DNA of 64,000 nucleotides from Ranitomeya imitator (Eukaryota), in the NCBI RefSeq assembly GCF_032444005.1, contig NC_091289.1, positions 30,256,001 through 30,320,000 on the forward strand, read 5' to 3'. The position numbers and the translations under genes were made by a program. Shown here in pieces: positions 1-64,000 of this stretch. The notes under the pieces were generated by a model. It was not told the origin of the DNA. It did no database searches and saw only the letters and a list, made by a program, of their open reading frames with translations. Within the stretch, counting starts at the first letter, position 1, and every line of letters begins with the position of its first letter.

Positions 1-1801
1 TGCATCTGCAGAGTGTCCTAACATCATCGGCACCGCTGAACCGTTAACGCAGGAGTGAACCGCGCCAGACAACCTCTTTAATAAATCATATGAACGCCTG
101 AGTCAACTAGTAATAATAATAATTAAAAAAAAAAAAAATCAAAGAGTCCATTTTACCGCTTCGGTGCTATAGAGCTGCTCCCACTACCATGCTCTCTTAC
201 TGATGGTGAAGGCCAAGCACCACTGGCCACCAACTGGGAGAACAGCTTACAAATGGGGGTTCCTACAGATCAATGGCTGCCCCCTTGCTCAACCAGCTTG
301 AAATATGCTTCTTCCATGCGCATGTGGAGTCTTTTTGCCGAATTTGCTTAGCGGAAACTCATAAGTTTTTGAGAAGTTTTGGAATTTGGAAGAGGTTTTG
401 CACAGTTTCCGCTCCAAAAACTCCTCCATATTTCAATATTGGCGCTATCCAGCACTCCTTACTAATGCAATTCGTTTGCATTAAAACCTCGCTAATCGAA
501 TTCTCAAAAATACAATGAATAAAAGATAAAGTGAAAGACTGTAATAAAAACCGAGGTGTGGATGAAGTCTTATACATCACGACTCGCTATCCGGCTTCTC
601 TGTGAAATAATTTGGCAAGTGACAAACGTTGATAACGAAAACAAGATTTCAGCTCCTGGAAGAGATGGTGTATGGAGCAGCGGCGACTGCATCATCTGGT
701 GTTGTTCTGTTGTATTCCCATAACGCTGTGTGGTGAGGACAGAACAGACACGGTCTCATGCGGGGAGAGAGCAGCTGTAGCCCAGGTGTGTGCAGGCACC
801 ACATGCAAGCACAATTCTGCTTTACTGCAAACTTCCGTATTCTTCTCCTCTTCAGTCAGTGAGCCCTTCTAATTTTAAAACTGACCTGAGCACCTCCTTA
901 AAACATGGTATCCCCCTCGCAAGGATATGCCGACATTTAGTGATAACTTTTACCCTGCATGGCAGTGCTCCTGACCCCCTGGCGGTTCCCCTGACTCCCT
1001 GGCAATGCTCCCGACCCCTTGGCGGTGCCTTTTGCAGGGGATGCAGCACTGAAGAAATGATTCTGCTCCTTCAATTTGTGGGGGTCCCAAGTCTCAGCTT
1101 TCAAGCAATGATTAAAGTGATGGTATATCCAAGTCATAGATTATTACTCTCTGAGATGGGAAGATTATTAATCACTGAGATGGGAATACCCCTATAAAAG
1201 TTTATTCTCCAAATCACCAGTTATTCTTAACCATTAGACATGGGTAGCTTGCTGATCGCTGGGGATTCGATCACTGGAAACCCCAACGATTCTGAGATTG
1301 AGGCTCTAAAACCCCCCAAAATGAGAATCTGCAGCCCTATCTGGAATGAAGCGGAGATGTAAATGGTTTACCTCCACTCCATTCACTGTCTATAGGACTG
1401 ACGACAATAGCTGAGGCTTGTAGTCTGCTGGCAGTCCCATTATCTATACTGTCACATGGCGTTCACTCTTCATTTATAGAATCAGTGGAAGTCCTAGTGC
1501 TCGGATCCCACAGATCTGTACCTTGAGCTCAGTGACAGGAATGGTGGGAAACCCTTTAAAATAGGCTAACCAACCAAATCTACTTATCACCTATCCTCAT
1601 GTTTCGTTGTGGGGTCGGGGTGGGGGCACGTGAGATCAGGATTTCTTTCACAATGTCAGTGCATTACAGAAGTCAATGGTAAGGTAGTCACACATATGCA
1701 CCCCCGCTGCATCCCCATGGGGGGTACCCGGCCCATTCTACAACACAGACATATACAAAGACAGGACAAGGAGGCGCTATAATAGACCGCCAATCACATA
1801 C

Positions 1802-1988
1802 CAGTGTAATTAGCAGAGTAATTACTGGGGTCAAGGAACTTCTTCACTGGTTCGCAGCCGCTAAGGATATGATTGGAGGTGATGTGGCTCAGATAATTCT
1901 GAAGTCCTTTCTGTCTCTCGGCTATGAATTCCCGGTCCATGTTACCTATCAGCTTCTTAGGAGGGAGAGGTAGACTTAATCCTGAGAT
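1802..1988 (-). CDS. PXK: PXK coding exon 4 (PX domain: ISGLSLPLPPKKLIGNMDREFIAERQKGLQNYLSHITSNHILSGCEPVKKFLDPSNYSANYT)
   Basis: Close match to recalled human PXK. AG acceptor at 1990-1989 after a pyrimidine tract, GT donor at 1801-1800, 187 nt, phase 0 to 1. Next exon not found in the window. Confidence 0.95.
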
Positions 1989-2100
1989 CTGGGGGGAAAA
2001 AAAAATCAAAAGGAAACAAAGTTCAAATGTTGCAAAAACCAAACTTAGAAGAGCAAATGCACAAAGCTGAGCCTGGACCTCGGGACACGAGGCAGGGAAA

Positions 2101-2480
2101 TCAGAGGCAGCACAACCGCACAGGCAGCGCACCCACAGAGGTAGTTCACCCGCAGAGGCAGCGCAACCCACAGAGGCAGCGCACCCGCAGAGGCAGCGCA
2201 CCCACAGACGTAGCGCACCCGCAGAGGCAGCGCACCCACAGACGTAGCGCACCCGCAGAGGCAGCGCAACCCACAGAGGCAGCGCACCCGCACAGGCAGC
2301 GCACCCGCACAGGCAGCGCACCCGCACAGGCAGCGTACCCGCACAGGCAGCACAACCCACAGAGCCAGCGCACCCGCACAGGCAGCGCAACCCACAAAGG
2401 CAGCGCGCCCACAGAGGCAGCGCACCCCACAGAAGCAGCGCACCCCACAGAGGCAGCGCCCCCCACAGAGGCAGCGCCCC
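2101..2480. repeat. Degenerate minisatellite, 17-18 bp unit (gcagcgcacccgcacag-like)
   Basis: Tandem periodicity read directly; lies in PXK intron 3. Confidence 0.85.
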
Positions 2481-2954
2481 CACAGAACGTTCTTATACAC
2501 TGCAACATTCCATGGCAGTTCTCTACTTTAACCCCTTCATATCGCAGCCATTTTCCATATTTTTCCTTTGCTGGATCTGTGTGTTGAGCTGTGGGGTTCA
2601 ATTGGTTCCATTTATGAGAGTCACAAGATGCAATGATCGCTATTTATTACATTTCTTTTAAGGCAGGTACAAACCCCCCAAAACTGCCATTTTGGCATTT
2701 CAACATTGGCTTTGCTTTATAGCGTACTTTATGGGATGAATAACTTTCCATTGTGATAAATCAGAGGTGAAAATGGCAAATATGCTTTATTTTATATACG
2801 GTAGGTAAAAGGAGATGATTTTATTTTATTACTTTTCATTGTATTTTTACCTTTGAGCTTGTGACTGTTCCAGTATAAAGTGCTAGGCTGCACAGGAGTA
2901 TCAAAATGTCAGCAACGTTGGCCTACTGATTGCATTGTAGAGAAGAGGTTGCGG

Positions 2955-3190
2955 TGGGCGATGGGCTGCCAGACGGACAGGAGGTTGGGGCAATGGGCTG
3001 CCAGGCGGAAGGGACATTGGGGCAATGGGCTGCCAAGCGGACGGGAGGTTGGGGCAATGGGCTGCCAGGCGGACGGGAGGTTGGGGCAATGGGCTGCCAG
3101 GCGGACGGGACGTTGGGGCAGGCAATGGGCTGCCAGACAGATACAAAGTTGGGGCAATGGGCTGCCAGACAGACGAGAGGTTGGGGTGGG
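2955..3190. repeat. 32-bp minisatellite (gggcaatgggctgccaggcggacgggaggttg), about 7-8 copies
   Basis: Recurring caatggg at 32-nt spacing (3023, 3055). Confidence 0.85.
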
Positions 3191-3496
3191 CTGCCTTTCA
3201 AGAAAATCTGCCACCATTCCTGACTTGCTAGTTTTAGTAAATAATACTATTTTCCATTAAATAACAATTCTGGAGCAGGTTTTCTTAAATCTGTGTCGTG
3301 TCGTTCCTCTGTTATTCCTCCTAGAAATAATGACGTTGGCAGCCTGGTGTCACCATTCCCCTGGTGAACAGGGCATGTCCCTGCAGTCTGGCACTATCAC
3401 CACTTGGATAGTGTGAGGGTGTGTAGGATCACGCCCCCGCCTGGTAACACTTGGCTGTCAATATTTTCTTTTTCCACCAGAATGTTATTTAAATAA

Positions 3497-4130
3497 CCTC
3501 AAGGAGTGTATCCCATGCCTAGAACCATGGCACTTCCAAACATTAGTGTGCACACGCCCTTGGAAAAAGCTTAAACGCGAAACGCGCGTCAGGGGTGCCA
3601 CAGTCATTTAAAAGGTACAGTACTCACCATCTTTACTTCCATCCCTAAGGTTTCCTATCCCTGTTCCTTACTATCATGCCCCCTTTTTTTTTGCTGTATA
3701 CACCATAATTAGGCACTAATTGAAAACTTTTTCATACTTTTTCTGTGGCTGAATCACATTGAGGCAGTTACCATTATAGGGATTGACAATGGAATATATT
3801 TAAGGATATTACAAACACTGTCATGGGGCTTGTTATATTTGGACTACTTCACTATGTATGATATATAAAAAAGATTTTTGTAAGCTTCATTGCTCCACAA
3901 ATTTATAAATATTTAATCTTCACTCCAATTCTAATAGCAGCTCCATTCTTAAAGGTGATGATTCACTTGTAATTTGTGTACCTTTTTTTTGGCTGTTTTT
4001 TTGCATATTGCTGTCCCCATACTAACTGGTTTTACTTTGAATCTTTTAATATTGTATCAATAAAAATTTTCATGTAATTTTATGGTATATAGCTTCCCGT
4101 CTATTTATTTGATTTATGTTATTTAAATAA
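3497..4130 (+). mobile_element. Probable Penelope-like retroelement 3' remnant
   Basis: Hammerhead-like motif near its start, AT-rich tail with aataaa, and direct repeat tgttatttaa flanking it (3483-3492, 4133-4142). Family assignment is inference. Confidence 0.5.
3557..3594 (+). ncRNA. Degenerate minimal type I hammerhead-like motif (U3-A8 variant)
   Basis: ccct-TGGAAAA-a-GC-ttaaac-GC-GAAA-C-gcgc-G-TC-aggg: stem I ccct/aggg, 2-bp stem II, palindromic GCGC loop III, GUC triplet; position 4 is G instead of U. Confidence 0.45.
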
Positions 4131-4249
4131 ATTGTTATTTAATGGAGAATAATATTATTTACTGATATAAGCTGTCCGGAATGGTGACAGATTTTCTTGA
4201 AAGGCAACCCACCTCCCCCTTTTATCCTCCAGCAGGTCTTCTGCTGTTC

Positions 4250-6085
4250 CGGAAGAGCAGAAGAACCGCCGGAGGGAGGGTCAGGAGCTGCAGAAGAACC
4301 ATCGGAGGGAGGGTCAGGAGGTGCAGAAGAGCCGCCGGAGGGAGGGTCAGGAGGTGCAGAAGAGCCGCCGGGGGGAGGGTCAGGAGGTGCAGAAGAGCCG
4401 CCGGAGGGAGGGTCAGGAGGTGCAGAAGAGCCGCCGGAGGGAGAGTCAGGAGCTGCAGAAGAACCATCGGAGGGAGGGTCAGGAGCTGCAGAAGAGCCGC
4501 CGGAGGGAGGGTCAGGAGCTACAGAAGAGCCGCCGGAGGGAGGGTCAGGAGCTGCAGAAGAGCCGCCGGAGGGAGGGTCAGGAGCTGCAGAAGAGCCGCC
4601 GGAGGGAGGGTCAGGAGCTGCAGAAGAACCATCGGAGGGTCAGGAGGTGCAGAAGAGCCACCGGAGGGAGGGTCAGGAGGTGCAGAAGAGCCGCCGGAGG
4701 GAGGGTCAGGAGGTGCAGAAGAGCCGCCGGAGGGAGGGTCAGGAGGTGCAGAAGAGCCGCCGGAGGGAGGGTCAGGAGGTGCAGAAGAGCCGCCGGAGGG
4801 AGGGTCAGGAGGTGCAGAAGAGCCGCCGGAGGGAGGGTCAGGAGGTGCAGAAGAGCCGCCGGAGGGAGAGTCAGGAGCTGCAGAAGAACCATCGGAGGGA
4901 GGGTCAGGAGCTGCAGAAGAGCCGCCGGAGGGAGGGTCAGGAGCTACAGAAGAGCCGCCGGAGGGAGGGTCAGGAGCTGCAGAAGAGCCGCCGGAGGGAG
5001 GGTCAGGAGCTGCAGAAGAGCCGCCGGAGGGAGGGTCAGGAGCTGCAGAAGAGCCGCCGGAGGGAGGGTCAGGAGCTGCAGAAGAGACGCCGGAGGGAGG
5101 GTCAGGAGCTGCAGAAGAGACGCCGGAGGGAGGGTCAGGAGCTGCAGAAGAGACGCCGGAGGGAGAGTCAGGAGGTGCAGAAGAGCCGCCGGAGGGAGGG
5201 TCAGGAGCTACAGAAGAGCCGCCGGAGGGAGGGTCAGGAGCTGCAGAAGAGCCGCCGGAGGGAGGGTCAGGAGCTGCAGAAGAGCCGCCGGAGGGAGGGT
5301 CAGGAGCTGCAGAAGAGCCGCCGGAGGGAGGGTCAGGAGCTGCAGAAGAGACGCCGGAGGGAGGGTCAGGAGCTGCAGAAGAGACGCCGGAGGGAGGGTC
5401 AGGAGCTGCAGAAGAGCCACCGGAGGGAGAGTCAGGAGGTGCAGAAGAGCCGCCGGAGGGAGGGTCAGGAGCTGCAGAAGAGCCGCCGGAGGGAGGGTCA
5501 GGAGCTGCAGAAGAGCCGCCGGAGGGAGGGTCAGGAGCTGCAGAAGAGCCGCCGGAGGGAGGGTCAGGAGCTGCAGAAGAGCCGCCGGAGGGAGGGTCAG
5601 GAGCTGCAGAAGAGACGCCGGAGGGAGGGTCAGGAGCTGCAGAAGAGACGCCGGAGGGAGGGTCAGGAGCTGCAGAAGAGACGCCGGAGGGAGGGTCAGG
5701 AGCTGCAGAAGAGACGCCGGAGGGAGGGTCAGGAGCTGCAGAAGAGCCGCCGGAGGGAGGGTCAGGAGCTGCAGAAGAGCCGCCGGAGGGAGGGTCAGGA
5801 GCTGCAGAAGAGCCGCTCGAGGGAGGGTCAGGAGCTGCAGAAGAGCCACCGGAGGGAGAGTCAGGAGGTGCAGAAGAACCGCCGGAGGGAGGGTCAGGAG
5901 CTGCAGAAGAGCCGCTGGAGGGAGGGTTAGGAGCTGCAGAAGAGCCGCTGGAGGGAGGGTCAGGAGCTGCAGAAGAGCCGCCGGAGGGTCAGGAGCTGCA
6001 GAAGAGCCGCCGGAGGGAGGGTCAGGAGCTGCAGAAGAGCCGCCGGAGGGAGGGTCAGGAGCTGCAGAAGAGCCGCCGGAGGATC
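4250..6085. repeat. 33-bp purine-rich minisatellite (ggagggagggtcaggagctgcagaagagccgcc), about 55 copies
   Basis: 11-aa periodicity in the + strand ORFs 4181-6196, 4197-5930 and 4321-6123. Confidence 0.95.
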
Positions 6086-7369
6086 AAGAGCTGCGATGCC
6101 ATAAGACAGGCAAGGACAGATGAGTATAAGGATTTTTTTTTTACTTTAAAACTTTATCAGTCCTCAAAAGAATCCAGTAAAATGGCGGCCGGCTAAATAT
6201 TTGCATATCAATTCAGCAAAAATGTTGGTTTCGCTAATATCCTAAAATGTTTTAAAAATCTACGATTCAATTCATTAAAGATTAATCTCGCTCCTCTCCA
6301 GGCCCTGCACTCAGACTGTTCAATAGTATTGACAAGGAAAACTGCAACGCCTAATTGTCATTGAACGCTTAGATTTCCAGGAGTAACAATAGAGGAATGG
6401 TGAAAGTAAAAATGTATATGTCTTTTTTGTGTTTTTATCAATTCATTATAGTACTTACTAAAAAGCAATAAATACATGTCAGGAGAGCTGAAAGCGAATC
6501 GCATCTGAATTTTGGAGCGAAGCTTTGTTTTAATGATGATGAATCAAACGATCAGATGAATAAAAGAAAAAAAAAAGTGCCACAAAGCGTTAATCATTTG
6601 TACACATCTGATTTCATAGAGTCACATTTCAATCAGGAAACTAGAGCGCCGGAATAAAGAGACTTTTGATCAGTGAGCGGATAAAGCGCAGAGAGCAAAT
6701 TTCTTTCATACCCGTAGCAAATGAGTGATTTTATCAGCAGTCCAGCTGACGGCCGCACCGGGGACTGATACAGAACAGCTGGTTCCAGGCTTAATTTAGA
6801 AAAATAATTATTAAATATGAATGCACGCATCAGATAAAAGCGCGCTTCTTCTTTAATAAGTGTCAGTGAGGACGGCTGCTGAGAAGAGCTGCAGTGACGC
6901 GTGTCTTCAGGCTGCTGGATAATGTTGCAGGGACAGACCTTAAAATAAGCCGTTCTGTTCCGCAGCAGCCTGGTTCTGTAACCTGAACTCGTAGTGCGCG
7001 CACGCAGGTGCCGCTCTTACGCCTCTGTGCATCATCTGTCCCAAAAATCCAATTTGTGCTCACTAAATAGGGAAGAAAAGCCCCGGCCCCTCTAACGAAG
7101 AAGAGATGAAGCGAGGACTCTGAGCGATGGAAATGATCAGTTCTGACAAGTGATTGAAGATCCAATTACACCTGGAACGAGGCACATTGGAGAGCAAAAA
7201 TGGCGAGAGATGAGATGGCGAGGCGCGAAGAGCACAACCGGGGTCATGGGTGGTGATCCGGTTCTCACGCGTGACACCTTCATGCATCGAAGCGCGGTCA
7301 CATCAGGGTCATTATGCAAAAAGCTGGATAAAAAAAAATGGATCCAAATTAGGCAGCATTTTCTCTTAA

Positions 7370-7604
7370 AGGGGTTGTCCATCATTTAAAAAAAGGCTCA
7401 CAGATATATAATGCTTTAAAAAAAAAAAAAAAAAAACACCTGCCGAAGCAGCGTAAGCCACTCGGGTCCAGAAAACATCACGCCGCAGTCCTGGAGCAGA
7501 CTAACGGAGCGGCCTGTGCTGGATCCACGGGGAGCGCCTCCGTGTGTTATTTTTAACCCCATCCATGCCGCTTGGAAAGTTTTAATTGAGATCAGACAAC
7601 CCCT
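7370..7604. mobile_element. T2/Kolobok-type MITE
   Basis: TTAA at 7366-7369 and 7605-7608; termini aggggttgtc / gacaacccct. Confidence 0.8.
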
Positions 7605-7717
7605 TTAAGAGTTGTAGGAGACAACTACTATTGGCAGCCACCATGGCATGTTTACTGTCGTGTCTGCCATGTCTAGGTATATGTAGCCCCCCGGATCCAG
7701 CATGGCGTGTACGGTAC

Positions 7718-7765
7718 CTGCAGGCTGTTGTTGAGCATGTCAAAGTCACTGTATCTTCTGATTAT
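7718..7765 (-). CDS. PXK: PXK coding exon 3 (IIRRYSDFDMLNNSLQ)
   Basis: PX-domain RRYSDF motif; ttgcag acceptor and gtaccg donor; 48 nt, phase 0. Confidence 0.95.
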
Positions 7766-8164
7766 CTGCAAGACACAACACAAATCACACATGAACCCGC
7801 CGTGGAGCCTTAGATGAGGGGAGAAGACAGTGCGGGGGTCCCGGTACGGAGACAGACTCATGGTACCGTAGTGCCTTGTGGGAGCCCCTGAGCACTTTAC
7901 TTCTAGCTGCACTAAGAGCCGCGCGGAAGGTGAAGCTGCCCCCGATGAGAAAATAACACATCATCTGCAATTACAATGATGGAGAATTGTTTTGTCGCCG
8001 TCGCTTTAATTTCTATTTCAGAAATCGATAGAACAAGAGAAAATAAGAAACTCTCTAATATGTCTTATCAGAGAAATTTCTCCTCCCAGACTGATCTCAA
8101 TTCAGGAGTAAAATCTGTATTCAGTGAAAACTAATATTCCCATTACCGAGATTGGAGAGGACTG

Positions 8165-8830
8165 TTGGTGCTCATAAAGTTCTATGGAGGAGGGAGGAGC
8201 TACAGACAGACATTCTGCAGACAAGAGATGACGGTTGGTGCTCATAAAGTTCTATGGAGAAGGGAGGAACTAGAGACTGACATTCTGCAGACAGGAGATG
8301 ACGGTTGGTGCTCAAAGTTCTATGGAGAGAGAACTGTAACTCCAATCTGCAGAATGTCTCTCTAGCTCCTCCCCCTCCATAGAACTTTATGAGCACCAAC
8401 TGTCATCTCCTGTCTGCACAATGTCTCTCTAGCTCTTCCCTCCTCCATAGAACTTTATGAGCACCAACTGTCATCTCCTGTCTGCACAATGTCTCTCTAG
8501 CTCTTCCCTCCTCCATAGAACTTTATGAGCACCAACTGTCATCTCCTGTCTGCAGAATGTCTCTCTAGCTCTTCCCTCCTCCATAGAACTTTATGAGCAC
8601 CAACTGTCATCTCATGTCTGCACAATGTCTCTCTAGCTCTTCCCTCCTCCATAGAACTTTATGAGCACCAACTGTCATCTCCTGTCTGCAGAATGTCTCT
8701 CTAGCTCTTCCATAGAACTTTGAGCACCAACTGTCATCTCCTGTCTGCACAATGTCTCTCTAGCTCCTCCCCCCTCCATAGAACTTTATGAGCACCAACT
8801 GTCCTCTCCTGTCTGCAGAATGCCTGTCTC
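8165..8830. repeat. 68-bp tandem repeat arranged as a palindrome (about 2.5 reverse units, then about 7 forward units)
   Basis: gagcacc recurs at 8391, 8459 and 8527; 8165-8330 is the reverse complement of the same unit. Confidence 0.85.
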
Positions 8831-9442
8831 TAGTTCCTCCCTTCATCTTGAGAATGAATGCGTTGTGGGCGTGCTGCGTCCGTTGGGAGTGCATCGACAC
8901 GCCCCCAATGCACTTTAAAGCTAATTTGCATGTGGCTTCAAAGCTCGATTTCTCAGCCCTGGAACATCGGATTACTAGAAGACAGGTGTCATTTTTATTG
9001 CTGTTCTAGGACCTGTGCAGCCAAACTATTAGGCTTAGTACTAAAAAATCCCTTTAAAAAAGATCCATATTTGAGTCCTGAGGGATGAAGAAAGCGAAGA
9101 ACCAATGAAAATTAAAAAGTATTGAATGTTTTTCATTCTGGGTGAAGACGCAGAATTAGCATGTAACGCCTACACCCTGTATGTTTATATGTGGCAGGAA
9201 ATAAACTGGGGTCCCGATAATTTGTGTTCCGCGTTGACACGATGGCGTCACATCGATTTCCCGCCGGCACGTCCACGCCGTGAATCTCGTTACAGTCGGT
9301 GTTAGAAAATGTCAGGACGGCGCCTTTTTCTCTCCGTCTTCTGGATACACAATGTTCTAGTGGACGGTGATATTAACGGCTGTGACTACGGGACGTGTGT
9401 GTAATGTAGAAGAAGACGGCGAGCGTGAAAGAGATGAATTAC

Positions 9443-9493
9443 CTGCCAGCTGTTCTCCATGGATATGCCTCGCTGGACACGTATGATGTATTC
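9443..9493 (-). CDS. PXK: PXK coding exon 2 (EYIIRVQRGISMENSWQ)
   Basis: Matches human EYIIRVQRGISVENSWQ; tttttgccag acceptor, gtaatt donor; 51 nt. Confidence 0.95.
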
Positions 9494-10824
9494 CTGGCAA
9501 AAACAAAGGAGCAGAAATGAGTAATTTCCCCCTCAATTCCTCCAAACATCGGCCCCGGCTTAGTCATATAACACGGAGCAAGAGTATAACGCCTACAACC
9601 ATCACCTTTAATGAAAAGACAAATAAAAAAAAAAACAGCGCCACATCTGTATAATGGCTGAATGTGGTACTGCAGCTCAGCACCGTCTATATCAAAGGAT
9701 GGCGCCATTTCTGTAAGAAAGCAGTTTTGATTTTTTTTTTCTAATTGTGGTCAACCATCTTAAAGCGGATCTGCCCCCAGATAATTGAATAGATCTCTTA
9801 GACCTAATGAGGCAGGTGTACTTACTAATCTATGCCAGAATATCTATGCCGGAATGGCTGTATCATTCTTTTTTAATCTTTCCTGTCCGAGATTGTCTGA
9901 ATGAGCTCTGGCCAGACTCAAATGCTGATCTTAATATCAAGATTATACAGCCATTCTAAAAATTGATTTTCAAAGTAAATACATTGGCCTCATCAGGTCT
10001 AACACCTGTTTAATAATTATGCAGTACGCATTGTTATATCGGCTCACAAATCGGCTTTACATGGGGTTTAAGGACAATTTTCTTTAAGTTAAATGCATTT
10101 TTTTGTAATAGGGTTTCAGTAAAAATGTTGCACCTTTTGGCTCTTGCCGTCACTACTTACCAGACACAGCCCAATGTACAATCGCTCACACCCGCACATT
10201 AGCCACAATGACCTATCGCTTATATTGAAGCATCTAATGAGCGTGTGCAAAAGTTACTGTGCAGGGAAGAGGCGGAGGGGAGCTGTGACGAGGTGCTATC
10301 AGCGTAATTTCTGCCTCTGATGATAAGGAAACTGCTGAAAACACTTTCAAAAAGGACCCAAATTCTGAGTCAAAATAAATTGCAAAAAAATAATTAAAAA
10401 AAAAAATTACATGTAACCCAAAAACATGATTTAAAACAATGGGACGTTTTCTGATAACAGCTTCCCTTTAAGCTGGAAAAAAAACAAGCTTTGCCGAATT
10501 CCAGTATGTAAATCTTGTAAGAATGTAAAAACCCTCGGCCCTCCAAAAACAACACGTCCACTGCTGTAATCACACATTAGATCACTGGATCCAAAAAGTT
10601 CAGTTCTCCAGAGCTGCTGGATGGCGGAATACAGGACGAGAAAGAAGAAAGATGTCAGAGTTGTCATTCTCTCACCAACCCCCGGAGTTACCTTTCTGGC
10701 AATTACCCAGATCTGTTCACCACTGGAAATAGCAGGAAATGGCTGGTTAGTCCATCGCTGGCTCTGAAAGGTCACTGCTATGGCCAGTGATCTAATCTAT
10801 TGTGTTCGCTACTGCATATAGTGG

Positions 10825-11460
10825 TGTTATCAGTCATTGTTCAGTAGGAGGAGGAGGAGGTGAGCTGTGACATCACCTATTGTGAATGGTGGATCCTGTG
10901 TTATCTACTGTATATAGCGGTATTATCAGTCATTGTACAGGAGGAGGAGGTGAGCTGTGACATCGCCTATTGTGAATGGTGGATCCTGTGTTATCTACTG
11001 TATATAGAGGTGTTATCAGTCATTGTACAGGAGGGGGAGGAGGTGAGCTGTGACCACCTATTGTGAATGGCGGATCCTGTGTTATCTACTGTATATAGAG
11101 GTGTCATCAGTCATTGTACAGGAGGAGGAGGAGGTGAGCTGTGATATCACCTATTATGAATGGTGGATCCTGTGTTATCTACTGTATATAGCGGTATTAT
11201 CAGTCATTGTACAGGAGGAGGAGGTGAGCTGTGACATCTATTGTGAATGGTGGATCCTGTGTTATCTACTGTATATAGAGGTGTCATCAGTCATTGTACA
11301 GGAGGGGGAGGAGGTGAGCTGTGACCACCTATTGTGAATGGCGGATCCTGTGTTATCTACTGTATATAGAGGTGTCATCAGTCATTGTACAGGAGGAGGA
11401 GAAGGTGAGCTGTGACATCACCTATTGTGAATGGTGGATCCTGTGTTATGTACTATATAT
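10825..11460. repeat. ~90-bp tandem repeat, about 7 copies (cagtcattgtacaggaggaggaggtgagctgtgacatcacctattgtgaatggtggatcctgtgttatctactgtatatag...)
   Basis: gtgagctgtga recurs at ~90-nt spacing (10860, 10950...). Confidence 0.9.
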
Positions 11461-12776
11461 ACACAAGTGTAACCCGTCATTATAATTCTGTCTAATGAGA
11501 CTGCTGGAAAATCTTCTCCACAAGATCTTTGGATTGGCGAGGGTCCCAGCTGTCAGACCCCCAGTGACTCATGAATAAACGATCATGTTCTCACATGCTG
11601 CTCTATTCCAGCAAGGTAACCCCAAAATTCCACCATGGTCCCTTTTCGGTCCCCAGGTGGAGGGTCACTTTAGAAGCCGTACAATATATGGTTTGCTACT
11701 TTACATGAACTTTTTCTAACTTTCCTAAAACCGTTCGCACACCATTTCCTGAGACCTCGGTTAGGAAAGCTGATGTGGAGCAATCTGGTCCCGGAGCGAC
11801 CACAGATTGTGAAATCCTGGCGCAGGGAAGAGGCAGGAAACGCTGGAGTATAAATCGCCACTTCTGCTGAATCAGACCGTACAGAGAAATGGAGAAACAT
11901 CGGAAGAGGACGAGCGGCAACAAAAACAGAAGAGAAGCTTACAAAATAGGAAAAGTGCAGGAAACGTGTAATCACTTATTGAGAAGAATGACTCCGACGA
12001 CTCCGTGCTTCCCGCGCAGGTTCAGCAACTGGGCTGTTTGTCGGGAAAAGAAAATGCAGCGTTTGCAAGATTTTCTCACGCGTAAAAAAAAAAAGTAATT
12101 AAGCAGTGTAAAGCATCGTGGAGACGAATGCACAAATAACATCCAATAAAGATAGGGGGTTACTATTATTGAAAGCACCCACTGAAATCAGTAATGTCTG
12201 CGTGATCTACTGGTGCTGGGAGTGGCCCGTAGCTTATAGGGGTATGCAGACCCCTAAAATATATGTAAATGAGATAACAATTGTCAGAGAAGGGGCATGA
12301 CTTGGCTGTGAAACCAAGCAGCCAGGCCCCTTCACACACAGCACTTATGACGAGTCAAGACCGCAAACAATCTCCTGTGTTAAGCAAGTGACCAGAAGCG
12401 AAGCTGGGACCAAAGCGGATACCTGTCGACAGGGGGTTTGGCATAAGTGAACTAGATTAGGAGGTTATATCTTCATTTTTAAGGTGCTCATTAATGAACA
12501 TTTTTTGGGAACCGGACAACCCCTTTAAGGTAATGGTTGGATAAGGAGACCTAAGTGCACAAGCCTCATCGGTCAGTGGAGATACCTATGCATGGTCGTA
12601 CAGATCATATACTGTAGCCATAGGGGTAGGAAAGTGATCCTGGTGTCTAAGGGGTGAACTATATACAGCACATGGTAACGGAGGGGTCCGGTTATATCTC
12701 TAAAATCCAGACCTGGGGGGGATCCGTCCACCTTCCTTTCAGACACTGGTGGTGGTGGCGATGATGGCGTTTTAAT

Positions 12777-12866
12777 CAGGGCTGTGGAGTCGGAGCCCAT
12801 TTTGGTGGAGTCGGAGTCATGGAAGTTGAGGAGTCGGAAGTTTGGCTTACCGACTCCACTGCCCTG
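12777..12866. mobile_element. 90-bp hAT-type MITE
   Basis: TIRs cagggctgtggagtcgg / ccgactccactgccctg; 8-bp TSD GTTTTAAT at 12769-12776 and 12867-12874. Confidence 0.9.
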
Positions 12867-13402
12867 GTTTTAATACAGATCCGTTTTGACATTATTGCCC
12901 CCAATTAGTTGAAAAGCTTACGGGATTCCCCCCAAAACATCCCCGATAGTGACCAGCTCGAAGTGCATGGCTGTGCGGCACTAGCTCGTTCTCCTGTAGG
13001 CAATGGGTGCCCGATAATAAATGTGGCCGTGCAGGAAAGGATTCTTGTCACAGAGATTTTATCTTTACCAGGTGATAAAAATAACTCCAGGAAACGCACA
13101 ACTAGAAAAAAAAAGATCACGAGCCGTGACCGCGTGATCGGCATTCTACAACCTTACGTGTCCAAATCAGTGCGACCCGTGATCGTGCATCAACACATCT
13201 CTGACAAAATGACCGATGGGAGACTCTGCCAACGAGAAAATCTGCCGCAAACGTGAAGGCAAAATTTTGTATTTCTCACATTTACTGTTAGAAAAATAAA
13301 ATAATTCTATGTGGAAAATATCAGCAAGAGGCGGCAGCTGTTACACATCAGGGATTTTTAGGTAATCTACAGACTGGATTTATGGCAATATTTGGAGGGT
13401 TA

Positions 13403-14170
13403 CAGCGACATGTAAAAGTTTGGGCACCCTTATCAAAATGACTTATTATGAGCAGTTAAGCAAGTTGAAGATGAAATTATCTGTATTATATTGTCATTTT
13501 TTTACTTTTTTAAAAATTGCAAAAAATAAAAAATAAAATAGGCCAATTCAAAAGTTTGGGCACCCTTGGAGATTTGTGCGCTCAGATAACTTTGACCAAG
13601 GTTTGAGACCTTAATTAGCCTGTAATGGTTATGGCTTGTTCACTGTCGTAGTTAGGAAAGGCTCAATGACGTAAAGTTCCCATTTTTATAAAAAACAAAA
13701 CCTAGCCTCCTCTAACCTTGTGCCAAAAAACAGCAGTCATGGGTTCTTCAAAGCAGATGCCTAGCACTCTGAAAACGGTGGAGGCCCACAAAGCAAGAGA
13801 AGGCTATAAGAAGATAGCAAAGGGGTTTCAAGTTGCCCTTTATTCAGATCGAAATGTAATTACGAAATGGCAGTTATCAGGAACAGTGGAGGTCAAGATA
13901 AGGTCTGGAAGACCAAGTAAATTTTCATTGAGAGCTGCTCCTCGGTTTGCTAGAGAGGAAAATCAGAACCCACGCTTGACTGCAAAAGTCCTTCAGAAAG
14001 ATTTAGTAGATTCTGGAGTTGTGGTACATCGTTCTACTGTTCAGAGACACCTGCACAAATATGGGGTTCATGGAAGAGTCATCAGAAGAAAACCTCTCCT
14101 GCGTCTTCACCATAAACTTTAGCGTTGGACGCATGCAAAAGAACATCTAAACAAGCCTGATGCATTTTGG
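13403..14170 (+). mobile_element. Tc1/mariner element, 5' half only, with transposase N-terminal (HTH) remnant
   Basis: TA followed by cagcgacatgtaaaagtttgggcaccc, repeated internally near 13550; ORF 13718-14122 has GRP and STVQRHLHKYGVHGRVIRRKPLL Tc1 motifs; catalytic domain absent. Confidence 0.9.
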
Positions 14171-15906
14171 GGATGTTTAGGGATCTTTTAAAAGTTGGGT
14201 CTACAGTTCGAAGCTAGAAAAACCATAACAGCTGGCCTGCTTGCTGACAGTTTCTAATATAAAATTGAAAAATAAAGGCAACAAACCTGATGAGATGCTA
14301 TGAAGCAGTCAGATTTTACAACTACTGACTTTGTTGGGCAAAGACAGGTTTCACTTTTCTATAGTCTATAGAAGAAAAATGTAATCTAAATGTGAAATTA
14401 GGAGGTGGAGTATGTTAGTCATAAGACATGACTTGTAGGTAGGCTATTCAGCACTGATGTAGTTTATCCTCTGCAATCCCTGGTGGGAAATCCTAACATG
14501 CAAAAACATATGCCTATTGGTCTCCCTTTGGATCAGCGTATGCTCACAATGAAAGTTATTAAGATGCGCATGCGCAGATTCACTGCTAAACTGCAATATT
14601 TAGCACATTTAATGGTTAATAAGGGTAAAACCTTGCGACAGGTTTCCTTGAAATGTGCGCTCTCCGCTTCTTTCTTCAAGAGTGCACTGCTCCTCTACCT
14701 CCCCGGGATAGTGCACTCCTGAAGATTGATAGTTCAGACCGGGGCATGGTTGGTTCAAATTGAGCGCCCGTTCGGGTTGCTTGCAGAGGTAACGTTGCCT
14801 CTGCAGCACTGGAGAAGTGCAGAGACGCTGAAGCTGGCCGCAGCATCACTTGTAAGCTCTAAGCTAAGGCATTGAGGCCGCTAGTGGTGGGCGCTCCTTG
14901 CCTAGGAAACCGGCCACTCAGACAGCAGAGGTGGCTGGTAACTAGACATCAAGCAGTGCACTAGAAAATGTTAAATCCTTCTGTATGTTTACAGCTGGGA
15001 TAAATAAGCCAAACTGTGCTCAGCATTCACAGCACAGATGTTCCCAATAGCAGAGCTTTTTTGCCCTCCAACATTAAAGGGCATTTCTAGAAGACGCTCT
15101 ATTCAGAGCACATGTGCCGCTTTCCAGGAACCTCACAGGAAGCTGCACCCCCCTAGTGAGAAGTAACACGCTAGGGAGTGGGCAGCCGATCCCACGTGGT
15201 GAACCCATGGCACTGCCGGAGTCAGGTCTGTTTCACCCACCTTCACGTCACAGGCAATAGAAACAGCTCTGCCGACACCACAACTTCTGCTACTCATTGC
15301 TAAAAGAAAAGTTTCCTGGAAGAATTAGTACAAACACATCCTCTCCGGGAGAAGTAAAACTACATAAAGAGACGGACTGCAGCCAATCAGGACGTCCGCT
15401 GACGCTCGGATGGTGTTCACGTTTCACCGTACATCTGAAGTCCTGCAAATGCCACTATACTGGGCTCCCATTTAAAAAAAATGTACAATTTTATTTTTAC
15501 TGGATGTCTCAGGTCTGAATAGTGTAGTAAACTATACTATCTATATATTATGGGATCAGCGGCTTAGGTGGATTTACTATGCTGCAAGTCAGGGTGAGCG
15601 GCACAGACCGGAGGTGATGATGCAGCAGATCAAGACTACCGTACAGTATGTGGAACAGAGAGGACCAGTAGAGCGGGATACGCAGAGCCAAATGTGCAGA
15701 CAGCTGTGGGGACAGCGCATAGGAACAGCAGAGCTGAGTAGGCAATCAGGAAACTTGTTTCTCGAAAACGAGGGTGCGGACAACACCTTGGAATAGCAGA
15801 GACAAGTAGGCGGGCAGGTATTTTAATGCAGCAGAGTTGATAGTATGAACAGCACCAGATAGTAGAAGCTGGTGGCTGGATAGGACTCTAGCACCTGAGG
15901 GCGGCA

Positions 15907-16410
15907 GGGCCCCAAGCGAGAGGGGCGGCTGGGTCCCGGGCGAGAGGGGCCGGCTGGGCCCCGGGCGAGAGGGGCCGGCTGGGCCCCGGGCGAGAGGGGC
16001 CGGCTGGGCCCCGGGCGAGAGGGGCCGGCTGGGCCCCGGGCGAGAGGGGCCGGCTGGGCCCCGGGCGAGAGGGGCCGGCTGGGCCCCGGGCGAGAGGGGC
16101 CGGCTGGGCCCCGGGCGAGAGGGGCCGGCTGGGCCCCGGGCGAGAGGGGCCGGCTGGGCCCCGGGCGAGAGGGGCCGGCTGGGCCCCGGGCGAGAGGGGC
16201 CGGCTGGGCCCCGGGCGAGAGAGGCCGGCTGGGCCCCGGGCGAGAGGGGCCGGCTGGGCCCCGGGCGAGAGGGGCCGGCTGGGCCCCGGGCGAGAGAGGC
16301 CGGCTGGGCCCCGGGCGAGAGGGGCCGGCTGGGCCCCGGGCGAGAGGGGCCGGCTGGGCCCCGGGCGAGAGGGGCGGCTGGGCCCCGGGCGAGAGGGGCG
16401 GCTGGGCCCC
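15907..16410. repeat. 25-bp GC-rich minisatellite (gggccccgggcgagaggggccggct), about 19 copies
   Basis: 25-aa periodicity (3 units) in ORF 15888-16565. Confidence 0.95.
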
Positions 16411-16436
16411 AGTGAGGAGTGTTGCTTGACTCCTAA

Positions 16437-16798
16437 GGCTATATTCACACTTTGCGGATTTTGCTGCGGATCCGCAGCGGATTTGACCGCTGCGGATCCG
16501 CAGCAGTTTCCCATGAGTTTACATTTCAATGTAAACCTATGGGAAACAAAAAACGCTGTGCACATGCTGCAGAAAAATCCGCGCGGAAACGCTGCGGATT
16601 ACATTCCGCAGCATGTCACTTCTTTTCTGCGGATTTTCACCTGCTCCAATAGAAAACTGCAGATGAAAATCCGCAGAAGAAAACGCAGTAAAAACCGCGA
16701 TAAATCCGCAGTAAAAACCGCGATGGGTTTTCACTGCGGATTTTGCAATTCTGCTGCGGAAAAATCCGCAGTGGAATCTGCAGAGTGTGAACATAGCC
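16437..16798. mobile_element. PIF/Harbinger (Tourist-like) MITE
   Basis: TIRs ggctatattcacact / agtgtgaacatagcc; flanks TAA and TTA; internal tgcgga/tccgca repeats. Confidence 0.8.
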
Positions 16799-17889
16799 TT
16801 AGAAGGCATGTGGCAGCAGACTGCACTTGAATACTCAGGCAGTGCACAGCCTCCTGAGCCAGTTTTAAATTGCCTTTGATGAGGGCATCACAGGGAATGG
16901 CACAGATAAGCACAGGGAGAGCCGGTTGTAGGGGAAGGATGAACCAGAGCTCGGTGTTGGAGTGAGGACAGGTGAGTAACACTATTTATGTAGCAAGAAA
17001 AAAAAAATGAAACCTGAAAACGGCCAGTAGACAGTGCACTCCAGTGGCCGGGCTCCATACACTGTGAACTTGTGACAACCCCTTTCATTTCACTCGTTGT
17101 CCACCATTTTCAATAACTGCTCTGCGTTCCCCAGTTCATGCACAAGTCTCTTCCGCTGTCATTAAGCCGGGTAAGTGCCAATCTACAAGTAAAGTTCTGT
17201 TATAACAGGAGAACAATTGAGACAAAGGAGAGCTGTGCGCTTCGCCGAAAAGCCGGATCACAAACACGAATATGGAAGGGAACACAAAGAGCTGCTGTCA
17301 TCAGACCGGGAGAGAACGAGCTGGAAAATGTGGCAAACGTTGCATTGAGCATCACGGCCGGTCCGGGGGAGAACTCGCTGCTCATAGAGATAAATCAAGT
17401 TGTATCAAGGTCAAGTATCATAACTGCAGAAGAGCGAAGGTCAATACACCGCAGACACGTCGCAGCTCGCCAATATTGACTTTCCACAGCTCATTGCATT
17501 TCTCCTCCAGAAAGTCTGGAAAACACAGCTCCACGCGCTTCACCCCATCATCAGTCTTCGTAGTATATTGCTGTAATATCAGTGCCGCACTGCAGGATGA
17601 GACGCTACTAGTACCATAAAAGTGTCAGGCGAGATCCCAGCTGGAATGTTAGTCCTGCCGTCCTTTTTACTGATACTGCCCCATTATCGCAAGTTTCCTC
17701 AACTTGTTATTCCACCATAGAAGCATGAACACAGGCCACCAATGCAAGACATATGTTCATGAAAAAATACACATACAAATGTAAAAGCTAAAGGAGGTGA
17801 ATTGGTCTGGAATAATTTACCCAAGACCCTGTCAGTGCATTGAATTTGTAAGACACTGTTTACTTTCACATTGGTCTGGCATGGAGTTG

Positions 17890-18400
17890 CTCAGGCATTG
17901 TTCAATCTCACGCCTTGGTCAGCCGCAGGCATTGTTCAATCTCACGCCTTGGTCAGCCGCAGGCATTGTTCAATCTCACGCCTTGGTCAGCCGCAGGCAT
18001 TGTTCAATCTCACGCCTTGGTCAGCCGCAGGCATTATTCAATCTCACGCCTTGGTCAGCCGCAGGCATTGTTTAACCTCACGCCTTGGTCAGCCGCAGGC
18101 ATTGTTTAACCTCACGCCTTGGTCAGCCGCAGGCATTGTTCAACCTCACGCCTTGGTCAGCCGCAGGCATTGTTCAACCTCACGCCTTGGTCAGCCGCAG
18201 GCATTGTTCAACCTCACGCCTTGGTCAGCCGCAGGCATTGTTCAATCTCACGGCTTGGTCAGCCGCAGGCATTGTTCAATCTCAAGCCATGGTCAGCCGC
18301 AGGCATTGTTCAATCTCACGCCATGGTCAGCCGCAGGCATTGTTCAATCTCACACCATGGTCAGCCGCAGGCATTGTTCAATCACAAACCTTGGTCAGCC
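17890..18400. repeat. 34-bp minisatellite (ttgttcaatctcacgccttggtcagccgcaggca), about 15 copies
   Basis: 34-aa periodicity in the overlapping ORFs. Confidence 0.95.
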
Positions 18401-19601
18401 AATGTTTACTTTTTTAGGCATCACTAATTTAATTAAACTGTACTAATCCAAACTGCCATCTCAGGTGACCAAGACAAGATGGTAAACCTGGGAAATCACA
18501 AAAACAAATGGGTTTCACATACTGCTGTACTTGCTTTTTTTTCACTAAAAAGCAGTAACTTGATACCTGCGTTTTTTCAAGCGTTTTTCACCACCCTGGT
18601 TTCAATGGGTGAAAAACGCTGAAAAACGCTGAAAAAACACTGAAATAAATGAGATGCTCTATTACGCGAAAACCAAGAAAAGGCACAAAATACTGATGAT
18701 AAAAACTATATGTGTGCATGAGATTTCTGAAATCTCAGACTTTCATGGACTTTGCTGGTACTGTGAAAAGCATCTGAAAATTTGCCTAAAAAAATGCAGA
18801 AAAAAAAAAAAAAGGTGAATAACGCAAAAACTGACCGGGGACTCAGTCACATGTCACACTGATGGTAATAACGGACACAGGGATGACACCCTGATGGTAA
18901 AAACGGATGCGCGGTGGGCAATGACGGACACGTGGATGACACCCTGATACTAATAATGAACACTGATGACCCTGTTACAGTTATTTCAGGTATGTGGTTA
19001 AACACGGACGTGTGAATGAGGCCCAACCTGATGCAGTTCCTGGTTAGCTTCTCCTCGCCCCGTACCAGTTCATTTAGGGACAGACCAGGTATAGCCCCAG
19101 CTCAGCTTTCTTTATCTGATGCTCCGCAGCCTTCTAGTTAAGCATACCTGGCACTGATCCACTGATTCATGATGGATGTGGTTGGAATATGATGACACGT
19201 TTCCTTTAACAAGATGACACAACCCCATTTAACTTTAGCATGTCAGCTTTAACATGGTGATCAAAGGTGACCGTATCCTTTAAGAAGGGAGGGGGTGACT
19301 AAGGTATTACAGTGACATAATGGTGCCAGAGCGGCTCACACCTCCTGCTCCTCTTATACTCGGAGTTACATAACCCTTCCACAGCGCTTGTTACAGTTAC
19401 TATGTATTGTGCGGTGTGTCAGCGATGGCGGTATTCACCCGCCACATAGGAGGATATGTTGCAATATCCATACAGTCTGCTCCAGTCACAGGGTAAGACA
19501 CGCTGTCATCTCAGATTCGGACTTCATTCTGCTGTATCACATGAGGACAATCTAATCTAACGGGAAACGTCACCTGATCCAAAAAAAAAGCATCATCAGA
19601 A

Positions 19602-20006
19602 CCGGGGTCCTGATGAAGACCCTCGGTACCGGGGTCCTGATGAAGACCCTCGGTACCGGGGTCCTGATGAAGACCCTCGGTACCGGGGTCCTGATGAAGA
19701 CCCTCGGTACCGGGGTCCTGATGAAGACCCTCGGTACCGGGGTCCTGATGAAGACCCTCGGTACCGGGGTCCTGATGAAGACCCTCGGTCTCGGGGTCCT
19801 GATGAAGACCCTCGGTCTCGGGGTCCTGATGAAGACCCTCGGTCTCGGGGTCCTGATGAAGACCCTCGGTCTCGGGGTCCTGATGAAGACCCTCGGTCTC
19901 GGGGTCCTGATGAAGACCCTCGGTCTCGGGGTCCTGATGAAGACCCTCGGTCTCGGGGTCCTGATGAAGACCCTCGGTACTGGGGTCCTGATGAAGACCC
20001 TCGGTC
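19602..20006. repeat. 27-bp minisatellite (ccggggtcctgatgaagaccctcggta), about 15 copies in two variant blocks
   Basis: 9-aa periodicity; cggtacc block followed by cggtctc block. Confidence 0.95.
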
Positions 20007-21424
20007 AGGGCTAGAAAGAGGGGGAAGTGGCACATCCAAGCATTCCAGAACAACTTTATTTCAATAGGAATTGTGTAATGCTCTCTTTTCACCAGTGGTG
20101 GCGCTGCAGGGAACATGAACACTTGTTACAGTGACCCCCCCCCCCCCAAATCACAGCTGATCGCTGGGATCAGGACACGGTTTCTAAAACAGCTCAAATT
20201 TTATTTTAAAGGCACAGACATGACTCAGTCAAATTTATTAAGGGGCACGAGCTTAAAGGGGACCTGTCACTTTCAATAGATATGCCTTTTTTTACCCTTT
20301 TTCTTTTGTTCCAACGCCCCTCTGTTCCTGAGATATGGCCTCCTCTTCCTTGTGCATAAATCTAGTTTTGTTAGGCAAATGGGTGACACCCATAGAGGAG
20401 TCTAAGTGCACGCCCACTTGGCTAACAAAACTGGATTTATACATAGGGAAGAGGAGGGCCATATCTCAGGAACGCAGAGGCGCAGGACCAAAAGAAAGAC
20501 ATCGCCGGATTCAGGAGAACGGCGGCATTTACACCAGGTAAGAAAAAAAAATAAAAAAATGTATAGCAAGTGATGGCTCCGTTCTCCCGCGCACAGCCCT
20601 TTAAGACTGGTCCCATTGTTGGTAGATTCCCTCCAGTGTCTTGTGGCATAAGGTGTAAAGGGTAAAATTAAGTTATAAAGTAGTGTGCGCAATTACCACT
20701 GAAGAGTCATGTGGGCGGTGCCATGCTCCTGGGAAGTCAGGGTCCTGATTGGACCGACATCCAAAAGTTAAGTCTGCGGCCTCCACGAGTAAAAGTCAAG
20801 GATGAGCTCCATCTAGTGGCCGCTGAAGGAGACAAGAATCTTATTATTTAAGTTTATGACTTTATTTCAAGATCAGAATAATGAGAACCGAGATTAAAAA
20901 AAATGAATAAATAAAAAATCCCAAAATAATATTCACGGCATTTCGGATCAGTGTTGATGAAATAAACAATATAAAGTTTACTTTACCAAACAAATTTTTC
21001 GACAATCCTGGTGTGAATATTTCTAAAAGTCGCCGTGCTGTAATGAATGAGAATTCTTCCCGCTATCACAAGTGGACATTAATGGGTTAATGGTAGGGCC
21101 GAACAAGGCACAAGATTCAGCTCTGTAAGAAAATAATGCGCAGGAAGCCCCCCACAGTGTCCGTCCACACAAAGATCCCATAGCCCCCCTATTCACCAGT
21201 CTGCTGTGAGAGCGTAACCCTTTCACGCCTGTGTCCTGACAAAGGCACTAGGCTGATGACGAAGACGGGGTCCACATACAAAACCTAACACCAACGACTT
21301 ACCACGAAGGACCCCCAGTGTCCCCCATGTTTCTATATTTATGGGCTCCTTGTAAGAGATCGGGGGCTTTACAATACTCGGTAATATTACAGAGCTCAAG
21401 GGTTCAAGTCCCCAATAGAGACAA

Positions 21425-21930
21425 ATGGAAAAAAAAAACACTATAGAAAGTGTAAATAAAAAGTATATACTATATATAGAATATAATAGAGAATACCTAT
21501 AGAAAAAGGAATAAAAATTTAAAAAAAAAAACAAAGAAAGTGTAAAAAACACATGTGTATATATCCTATAGATATTGTAAAAAGAAACTAAGTAAAAAAA
21601 AAAAACACTAGAAAGTGTAAATAAAAATATTTCTATATGTATTTTTAAATAATGGAAAAAAAAAGACAAACACTATAGAAAGTGTAAATAAAAATGTGTG
21701 TGTATATCTATTGAATATAATGAGAGAAAAAAAATCTATGGAAAAAGTTTAAAAAAAAAATAAAATAAAACCTTATAGAAAGTGTAAATAACACATATAT
21801 AAACCCTATAGATATTGTAAAAAGCAAAGTAAAAAAAAAAATTAAAAAAAACTTATGGAAATGTAAAAAAATTAGAAAGTGTAAAAAAAAAAAAAAAAAG
21901 TTGAAAAAAAAATCTATATAAAAATTGAAA
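21425..21930. repeat. A-rich low-complexity degenerate repeat (ctatagaaagtgtaaataaaa-like)
   Basis: Recurrent tagaaagtgtaaa motif within poly-A tracts. Confidence 0.7.
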
Positions 21931-22189
21931 TCTTCCTTTTCCAGAACATGAAAAATGTACCGTAAATAAATTTGGTAATTTAATCTACCAATATAATGGA
22001 AGAAGAGATCAGACAGTGCGGACCCCAAAATGGTAACGGTAAAACCGACCGCTCGTACCGCATAACAACCCCTCTATCCTGATATAAAACTATAGACAAA
22101 AAATAATTTGGGGCCACAGGGAGGGGAGCAGCAGCCAGCAGTGCGGTGCTGATCTCTGCTGGTAGGTGAGGAGTTATGTTTTCCTCCAG

Positions 22190-23705
22190 TGCTGATGGTC
22201 CGACACGGCGGATGGTCCGGCACGGCGGATGGTCCGGCACGGCAGATGGTCCGGAATGGCGCAGAGTCTGGCACGGCGCGTGGTCCGGCACGGCGCAGAG
22301 GGTGGTCCGCCACGGCGCAGAGGGTGGTCCGCCACGGCGCAGAGGGTGGTCCGCCACGGCGCAGAGGGTGGTCCGCCACGGCGCAGAGGGTGGTCCGCCA
22401 CGGCGCAGAGGGTGGTCCGCCACGGCGCAGAGGGTGGTCCGCCACGGCGCAGAGGGTGGTCCGCCACGGCGCAGAGGGTGGTCCGCCACGGCGCAGAGGG
22501 TGGTCCGGCACGGCGCAGAGGGTGGTCCGGCACGGCGCAGAGGGTGGTCCGGCACGGCGCAGAGGGTGGTCCGGCACGGCGCAGAGGGTGGTCCGGCACG
22601 GCGCAGAGGGTGGTCCGGCACGGCGCAGAGGGTGGTCCGGCACGGCGCAGAGGGTGGTCCGGCACGGCGCAGAGGGTGGTCCGGCACGGCGCAGAGGGTG
22701 GTCCGGCACGGCACAGAGTCCGGCACAGAGGGTAGTCCGGCACGGCACAGAGTCAGGCACAGAGGGTAGTCCGGCACAGAGTCAGGCACAGAGGGGAGTC
22801 CAGCACGGCGCAGAGGGTAGTCTGGCACAGCACAGAGTCAGGCACAGAGGGTAGTCCGGCACGGCACAGAGTCAGGCACAGAGGGTAGTCCGGCACGGCA
22901 CAGAGTCAGGCACAGAGGGTAGTCCGGCACGGCACAGAGTCCGGCACAGAGGGTAGTCCAGCACGGCACAGAGGGTAGTCCGGCACGGCGCAGAGGGTAG
23001 TCCGGCACGGCACAGAGTCCGGCACAGAGGGTAGTCCGGCACGGCACAGAGTCAGGCACAGAGGGGAGTCCGGCACGGCACAGAGGGTAGTCTGGCACGG
23101 CACAGAGGGGAGTCCAGCACGGCACAGAGGGTAGTCTGGCACGGCACAGAGGGGAGTCCAGCACGGCACAGAGGGTAGTCTGGCACGGCACAGAGTCCGG
23201 CACATCTACAGAGGGTAGTCCGGCACAGCACAGAGTCCGGCACATCTACAGAGGGTAGTCTGGCACGGCACAGAGTCCGGCACATCTACAGAGGGTAGTC
23301 TGGCACGGCACAGAGTCCGGCACATCTACAGAGGGTAGTCCGGCACAGCACAGAGTCCGGCACATCTACAGAGGGTAGTCTGGCACGGCACAGAGTCCGG
23401 CACATCTACAGAGGGTAGTCTGGCACGGCACAGAGTCCGGCACATCTACAGAGGGTAGTCTGGCACGGCACAGAGTCCGGCACATCTACAGAGGGTAGTC
23501 CGGCACAGCACAGAGTCCGGCACATCTACAGAGGGTAGTCTGGCACGGCACAGAGTCCGGCACATCTACAGAGGGTAGTCTGGCACGGCACAGAGTCCGG
23601 CACATCTACAGAGGGTAGTCTGGCACGGCACAGAGTCCGGCACATCTACAGAGGGTAGTCTGGCACAGCACAGAGTCCGGCACATCTACAGAGGGTAATC
23701 TGGCA
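22190..23705. repeat. Compound minisatellite: 22-bp unit grading into a 40-bp unit
   Basis: agggtggtccgccacggcgcag (22 bp), then gagggtagtctggcacggcacagagtccggcacatctaca (40 bp; lines 23221 and 23341 are identical). Confidence 0.95.
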
Positions 23706-23739
23706 CAGCGCTCATTACCGTACACAGGTAAGCGCCCAG

Positions 23740-24260
23740 TCACACTGTACTGACACCCGGCATATAACGCTCGCACTGTGACGTCACACGGTACTGACAC
23801 TTCCTATATCCAGGTCACATGTCCGTGCTCGCGCCCCCGGGCTGTGCACACGGTACATACACCGGAGACCGGGTACATGGCACGGACAGCAGTCTCTGCA
23901 CGCCGCAGACACCCACCGTGTGTGACTGCAGGCTCTGGCTGGCCTCTATGACGGCGGTGAGCGGGACCGTGTCATCCAGGAGGAGCTTGTTGACCGCCGG
24001 TTTCTCCATGAACGCCATCCCGGCGGCGGCAGGCGGACTACTGAGCGCAGGCCCGGCAGTGCCGAGGGGCGGGGCCAGGAGCGCGGGGTGGAGCGACGGT
24101 GTCAAAGTGGGCGGGGAAAGGTGGTGCTGCCATCGGGGTGGGCGTGGCTTACACGGAAGGGCGTGGTAATAAGGGATAAATGACTGTGAGGGGCAGAGCG
24201 AGTGTCAGTGCTGAGGAGACGTGCACTACAGGAGCGGAACCTGCAGGGGGCGCAGCATGT
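23740..24260 (-). promoter_or_regulatory. CpG-rich PXK promoter/first-exon region with GC boxes
   Basis: High CpG density around exon 1; ggggcgggg at 24066-24074 and gggcgggg at 24109-24116. Confidence 0.6.
23917..24018 (-). CDS. PXK: PXK coding exon 1 (MAFMEKPAVNKLLLDDTVPLTAVIEASQSLQSHT)
   Basis: Near-identical to the human PXK N-terminus; ATG at 24018, gtgggt donor at 23916; 102 nt. Confidence 0.97.
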
Positions 24261-24314
24261 CACTCACTATGGAGTAAGCAGATGTCAGCAGCATTTACTA
24301 CTAGTCATATAAGT

Positions 24315-26030
24315 GTGTACCTCTTTATATGATGTGTGTATACCTCTTTGTACGTGTATACCTCTTTATATGACGTGTATACCTCTTTATATGATGTGTG
24401 TATACCTCTTTATATGACGTGTATACCTCTTTATATGACGTGTATACCTCTTTATATGATGTGTGTATACCTCTTTATATGACGTGTATACCTCTTTATA
24501 TGACGTGTGTATACCTCTTTATATGACGTGTATACCTCTTTATATGATGCGTGTTTACCTCTTTATATGATGTGTCTATACCTCTTTATATGATGTGTGT
24601 GTATACCTCTTTATATGACGTGTCTATACCTCTTTATATGGTGTGTATGCCTCTTTATATGATGTGTGTATACCTCTTTATACGATGTGTATGCCTCTTT
24701 ATATGATGTGTGTATACCTCTTTATATGACGTGTACCTCTTTATATGTGTGTATGCCTCTTTATATGACGTGTGTATGCCTCTTTATATGACGTGTATGC
24801 CTCTTTATATGACGTGTATACCTCTTTATATGACGTGTATGCCTCTTTATATGACGTGTATACCTCTTTATATGACGTGTATGCCTCTTTATATGATGTG
24901 TATGCCTCTTTATATGACGTGTGTATGCCTCTTTATATGACGTGTATACCTCTTTATATGACGTGTGTATACCTCTTTATATGACGTGTATACCTCTTTA
25001 TATGACGTGTATGCCTCTTTATATGACGTGTGTATGCCTCTTTATATGACGTGTATACCTCTTTATATGACGTGTGTATACCTCTTTATATGACGTGTAT
25101 ACCTCTTTATATGATGTGTGTATACCTCTTTATATGACGTGTATGCCTCTTTATATGACGTGTATACCTCTTTATATGATGTGTGTATACCTCTTTATAT
25201 GATGTGTATACCTCTTTATATGACGTGTATACCTCTTTATATGACGTGTATACCTCTTTATATGACGTGTATACCTCTTTATATGATGCGTGTATACCTC
25301 TTTATATGACGTGTCTATACCTCTTTATATGACGTGTGTATACCACTTTATATGACGTGTATACCTCTTTATATGACGTGTATACCTCTTTATATGATGC
25401 GTGTATACCTCTTTATATGACGTGTGTATGCCTCTTTATATGACGTGTATACCTCTTTATATGACGTGTGTATACCTCTTTATATGACGTGTGTATACCT
25501 CTTTATATGACGTGTATACCTCTTTATATGACGTGTATGCCTCTTTATATGACGTGTGTATGCCTCTTTATATGACGTGTATACCTCTTTATATGACGTG
25601 TATACCTCTTTATATGATGTGTGTATACCTCTTTATATGACGTGTATGCCTCTTTATATGACGTGTATACCTCTTTATATGATGTGTGTATACCTCTTTA
25701 TATGATGTGTATACCTCTTTATATGACGTGTATACCTCTTTATATGACGTGTATACCTCTTTATATGACGTGTATACCTCTTTATATGATGCGTGTATAC
25801 CTCTTTATATGACGTGTCTATACCTCTTTATATGACGTGTGTATACCACTTTATATGACGTGTGTATGCCTCTTTATATGACGTGTGTATACCTCTTTAT
25901 ATGACGTGTCTATACCTCTTTGTGTGTATGCCTCTTTATATGACGTGTGTGTGCCTCTTTGTGTATACCTCTTTATACGATGTGTGTGTATACCTCTTTA
26001 TATGTGTGTGTATACCTCTTTATATGATGC
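24315..26030. repeat. 21-23-bp minisatellite (tatacctctttatatgacgtg[tg]) with a 503-bp higher-order duplication
   Basis: Direct periodicity; identical translations of 25118-25309 and 25621-25812. Confidence 0.95.
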
Positions 26031-26707
26031 AGTAGCAATAAAGCTTTATGATGGCACATGAGTGATACGACTGATCGATGATACCTGAGAGTCATGTTAA
26101 AAGAAAAAAAACTACATTTGGGCCCAGAAATTCAAGTTCCAGCTCCGCATGCGAGTATCTAAATTCCAGCTGTTGGACTCCTTTGGCAGCAGCATTATCC
26201 TTGGAAAGGATCAGGCATGTCGACATTTTAACATGCCCAATCTTTTTATTTTTTTTTCTTCCAGCCAATCTTGCGGTACATTTGAGAGAGTTAGAAATTC
26301 CCATTAATTTTCGCACGTCCAGTAACCCCTTAGTGGGCACCCGCAGCTCCTCTTCTGATTAGTGGCATCCTATCAGGCCAGCTGATCAAAAGATAGGAGA
26401 CAGATCAACGACTGCTGACCTGGGTCCTACCCATTTATTTCTTCATCTCCAATACTGATTTCCCACTGTTGAGTTCGGCATTTTCTGTTCAGTCCAGTCC
26501 AGATGGGCATGTGACCGCTGCAGGCAATCACTAGTCGCAAAGGTAAGTAACACTGTATCATGACTGCGGCGGTCATTTGTTAATCTATACCGAAGAGGAA
26601 GAACTGTGACCATTTGGAGAAGGAGATGCTGGATGTGTTGGATCAGAAGCGACAGAACAAGTTTGAAAATGGGCAAAATAATTATTTTATGCAGATATTA
26701 CAGTGAT

Positions 26708-26882
26708 AGTAACATAGTTAGTAAGGCCGAAAAAAGACATTTGTCCATCCAGTTCAGCCTATATTCCATCATAATAAATCCCCAGATCTACGTCCTTCTA
26801 CAGAACCTAATAATTGTATGATACAATATTGTTCTGCTCCAGGAAGACATCCAGGCCTCTCTTGAACCCCTCGACTGAGTTC
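26708..26882 (-). mobile_element. CR1-type LINE 3' end fragment
   Basis: agtaacatagttagtaaggccgaaaaaagacatttgtccatccagttcagcc resembles the reverse complement of amphibian CR1 3' tails; recognition from memory. Confidence 0.6.
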
Positions 26883-28394
26883 AGTGGTGATGCGGGAAGA
26901 AAAGCCATATTTTTGTTGATTACCGACCGCTTTCTAAGTGTGATCGGTCACATACCGGTCACCTATGGCTGCCGCTACTCACATTATCTGGTGAACTCCA
27001 GTGACCTCACACAAGGCCAATTAAATCTGACTGAAGAGTGTATCTGAGTGATGTAAGCCTTGCATTTGTTACCTTGGAGTTTGTTCCACCAGGTTACTGA
27101 TCTGGTATCATTTCATCAAACTTCTGTTTGCTCTTACAATCTACATTTGTTTCCTGGCTCGGACCTGCAGCTCACTCTTCGCCTGCTGTAAGCATAACAA
27201 ACTCCTTTCTGGAGATTGTTCACATTACTATTAATCCTGCATCACAGTATATCATCCCCATAAAGAAAAAAAAGTTTGTCTCTTCATCTCTGCTACCGGT
27301 GGCTTCCATTGTTTTATGAGTGAACGTGCTGGGATAAGGTGTTATGTGAGCATGCTCGGACAATATGTTCGAGTCCCCGCGGCTGCATGTTTTACGGCTG
27401 TTAGGCAATCCCCACGTGTTGCAGCTGTAAAACAAGCAGCCACGGGGACTCAAACATTATCCGAGCACATTTGCTCATGACTATTGTTAACCCTCTAGCC
27501 TTCTGATCGTGCACTCCACCTCCTAGCTTCAGGTGTTTTAATTACAGCAGGTCCAATACCCCTCCACAGAGAGAGAGAATTTTAGTCTAGGAAGAGGTTT
27601 CACATGTACCCATTCAGATGGAGACGTTTATTCTCAGCGAGGTAAGGCAAGCGTAGGACCTGGTATAAGAGAGATGCCGTAAAGAGGCTACCAGGTACAC
27701 ATAAAATTGGCCATTTTTATGCGCTAAAAGCTCTCATTTTTCATATTTCTAGTGCAGTAATGCAGTTCAAATTTTGTGTTTTCAAGTTTGCATGTTTTGG
27801 CGCTGCAGTGTGCTGCCTTATTTACTTAACTATTGTTAACCCTTTGTCTGCTGAAAGCATTACAAACTTTCCTCTGGATTAGTTCAATAACAAACGCTGC
27901 TGCTATCCCCAGACTGACTCTTCAGTTCCTGCGCTTTTCTACCCCCCCCCCCCTTATGTGTCTTCTGTTGCGTCTTGATCCTCACAGTTCAACTTGCCGT
28001 CTGTGCACATGAGGCTGAGTTTTGATGATGCCGCATATGGTTGGATGCACTTGAGCAGGTGGGCAATGGTGAAGGCTTAAAACTCGCGATAGGGGAAGGT
28101 TCACACTACAGTATGGCAGCTGTAATTTTTTTCCCTCTTTATTACAGCGACAATTGCAAGTCTCATGATCCGATATAATGGCAGTATATAGACGTATACT
28201 TCTGCTGGTTCGGGTCTGAAGACCCTCGTTCACACCAGGAATTGCAACAGTAATTCAGTCATGAGTGAATATTTACTACACAATTAAAAATAACCAAAAT
28301 TATTATTATATTAGACGCCAATATTCTGGGTCAACGAAGCACATCGAGCAAAATCTTAAACTTAAAGAATATCATACAAAGTCTTACACTCTGA

Positions 28395-28886
28395 TCAGTG
28401 GCCATGAATGAGCACTTTCACCGTCCCTTCCATGACGGTCCGGCCACCATTAGCGGCTACACAAGATACACTGATGAACGCCAATGATCTCTTTAGCGCC
28501 TTCACTTGTGCTCTTGCTACCACTTCTTCCCCAGCGTGGAGAGGTGCCGGGAAGCGAATGTCCTGGGAAAGGAGCACACAACCGTCCCCTGGCAGCTTCG
28601 TGCCCAACACGGCAGACACCAGGCCGTTGAGTAGGACCCCATGTACGACGGGTTTTTCAAATCTTGTGTTCTTAGCAAAAGTCTCATCGAGGTGCAGAGG
28701 ATTAGTGTCACCAGTCAGCTCCGAGAAGAGTTTAACGTCCTTCTGAGTGAAGGTCCTGGAGATCTCGGCGCTGTCCCCTACCTGCAGGTGCGACAGCTTC
28801 CGTGTGTGATTACTGAAGCAACTTAACATGGAAAGGTTTGAGGAAACGGCCAAAGATCTTCCACCGGTGACCAAGTGATGGAGCAT
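28395..28886 (-). CDS. HTD2: Mitochondrial hydroxyacyl-thioester dehydratase type 2 (MaoC-like hotdog fold), intronless, 163 aa
   Basis: Hydratase-2 motif FSELTGDTNPLHLD plus VHGVLLNGLVSAVLGTKLPG and QDIRFPAPL; Ser/Leu/Arg-rich leader resembling a mitochondrial targeting peptide; lies in the RPP14 last exon as in other vertebrates. Confidence 0.95.
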   Translation of the reverse strand: MLHHLVTGGRSLAVSSNLSMLSCFSNHTRKLSHLQVGDSAEISRTFTQKDVKLFSELTGDTNPLHLDETFAKNTRFEKPVVHGVLLNGLVSAVLGTKLPGDGCVLLSQDIRFPAPLHAGEEVVARAQVKALKRSLAFISVSCVAANGGRTVMEGTVKVLIHGH

Positions 28887-28898
28887 CCTGAGGAACGT

Positions 28899-28955
28899 CT
28901 AGTCCAGGACTAGTTCTCTGCTGTTACCAGCCAACGCCAACAGGAAAGGTGATGT
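28899..28955 (-). CDS. RPP14: RPP14 last coding exon (TSPFLLALAGNSRELVLD*)
   Basis: Matches the human C-terminus VSPFLLALSGNSRELVLD; acceptor cccttctccatcag; TAG at 28901-28899. Confidence 0.95.
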   Translation of the reverse strand, partial: TSPFLLALAGNSRELVLD

Positions 28956-29086
28956 CTGATGGAGAAGGGACAGAAGACGGCAAACATGTTGCTCAGCTAT
29001 GCAGCAAGACTACAAAAACAAGTTGCCCCGGTCATGCATCGCTGGCGGAGACATGGTCACCAGATCCGCGCTCCATGGGAATTTAC

Positions 29087-29165
29087 CTGTAACACACGAA
29101 CGCTGCACTGCAGGCCCTGGTATTGTCCCAGCAGGGTCAGAGATGTCCACAGCTTCACAAGGCCA
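29087..29165 (-). CDS. RPP14: RPP14 coding exon (GLVKLWTSLTLLGQYQGLQCSVRVLQ)
   Basis: Matches human GLVKLWSSLTLLGSYKGKKCAFRVIQ; cttcttacag / gtaaat; 79 nt. Confidence 0.95.
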
Positions 29166-29749
29166 CTGTAAGAAGAGATCACATTCAACAAATACGGATA
29201 AAAAAAAAAAAGAATGTAGATTATTATATGGCTTTATACACAGGACTGTGTGAACAGCTGCATTGAAGAACACTAAAGGCCAGAGAAACCTTTTAACGCG
29301 GAAAATGAATTTCACATGCAAGTTGTTATCTTTAAGATAATAAAATTGTTAAGTTTAAGTCTGCAAGATTCATTCTTTTATTCATTTTTATGACTGATCC
29401 AAAATTCAGATATTTCTCATGTGGGAGCGTCTCTCCCAGTAATATAGGCTGGATGTGAGCTCTGCTGTTTTCACTGCTCTTATATCAGCACAGCTTCTAT
29501 CCTGCACCAAGTTCCTCTTCTTGTGTTTTCCTCCTTGTTTATAGCCTGCTTTTCTCCACCCTACCCGGATTACTTCCTCCCCTCTCCATGCTTAATTTTG
29601 CTTTTTGGAAGGAAATAACCAATAAACCAAAATTCTGTTCTATGACGTCTAAGTAAATAATTAGCGTCTTCCATATACAGACAGGAAATATACTAATTAC
29701 GCCTTGACTTACACCCATTATATTTTACCCATTGGCCACAGCTACTTAC

Positions 29750-29826
29750 CTGCTCTTGATCCTCAGTATGGCGCACAGGGTCTTTTCATCAAATTTTAAC
29801 AGGTCCAACGGGAAGGAAGCTCCGAC
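29750..29826 (-). CDS. RPP14: RPP14 coding exon (VGASFPLDLLKFDEKTLCAILRIKS)
   Basis: Matches human VDAALPLDILTYEEKTLSAILRICS; ttgttctcag / gtaagt; 77 nt. Confidence 0.95.
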
Positions 29827-30237
29827 CTGAGAACAAGGACACAATGTGCAATTTTTAATCTTTTTCCATGTACAACAAAACTCTGAGGTCTTATTTTTTT
29901 GCTTGAAAAAAGTTTTGCGAAAACAACTGGTGAAAAATAATTTAAAAAAAAAAATGTCGCATCTTTATAGCAAATTTTGAGACAATCTGCTCAAATCAAA
30001 AGGATTTAAAAAAAAAAATGCTCAGGGGGAAAAAAAATTAAAGTTTAGAGGACCTCAAAACCTCAGTGTGAGCGTTGCCTGAAGCGGTGTGTTGTCTGAA
30101 TGGAGAGAGAGGAATACGCTGCTGCCACAAACATCTGAGAACCTAGGATGAGGCATGTAGAAATTCGGCATATCCAATCCTTTTTTTTCTATTAACTGAT
30201 TTTAGTTCGTCAGAAATAATAGTTTATTGTATATTAC

Positions 30238-30322
30238 CTCTCCGTGCAAATCCTTCAATGCCGAGAGAATCAATGACTTGAACTGAGCTGCAGAAATCTT
30301 CGGGGTCTTGTCTTGAAAGACC
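30238..30322 (-). CDS. RPP14: RPP14 coding exon (VFQDKTPKISAAQFKSLILSALKDLHGE)
   Basis: Matches human AAQFKQLLISAVKDLFGE; atctacag / gtaata; 85 nt. Confidence 0.95.
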
Positions 30323-30393
30323 CTGTAGATAATACACAGTCCGTTACATGCGGCGGTAGAGTTTGAGTAGTAGGAGATTTTATAGATACTTAC

Positions 30394-30485
30394 AGCTGAG
30401 TCTTCAAGTAATGATACTCGGAGAAGTTCTTCTGCACGATCCTCTGGTACGTGGTGGCTTCTGCAGGTTTGGGTCTATCTTCCAT
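30394..30485 (-). CDS. RPP14: RPP14 first coding exon (MEDRPKPAEATTYQRIVQKNFSEYHYLKTQL)
   Basis: Matches human ATYERVVYKNPSEYHYMKVCL; ATG at 30485 in strong context (agcATGG); acceptor at 30501-30500, donor gtaagt. The five exons total 390 nt = 129 aa + stop. Confidence 0.93.
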
Positions 30486-30566
30486 GCTTATACATTCAGC
30501 TTAAAGAAGAGGAGAAGAACGTAGATGTCACCACTGGTGACTGCTTGAACAGACCTGCTTAGTTGT

Positions 30567-30732
30567 NNNNNNNNNNNNNNNNNNNNNNNNNNNNNNNNNN
30601 NNNNNNNNNNNNNNNNNNNNNNNNNNNNNNNNNNNNNNNNNNNNNNNNNNNNNNNNNNNNNNNNNNNNNNNNNNNNNNNNNNNNNNNNNNNNNNNNNNNN
30701 NNNNNNNNNNNNNNNNNNNNNNNNNNNNNNNN
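30567..30732. other. Assembly gap (N run)
   Basis: 166 N; flanked by the short inverted repeat tagatgtcacc / ggtgacatcta. Confidence 1.
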
Positions 30733-32957
30733 GGTGACATCTAATGGTTAAGCATGACTATTACATGCATACATAAAAGGTAAAAGATAAGAGCATGCAG
30801 TGTATAGAGGGGTATTCTTCCAGTCTCGGAAAACTTCTGCCCCTGCTGCAAATTGTTTAAAAATTTTTTTTTTTTAACTCACCCTCCCCAGGTCCAACAC
30901 TGAGTCTCCGCCACTGTTCCTTGTGCCTGTTATTGCCTGCAGTGCTGATGTCTCCTAGAAAGCGCTGCAGATAATCAGTGAGCGTAGAGAGTTTGCCCAA
31001 GTTGACATAATGAGCCGATCAGCTAAGTTATTGACTGCAGCACTGTCGACATGACAGCAGCGATTGTGACTCAGCACTGGACCTGGGGAGGGTGAGTGTG
31101 GGAAGAGGTTTTGTGTTTTTTTTTGGGGGGGTGGGGTGGGGGGTGATTAAACTGCGCATGGGAACAGGAGGTTTCCAAAACCGGAAATCCTCTGTAAGTG
31201 CCGCACATCTATAACACACGCCCTGCTACTGACCAATGAGCTCCGTAATGACCACCTCCGACGCGCGTTTTTGTTTTGGTGACCCCTGTCTGGGCTCCAA
31301 TGAACTACACCAGTGATTTGCGCCATAGATCGCTGTAAGGGCTGTTTCAGGTGTCCGTGATAATCAGCCTGATCTCAGATCGCGATCCAAACATCAGACG
31401 ATTACCTGAAAGATCCCTAATTATTAGCCGTTCTCCTTACTCTGCAAGTCCTGTAGATTAAGACCATAATAAGTGCTGTTTGCACGCAGCCTAAATTTTG
31501 CCCACCTGGCCAACGTCTGCACATTTTTAAAAAAAGAAAATTAAGTAGCCATTGGCCACCAAGGGGAGGCAGAGTCTCATCCACATGCAGCCGGCCGATC
31601 CAGGCGATATATGAAATGTGCGGCGTTTCCTGGTTATCAGCGGCTAGAGCAGCCACATACTCCCTACTAGGGGCTATCCTTTCAGGATGAGGCTTCACAC
31701 TGCGAATGGTCATGTAGACGAAACTCTGCCCTCCAACAGGATAGATCTAGAAAAAGAAAAGTCTGCGCTCATCACCAAATATCCAAAAAGTAAGAGTCAC
31801 TGAAGTTACACTCCATAGTTCACCCTTTTATAACATATCGATGCATTAAACGAGCTGCCTCAGTCCGTGTCCCCATGAGGCGAGTACAGCTGTTGTTACG
31901 GGGGGGAACCTAGTGATCGAGAAGGGGTTCTCCAAGTCGTGGACAACCCCTTTAAGTGTAAGAATCAAAGCCTTTATGCACTAAAAAAAATATGAAGAAA
32001 ATGAAGTTATATTCTCCCAGCAGCTGCTCGTTTCCAGTCATCGGAGTAGCTATAATCCCCCTGCAAGTAATGTTTTTTTTTGGGGGGGAGGGGGGCTTTA
32101 GCCGCCACACTCCCTTTAAGCTTTCATAGAGCCCCCGATTCACTCACATGTCATCAATATCAGAACATAGGAGCTGCAGTACCAAAACCGGCAGTGTCCA
32201 GTGTGCGGAGCAGCTGTGGGGTCTCGGCTCGTGCTCTCCGGGCTCAATCCATCATTGCACTTTTGAGTTTAGGTTTTGGAATTTTTCTTTAAATTTTCAC
32301 CTTCTTTAAAGTAACTTTTGTGTTCGCCCGTTTTATTTTCGTCGTTGCGGGCAAGGGTTTTATTTCCCACATTTTCTGACGATTCATCAAATATGACTTT
32401 TTTCACAATTGTACTCCCAAGTATTTCCCTCGCCCCCGGGAATGATTTTATGTCCGGTTGAAACTTTAAACTTTAGGTTAAAAACAAAAATAAAAATCCC
32501 TTCTGATTCTGTGCGACTCATGAACAGCCGGCGGGGCCCATAACAGTCGGATATTAAAGGGATTGATATTAAAGGGGTTGTGATATTAAAGGGATAGGTC
32601 ATACATATCAGATCGGTGGAGGTCAGACACCAGGCAGAAACCTTTCTGTGTATTTGAGTTTTATGGAAGTAAAGAGTCCGACATGGCGTCCATTCACATG
32701 ACGCAGCATGTCTAACTGTGCAGCTCTCTATTGGACACATAGTGGGGGGCACAGAGCAGAAGACCCCAACACTATGACATTGCCACGCCGCAGTATGGCG
32801 TAAGGACCAGGCATAGGTCTTGGAACATCCCCTTTTATTAGGAGTAACACTTCAGACAGCAGCAGTAATGGAGCACAAGCACCTGACTGACCACTTGCAT
32901 TAATAAATAATTGAGTCTCTTCTATACAGTTAAAGCCACGCGTAATCCAGCACTCAC

Positions 32958-33320
32958 CGGCATATTCCCCGGAGCAATGAAGCCCACAAGCGTCTGTGAC
33001 CTCATGTTTCCCTACAAGACTATTCAGAAACTGATTAGGTTAGCGGCCATATTTGAGAAGACCAAAACGCATAGACGACAAATTATGTCTCAGCCAAAAT
33101 GGCGCCTAACGTGGAGACATCACAGCAAGCGTGTATGCACTTCTCTTCTGTGCGCTGTGTAAACTTTTCCCCCGGGAACTGTAACATTGTTCTTAACGTT
33201 CCTAAACACAGAAGTCAAAGACTGTAGTGTACCGCCCTCTAGCGGACAAATAGAGTAAGGAGCGGAAGTCGTAACGAGAGAGAACGTAGCGTAATATTCG
33301 GTCAGAGCAGCGCGTATCTG
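32958..33320 (-). promoter_or_regulatory. Putative RPP14/HTD2 promoter and non-coding first exon
   Basis: CpG-enriched patch; strong minus-strand donor ccg|gtgagt at 32957; YY1-like caaaatggcg 33095-33104; ETS-like cggaagt 33263-33269. Assignment is inference. Confidence 0.4.
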
Positions 33321-33729
33321 TCTGTCTACCTCTCAGGGTCCAATATGTGGATACAGTATAAATACAGATTACAGGTTGATAGAGAAACAGATGTTTATAG
33401 CCTTAGAACAGAAAAGGTTGCTCAGATTTGCTAAATTTTGCATATTTTATATTATTTGCAAATTTGTAAATATTGGCCTCCTGAAATTACTCCAGATCAA
33501 GTGTCCACTTCTGTTGAGTTGCTTTATTAAGACACAGGACAGCCCTCCAAAGTTTGCAAGACGATAGATACTAATGTGTACCATGCTACGGCAATTTTAC
33601 TTTTAGATTAAGCCACTTCCTAACTGCTGGGTCCTTTATATATGGACACATCAAAATATTGATCCTAGTAAAGCCCATTAGTGCTGCCACACAGTACAGT
33701 TTCACTTTCATGCTCCCAACAATGACCCT

Positions 33730-36700
33730 CACACACAGTATGATGTCCCCACAGTACATTCCCCTACACACAGTATGATGTCCCCACAGTACATTCCCCT
33801 ACACACAGTATGATGCCCCCACAGTACATTCCACCCACACACAGTATGATTTCCCCACAGTACATTCCCCTACACACAGTATGATGTCCCCACAGTACAT
33901 TCCCCTACACACAGTATGATGCCCCCACAGTACATTCCACCCACACACAGTATGATTTCCCCACAGTACATTCCCCTACACACAGTATGATTTCCCCACA
34001 GTACATTCCCCTACACACAGTATGATGCCCCCACAGTACATTCCACCCACACACAGTATGATTTCCCCACAGTACATTCCCCTACACACAGTATGATGTC
34101 CCCACAGTACATTCCCCTACACACAGTATGATGCCCCCACAGTACATTCCACCCACACACAGTATGATTTCCCCACAGTACATTCCCCTACACACAGTAT
34201 GATCTCCCCACAGTACATTCCCCCACACACAGTATGATGCCCCCACAGTACATTCCACCCACACACAGTATGATTTCCCCACAGTACATTCCCCCACACA
34301 CAGTATGATGTCCCCACAGTACATTCCACCCACACACAGTATGATTTCCCCACAGTACATTCCCCCACACACAGTATGATGTCCCCACAGTACATTCCCC
34401 CCACACACAGTATGATTTCCCCACAGTACATTCCCCCACACACAGTATGATGTCCCCACAGTACATTCCACCCACACACAGTATGATTTCCCCACAGTAC
34501 ATTCCCCCACACACAGTATGATGTCCCCACAGTACATTCCCCCCACACACAGTATGATTTCCCCACAGTACATTCCCCCACACACAGTATGATGTCCCCA
34601 CAGTACATTCCCCCCACACAGTATGATGTCCCCACAGTACATTCCCCTACACACAGTATGATGTCCCCACAGTACATTCCCCCTCACACACAGTATGATG
34701 CCCCCACAGTACATTCCACCACATACAGTATGATGTCCCCACAGTACATTCCCCCACACACAGTATGATGTCCCCACAGTACATTCCACCCACACAGTAT
34801 GATTTCCCCACAGTACATTCCCCCACACACAGTATGATTTCCCCACAGTACATTCCCCCACACACAGTATGATTTCCCCACAGTACATTCCACCCACACA
34901 GTATGATTTCCCCACAGTACATTCCCCCACACACAGTATGATGTCCCCACAGTACATTCCCCCCACACACAGTATGATTTCCCCACAGTACATTCCCCCA
35001 CACACAGTATGATTTCCCCACAGTACATTCCCCCACACACAGTATGATGTCCCCACAGTACATTCCCCCACACACAGTATGATTTCCCCACAGTACATTC
35101 CCCCACACACAGTATGATGTCCCCACAGTACATTCCCCCACACACAGTATGATGTCCCCACAGTACATTCCCCCACACACAGTATGATTTCCCCACAGTA
35201 CATTCCCCCACACACAGTATGATGTCCCCACAGTACATTCCACCCACACACAGTATGATGCCCCCACAGTACATTCCCCCACACACAGTATGATGTCCCC
35301 ACAGTACATTCCACCCACACACAGTATGATTTCCCCACAGTACATTCCCCCACACACAGTATGATGTCCCCACAGTACATTCCACCAACACACAGTATGA
35401 TTTCCCCACAGTACATTCCCCCACACACAGTATGATGTACCCACAGTACATTCCACCAACACACAGTATGATTTCCCCACAGTACATTCCCCCACACACA
35501 GTATGATGTCCCCACAGTACATTCCACCAACACAGTATGATTTCCCCACAGTACATTCCCCCACACACAGTATGATGTCCCCACAGTACATTCCCCCCAC
35601 ACACAGTATGATTTCCCCACAGTACATTCCCCCACACACAGTATGATGCCCCCACAGTACATTCCCCTACACACAGTATGATTTCCCCACAGTACATTCC
35701 CCCACACACAGTATGATGTCCCCACAGTACATTCCACCCACACACAGTATGATTTCCCCACAGTACATTCCCCCACACACTGTATGATGCCCCCACAGTA
35801 CATTCCACCCACACACAGTATGATTTCCCCACAGTACATTCCCCCACACACAGTATGATTTCCCCACAGTACATTCCCCCACACACAGTATGATGTCCCC
35901 ACAGTACATTCCACCCACACACAGTATGATTTCCCCACAGTACATTCCCCCACACACTGTATGATGCCCCCACAGTACATTCCACCCACACACAGTATGA
36001 TTTCCCCACAGTACATTCCCCCACACACTGTATGATGCCCCCACAGTACATTCCACCCACACACAGTATGATTTCCCCACAGTACATTCCCCCACACACA
36101 GTATGATGTCCCCACAGTACATTCCCCCCACACACAGTATGATTTCCCCACAGTACATTCCCCCACACACAGTATGATGTCCCCACAGTACATTCCCCCC
36201 ACACAGTATGATGTCCCCACAGTACATTCCCCCTCACACACAGTATGATGTCCCCACAGTACATTCCCCCCACACAGTATGATGTCCCCACAGTACATTC
36301 CCCCTCACACACAGTATGATGCCCCCACAGTACATTCCCCCACACACAGTATGATGTCCCCACAGTACATTCCCCCCACACAGTATGATGTCCCCACAGT
36401 ACATTCCCCCCACACTCAGTATGATGTCCCCACTGTACATTCCCCCACACACAGTATGATGTCCCCACAGTACATTCCCTCACACACAGTATGATGTCCC
36501 CACAGTACATTCCCCCCACACACAGTATGATTTCCCCACAGTACATTCCCCCCACACTCAGTATGATTTCCCCACAGTACATTCCCCCCTCACTCAGTAT
36601 GATTTCCCCACAGTACATTCCCCCCACACTCAGTATGATTTCCCCACAGTACATTCCCCCCACACTCAGTATGATTTCCCCACAGTACATTCCCCCCACA

Positions 36701-37620
36701 CTCAGTATGATTTCCCCACAGTACATTCCCCCCACACTCAGTATGATTTCCCCACAGTACATTCCCCAACACACAGTATGATTTCCCCACAGTACATTCC
36801 CCCACACACAGTATGATTTCCCCACAGTACATTCCCCCTCACACAGTATGATTTCCCCACAGTACATTCCCCCACACTCAGTATGATGTCCCTACAGTAC
36901 ATTCCCCCACACACAGTATGATGTCCCCACAGTACATTCCCCATACACAGTATGATGTCCCCACAGTACATTCCCCCACACAGTATGATTTCCCCACAGT
37001 ACATTCCCCCACACTCAGTATGATGTCCCTACAGTACATTCCCCCCACACAGTATGATGTCCCCACAGTAAATTCCCCCCACACAGTATGATGTCCCCAC
37101 AGTACATTCCCCCCACACAGTATGATGTCCCCACAGTACATTCCCTCACACAGCATGATGTCCCCACAGTACATTCCCCCACACACAGTATGATGCCCCA
37201 CAGTACATTCCCCCACACACAGTATGATTTCCCCACTGTACATTCCCCCACACACAGTATGATTTCCCCACAGTACATTCCCCCCCTCACACAGTATGAT
37301 GTCCCCACAGTACATTCCCCCCCCCCCTCACACAGTATGATGTCCCCACAGTACATTCCCCCATACACAGTATGATTTCCCCACTGTACATTCCCCCACA
37401 CACAGTATGATTTCCCCACAGTACATTCCCCCCCTCACACAGTATGATGTCCCCACAGTACATTCCCCCCCCCCTCACACAGTATGATGTCCCCACAGTA
37501 CATTCCCCCCCCCTCACACAGTATGATTTCCCCACAGTACATTCCCCCCCTCACACAGTATGATGTCCCCACAGTACATTCCCCCCCCCCCCTCACACAG
37601 TATGATTTCCCCACAGTACT
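33730..37620. repeat. 35-36-bp minisatellite (cacacagtatgat[g/t]tccccacagtacattcccc), about 3.9 kb
   Basis: Direct periodicity; 12-aa repeats such as MYCGEIILCVGG in the minus-strand ORFs. Confidence 0.97.
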
Positions 37621-38456
37621 TTCTCCCACACGCAGTATAATACCCCACAAACACCCCTTGTCTGTGCGTCCTGCACCACAGTCTCTGCCGCCTAGTCACA
37701 TGACCTGTAAATATCATATGGTGTAAAGATCCTTGTTGATCTTCATTCTATACACAGACTAAATGGTGGCACAGGTATCTGATGGCTCCTCGCTCCACCG
37801 TAATATTCAGCTCTGTGTCTTGAGGATACAGATGAAGCTAAAGTCAGGACATATCCTTCAACTTCTGGGACAGCTTCCCAAATTCAGGACTGTCCCTCTC
37901 TGGCCTTGGGATGGCTGAAAGATATGACACAGCACATATAAATGGATTTCTCGTCTTATTATATGGGTAAAATTGCAGAGTGCTTGTCATGCACCTCTTA
38001 TTACAAAATCCCTTCCAATCTCAACATTTTTAATTATAAAGTTTACTGCTGATTACCACGGTAACCAGCCACTTTGGTGGCCGGCTTCTAAGGCAAAGAG
38101 TTTACTGTATAGCCTGTGACATTTTACACTTTCCAGGTAATAATTATATGAAGTGTGTAAAGTTCCAGTATGACCTCGACATTGGGATCCCCGTTACTGA
38201 TTTTCATGGTTTAGGATGGAACCTTGTTGCACCATTACGCTTTGGATAATCGCAGCATCAAATTGTATACCTCTTTATGCAAATTGCCTCTTCTGAGAAA
38301 AAGAGGACTTAACTCTATAGCGCCACCTGTTGGAAGTAGCGATCCTACAAGTCACAATCAACTCTTTAACGAGTCGTGCAATATGACTTTCTCAGAAGAG
38401 GCAATTTGCATATTATATTTCCCAGAGGAGCATTGCATGGCGAATAAGCCTCCTTA

Positions 38457-39434
38457 GGCTGGTTTCACATTTGCGTTTTTTGCCGCTGCGTTTTAACGCA
38501 TAAATACGCATGTGTCTTGTTTTCCTATATTTAACATTAAAAACGCATGCGTTTTGGCCACGTTTGACGACGCATGCGTCGTTTCGATGCTTGCGTTTTG
38601 GTGCGGAAATGCAACATGTAGTAATTTCTAGAGGCGTTTTTTTGCCGCAAAAAACCGCATGCGTTCGATTGCGTCAAAAAACGTATTGCTGTCTATGTAA
38701 ACGCATGCGTTTTTAAGCACATGCGTTTGGTTGCGTTTTTGAACGCATGCGTTTCAATAGAGGAAAACAAGTCTAGACACTGATAAGCCACCCCCCACCA
38801 TCAAGGTGATAAAGGGATCCAAACCCTAGCCCTAACCCTAGCCCCAACCCTATCCCTAACCCTAGCCCTAACCTTAGCCATAACCCTAACCCTAGCCCTA
38901 ACCCTAGCCCTAACCTTAGCCTTAGCCATAACCCTAACCCTAGCCCTAACCCTAGCCCTAACCCTAACCATAATGGGAAAATAGAAATAAATACAATTTT
39001 TTAATTTTTTCCTAACTAATGAGGAGTTGATGAAGGGGGTTTGATTTCTATTTATAGTGGGTTTTCTAGTGGATTTTTATGATTGGCAGCCGTCACACAC
39101 TAAAAGACGCTTTTTATTCCCAAAAATATTTTTTGCGTTACCACATTTTGAGAGCTACAATTTTTCCATATTTTGGTCCACAGAGTCATGTCACACGCCC
39201 TCTGTAGTCCCATTGGCGGTGTCTGGATCTTGATTTTTCTCTTGTGAAATTTCTCATCATGCGTACCAAAAGTGCAAACGCAGGAAAAAACGCATGTAAA
39301 CGTGTACAAACGCGGTGGTTTTTTAACCGCATGCGTCAACGCATGCGTCTAAAAAAACGCTGCGTTTGTACGCGTTAATATGCGTTTTTTCCTCCACTTG
39401 CGGATGCGTTTTAAACGCAAATGTGAAACTAGCC
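38457..39434. mobile_element. PIF/Harbinger-type non-autonomous element
   Basis: TIRs ggctggtttcacatttgcgttt / aaacgcaaatgtgaaactagcc; TSD TTA at 38454-38456 and 39435-39437. Confidence 0.9.
38820..38970. repeat. Telomere-like variant repeat (CCCTAA/CCCTAG) inside the Harbinger element
   Basis: aaccctagccctaaccctagcc... about 25 hexamers. Confidence 0.9.
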
Positions 39435-39859
39435 TTACCTTGACGAGCCAGAGATGGTATGTCACTCTCCATAAGGAGAAACGATACCCCTTATACCTCT
39501 TTAGACATCCTAAATAATAATAATAATCTTTATTTTTATATAGCGCTAACATATTCCGCAGCGCTAAATGAGTAAAACTGATTAACGCAGCAATAATTCT
39601 ACTAAGAAATTATGTTTTTTTATTAGAGAAGTTAAGAATAAATACAGTAAAATGAATCTTTAGCTCTCAGTAGTCCATTGCTCGTCATAAACAGCGCATT
39701 AAACTCCCGTCCTTTCGGCTTCTTACAAATCTTCAAATATTTTCATGTGTTTACGTTCTAAGTTGCTTTTTTATCTGCAAAATAATAATAATAAATATAA
39801 TAAACAAGAAGACGCTAATAATAAAACCTCTCTAGATATCAAGCCTTCACCTTCATATA

Positions 39860-39963
39860 CAGTGGGGTGCAAGTATTCAGACCCCTTTAAATTTTTCACC
39901 TTTTGTTTCATTGCAGCCATTTGGTAAATTCTAAAAAGTTCTTTTTTTTCACATTAATGTACG
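39860..39963 (+). mobile_element. Tc1-like terminal fragment
   Basis: TA followed by cagtggggtgcaagtattcagacccc, a typical Tc1 TIR start; no partner end seen. Confidence 0.6.
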
Positions 39964-40445
39964 CTCCCGAAGATCACACATGAGAATAACCCTTCTAACA
40001 TTTTTTGGACTATGTCACTATAAGGGTTCGTTCAGACGTATGATTTTTTTTTTTTTTTTGGTCCAGTTATTCTGATCGCAGAGTGGTATGAGTGTCATTC
40101 CATTTTCTTGCACGTGGCAAGATTTACAAGCTTATTTTTCTCCACCGTTTCCATTCTGACAGTCCGTGAAAATGGGACCGCACTCAGATGTCATTCGATT
40201 TTTATTTTATGGACCCATTGACTTTAATTCTCTATTATTATTTTTTTTTTTCATTTGACCCTCAGATCAGAACCGGATGTGTCTCCACGATTTTCTGTGG
40301 ACTTCTCGATCCAAGGAAAAAATCGTACACATTAATGGCCCCAATGACTATCACAGGTACGATTGCTAATTGTGAAAATCATGGAGAGCGCATATATTGC
40401 GGCAACCTACCAGACACAATAGCGTAGCTTCTGATGAAGGGTTAA

Positions 40446-40887
40446 AGGGAATCTGTCAGCAGGCTTTTGCTATGTAATCTGCTATCAGCATGCTGCAGAG
40501 GCATAGAGCCTGATTTTAGTGATCTATTGCTTATTGGATTACTGTAGCTTCACTACAATCAGTGTTTTATCAGCAGAGGATTCTCACTGCAGGACTAGGT
40601 GTCACGTGCCAGGCAGTCCTGCTAATCTGTGTAACCCCACCCCTATCACTGATTGGCAGCTTACTGACAATGTACACAGAAATCTGCCAATCAGTGGTGT
40701 GGGCGGAGTTATACACGGCTCACCATTCTGAGTGAGCTCTGCTAGATCTGCAGCAGAGAAAAAAAAACAGGGATTCTATAAACTGCACCAGGCAGTCCAG
40801 TAAGTGACACCTCACTGGGATCCGGGTCTCTGCCCCTGTATTATGCTGCTCTCAGATTACATAACCAAACCTGCTAACATATTCCCT
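40446..40887. mobile_element. T2/Kolobok-type MITE
   Basis: ttaa|agggaatctgtcagcagg ... cctgctaacatattccct|ttag. Confidence 0.75.
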
Positions 40888-41266
40888 TTAGATGTGATAG
40901 AGGATGATGTGATGATTCCTGAGGTCTGACCGCTGGGACCCCCAGCGATCCTGAGAAAAGGGGCTCCTGAATGGAGGTGTCTCGTGCATACCATGGGGTC
41001 TGCTCTGTTCACTGTAAATGATAGTGCCATGGGCATGATCCTCAACTCTTCTCTATGGGAGTTTTCTTGAGGACCACACCCCTTTAGCTAACAAGTCAAG
41101 AATCTTATAAAGGGAAGAGGGTCCATATATCTGGAACGGTAAGGTACAGGAACAAAAGAAAAAAAAACTCCAGATTCTGGGGTAAAAGCAGAATTTACAC
41201 CAGATAAATCAGGGGTGTCAAACTGCATTCCTCGAGGGCTGCAAACAGGTCATGTTTTCAGGATTT

Positions 41267-41642
41267 GGCCGGCTTCACACTTGCGAGTTTTACGGACGTA
41301 AGAGCGCAGAAACTACGTCCGTAAAACTCGCAAAAAATACGGCACAATTATTCTCTATGCCCCTGCTCCTATCTGCCGTATTTTACTGATCAGTATTATA
41401 CGGCTTTCTACGGCCGTACAAAATCGCAGCATGCTGCGTTTGTCACCGTACTGCGCAAGAAATACGCCAATGAAAGTCTATGGAAGCGTGAAAAATACGG
41501 ATTACACACGGACAAGCAGTGTGACTTGCGAGAAATACGCAGCGCTGTTAGAGAGAAAAGCTGGTAATTCAGTGCGGTGTACAGTAAAATCACACTGACA
41601 GCTTACAGTAGAATAGGTAGAATAAATGTGTACACATAGAAT

Positions 41643-41683
<41 letters not shown>

Positions 41684-43449
41684 AGTGAGACACATATATG
41701 TATATATATTAATATTTATTCCAGCGCTATACAGCTTGAAAGCCGGTAATTCAATTACCGGCTTTTTCTTTCTCCTTCCTAAAACCCGACATGATTTGAG
41801 ACATGGTTTACATACAGTAAACCATGTCTTCTCTCCATTTTTTTTGCATATTCCACACTACTAATGTCAGTAGAGTGTATCTGCAAAATTTGGCCGTTCT
41901 AGCTCTTAAAATAAAGGGTTAAATGGCGGAAAAAATTGGCGTGGGCTCCCGCGCAATTTTCTCCGCCAGAGTAGTAAAGCCAGTGACTGAGGGCAGATAT
42001 TAATAGCCTGGAGAGGGTCCATGGTTATTGGCCCCCCCCTGGCTAAAAATATCTGCCCCCAGCCACCCCAGAAAAGGCACATCTGGAAGATGCGCCTATT
42101 CTGGCACTTGGCCACTCTCTTCCCATTCCCGTGTAGCGGTGGGATATGGGGTAATGAAGGGTTAATGCCACCTAGAAAGCCTGGGAGCCTGGGAGCTTTC
42201 TAGGTAAGTTCCCACGATCTATGAACATCCAGCAGAGGGCGCCTCACCGCAAATGAAGCTAAATATAGCTCATTGATCTATATTTAGACTCATTCCCCGG
42301 GGTTTTGCAGCGAGGAGTAGCATTGCATTAGCAAAGCTCCTTGCTGCAAAATGTTTTAACCCCTTCAGAAGGATTTACATCGTTGGACGTTACAGATCTG
42401 CGGAGGGTAAGTATATTGTTGGTTTATTATGTTTTTTCTTTCACAGAACGAGGGTCTTCAGTGACTGGATTGGGCGTAGAATAAAATACTCCAACAACCA
42501 TTGTTTTTATTTCATTAAAATAATTTTAAATAATGTGTTTGTGTTTTATTTAACCCTTTACTACAATTGGATTAATAATGGATAGGTGTCATAATTGACG
42601 CCTCTCCATTATTAATTAGGCTTAATGTCACCTTACAATTGCAAGGTGGCATTAACCCTTCATTACCCCATATCCCACCGCTACACGGGAATGGGAAGAG
42701 AGTGGCCAAGTGCCAGAATAGGCGCATCTTCCAGATGTGCCTTTTCTGGGGTGGCTGAGGGCAGGTGTTTTTAGCCAGGGGGGGGCCAATAACCATGGAC
42801 CCTCTCCAGGCTATTAATATCTGCCCTCAGTCACTGGCTTTACTACTCTGGCGGAGAAAATTGCGCGGGAGCCCACGCCAATTTTTTCCGCCATTTAACC
42901 CTTTATTTTAAGAGCTAGAACGGCCAAATTTTGCAAATACACACTACTAACATTAGTAGTGTGGAATATGCAAAAAAAATGGAGAGAAGACATGGTTTAC
43001 TGTATGTAAACCATGTCTCAAATCATGTCGGGTTTTAGGAAGGAGAAAGAAAAAGCCGGTAATTGAATTACCGGCTTTCAAGCTGTATAGCGCTGGAAAA
43101 AATATTAATATATATNNNNNNNNNNNNNNNNNNNNNNNNNNNNNNNNNNNNNNNNNNNNNNNNNNNNNNNNNNNNNNNNNNNNNNNNNNNNNNNNNNNNN
43201 NNNNNNNNNNNNNNNNNNNNNNNNNNNNNNNNNNNNNNNNNNNNATAGCGGTATGTTGGTTTTGCAAGCCTGCGAGAAAACCACGCAGTACGGATGCCAT
43301 ACGGATTACATACGGAGGATGCCATGCGCAAAAAACGCTGACACACCCTGCCTACGGAGGAGCTACGGACCACTATTTTCGGGACATTTCAGCGTATTAC
43401 GGCCGTAATATACGGACCGTATTTTCATACGCTGAGTGTGAAGCCGGCC
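41267..43449. mobile_element. PIF/Harbinger-like element nested in the hAT MITE, with a long internal inverted repeat
   Basis: TIRs ggccggcttcacac / gtgtgaagccggcc; 3-bp duplication TTT (41264-41266, 43450-43452); ~470-bp inverted arms 41700-42173 and 42644-43115. Confidence 0.85.
43116..43244. other. Assembly gap (N run)
   Basis: N run at the end of the long inverted arm. Confidence 1.
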
Positions 43450-44269
43450 TTTCCTTGTACTGCACAGGTGATAATTTAATCACCAACTCATTATTTGTGT
43501 AGGTGATTAAATTATCACCTGTGCAGTACAAGGAAATCCTGAAAACATGACCTGTTTGCAGCCCTCGAGGAATGCAGTTTGACACCCCTGAGATAAATAA
43601 TTACATATTAATGATAAGGGGATGATATGTAAAGCCCAGGTTATACGGTAATGCTGGTGGTATGGAACCCCTTTCTTACCGCTGGTCCTATTGTTGGCAT
43701 GTATAATAAACACAAGAACAAGATATTGTTAATACGAGTATACGTACAATAATGTGATGTATAGTGGATGAAACCCTATTGGCGTGGAATTTTTGGGATT
43801 CCTATAAAAATGAATGAACAGACACGTTCACCTTTCCTCTGACAGACGAGAACGCTGGGGACCTAATCCTGATCTAGAGGCAGGTGTCACCAGGGAGACC
43901 CTCATCGATCATACATTCATCGTACCCTATAATGTGCAGGATGATTATGCCCCTTTAAGGCTTTGTGGACATAGCTGTTTTTCTCGCAGGTGCAGAGGGG
44001 GAGGCTGCGACCGTGAGCGGGCATGTACAGGAGGTGGGTCCGCCGACACAAGAGCCTATTCCAGCTGGATGTGCGTCCAAGGACACACATTCAGCTGAAG
44101 TGTATCGCTGCCCCGGGACCTGTCAGCTCCCTGACCCTGCAATACATGCCGCAGGCCAATCAGAGGCGGCAGCTGACGTCAGCGTGCCCGTCATAAGCGG
44201 CACATGGCAGAGATGTCATGCGCACGCAGAATCAGCTGCAGGCTACAGAAGAGGACACCGTAACAGGAT

Positions 44270-45060
44270 GGGTCTCAGGATGGGGACATTTCACCAGGAA
44301 AGGGACATTTCACCAGGAAGGGGCACAGGATGGGGACATTTCACCAGGAAGGGGCCCAAGATGGGAAACATTGTTATGGCATGGGGGACATTCTACAAAA
44401 AAAGGGACCCATGATGGGGGAAATTATACCAGGATGGCATATATTGTTACAGTAAGAGACCAGGATGGGAGACATTATATCAGGAAGGGTCCCAGGATGG
44501 GGGACATTTCATCAGGAAAGGGCCCATGATGAAGGACATTGTTATAGCATGGGGACATTATACAAAGAAGGAGCCAATAATGGGGAAAATTATACCAGGA
44601 TAGCATATATTGTTACAGGAAGAAACCAAGATGGGGAACATTATTACAGAAAGGGGCAGAAAAGGCGAGGATAAGGGACTTTATTACAGGAAGAGGCCCA
44701 GGATAGGGGACATTATAACAGAATGGGGGTCATTATACCAGGAGGGGGCCTAGGATGAGAGACATAATTACAGGATGGGGGCCTAGGCAGGGGACATTAT
44801 TACAGAAAGGGGCCCAGGTTCGGAGACATTATTACAGGAAGGGACCAGGATGGGGGACATTATACCAGGAAGGGGCCTAGGATGATAGACATAATTACAT
44901 GATGGGGGCCTAGGCAGGGGATATTATTACTGAAAGGGGCCAAGCTTCAGGGACATTATTACAGGAAGGAGCCAGGATGGTGGACATTATTTCAGAAAGG
45001 GGATGAAAAGCCAGGGACGGGGGATATTAATACAGGAAGGTGCCATAATGGGGACATTAT
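44270..45060. repeat. Degenerate ~32-bp repeat (ggggacattattacaggaaggggcccaggatgg); same family in reverse at 53690-54060
   Basis: Recurrent caggatggggga / ggacattat motifs; ends near the hAT-like terminus ctagttacgccaccg at 45126-45140. Confidence 0.75.
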
Positions 45061-45990
45061 TACATGGGTCTAGAACGCTATCAAGGCTGATGTCCAAATT
45101 TTGCAATGGGGTCCATGGGATGATTCTAGTTACGCCACCGGATATCGCCTTTAATTCCGCAATATACCTTTTTCAATTTTTAATTGGTGCATATGGGTGA
45201 CACATGCCACATCTTTACAGGGGAATAAATCGGAGCCTTATGTCACAGGAAGATGTTATAGGGAGATGTGAACGGGGCCCAATATGTCTGTTTAGTATTC
45301 TTGTGACTCTTGGGCTATACACAGGTCGTGCGGCCAAAGATTGCCACATGCCGCTGCTACGTCGCTAGTGAAGGGGGTCACATAATGACCTGTAAGACAC
45401 CACGACAAGCAAGTGGAGTTGCAAGAAAATTCAGGGCTAGTTGGACACTTTGCGATTTACTCCTCACAGTCCTAGTACTTTGCATTATGCTGAGATATAT
45501 CGGCAGTAGGCAGTGATTTTTTGGCTATACGACCCATGTCTCTGCGGACCCCCAGCCTATGAAGACATTGCACAGTATAAGATGCCAGGTCATTATTTTA
45601 TTATATCCAATATAATCCATTAATCTGGAATCCGCATCCAGTTGTTCAGAAATAAGTAGCAGTTTATTATTATTAGGCCAGGACCATAGGAAATATTCCC
45701 AAGCCCCGTCTTACCTATTCACCTCTTCCTGCACGTCGTCATCCACTTCTGCTTCCTGCGATACATGGGTGGTCTGAGTTGGGGGCCTGGGTCATTTTCA
45801 GAAAGATAAAAAGCTAAATAATCCCATCACAAATAATAAGATATTTCCATTTAAAATGCAAAATATATTCTCAGGTTCTTCACCTTTGGGGACATTGTGT
45901 TTCCTTTACTTAAATTCATGTATTTGGGGCTAAAATTTATTTTTGCAATTGTGTATAATTAAACTTTTTGCACAGTTTGGCCTTTACAGG

Positions 45991-47941
45991 CAGGGCTGGC
46001 GTCAGCACCCGGCGTACCCAGACAAGTGCCGGGGCCCTGGCGAGATGGGGGCCCATTCAGGGCCGGCGTTAGGGGCAGGCAGCTGCTTAGGGCCCCCGCT
46101 CCACCAGGGGCCCTCAGCTAGCGGCACATGAGCAGCCGCTATGAGGCCTCTGTGAGGCAGGGGGGCCCGCCTGTCACCAGCCCCAACTCCCCCGCCGCAT
46201 TGAACTACACCTGACGCTCCCTCTCCCATCATTCCTCACTCTGCCTCTGACACTGCCGCTGTGGGTGCACAATGACGTCATCGCGCACTTGCTGTGTGTC
46301 AGGCAGTGCAGCGGCAGCCGCCGAGACCGGAGCAGGGAGCAGCGCCCAGCACGGGCACGTTGAGAAGTGAGGAGTGTTTTGGTTTTTTTTTGTAACTATA
46401 ACAGTGAGTACTGGACTATGGGGCCATTCTTGGGGGGAGGAGGGCTGTGCTGTATACTACATGTCTGTGCTATATACTACATGGCTGTGTTATATTCTAC
46501 GTGGGCTGTGCCTGTGCTATATACTATATGGGCTGTTATATCCTACGTGGGCTGTGCTCTATACTGTATGGGCTGTTATATACTACTTGGGCTGTGCTAT
46601 ATACTACATGGCTGTGCTATATACTACATGGATGTGTTATATACTACGTGGCTGTGCCATATACTATATGGGCTGTTATATGCTACGTGGGCTGTGTTGT
46701 ATACTACATGTCTGTGCTATATACTACATGGCCATGTTATATACTACGTGGGCTTTTTTATATACTATATGGGCTGTTATATGCTACGTGGACTGAGCTG
46801 TATACTACATGTCTGTGCTATATACTACATGGCTGTGTTATATACTACGTGGGCTTTGCTATATACTACATGGCTGTTCTATATACTACATGGGCCCTGT
46901 TATATACTATGTGGCGGTGCTATATACTATATGGGCAGTTATATGCTACGTGGGCTGTGCTATATACTACATGGCTGTTCTATATACTACATGGGCCGTG
47001 TTATATACTACGTGGGCTGTGTTATATAATATGTGGCTGTGCTATATACTATATAGGCTGTTATATGCTACGTGGGCTGTGCTATATACTACATGGCTGT
47101 GTTATATCCTACGTGGGCTGTGCTCTATACTATATGGGCTGTTATATACTACATGGCTGTGCTATATACTACATGGCTGTGCTATATACTACATGGATGT
47201 GTTATATACTACGTGGGCTTTGCTATATACTACATGGCTGTTCTATATACTACATGGGCCCTGTTATATACTATGTGGCGGTGCTATATACTATATGGGC
47301 TGTTATATTCTACGTGGGCTGTGCTATATACTACATGGCTATTCTATATACTACGTGGGCCGTGTTATATACTACGTGGGCTGTGTTATATAATATGTGA
47401 CTGTGCTATATACTATATAGGCTGTTATATGCTACGTGGGCTGTGCTATGTACTACATGGCTGTGCCATATACTATATGGGCTGTTATATGCTACGTGGA
47501 CTGAGCTGTATACTACATGTCTGTGCTATATACTACATGGCTGTGTTATATACTACGTGGGCTTTGCTATATACTACATGGCTGTTCTATATACTACATG
47601 GGCCCTGTTATATACTATGTGGCGGTGCTATATACTATATGGGCTGTTATATGCTACGTGGGCTGTGCTATATATTACATGGCTGTTCTATATACTACGT
47701 GGGCCGTGTTATATACTACATGGGCTGTGTTATATAATATGTGACTGTGCTATATACTATATAGGCTGTTATATGCTACGTGGGCTGTGCTATGTACTAC
47801 ATGGCTGTGTTATATACTACGTGGGCTGTGTTATATGCTACATGGCTGTGTTATATGCGATCATGAATTGTGGTATGTGTTAAAGGGGGGCCCACTGAGA
47901 CTCTTTCGCCCGGGGCACTCAAAAACCTGGAGCCGGCCCTG
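45991..47941. mobile_element. hAT-type non-autonomous element carrying an internal minisatellite
   Basis: TIRs cagggctggc / gccggccctg; 8-bp TSD TTTACAGG at 45983-45990 and 47942-47949. Confidence 0.92.
46440..47860. repeat. ~21-bp minisatellite (gggctgtgctatatactacat-like) with ~350-bp higher-order units
   Basis: Direct periodicity; ORFs at 46809 and 47517 share an identical 75-aa translation. Confidence 0.93.
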
Positions 47942-47979
47942 TTTACAGGCTCCTGGTTCCCTGCACATTGAACTTTTAA

Positions 47980-48287
47980 AGGGGCTGTCTGGAACCTTTA
48001 CATTGATGGCCGATTCTTAGGTCATCAGTGTCTTATAAATAGGGGCGAGACAATCAGCAAACCGGCCAATCAGCTGCTGACGTGAATAGGTGGCGGATGT
48101 GCAGTTCCCGGCCACTTTATAGTTAATGGAATTGTGCTGTGCAGCTCCACAACTGAGCACTTCCAGATGCCGCAGGCACTGGCAACATCTGATCGGCACG
48201 GGCACGGGGTGTCACTCTACCACCGATCAGATATTGATCATCTATCCTAAGGATAGGCCGTCAATGTAAAACTCCTGGAAAACCCGT
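47980..48287. mobile_element. T2/Kolobok-type MITE
   Basis: ttaa|aggggctgtctgg ... ggaaaacccgt|ttca (right TSD mutated). Confidence 0.7.
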
Positions 48288-48395
48288 TTCAGTGGTCTGT
48301 CGTCATAAATCAGCTGAGAAGTCCCCAGAAAAGAAAAAAAATAGATACAAGAGTAACAAACTCCTTCATTAGACCATCAGAAGGAGCTCACTCAC

Positions 48396-48419
48396 TGATA
48401 GATTCTCAGATAGCACATT
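48396..48419 (-). other. Candidate 24-nt micro-exon (AATGTGCTATCTGAGAATCTATCA) of the unannotated gene
   Basis: Acceptor ctgtcttttgctggctgcag; donor gtgagt; followed by an 82-nt intron-like segment (48395-48314) ending ttttcttttctggggacttctcag. Reading phase unresolved. Confidence 0.4.
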
Positions 48420-49245
48420 CTGCAGCCAGCAAAAGACAGTGCAACACAGAGGCTGTAGAAGTCAGACGGTGCAAAATATTTTATGAAACCCAATTGCAAA
48501 AATCATTGCTGAGCCCAGAATAAATGTATTTCAATAAAACAAAATGAGAAAAAAAACACTTTTATCAGGACAAGCAATACACATTAAAGATCTATCTGTG
48601 CATTTACATCACATAACCACTAGATGGTGCTGTGTCAATGCAAATTCTACATAACCTTGTTGTTTCTGGGCTAATAGCTGTAAATGGAGCAGGGGATTAT
48701 GGGGACAGAAGATCTTTTCAGAGACCTTATATAATAATTCATGTTTTCCTAAAATGTATCTTTGGACTACAGAGTGACGACAACGCAGCACTGGGATGTG
48801 ACATGCCGTTATGCCGCACTTTGAATGCTTCAAATGTGGCAAATTTGCTGCTTTGGGCACAGAGCAAAACTCGCAAAAATGGAAATCACATATTTTATAT
48901 ATTTCAATTCCTATTTTAAAAGAAAAAAGTAAAAGGGACAAACAAAAAAAAAAAACAAAGAGAAAATTTAAATCTGCAAATCAGTGATGTCAGGGATCCT
49001 GTAATGGTGCGAAGTCCAGTCTGATAGTCCTGACCGCGGGGTCAGGTGCCTGTTCTGTGATCTCACCCGACAGCTACGTGACAGTGATACCGCACATAGC
49101 TCTGTGCCATCCGCCTGGTTGTGTAATTCACCCTTGTAACTGATTGGTGGCGCGCTGACCTCAGAGACCCCAAAGATCCTCGCAATGAAGGTAGTGCAGC
49201 ACTAGGACCCCTTTATTGTTTTACTACAGCACGACCATCACTTAA

Positions 49246-49703
49246 AGAAGCTCTCCTCCTTCCATCAAAGTTTTTATCCTCTTAATATATTTCAGTCATT
49301 AGATTACATAGCACTGTGTACGTACAATTGCTCATTTTACCTTTTCTACCCAGATAATTCTTCTCTTTTCTCTGCTTTATGTAGAAACAGGAAGTCTCTT
49401 GTCCCTGCATTTATCATTCTCCTCCTTAACTCGTGACCCAGTTGCTCCCTCTTTCCCCCATCAGAGACTTTCTCATTTACTCATGACTCATGCAGGAAAA
49501 ATTTACCTCCCGTTTCTACATAGAGCTTAGAAGGATTCAGCTAGTCAGTTATTAATCACGTGATGTCACAGACCTAATGGAAAAGAGAAGAATCATCTGG
49601 GTAGAAAGGCAAAATGAGCAATTGTAAGTACACAGTGCTGTATAACATGATGACTGCAATATATTAAGAGGATACAAATTTTGATCAGAATAGGAGTGCT
49701 TTG
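49246..49703. mobile_element. Palindromic T2-type MITE; a related copy lies at about 56880-57250
   Basis: TTAA flanks (49242-49245, 49704-49707); internal inverted arms tacaattgctcattttacct...ctacccagat / atctgggtagaaaggcaaaatgagcaattgta shared with the 56.9-kb copy. Confidence 0.75.
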
Positions 49704-49776
49704 TTAATTAAATGAGAATAACCCCATATATTATGGCCCATTACTCCATGAGTACATAAATAATGTCGGAGCCTAC

Positions 49777-49794
49777 CTGCCTTCACTGTCATCC
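49777..49794 (-). CDS. Candidate unannotated gene, exon 3 (18 nt, W-DDSEG-R/S)
   Basis: Acceptor atttctttttattctctttacatttag; donor cag|gtaggc; phase 2 to 2, in frame with the two preceding candidate exons. Confidence 0.5.
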
Positions 49795-49881
49795 CTAAAT
49801 GTAAAGAGAATAAAAAGAAATATTGGCATAGCGTCACTCCATGATAGAATAATACATCAATCATCTCCTGATCCAGAGTTA

Positions 49882-50067
49882 GGCTTTGTGCACACAACGT
49901 CTTATTCTCCGCAGAACGCGATGGGTTTTTCCAGCATGAGACAAATCAGGAAACTCTGGAGTTTTATTTTTTTCTGCAGCGTCTTTTTCCTGAACGTTTA
50001 TTCTTTTGAAAGGTTTTTGACAGATTTTTCAGGCGTTTACAGCCTTAAAACATGTGTGCACATAGCC
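49882..50067. mobile_element. PIF/Harbinger (Tourist-like) MITE, 186 bp
   Basis: TIRs ggctttgtgcacaca / tgtgtgcacatagcc; TSD TTA/TTA. Confidence 0.85.
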
Positions 50068-50537
50068 TTATAGCTTATTGTACTCCAGAGCTGAACTCAT
50101 AATTCTGTTAGTAAAAATCACAAGGGGGAGGGGGGGGGGGGGGAGTAAATTTGTGAAAAAATTTTGGAACTTTTTAAAAAGTCAAATTAGTCAAAAACAT
50201 CTGGAGATTGTGAACCCCACTGACAGTGGCGGGAGTGAAAAAAACAAAGAAAACAAACGAGAACAATGAATCTAAACGTTAAAAAAAAGCCAAATAAAAG
50301 GAGAATAATGAGCAAATTTTTTTAAAAAAATAGACATATGAAAGTGCGAATGCCATAATGAATCAGGTGCATATATACTTTTATGTGTGCCGTCTGATGG
50401 ATCCACACAACACATATAACGTGTGGCATAAAAACTGTCATTTTAATCTGTATATTACTGCAGTAATAATAGTAACAGAAGAAAAGGAATAAAGTATAGC
50501 ATGGTATAATATAAAGTAATAAAATATCAGATCTTAC

Positions 50538-50559
50538 CAGTCTCCAGCTTCTCTTGCAA
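50538..50559 (-). CDS. Candidate unannotated gene, exon 2 (22 nt, V-AREAGD)
   Basis: Acceptor acttttgtttcttttag; donor ctg|gtaaga; 77-nt intron from exon 1; phase 1 to 2. Confidence 0.55.
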
Positions 50560-50636
50560 CTAAAAGAAACAAAAGTCTCAGATACTTGTCATTCTAATAG
50601 AATTATATAAGAACATATGTCTCCAGTCCGTCTCAC

Positions 50637-50664
50637 CAGTGACAGCTGATGGCCCGCAGCCCAT
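50637..50664 (-). CDS. Candidate unannotated gene, first coding exon (MGCGPSAVT)
   Basis: ATG in strong context (gacATGG); donor ctg|gtgaga; MGCxxS N-terminus. Confidence 0.55.
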
Positions 50665-50958
50665 GTCTGCAATGTGGCACCGGATCCCAGAATGACTTCT
50701 CTATTCCTGAGCTGGGATTTAACAGATTATTTTCAATGCTGATCTTAAAAAAAAAAAATGGAATTAATATCGGTGATTGCCATAAAGATGATAGGCATGA
50801 TAGGGACCCTTAGAGGAAACGTTGGCCGTAGACATCGGAAACAAATGGTCATATATTGGCTGGTTACTATTGTCCCATGACAAACTGACGTCTGCGTAAA
50901 AAATGGATTGAGTGGGTCTCATTTTCTAAGTATCATGTGAGTGTATTAAAAAAAGATA

Positions 50959-52254
50959 CACTGCTCAAAAAAATACAGGGAACACTTACACAACAGAATA
51001 TAACTCCAAGTAAGTCAAACTTAAACTGTCCACTTAGGAAGCAACACTGTTTGACAATCAATTTCACATGCTGCTGTGCAAATGGAAGAGACAGTAGATG
51101 GAAATTATTGGCAATTATCAAGGCACCTTCAATAAAGGAGTGGTTCTGCAGGTGGGCACCACAGACCACGTCTCAGTACCAATGCTTTCTGGCTGGTGTT
51201 TTGGTCACTTTTGAATGTTGGTTGTGCTTTCGCACTCGTGGTAGCATGAGACGGACTCTACGACCCACACAAGTGGCTCAGGTAGTGCAGCTCATCCAGG
51301 ATGGCACATCAATGCGAGCTGTGGCAAGAAGGTTTGCTGTGTCTGTCAGCGTAGTGTCCAGAGGTTGGAGGCGCTACCAGGAGACAGGCCAGTACACCAG
51401 GAGATGTGGAGGGCAACAACCCAGCAGCAGGACCGCTACCTCAGCCTTTGTGCAAGGAGGAGCACTGCCAGAACCCTGCAAAATGACCTCCACCAGGCCA
51501 CTAATGTGCATGTGTCTGCACAAACTGTTAGAAAACGACTCCATGAGGATGGTCTGAGTGCCCGACGTCAACAGATACGGGTTGTGCTCACAGCCCAACA
51601 CCATTCCAGATGCTTGGCATTTGCAACAGAACACCAGGATTGGTGCCATGCTCTTCACAAATGAAAGCAGGTTCACACTGAGCACATGTAACAGATCTGG
51701 AGATGCCATGGAGAGTGATCTGCTGCCTGCAACATCCTTCAGCATGACCAGTTTGGCAGTGGATCAGTAATGGTGTGGGGTGGCATTTCTTTGGAGGGCC
51801 GCACAGCCCTCCATGTGCTCGCCAGAGGTAGCCTGACTGCCATTAGCTACCGAGATAAGATCCTCAGACCCCTTTGTGAGACCATATGCTGGTGCGGTTG
51901 GCCCTGGGTTCCTCCTAATGCAGGACAATGCCAGACCTCATGTGGCTGGAGTGTGTCAGCAGTTCCTGCAAGATGAAGGCATTGAAGCTATGGACTGGCC
52001 CGCCCGTTCCCCAGACCTGAATCTGATTGAACACATCTTGGACATCATGTCTCGCTCATCCACCAACGTCACGTTGCACCACAGACTGTCCAGGAGTTGG
52101 TGGATGCTTTAGTCCAGGTCTGGGAGGAGATCCCTCAGGAGACCATCCGCTGCCTCATCAGGAGCATGCCCAGGCGTTGTAGGGAGGTCATACAGGCACG
52201 TGGAGGCCACACACACTACTGAGCATCATTTCCTTGTTTTGAGGCATTTCCACT
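50959..52254 (+). mobile_element. Decayed Tc1/mariner element with frameshifted transposase (about 51246-52222); right TIR missing
   Basis: TA followed by cactgctcaaaaaaata; fragments [41 protein letters not shown]. Confidence 0.92.
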
Positions 52255-52282
52255 AAAGAGCAAAACCAGTTTCCTATCTTAA

Positions 52283-52694
52283 AGGGGTCGTCCACTACTT
52301 GGACAACCCTTCCTGAATCCCTATGTCTCCCCTCCCCTCCCCCTGTAAAATAATATAATTTATATTCACCTCCGGTACCAGTGCCATTCCAGTGGTGTCG
52401 GGACTGGTTCTCCCTATGCCACAGGATCTCTGAGCTGGCATCACTTTCCTCTCCTACAGATGTAATTGACATCCAGAAGAAGTGAGGGAGCAGCCGCAGC
52501 TTTCATTTTCTTGGGATGTCTTGATCTGTGCATAGGAGAGGAGAGTGAGGCCAGCGCGGAGATCGCTTGGTATTGGGAGTACCAGTGCCGACACCTCTGG
52601 AATGGCGCTAATAACGGAGGTGAATATAAATATTATTTTACTGGGGGGGAACATAGGGCTTCAGAAAGGATTGTCAGAGTAGTGGAAAACCCCT
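52283..52694. mobile_element. Palindromic T2/Kolobok-type MITE
   Basis: TTAA at 52279-52282 and 52695-52698; termini aggggtcgtccactac / gtagtggaaaacccct; internal inverted halves. Confidence 0.85.
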
Positions 52695-53689
52695 TTAATA
52701 ATTGTAATGTGTCCGTGAAAAACGTAAATGCTGCGGGCATGATCCTTATGGGATTAGATTTATTTTTTTTTGGCACCCATGGATATGAATAGGAGAATCT
52801 CATCCAAAATACGGATGAGGATTTTTTCACACTGATCAAGGTCATCTGATCAGCCCAATAAAATAACACTGGTCCATAGATGTCAGGTTTTTACATGCAC
52901 ATTATTTGGACAGAAAATACGTACCCCCAGAAACGAGACACTAACGCTATCTCTGTGTGAGAAGAAGAGCCCACCAGTCACATCCTCATCCATCACCTCA
53001 GCTGTTTTCCTACAGCCTGAAGCCGCTCATTCAGACGACCATTACTTTTTGAGTCCGAGAAAAACAGACCTTTCTTCAATGCGTGCTGGATCCAATTTTC
53101 ATCCATTTTTGGTCCGTGTGTCCATTTTTACCAACAGTATGGTATTTTTTATTAAAAAAAAATCCAAACCTTTTCCTACCCATTAAAAACGGTAAAAAAA
53201 AACCTAGATCCAGATGACACATGGACGGCATCTACGTGTTTTCTGGGTAGGGTTTTCACGGACCCACTCATCTAAATGGGAGAATTTGATCTGCAAACTG
53301 GATTAAAATCAGAGGTCTTTTTTTGTGGACAATGGAACTGAAAAAAAAAAAAAGGACCCTTTGGTGGTCAGTTTATGACTTGGATGTCCAATGTCCATAA
53401 AATATCTTCTTTTCATATCTACAATTAAGAGAAATGCCTAAAACCGTTTCCCCATGTCTTCTTTGTAATGGATTCCATGAAAACTCATGCCATACGGATG
53501 GGCAGTGGCATCACTAGAGTCCGATGGGCCCGAGTGAAAAATTTGGACCTGGATCCCCTACCTGCATGTTGGTCGGATGTTTGGACTCTTGTGGCGTTCT
53601 AAATCCTATAATGACATGCGTATTTTCCTCTCATATAATAATATTGCCCTTCCTAGCTGTTTACTGTAAAAATCTCCCCCGTTGTGGCT

Positions 53690-54060
53690 CCCATCCTGAA
53701 ATAATATATCATCCTAGGCCCCTTCCTGGGATAATATCCCCTGTGCTGGGGCACATACTGTAAATATGTACCCCATCCTGGCCCCTTCCTGTAACAATGT
53801 CCCCATCCTGAGCCCCTTCCTGGTATAATGTCCCCCATCTTAGGCTCCTTCTTGGTATAATGTCTCTCATGCTGAGCTTCTCCATGGAATACTGTCCCCT
53901 GTTCTGGGACACTTACTATAATAATGTACCCCAGCCTGGTCCTTTCCTGTAACAATTCCCCCAATAATGAGCCCCTTTCCTGTATTCTGTCACCCATCCT
54001 GGGACTCTTTCTGGTTTAATGACCCCATCCTGGGCCCCTTTCCTGTAAAATGCTCTTCAT
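53690..54060. repeat. Degenerate ~32-bp repeat, reverse orientation of the 44270-45060 family
   Basis: ccccatcctggccccttcctgtaacaatgtc motifs; hAT-like start cagtggcatcactag at 53503. Confidence 0.7.
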
Positions 54061-56313
54061 CCTGGATCCCTTCCTTGTATCCTCGGAGGCACGTTCAGCT
54101 GAACTACGCGCCGGCTTCGGCGGCCCACCGCCACCTCTCAGAAGGGCCTCATCGCAGCCGGTCGGTCGCACCCTTGGTGGATGGGGTCCTTATGCATATG
54201 GGCAGGCTTTTTGTGTTTTTTTTTAAACCCACACACATCTGAGTTATAAGAAAAAAAAATGGATTTATGTGAAAACTACCACACTGCTGTACATTGAGCC
54301 ATATGTCGCATATGTACAGCATACAGACCGAAGATACGCTCATGCAAGCTTCACTTTAGAGAGTTTATACCAAGATCACAACATAATGGCAAATCGCTGG
54401 GGGTCTGAGCCCAGGATCCCCCCCCCCCCAATAACTACGAGAATATGGTTGCAGAGTCTAGTTTTAATTGAGCAGCAATCAGGTATGTGCACTGCTGGTG
54501 ATAGGTGCCGACTAGTGATGAGAGAGTATACTCGTTGCTCGGGTTTTCCCGAGTACGCTCAGGTGATCTCCGAGTATTTGCGACTGCTCGGAGATTTAGT
54601 TTTCCTTCCCGCAGCTGGATGATTTACGGCTGCTAGACAGCCTGAGTACATGTGGGAATTCCCTGGCAACCCCCACATGTACTCAGGCTGGCTAGCAGCC
54701 GTAAATCATGCCGAGCAACGAGTATACTCGCTCATCACTAGTGGTGCCAACAACATGTTATCTTGGTAGAACACAGCTAAAGGTGACAACAGATCTTTGG
54801 ATTCCATGCTAAAGTATCACTCAAGCGCATTGGAGTTTTATGGTTCCGATCTGTGAATGTCACCAGGACAAAGTGCAGGAATCTGGGCAACAGGTCAGTA
54901 ATGCTGCAGAGTCAGCCGAGTTTATCAGTGCCGCACTAGGGCAAGGGTCACGAAATCTACACAACTATTACATTTCTCAATTTTGCCCAGCACCAAGTTT
55001 TTTTTCCCCTATTTATATTGCTGCACAACTATGACACAGCAGCTCAAGGATCCACAACGTTCGCTTTTAGCATGGGAAGACACAGGTTGCCCACCTCGCC
55101 TTCACAATGACATAATATTCCACTCACAGAGAATTACACTTTTAGGCGGAGGTTCAAATGTAAAAAAGAAATAAAAATTCTATATAAATTTATTTTACCT
55201 TTTTCCTTATGGTCCCTTTAAAGTAATAAAAAGAGTAAAAAAAATAATACAAGTAGTAATAATATGTATATTTATTAACACAAATGTGAATTGCATACTG
55301 GTCCATGGGTAAAGAAACGCAGAAATGAACCATAAATCCTTAAAATACTGCCCCCCTATGGCAAGTTAGCACAGAAAACCTTAGTATTTTATAGCCAGAA
55401 TTAGAAAAACATTACTGCCCCCCGAAAAAAAAAGCGCCACCCCTATTTCTATTAAGGTGAATAGTTCAGAGCTGTAATACCAAGTACAACCTGTAGACAA
55501 GGGCGGTGCTGTTTTTACAGAAAAAAAGCCATATTTTTCTAATTTTGGACCTTTAATCTAATTATTTGTCACTGCCAATGTGCTATAACCTATAGCAACA
55601 AAAGCAGAGATCATGCAAATTAAGCATTAAATGGAAAAGCCTAATTTTTGACAATGTAGTATGCGCCTATTAAGCCCTGAATGATGATCTCAAGCTCTTG
55701 CTTCTTTGGCATTTTTTCTAATGGGGTAGTAGTGGTAATATTAGGAGGACGTGGTAAAGGGTTTTGGGTGAAATTTCCGCCTATAGCCATGCAGTGCTTA
55801 TTCTGTAGCAGCAATATCATCCGTCGTGGGCACGGTGTCAAGGCTGACCTGCATATAATGTCATCTGCTTGGAAGGCACAGTGCCCAGACATTAGGGTTT
55901 CACTGCAATATTTTGCACGTTCCGACCATAGAAATTGGCTCATACTGTCAGAGTGACATCGTCTTACCGCCCATCACGATAAATAGGGTTACCGAACTTA
56001 CTTGCATTTTGCTAGGTTATTAATTCATAGTATGGTTTCGGGTCAAGGGGCTCAGCGCATCAGTCCGAATTCAGGCTTTAACTCTGACAGTGCCACTGGG
56101 TACCATTTACAACAATAGTGCGGCCGCTGCAGTACCCATTATGTGCAATGCGTCGTTCTAAAGACTCCGCTGCACTGGAAGTAATCTGTATTCAGACACA
56201 GTCTTCTGTTCACAAGGAACTAAGCTACTTTCCTAGAAGGTCTACAGATCCCCTGAGAAGCTCAGAGAAATACAGCAATAGAGAGGAGCAGAGTCCGGAG
56301 CAGTCCTGAAGGT

Positions 56314-56490
56314 TTAATCATGCTTCTTATTGTTCTCTGTGGTTTGCAAGGAAGATATAAAGTCCACTATGAGCTTGGCTGATTTTCGTGGTCGCTCCAT
56401 CACTACTGAATGTCCGCAGTTCTCCAGGATCTCCACTTGGCTTCCGGGGATTGCATTGGCTAAGACTTCAGCTCCGGAAACATCAAGTAC
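56314..56490 (-). CDS. ABHD6: ABHD6 last coding exon (VLDVSGAEVLANAIPGSQVEILENCGHSVVMERPRKSAKLIVDFISSLQTTENNKKHD*)
   Basis: Matches the human C-terminus; catalytic His in CGHSVV intact; acceptor ccttcctttag; TAA at 56316-56314. Confidence 0.96.
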   Translation of the reverse strand, partial: VLDVSGAEVLANAIPGSQVEILENCGHSVVMERPRKSAKLIVDFISSLQTTENNKKHD

Positions 56491-57565
56491 CTAAAGGAAG
56501 GCAATAAAGAACGTATATATTAATGCCTAATACTTCAGTGAGGCTTAGTTTTAATGTCCATATAAAGATTCTCAAGAAGTGAAATCTTTCTTTCTAAGTC
56601 AGAAAGGGGGGTTCCGCTCCCGCAATGATGGACTCAGAAGGTTTAAGTATTCTATAGCTGAGCCATTCACTTTAATGGGCCTCATTTTAAGGGAATCTGT
56701 CATCAGGTTTTATGCCTCCCAATCTGGGGTCAACATAAAATATGGGGTGACTTATTGAGCGCCTTTTTATAAATATTACAGTTTTATCTGCTGCCAATTT
56801 GGTTCTTAAAACGGACACTCCACGGGCAACATGTATCAGACATTGGCTGTAGGATATGTTTGATCGGAGGGCTTCTTTAAATGCCACAACGTTTTAAAAT
56901 CAAAATTTCTATACTCTTAATTTACTCCAATTATATTATACAGCACTATGTTCTTACAATTGCTCATTTTGCCTTTCTACCCAGATAATTCTCCTCCATG
57001 TAGAAACAGGAAGTCTTTTTCCCGCCCTGCAGGAGTCATCCCCTTCTTCACCTCCTGACCCAACTTCTCCCTCCTCCCAGGGACTTTTGCAGTGATGACT
57101 CATGCAGGGAAATTTGACCTCCTGTTTCTACATAAAGTTTAGAAGGATTCAGCCAGTCTGTTTTAAATCATGTGAAGTCATAGACCTAATGGAAAAAAGA
57201 AGAATTATCTGGGTAGAAAGGCAAAATAAGCAATTGTAAGTACAATGATTGACAGGTCTCTGCCTGCATGCATGTACAGGGAAAGAGCTGTCAATCCCGG
57301 TCAAATACAAATATATTCGTTTCTATCAATTACTGTATCTTCCCATTTCCTTTTTTTGGAGAACATATCCAGTACTTAGAGGGGGAAATCGCCACACGGT
57401 TCTCTGATCATTCTCGGCATGGATTAGTGGTAATAAATGGTTAAAAACACACCAAAGTTTGAGAAGAAATATCTGCTTTGCTTGACTTTTAATAAATTGA
57501 TCCTAAAAATATCATTAGTGTTTTTTTTCAATACTCATCATACAAAATATAAAGATTCCACGTAC

Positions 57566-57666
57566 CTGGTCCTGTCTGCCCCATATTATTTGGGTAGGAG
57601 CGGTGATTTTGTGCATGCTCTCATGTAGAGTGTGACGTGATTTCTCTTCTACCATATCTAAAAATA
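57566..57666 (-). CDS. ABHD6: ABHD6 coding exon (FLDMVEEKSRHTLHESMHKITAPTQIIWGRQDQ)
   Basis: Matches human FLEIVSEKSRYSLHQNMDKIKVPTQIIWGKQDQ; catalytic Asp intact; 101 nt, canonical AG/GT. Confidence 0.96.
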
Positions 57667-58164
57667 CTAAACAAAGAAGTTAATTACCATTTGCCGGATA
57701 AAACAGGAAACTTTATTCAACCATTAACAAAAATCATAGCAAAAAAACAAAACAATCATATCTGCGAAAGGGGTCTCAAATGACGTTTCTTTAGGGTGTC
57801 CATATTTTTAAAAAAAGGGCTTCTCTGTTGAAGACAATGCCTTTTAAAAGAAAAATTGACATGGTTGGCAAACTTGGTTTTCAGAAAGTCAAAAGTTACG
57901 GTCGGCAATGATTGAGGTATTTCATTTGCTGATGTTTTGGTGTAGAATATGCATAAAGAGTTAATACTAAAATAAAAGTATGGTATATTCTTTTTTACAG
58001 TTAGAGACCATTTTGATTCATTGCCAAACAGTCATCTATTATTAATGCGATCGTTATACCAATCTGTAATCAAATGCCCATTCATTTCTATCCGTGTTCA
58101 TTCATTAGTAATAGGGAGGTTTCTACGCTGCAGAATGTTATCATATGCGTTTGTTATAACTTAC

Positions 58165-58219
58165 ATTTTCTATAAAAATCATTGTGAGGGATGCGAACAT
58201 CAACAAGTCCCTGTAAGAC
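58165..58219 (-). CDS. ABHD6: ABHD6 coding exon (VLQGLVDVRIPHNDFYRK)
   Basis: Matches human ILQGLVDVRIPHNNFYRK; 55 nt; ttattttttag / gtaagt. Confidence 0.96.
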
Positions 58220-58262
58220 CTAAAAAATAAAGACAGACATTATTAGGATTAGATATAAAATA

Positions 58263-59105
58263 CAGCTTGGTAGCCTATTATTGGCCGCCAGGCCTCGACC
58301 AATCAGAGACCGGCACAGCATCGACGTAGAAATCCCGCGTCGCTGATTGGTCGAGGCAACCTTTATGACATCATCGTCGCCATGGCAACCATTATGACAT
58401 CTACGTCGATGCTGTGCCCGTCGCTGAATCAGAAACGTGAGATGTCTACGTCCTTTATGACATCATCGTCGCTGTGCCCGTTGCTGATTGGTCGAGGCCT
58501 CCAGGCCTCGACCAATCAGAGACGTGGGATTTCCAGGACAGACAGACAGACAGAAACAGACAGACAGACAGACGGAAAAACCCTTAGGCAATTATATATT
58601 ACACTAGATTGTGGCCCGATTCTAACGCATCGGGTATTCTAGAATATGCATGTCCCCGTAGTATATGGACAATGATGATTCCAGAATTCACGGCACACTG
58701 TGCCCATCGCTGATTGGTCGAGGCAACCTTTATGACATCATCGTCGCCATGGCAACCATTATGACATCTACGTCGATACTGTGCCCGTCGCTGAATCAGA
58801 AACGTGAGATGTCTATGTCCTTTATGACATCATCATCGCTGTGCCCGTTGCTGATTGGTCGAGGCCTGGCGGCCTCGACCAATCAGACGCGGGATTTCTA
58901 CGTCCTTTATGACATCATCGTCGCTGTGCCCATTGCTGATTGGTCGAGGCCTGGCGGCCTCGACCAATCAGAGACGCGGGATTTCTACGTCGATGCTGTG
59001 CCGCTCTCTGATTGGTCGAGGCCTGGCGGCCTCGACCAATCAGAGCCGGGATTTCCAGGACAGACAGAAAGACAGACAGACGGAAAAACCCTTAGGCAAT
59101 TATAT
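58263..59105 (+). mobile_element. Two tandem copies of a non-autonomous element, possibly Helitron/Helentron-related
   Basis: Both end in (GACA)n plus gacggaaaaacccttaggcaattatata (to about 58598 and 59105); hairpin cccgat...atcggg at 58615-58634. Family assignment is inference. Confidence 0.45.
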
Positions 59106-59140
59106 ATATAGATATATATATATACATATACACACATACA

Positions 59141-61560
59141 CAGTACAGACCAAAAGTCTGACTATGAAAATTGTACATTCACACTGAAGGCATCAAAACT
59201 ATGAATCAACACATGTGGAATTATATACTTAACAAAAAAGTGTGAAACAACTGAAATTATGTCTTATATTTTAGGTTCTTCAAAGTAGCCACCTTTTGCT
59301 TTGATGACTGCTTTGCACACTCTTGGCATTCTCTTGATGAGCTTCAAGAGGTAGTCACCGGGAATGGTCTTCCAACAATCTTGAAGGAGTTCCCAGAGAT
59401 GCTTAGCACTTGTTGGACCTTTTGCCTTCACTTTGCGGTCCAGCTCACCCCAAACCATCTCGATTGGGTTCAGGTCTGGTGACACTGGAGGCCAGGTCAT
59501 CTGGCGTAGCACCCCATCACTCTACTTCTTGGTCAAATAGCCCTTACACAGCCTGGAGGTGTGTTTGGGGTCATTGTCCTGTTGAAAACTAAATGATGGT
59601 CCAACTAAACGCAAACCGGATGGAATAGCATGCCGCTGCAAGATGCTGTGGTAGCTGTTGTGAATTCTGTTGTCAAGCTCCCTCCTGTGGTCATGAATGG
59701 TACTTCGGCTGGTTCTGTCCATGGGCTTCCTCTGGTGGTTGTGAGTGGAGCTGCTGCTTCTGAGTTTCCTTCCACAGGTGACGAGGTTAATTCGTTAGCT
59801 GGCTGCTCTATTTAACTCCACTTAGACCATTGCTCCATGCCACCTGTCAATGTTCCAGTATTGGTCTTGTTCTCTCCTGGATCGTTCTTGTGACCTGTCT
59901 TCCCAGCAGAAGCTAAGTTCCTGCTTGCTTTTCTCTGGTTTGCTATTTTTCTGTCCAGCTTGCTATTTTGATTTTGTCTTGCTTGCTGGAAGCTCTGGGA
60001 CCCAGAGGGAGCGACTCCGCACCGTGAGTCGGTGCGGAGGGTCTTTTTGCGCCCTCTGCGTGGTCTTTTTGTAGTTTTTTGTGCTGACCGCAAAGTTACC
60101 TTTCCTATCCTCTGTCTGTTCAGTAAGTCGGGCCTCACTTTGCTAATTCTATTTCATCTCGGTGTTTGTAATTTTCATCTTTACTCACAGTCATTATATG
60201 TGGGGGGCTGCCTTTTCCTTTGGGGAATTTCTCTGAGGCAAGGTAGGCTTTATTTTTCTATCTCTAGGGCTAGCTAGTTTCTTAGGCTGTGTCGAGTTGC
60301 ATAGGGAGCGTTAGGAGCAATCCACGGCTATTTCTAGTGTGTGTGATAGGATTAGGGATTGCGGTCAGCAGAGTTCCCACGTCTCAGAGCTCGTCCTATA
60401 TTATTAGTAACTATCAGGTAATTCCGTGTGCTCTTTACCACCAGGTCCATTATTGTCCTTACCACCAGGTCATAACAGGTAGCCATGCTGGTTCAGTATG
60501 CCTTCAATTTTGAATAAATCCCCAATAGTGTCACCAGCAAAGCACCCGCACACCATCACACCTCCTCCTCCATGCTTCACGGTGGGATCCAGGCATGTAG
60601 AGTCCATCCGTTCACCTTTTCTGCATGGCACAAATACACGGTGGTTGGAACCAAAGATCTCAAATTTGGACTCATCAGACCAAAGCACAGATTTCCACTG
60701 GTCTAATGTCCATTCCTTGTGTTCTTTAGCCCAAACAAGTCTCTTCTGCTTGTTGCCTGTTTTTTGCAGTGGTTTCCTAGCAGCTATTTTACCATGAAGG
60801 CCTGCTGCACAAAGTCTCCTCTTAACAGTTGTTGTAGAGATGTGTCTGCTGCTGGAACTCTTGTCTGGCATTGACCTGGTCTCTAATCTGAGCTGCGGTT
60901 AACCTGCGATTTCTGAGGCTGGTGACTCGGATAATCTTATCCTCAGAAGCAGAGGTGACTCTTGGTCTTTCTTTGCTCCTTTCCTGGGGCGGTCCTCATG
61001 TGAGCCAGTTTCTTTGTAGAGCTTGATGGTTTTTGCCACTGCACTTGGGGACACTTTCAAAGTTTGCCCAATTTTTCGGACTGACTGACCTTCATTTCTT
61101 AAAGTAATGATGGCCACTTGTTTTTCTTTACTTAGCTGCTTTTTTCTTGCCTTAATACAAATTCTAACAGTCTATTCAGTAGGACTATCAGCTGTGTATC
61201 CACCAGACTTCTGCACAACACAACTGATGGTCCCAACACCATTTATAACACAAGAAATCCCACTTATTAAACCTGACAGGGCACACCTGTGAAGTGAAAA
61301 CCATTGCTGGTGACTACCTCTTGAAGCTCATCAAGAGAATGCCAAGAGTGTGCAAAGCAGTCATCAAAGCAAAAGGTGGCTACTTTGAAGAACCTAGAAT
61401 ATAAGACATAATTTCAGTTGTTTCACACTTTTTTGTTAAGTATATAATTCCGCATGTGTTAATTCATCGTTTTGATGCCTTCAGTGTGAATGTACAATTT
61501 TCATAATCATGAAAATACAGAAAAATCTTTAAATGAAAAGGTGTGTCCAAACTTTTGGTC
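59141..61560 (-). mobile_element. Decayed Tc1/mariner element with long TIRs, interrupted by a solo LTR
   Basis: Terminal cagtacagaccaaaag; ~250-bp inverted ends (59141-59360 vs 61305-61560); transposase fragments WSDESKF, FQQDNDPKH, WPPVSPDLNPIE. Confidence 0.93.
59656..60477 (+). mobile_element. Solo LTR, 822 bp
   Basis: Termini TGTTGTG...CATAACA; flanking duplication GGTAGC (59650-59655, 60478-60483); removing it rejoins the transposase frame. Confidence 0.88.
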
Positions 61561-62613
61561 AGAAAAAAAAAAAAAAAAAAATTATATATATATATATATA
61601 TATTATAATATACACACACCCCAAAACTGCCACTTTTCATGGCTACACCTAAGATTAAAATCAAAGCCACGGAAAAGGGGAATTAAAATCCCCCCCAAAA
61701 GTCAATAATGTACACAGCACAATACTGATGTGACAACCATTCATAACCTACCAATCCATTTTGGCGGTGATTGCTTGGTGGATTAGTTCTAATACTTGGC
61801 CAGGCAAATACTGTTGCCCTTTATTGCTGCGTAAATTCGTGATTTTTATTTTTATTTTTTTTTTTGGGGGGGGGGGGGGGGGGTTTGGGGAATTCAATTC
61901 CTATTTTTGTGGTTTTGCTTTTAATTTTAGTGTAAGGACTTGAAAGTATGAGGATCCTTGATGTGGGTTGCGGCTTTCGTATTTTGGCCAAAATATCAGC
62001 TAATGTCTCATTTTTTGCACATGTTTATTGAGGGTGCAGCCAAGTCCATCAATGCCGAGCTTGTAAATTGGTGTCTCTGTCCTCGTGGGTTGCACTTATA
62101 GTGCTGGGCAGTCCGCCTGATCTAATAGTATGGGGGCACTAATGGGCTGTAATTCAGACACTGCACTACTTGTGTGTGACCAGCGCCCTATACAAGCCTT
62201 TTTTTGTGTGCAATTTCAATACTAAGCAATCACCACCTCCATGAACTGGTAGGTTGTGAGTGGTTGTCTCAGCGCCTTGTACCCGTGTGGCCGCCATCTT
62301 TATAATATGGGTTTGCTGCACCCTGATAGCTTTAGTTCTGACACCTGAGCAGGCAAATACTGTTGCCTTTATGGCAGTGTAAAATCATTGCTACACCTCC
62401 CTTAAAGAAAAAAAAAACAAAAAAACACTCGATCATGAAAGGATCACATAATTAAACAAAACACTTTTTTTCTGCTACAGTATTTTGTGGCATGGAGGGA
62501 GAAAAAAAACAAAAAAAAAAAAAAAACACGCTTTGGCAGACGTAAAGGATGTTCTGAAATGAACATGCCCTTTAAATATTATATGTATCAAAAGAAGTAG
62601 AATGGCACCAGGT

Positions 62614-62800
62614 GTTTTGCGCCTGCGCGCTTCAGACCTGGACCCGTTGAAGCGCGCAGGCGCGAAACGGCCGTCGTCCTCTTGCCTCCTCCTGCACCTC
62701 TCTCCTTACCAAGCCGCCTCTCCACTATATGTCTGTGAGTGTATGCTCTGAATAAAGGACATTTTCATACAGCAACATCGGGTGAGTGCCACTTCATTCT
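62614..62800 (+). mobile_element. Penelope-like element end with a short 5' inverted duplication
   Basis: 62614-62634 is the reverse complement of 62648-62668; hammerhead-like motif, then aataaa (62751) and ggtgagtgcc (about 62781). Confidence 0.6.
62640..62679 (+). ncRNA. Degenerate minimal type I hammerhead-like motif
   Basis: ggac-CCGTTGA-a-gcgc-gcag-gcgc-GAAA-C-ggcc-G-TC-gtcc: stems I and II perfect, palindromic GGCC loop, GUC triplet; core differs from CUGANGA at positions 4 and 6. Confidence 0.55.
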
Positions 62801-63406
62801 TCTTCATTTTTGGCTTTAAATATTATACTTACCAGTTTAATGTCACAGATGCATTTTTGTAATACAGTATGTGGATTTAATCGGTGACGTCAAGTTACAC
62901 AAGGGAGCCGGTTAGTAGGGCAGAGGAGTCGCGGCCGCAGAGGATTGTGTGCCAAACCTACTATTAAGCGCCATCTGTGCCCTGCTCTGTAGAGAGCCGT
63001 TCTTGTACCGTGTCATATACAAAAGCAGCTAAAACACATTATCAGACTTGGAGGCCGTGCTCAGATTTCTAACGCAGCAGTAGAGCTGGAACACATGTTC
63101 GAGAGAAACTTAACCCAAAAACAGAAATCTTAGTTGCAACCAATATGGCCGACACTTTGGTTCCAGCTGTTTGGCCAATTAACTTTTTTTTTATGCTGTA
63201 TTCCTACAGGATTGTACAAACGCTGGCTAGCTGCTATGGTAGCCATTGTCCTTTATGATACAATGGGCCTAATTTATGAGAAACCATGATAACAGTTCCT
63301 GTTACCCATAGCAACCAATCAAAGATCAGCTTTCATTTCGTTGCTCTAGAAAAATGAAATCTGCACTATGATTGGTTGTAACGTAAAGTTTTTGCCAATT
63401 TATTAT

Positions 63407-63560
63407 NNNNNNNNNNNNNNNNNNNNNNNNNNNNNNNNNNNNNNNNNNNNNNNNNNNNNNNNNNNNNNNNNNNNNNNNNNNNNNNNNNNNNNNNNNNNNN
63501 NNNNNNNNNNNNNNNNNNNNNNNNNNNNNNNNNNNNNNNNNNNNNNNNNNNNNNNNNNNN
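63407..63560. other. Assembly gap (N run)
   Basis: Covers an ABHD6 donor site. Confidence 1.
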
Positions 63561-63710
63561 GGATCTTGAATCGGACGTATGAACAAAGCTTCAGCATTTG
63601 CTCCATTTCTTCTGCAGTTGACGGAATGAGGGGAATTTTTTCATCATTGCCAGATTCCTTTATATCTTGCAGCTGTTTTAGAAATTTACTATCTGTAGGA
63701 TACTGCAAAC
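63561..63710 (-). CDS. ABHD6: ABHD6 coding exon (LQYPTDSKFLKQLQDIKESGNDEKIPLIPSTAEEMEQMLKLCSYVRFKI), 3' end lost in an N gap
   Basis: Matches human LQYSTDNQFVQRLKELQGSAAVEKIPLIPSTPEEMSEMLQLCSYVRFKV; acceptor at 63712-63711; donor falls in the gap. Confidence 0.93.
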
Positions 63711-63820
63711 CTAGTTATGGGGGAAAAAAAACCCAGGATAAAGCAATCAATTTGACGCTGAAAATTGTAAGTCAGAATTATGCATCACAGTTTAGTAAAC
63801 ACTTTAAAATGGGTTAAACA

Positions 63821-63956
63821 NNNNNNNNNNNNNNNNNNNNNNNNNNNNNNNNNNNNNNNNNNNNNNNNNNNNNNNNNNNNNNNNNNNNNNNNNNNNNNNN
63901 NNNNNNNNNNNNNNNNNNNNNNNNNNNNNNNNNNNNNNNNNNNNNNNNNNNNNNNN
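63821..63956. other. Assembly gap (N run)
   Basis: N run. Confidence 1.
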
Positions 63957-64000
63957 TAAAAAGAATCTGTTTAACCCATTTTCCAGTCTTCGGGGGACAT

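Follow-up and report, generated by a model that had tools for sequence, protein, structure and literature searches.

The 64,000-nt stretch of Ranitomeya imitator DNA analyzed here (the window) carries, on the minus strand between ABHD6 and RPP14, a short series of tiny open exons beginning with an ATG that opens MGCGPS, and the question raised by this locus is whether these exons constitute a genuine gene and, if so, what kind of product they encode. An earlier note based on the sequence alone had proposed a candidate unannotated micro-exon gene, with three predicted exons and encoding a small lipid-anchored membrane protein. We therefore investigated whether the proposed exons are spliced, whether their reading frame is conserved in other frogs and whether the predicted product resembles any known protein.

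A spliced micro-exon transcript between ABHD6 and RPP14

Reading the minus strand of 49600-50900 and splicing the proposed pieces reproduced every sequence feature described in the earlier note. The ATG, at 50664-50662, lies in a strong context (GCAGACATGG, G at -3 and G at +4) and opens 28 coding nt (50664-50637) ending in CTG|gtgaga. A 77-nt intron (50636-50560) ending in ttttag is followed by a 22-nt exon (50559-50538, V-A-R-E-A-G-D and part of W) ending in CTG|gtaaga, and then by an 18-nt exon (49794-49777, W-D-D-S-E-G), which follows tttacatttag and ends in CAG|gtaggc. Once spliced, these three pieces read MGCGPSAVTVAREAGDWDDSEG plus AG, without a stop. It is to be noted that the N-terminal motif alone is weak evidence: of 2540 ATGs in the window, 24 fit the generic myristoylation pattern and exactly one, the ATG considered here, opens M-G-C-x-x-[STAGCN]-{P}, which is about what we estimate chance would give.

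In order to determine whether these exons are transcribed, we searched sequencing runs with positions 50500-50780. Eight runs from two studies contained 32-41% of the sampled words whereas four other runs with the same species label contained none, indicating that expression depends on the sample. Contigs of four of the positive runs were compared to positions 47900-53699. One contig per run (395-513 nt, word depth 47-102, no mismatches) covers 50637 up to 50758-50861 and displays the joint 50559/50637, which skips 77 nt with GT..AG on the minus strand. Every contig has a loose end starting at 49776, of 183, 184, 232 or 247 letters, and in each contig the letters between exon 1 and this loose end number exactly 41, corresponding to exon 2 (22), exon 3 (18) and one G shared by the donor and the next exon. 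Both micro-exons are thus present in all four contigs. Although the library type of these runs is only presumed, unique intron and flank bins (49840-50033, 50228-50421 and 52362-53699) have zero or near-zero depth, so that the libraries behave as RNA and the transcript is not a continuation of ABHD6, whose last coding exon is at 56490-56317. None of three contiguous ORFs of exon 1 is on record.

The transcript continues into a fourth exon that the earlier note had missed. The 30 loose-end letters occur once in the window, at 45785-45756, where an acceptor cccag|G opens a 72-nt exon (45786-45715) encoding (R)PPTQTTHVSQEAEVDDDVQEEVN and ending in phase 2 at TAG|gtaaga. The frame remains open and reads …SEG-RPPTQTTHVSQEAEVDDDVQEEVN, with AG left over. 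With a simple weight matrix the four donors score 4.6-5.5, and only 0.2% of the GT sites on this strand reach 6. At the other end, exon 1 (50637-50861) comprises a 5' leader of at least 197 nt, its 5' end being a minimum. This leader contains four upstream ATGs at 50852, 50835, 50798 and 50783, which argue against efficient translation, although all are in weak context and all close before the main ATG. Just upstream of the furthest contig end, within 50840-50900 (minus strand), a near-CRE (AGACGTCA) and a CCAAT box followed by ATATAT are possible promoter elements. The true transcription start may be hidden by a Tc1/mariner-like transposase remnant (51023-52258, plus strand; ORFs with HTH and DDE-like text) lying directly upstream of exon 1, where RNA-contig depth is very high (hundreds) with many variant letters, as expected for a multi-copy element.

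The end of the ORF, also missed by the earlier note, is less certain. Intron retention, or the use of acceptors at 43518 or 39774, would in each case give Arg-stop and hence 47 residues, whereas a few other acceptors (for example 40747, 40430 and 45389) would give tails of 8-17 other residues. We consider the acceptor at 39774 (ttttgcag|ATAA) somewhat more likely than not. The tentative terminal exon 5 (39774 to about 39599), which was not seen in reads, would supply the A completing the Arg47 codon, followed by a TAA stop at 39773-39771. This "A + TAA" layout is the same as that of the best acceptor of the corresponding interval in Spea bombifrons ("A + TGA"). Furthermore, AATAAA at 39624-39619 predicts an end near 39599, and the longest contig (513 nt) equals 225+22+18+72+176. 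The two terminal exons also share a weak block, TTTGAAGATTT, the score of which was reached by 18 of 500 shuffles. The resulting product, of about 47 residues (MGCGPS…EEVNR), is leucine-free, acidic (12 D/E, pI about 4) and presumably disordered: MGCGPSAVTVAREAGDWDDSEGRPPTQTTHVSQEAEVDDDVQEEVNR.

Conservation of the reading frame in other frogs

To ascertain whether this frame is under selection, we retrieved syntenic loci using HTD2 homologues as anchors. In R. imitator the HTD2 ORF (28886-28398) is on record on a 206-Mb contig of GCA_032444005.1, with RPP14 (129 aa) just upstream and PXK downstream. In the retrieved S. bombifrons locus the ABHD6 CDS ends at 2238 and the RPP14 CDS starts at 8559, no gene being called between them. 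A local blastn of the window interval against this locus gave the ABHD6 last exon as the best match and, next among non-repeat matches, window 50678-50645 against Spea 5057-5090. Reading the Spea sequence revealed ACAGCCATGG at 5071 and, on the same strand relative to its neighbors, exons of 28, 22, 18 and 69 nt (5071-5098, 5253-5274, 5396-5413 and 5858-5926), all bordered by GT-AG introns and with phases matching those in the window. They are followed by the best acceptor of the interval at 6683 (A TGA), with AATAAA about 55 nt later.

The Spea product, MGCGPSADTAPRECKDWTDSEDRPPTQTTHVSCEPGPDEGQEEGKR, is identical to the Ranitomeya product at 31 of 46 residues. Synonymous differences are saturated (24.2 of 30.3 sites, pS 0.80) while non-synonymous ones amount to 21.8 of 107.7 sites (pN 0.20; Fisher p = 3e-9), and differences by codon position are 8/11/27. 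MGCGPSA is retained through three synonymous changes and RPPTQTTHVS through six synonymous and no non-synonymous changes, whereas intron flanks are 30-55% identical, which is near random. In Pyxicephalus adspersus, the very edge of the retrieved locus contains aacacag|A…AACAG|gtgaag, a 69-nt exon in the same phase reading (R)PPTYSTHVIGESAGPALEIDLN, 4 kb upstream of the RPP14 ATG. Only exon 4 is visible in this species and its tail is much less acidic, but the exon has the same length as that of Spea and an RPPTxSTHV core (RPPTYSTHV). We conclude that this is a protein-coding gene under purifying selection, which exists in Hyloidea, Pelobatoidea and, assuming that Pyxicephalus belongs there, Ranoidea.

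Other loci anchored on HTD2 gave nothing further. No counterpart was found in Xenopus tropicalis, quail, Podarcis, Nanorana or Engystomops, but we count these loci as uninformative rather than as evidence of absence, since synteny is broken in the first two and only 3.6-6.5 kb upstream of the RPP14 ATG are covered in the last three, with no MGC or RPPT exon. A Podarcis MGQSASC start at position 1135 of its locus has no donor nearby. The ABHD6-RPP14 adjacency is therefore not universal: the upstream neighbor of rpp14 is an SCO1/SenC-domain gene on the opposite strand in X. tropicalis, and a RIIa + cNMP-binding, i.e. PKA-regulatory-subunit-like, gene in quail.

The gene seems to have been missed by annotation, as the earlier note had supposed, although this is only partly supported. 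It rests on the absence of a CDS call in the Spea interval and on protein searches, without sight of the annotation of the R. imitator assembly at this locus. Using the contiguous exon-4 ORF of Spea, no protein of 24-77 aa sharing three 5-mers was found among 5.8 billion clusters, a collection that contains the proteins of the R. imitator genome, and an exhaustive phmmer search of 1.84 billion representatives returned nothing at E ≤ 0.001. These negatives are soft since the queries carried only about 24 informative residues, and distant or long relatives could have been missed. A literature search for PPTQTTH found nothing. Proteins below about 50 residues that are split over micro-exons are almost invisible to gene finders.

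A predicted dual-acylation signal

The MGCGPSA N-terminus fits the PROSITE-type myristoylation pattern G-{EDRKHPFYW}-x(2)-[STAGCN]-{P}, and the same hexapeptide MGCGPS is experimentally shown to be dual-lipidated and cilium-targeting in human STMND1 and in C. elegans PEF-1 (PMC11238091, PMC11569196). STMND1 orthologues all share MGCGPSQ, and the human protein was shown by click chemistry with G2A and C3A mutants to be N-myristoylated at Gly2 and S-palmitoylated at Cys3, the motif directing it to membranes and motile cilia (PMC11238091). However, the frog gene is not STMND1: no stathmin-like K/E/R-rich exon, as would be expected for a stathmin-like tubulin-binding domain with its embedded NLS, is present on the strand of the gene anywhere in the window, and there is no similarity beyond residue 6. 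PEF-1, a PPEF-type phosphatase, begins with MGCGPSSGRQNPST, and these first 14 residues suffice to enrich GFP in cilia, an effect that requires palmitoylation and is abolished by the C3S mutation (PMC11569196). PEF-1 is a large phosphatase with EF hands, whereas the frog product ends at about 47 residues. The N-terminus also matches the consensus MGCxxS/T quoted for the SH4-type signals of Src-family kinases and G-alpha subunits, which sit on large catalytic proteins, while here the signal makes up an eighth of the product.

The nearest kind of molecule is the lipidated disordered microprotein exemplified by calcimembrin (C16orf74), a short protein with no transmembrane segment, held on membranes by Gly2 myristoylation plus reversible S-acylation and acting through short linear motifs (PMC12612047). 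There is no sequence similarity between the two: calcimembrin is acylated at Cys7 and Cys14 and carries a composite LxVPxIxIT calcineurin-docking motif, whereas the frog peptide has no Leu or Ile and thus lacks this motif.

Taken together, these results support with good confidence a small, independent protein-coding gene with four observed exons and probably a fifth, terminal one, and they support the interpretation of the earlier note, although translation and lipidation are inferred and not shown. By established enzymology and analogy with the two proteins above, we infer that after removal of Met1, Gly2 is co-translationally acylated by N-myristoyltransferase and Cys3 is palmitoylated by a DHHC enzyme, pinning the peptide to the cytoplasmic face of membranes. 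That this might be the ciliary membrane remains speculative and is doubtful on present evidence, since it rests on a six-residue identity that may be convergent. The conserved W17/DSE and RPPTx[TS]THV segments and the acidic tail would then bind or regulate an unidentified partner. It is even conceivable, though unlikely, that this gene is the founding member of an unrecognized vertebrate family of micro-exon-encoded, dual-lipidated, acidic microproteins tethered to the ciliary or plasma membrane, older than Anura and either lost or still unannotated in amniotes, including humans, next to ABHD6.

Alternative explanations

We considered whether the exons could instead form an alternative far-upstream leader of the RPP14-HTD2 transcript, the MGCGPS frame then being an upstream ORF or an N-terminal extension of RPP14. 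The gene lies on the same strand directly upstream of RPP14, a locus that is already bicistronic. In Spea, joining exon 4 (ending at 5926) to the RPP14 ATG exon (8546) would read through in frame (…EEGK-RCCVN-MRETAG…), and RPP14 models in Dendrobates tinctorius (173 aa) and X. tropicalis (184 aa), as compared to 129 aa elsewhere, carry N-terminal extensions. However, in R. imitator the join of exon 4 to RPP14 exon 2, at the acceptor 30499, reads AGC TGA, an immediate stop, so no fusion is conserved, and RPP14 has its own promoter-like first exon in both frogs, with a GTGAGT donor at about 30881 in the window. The X. tropicalis extension is unrelated sequence, its extra first exon (6215-6370 of the retrieved locus) sitting in the promoter region shared with the oppositely oriented SCO1-like gene and looking like a model artefact, and the D. 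tinctorius extension starts only about 4.3 kb upstream of the RPP14 ATG. Models fusing upstream exons to RPP14 in some frog annotations deserve a second look. The 513-nt contig fits a short mRNA ending after an AATAAA, and purifying selection on the peptide holds either way. We regard this scenario as unlikely.

Equally improbable in our view is that exon 4 splices on to further coding exons, the real product being a larger protein of which only the lipidated N-terminus is described here. Exon 4 ends at a strong conserved donor in all three frogs, the contigs run 112-176 nt beyond exon 4 into sequence that was not seen, and STMND1 and PEF-1 place MGCGPS on large proteins. Nevertheless, in Spea only about 2 kb separate exon 4 from the first exon of RPP14 and the one good acceptor there (6683) gives Arg-stop followed by AATAAA, while a crude splice and ORF scan detected no convincing open, spliceable exon in phase 2 between 45714 and RPP14 in the window. 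Finally, a spliced non-coding RNA with an accidental frame, a possibility raised by the chance expectation for an MGC start, the four upstream ATGs, the AT-rich promoter region next to a transposon and the lack of a known protein homologue, is strongly disfavored because exon lengths, phases, start codon and frame are kept between frogs of different superfamilies, with 7 of 7 and 10 of 10 identical residues in the two conserved blocks, while introns and synonymous sites are scrambled.

Repeated sequences around the gene

A 103-nt MITE-like inverted repeat (49242-49344 and 49605-49707, 83% complementary) lies in intron 3 just downstream of the 18-nt exon and has an RNA-contig depth of 270-1200. 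Long tandem arrays with periods of about 122/364 nt, giving long Y/C/L-rich false ORFs, and of about 32/64/127 nt are located at 46443-47858, 44276-45002 and 53710-54080, the first two sitting in intron 4 or just past exon 4. Two further stretches made of tandem repeats, 34000-38000 and 4000-6100, display extreme GC skew (-0.6 and +0.4), the second yielding stop-free repeat frames of 580-676 codons (RREGQELQKS…, GGSGAAEEPPE…).
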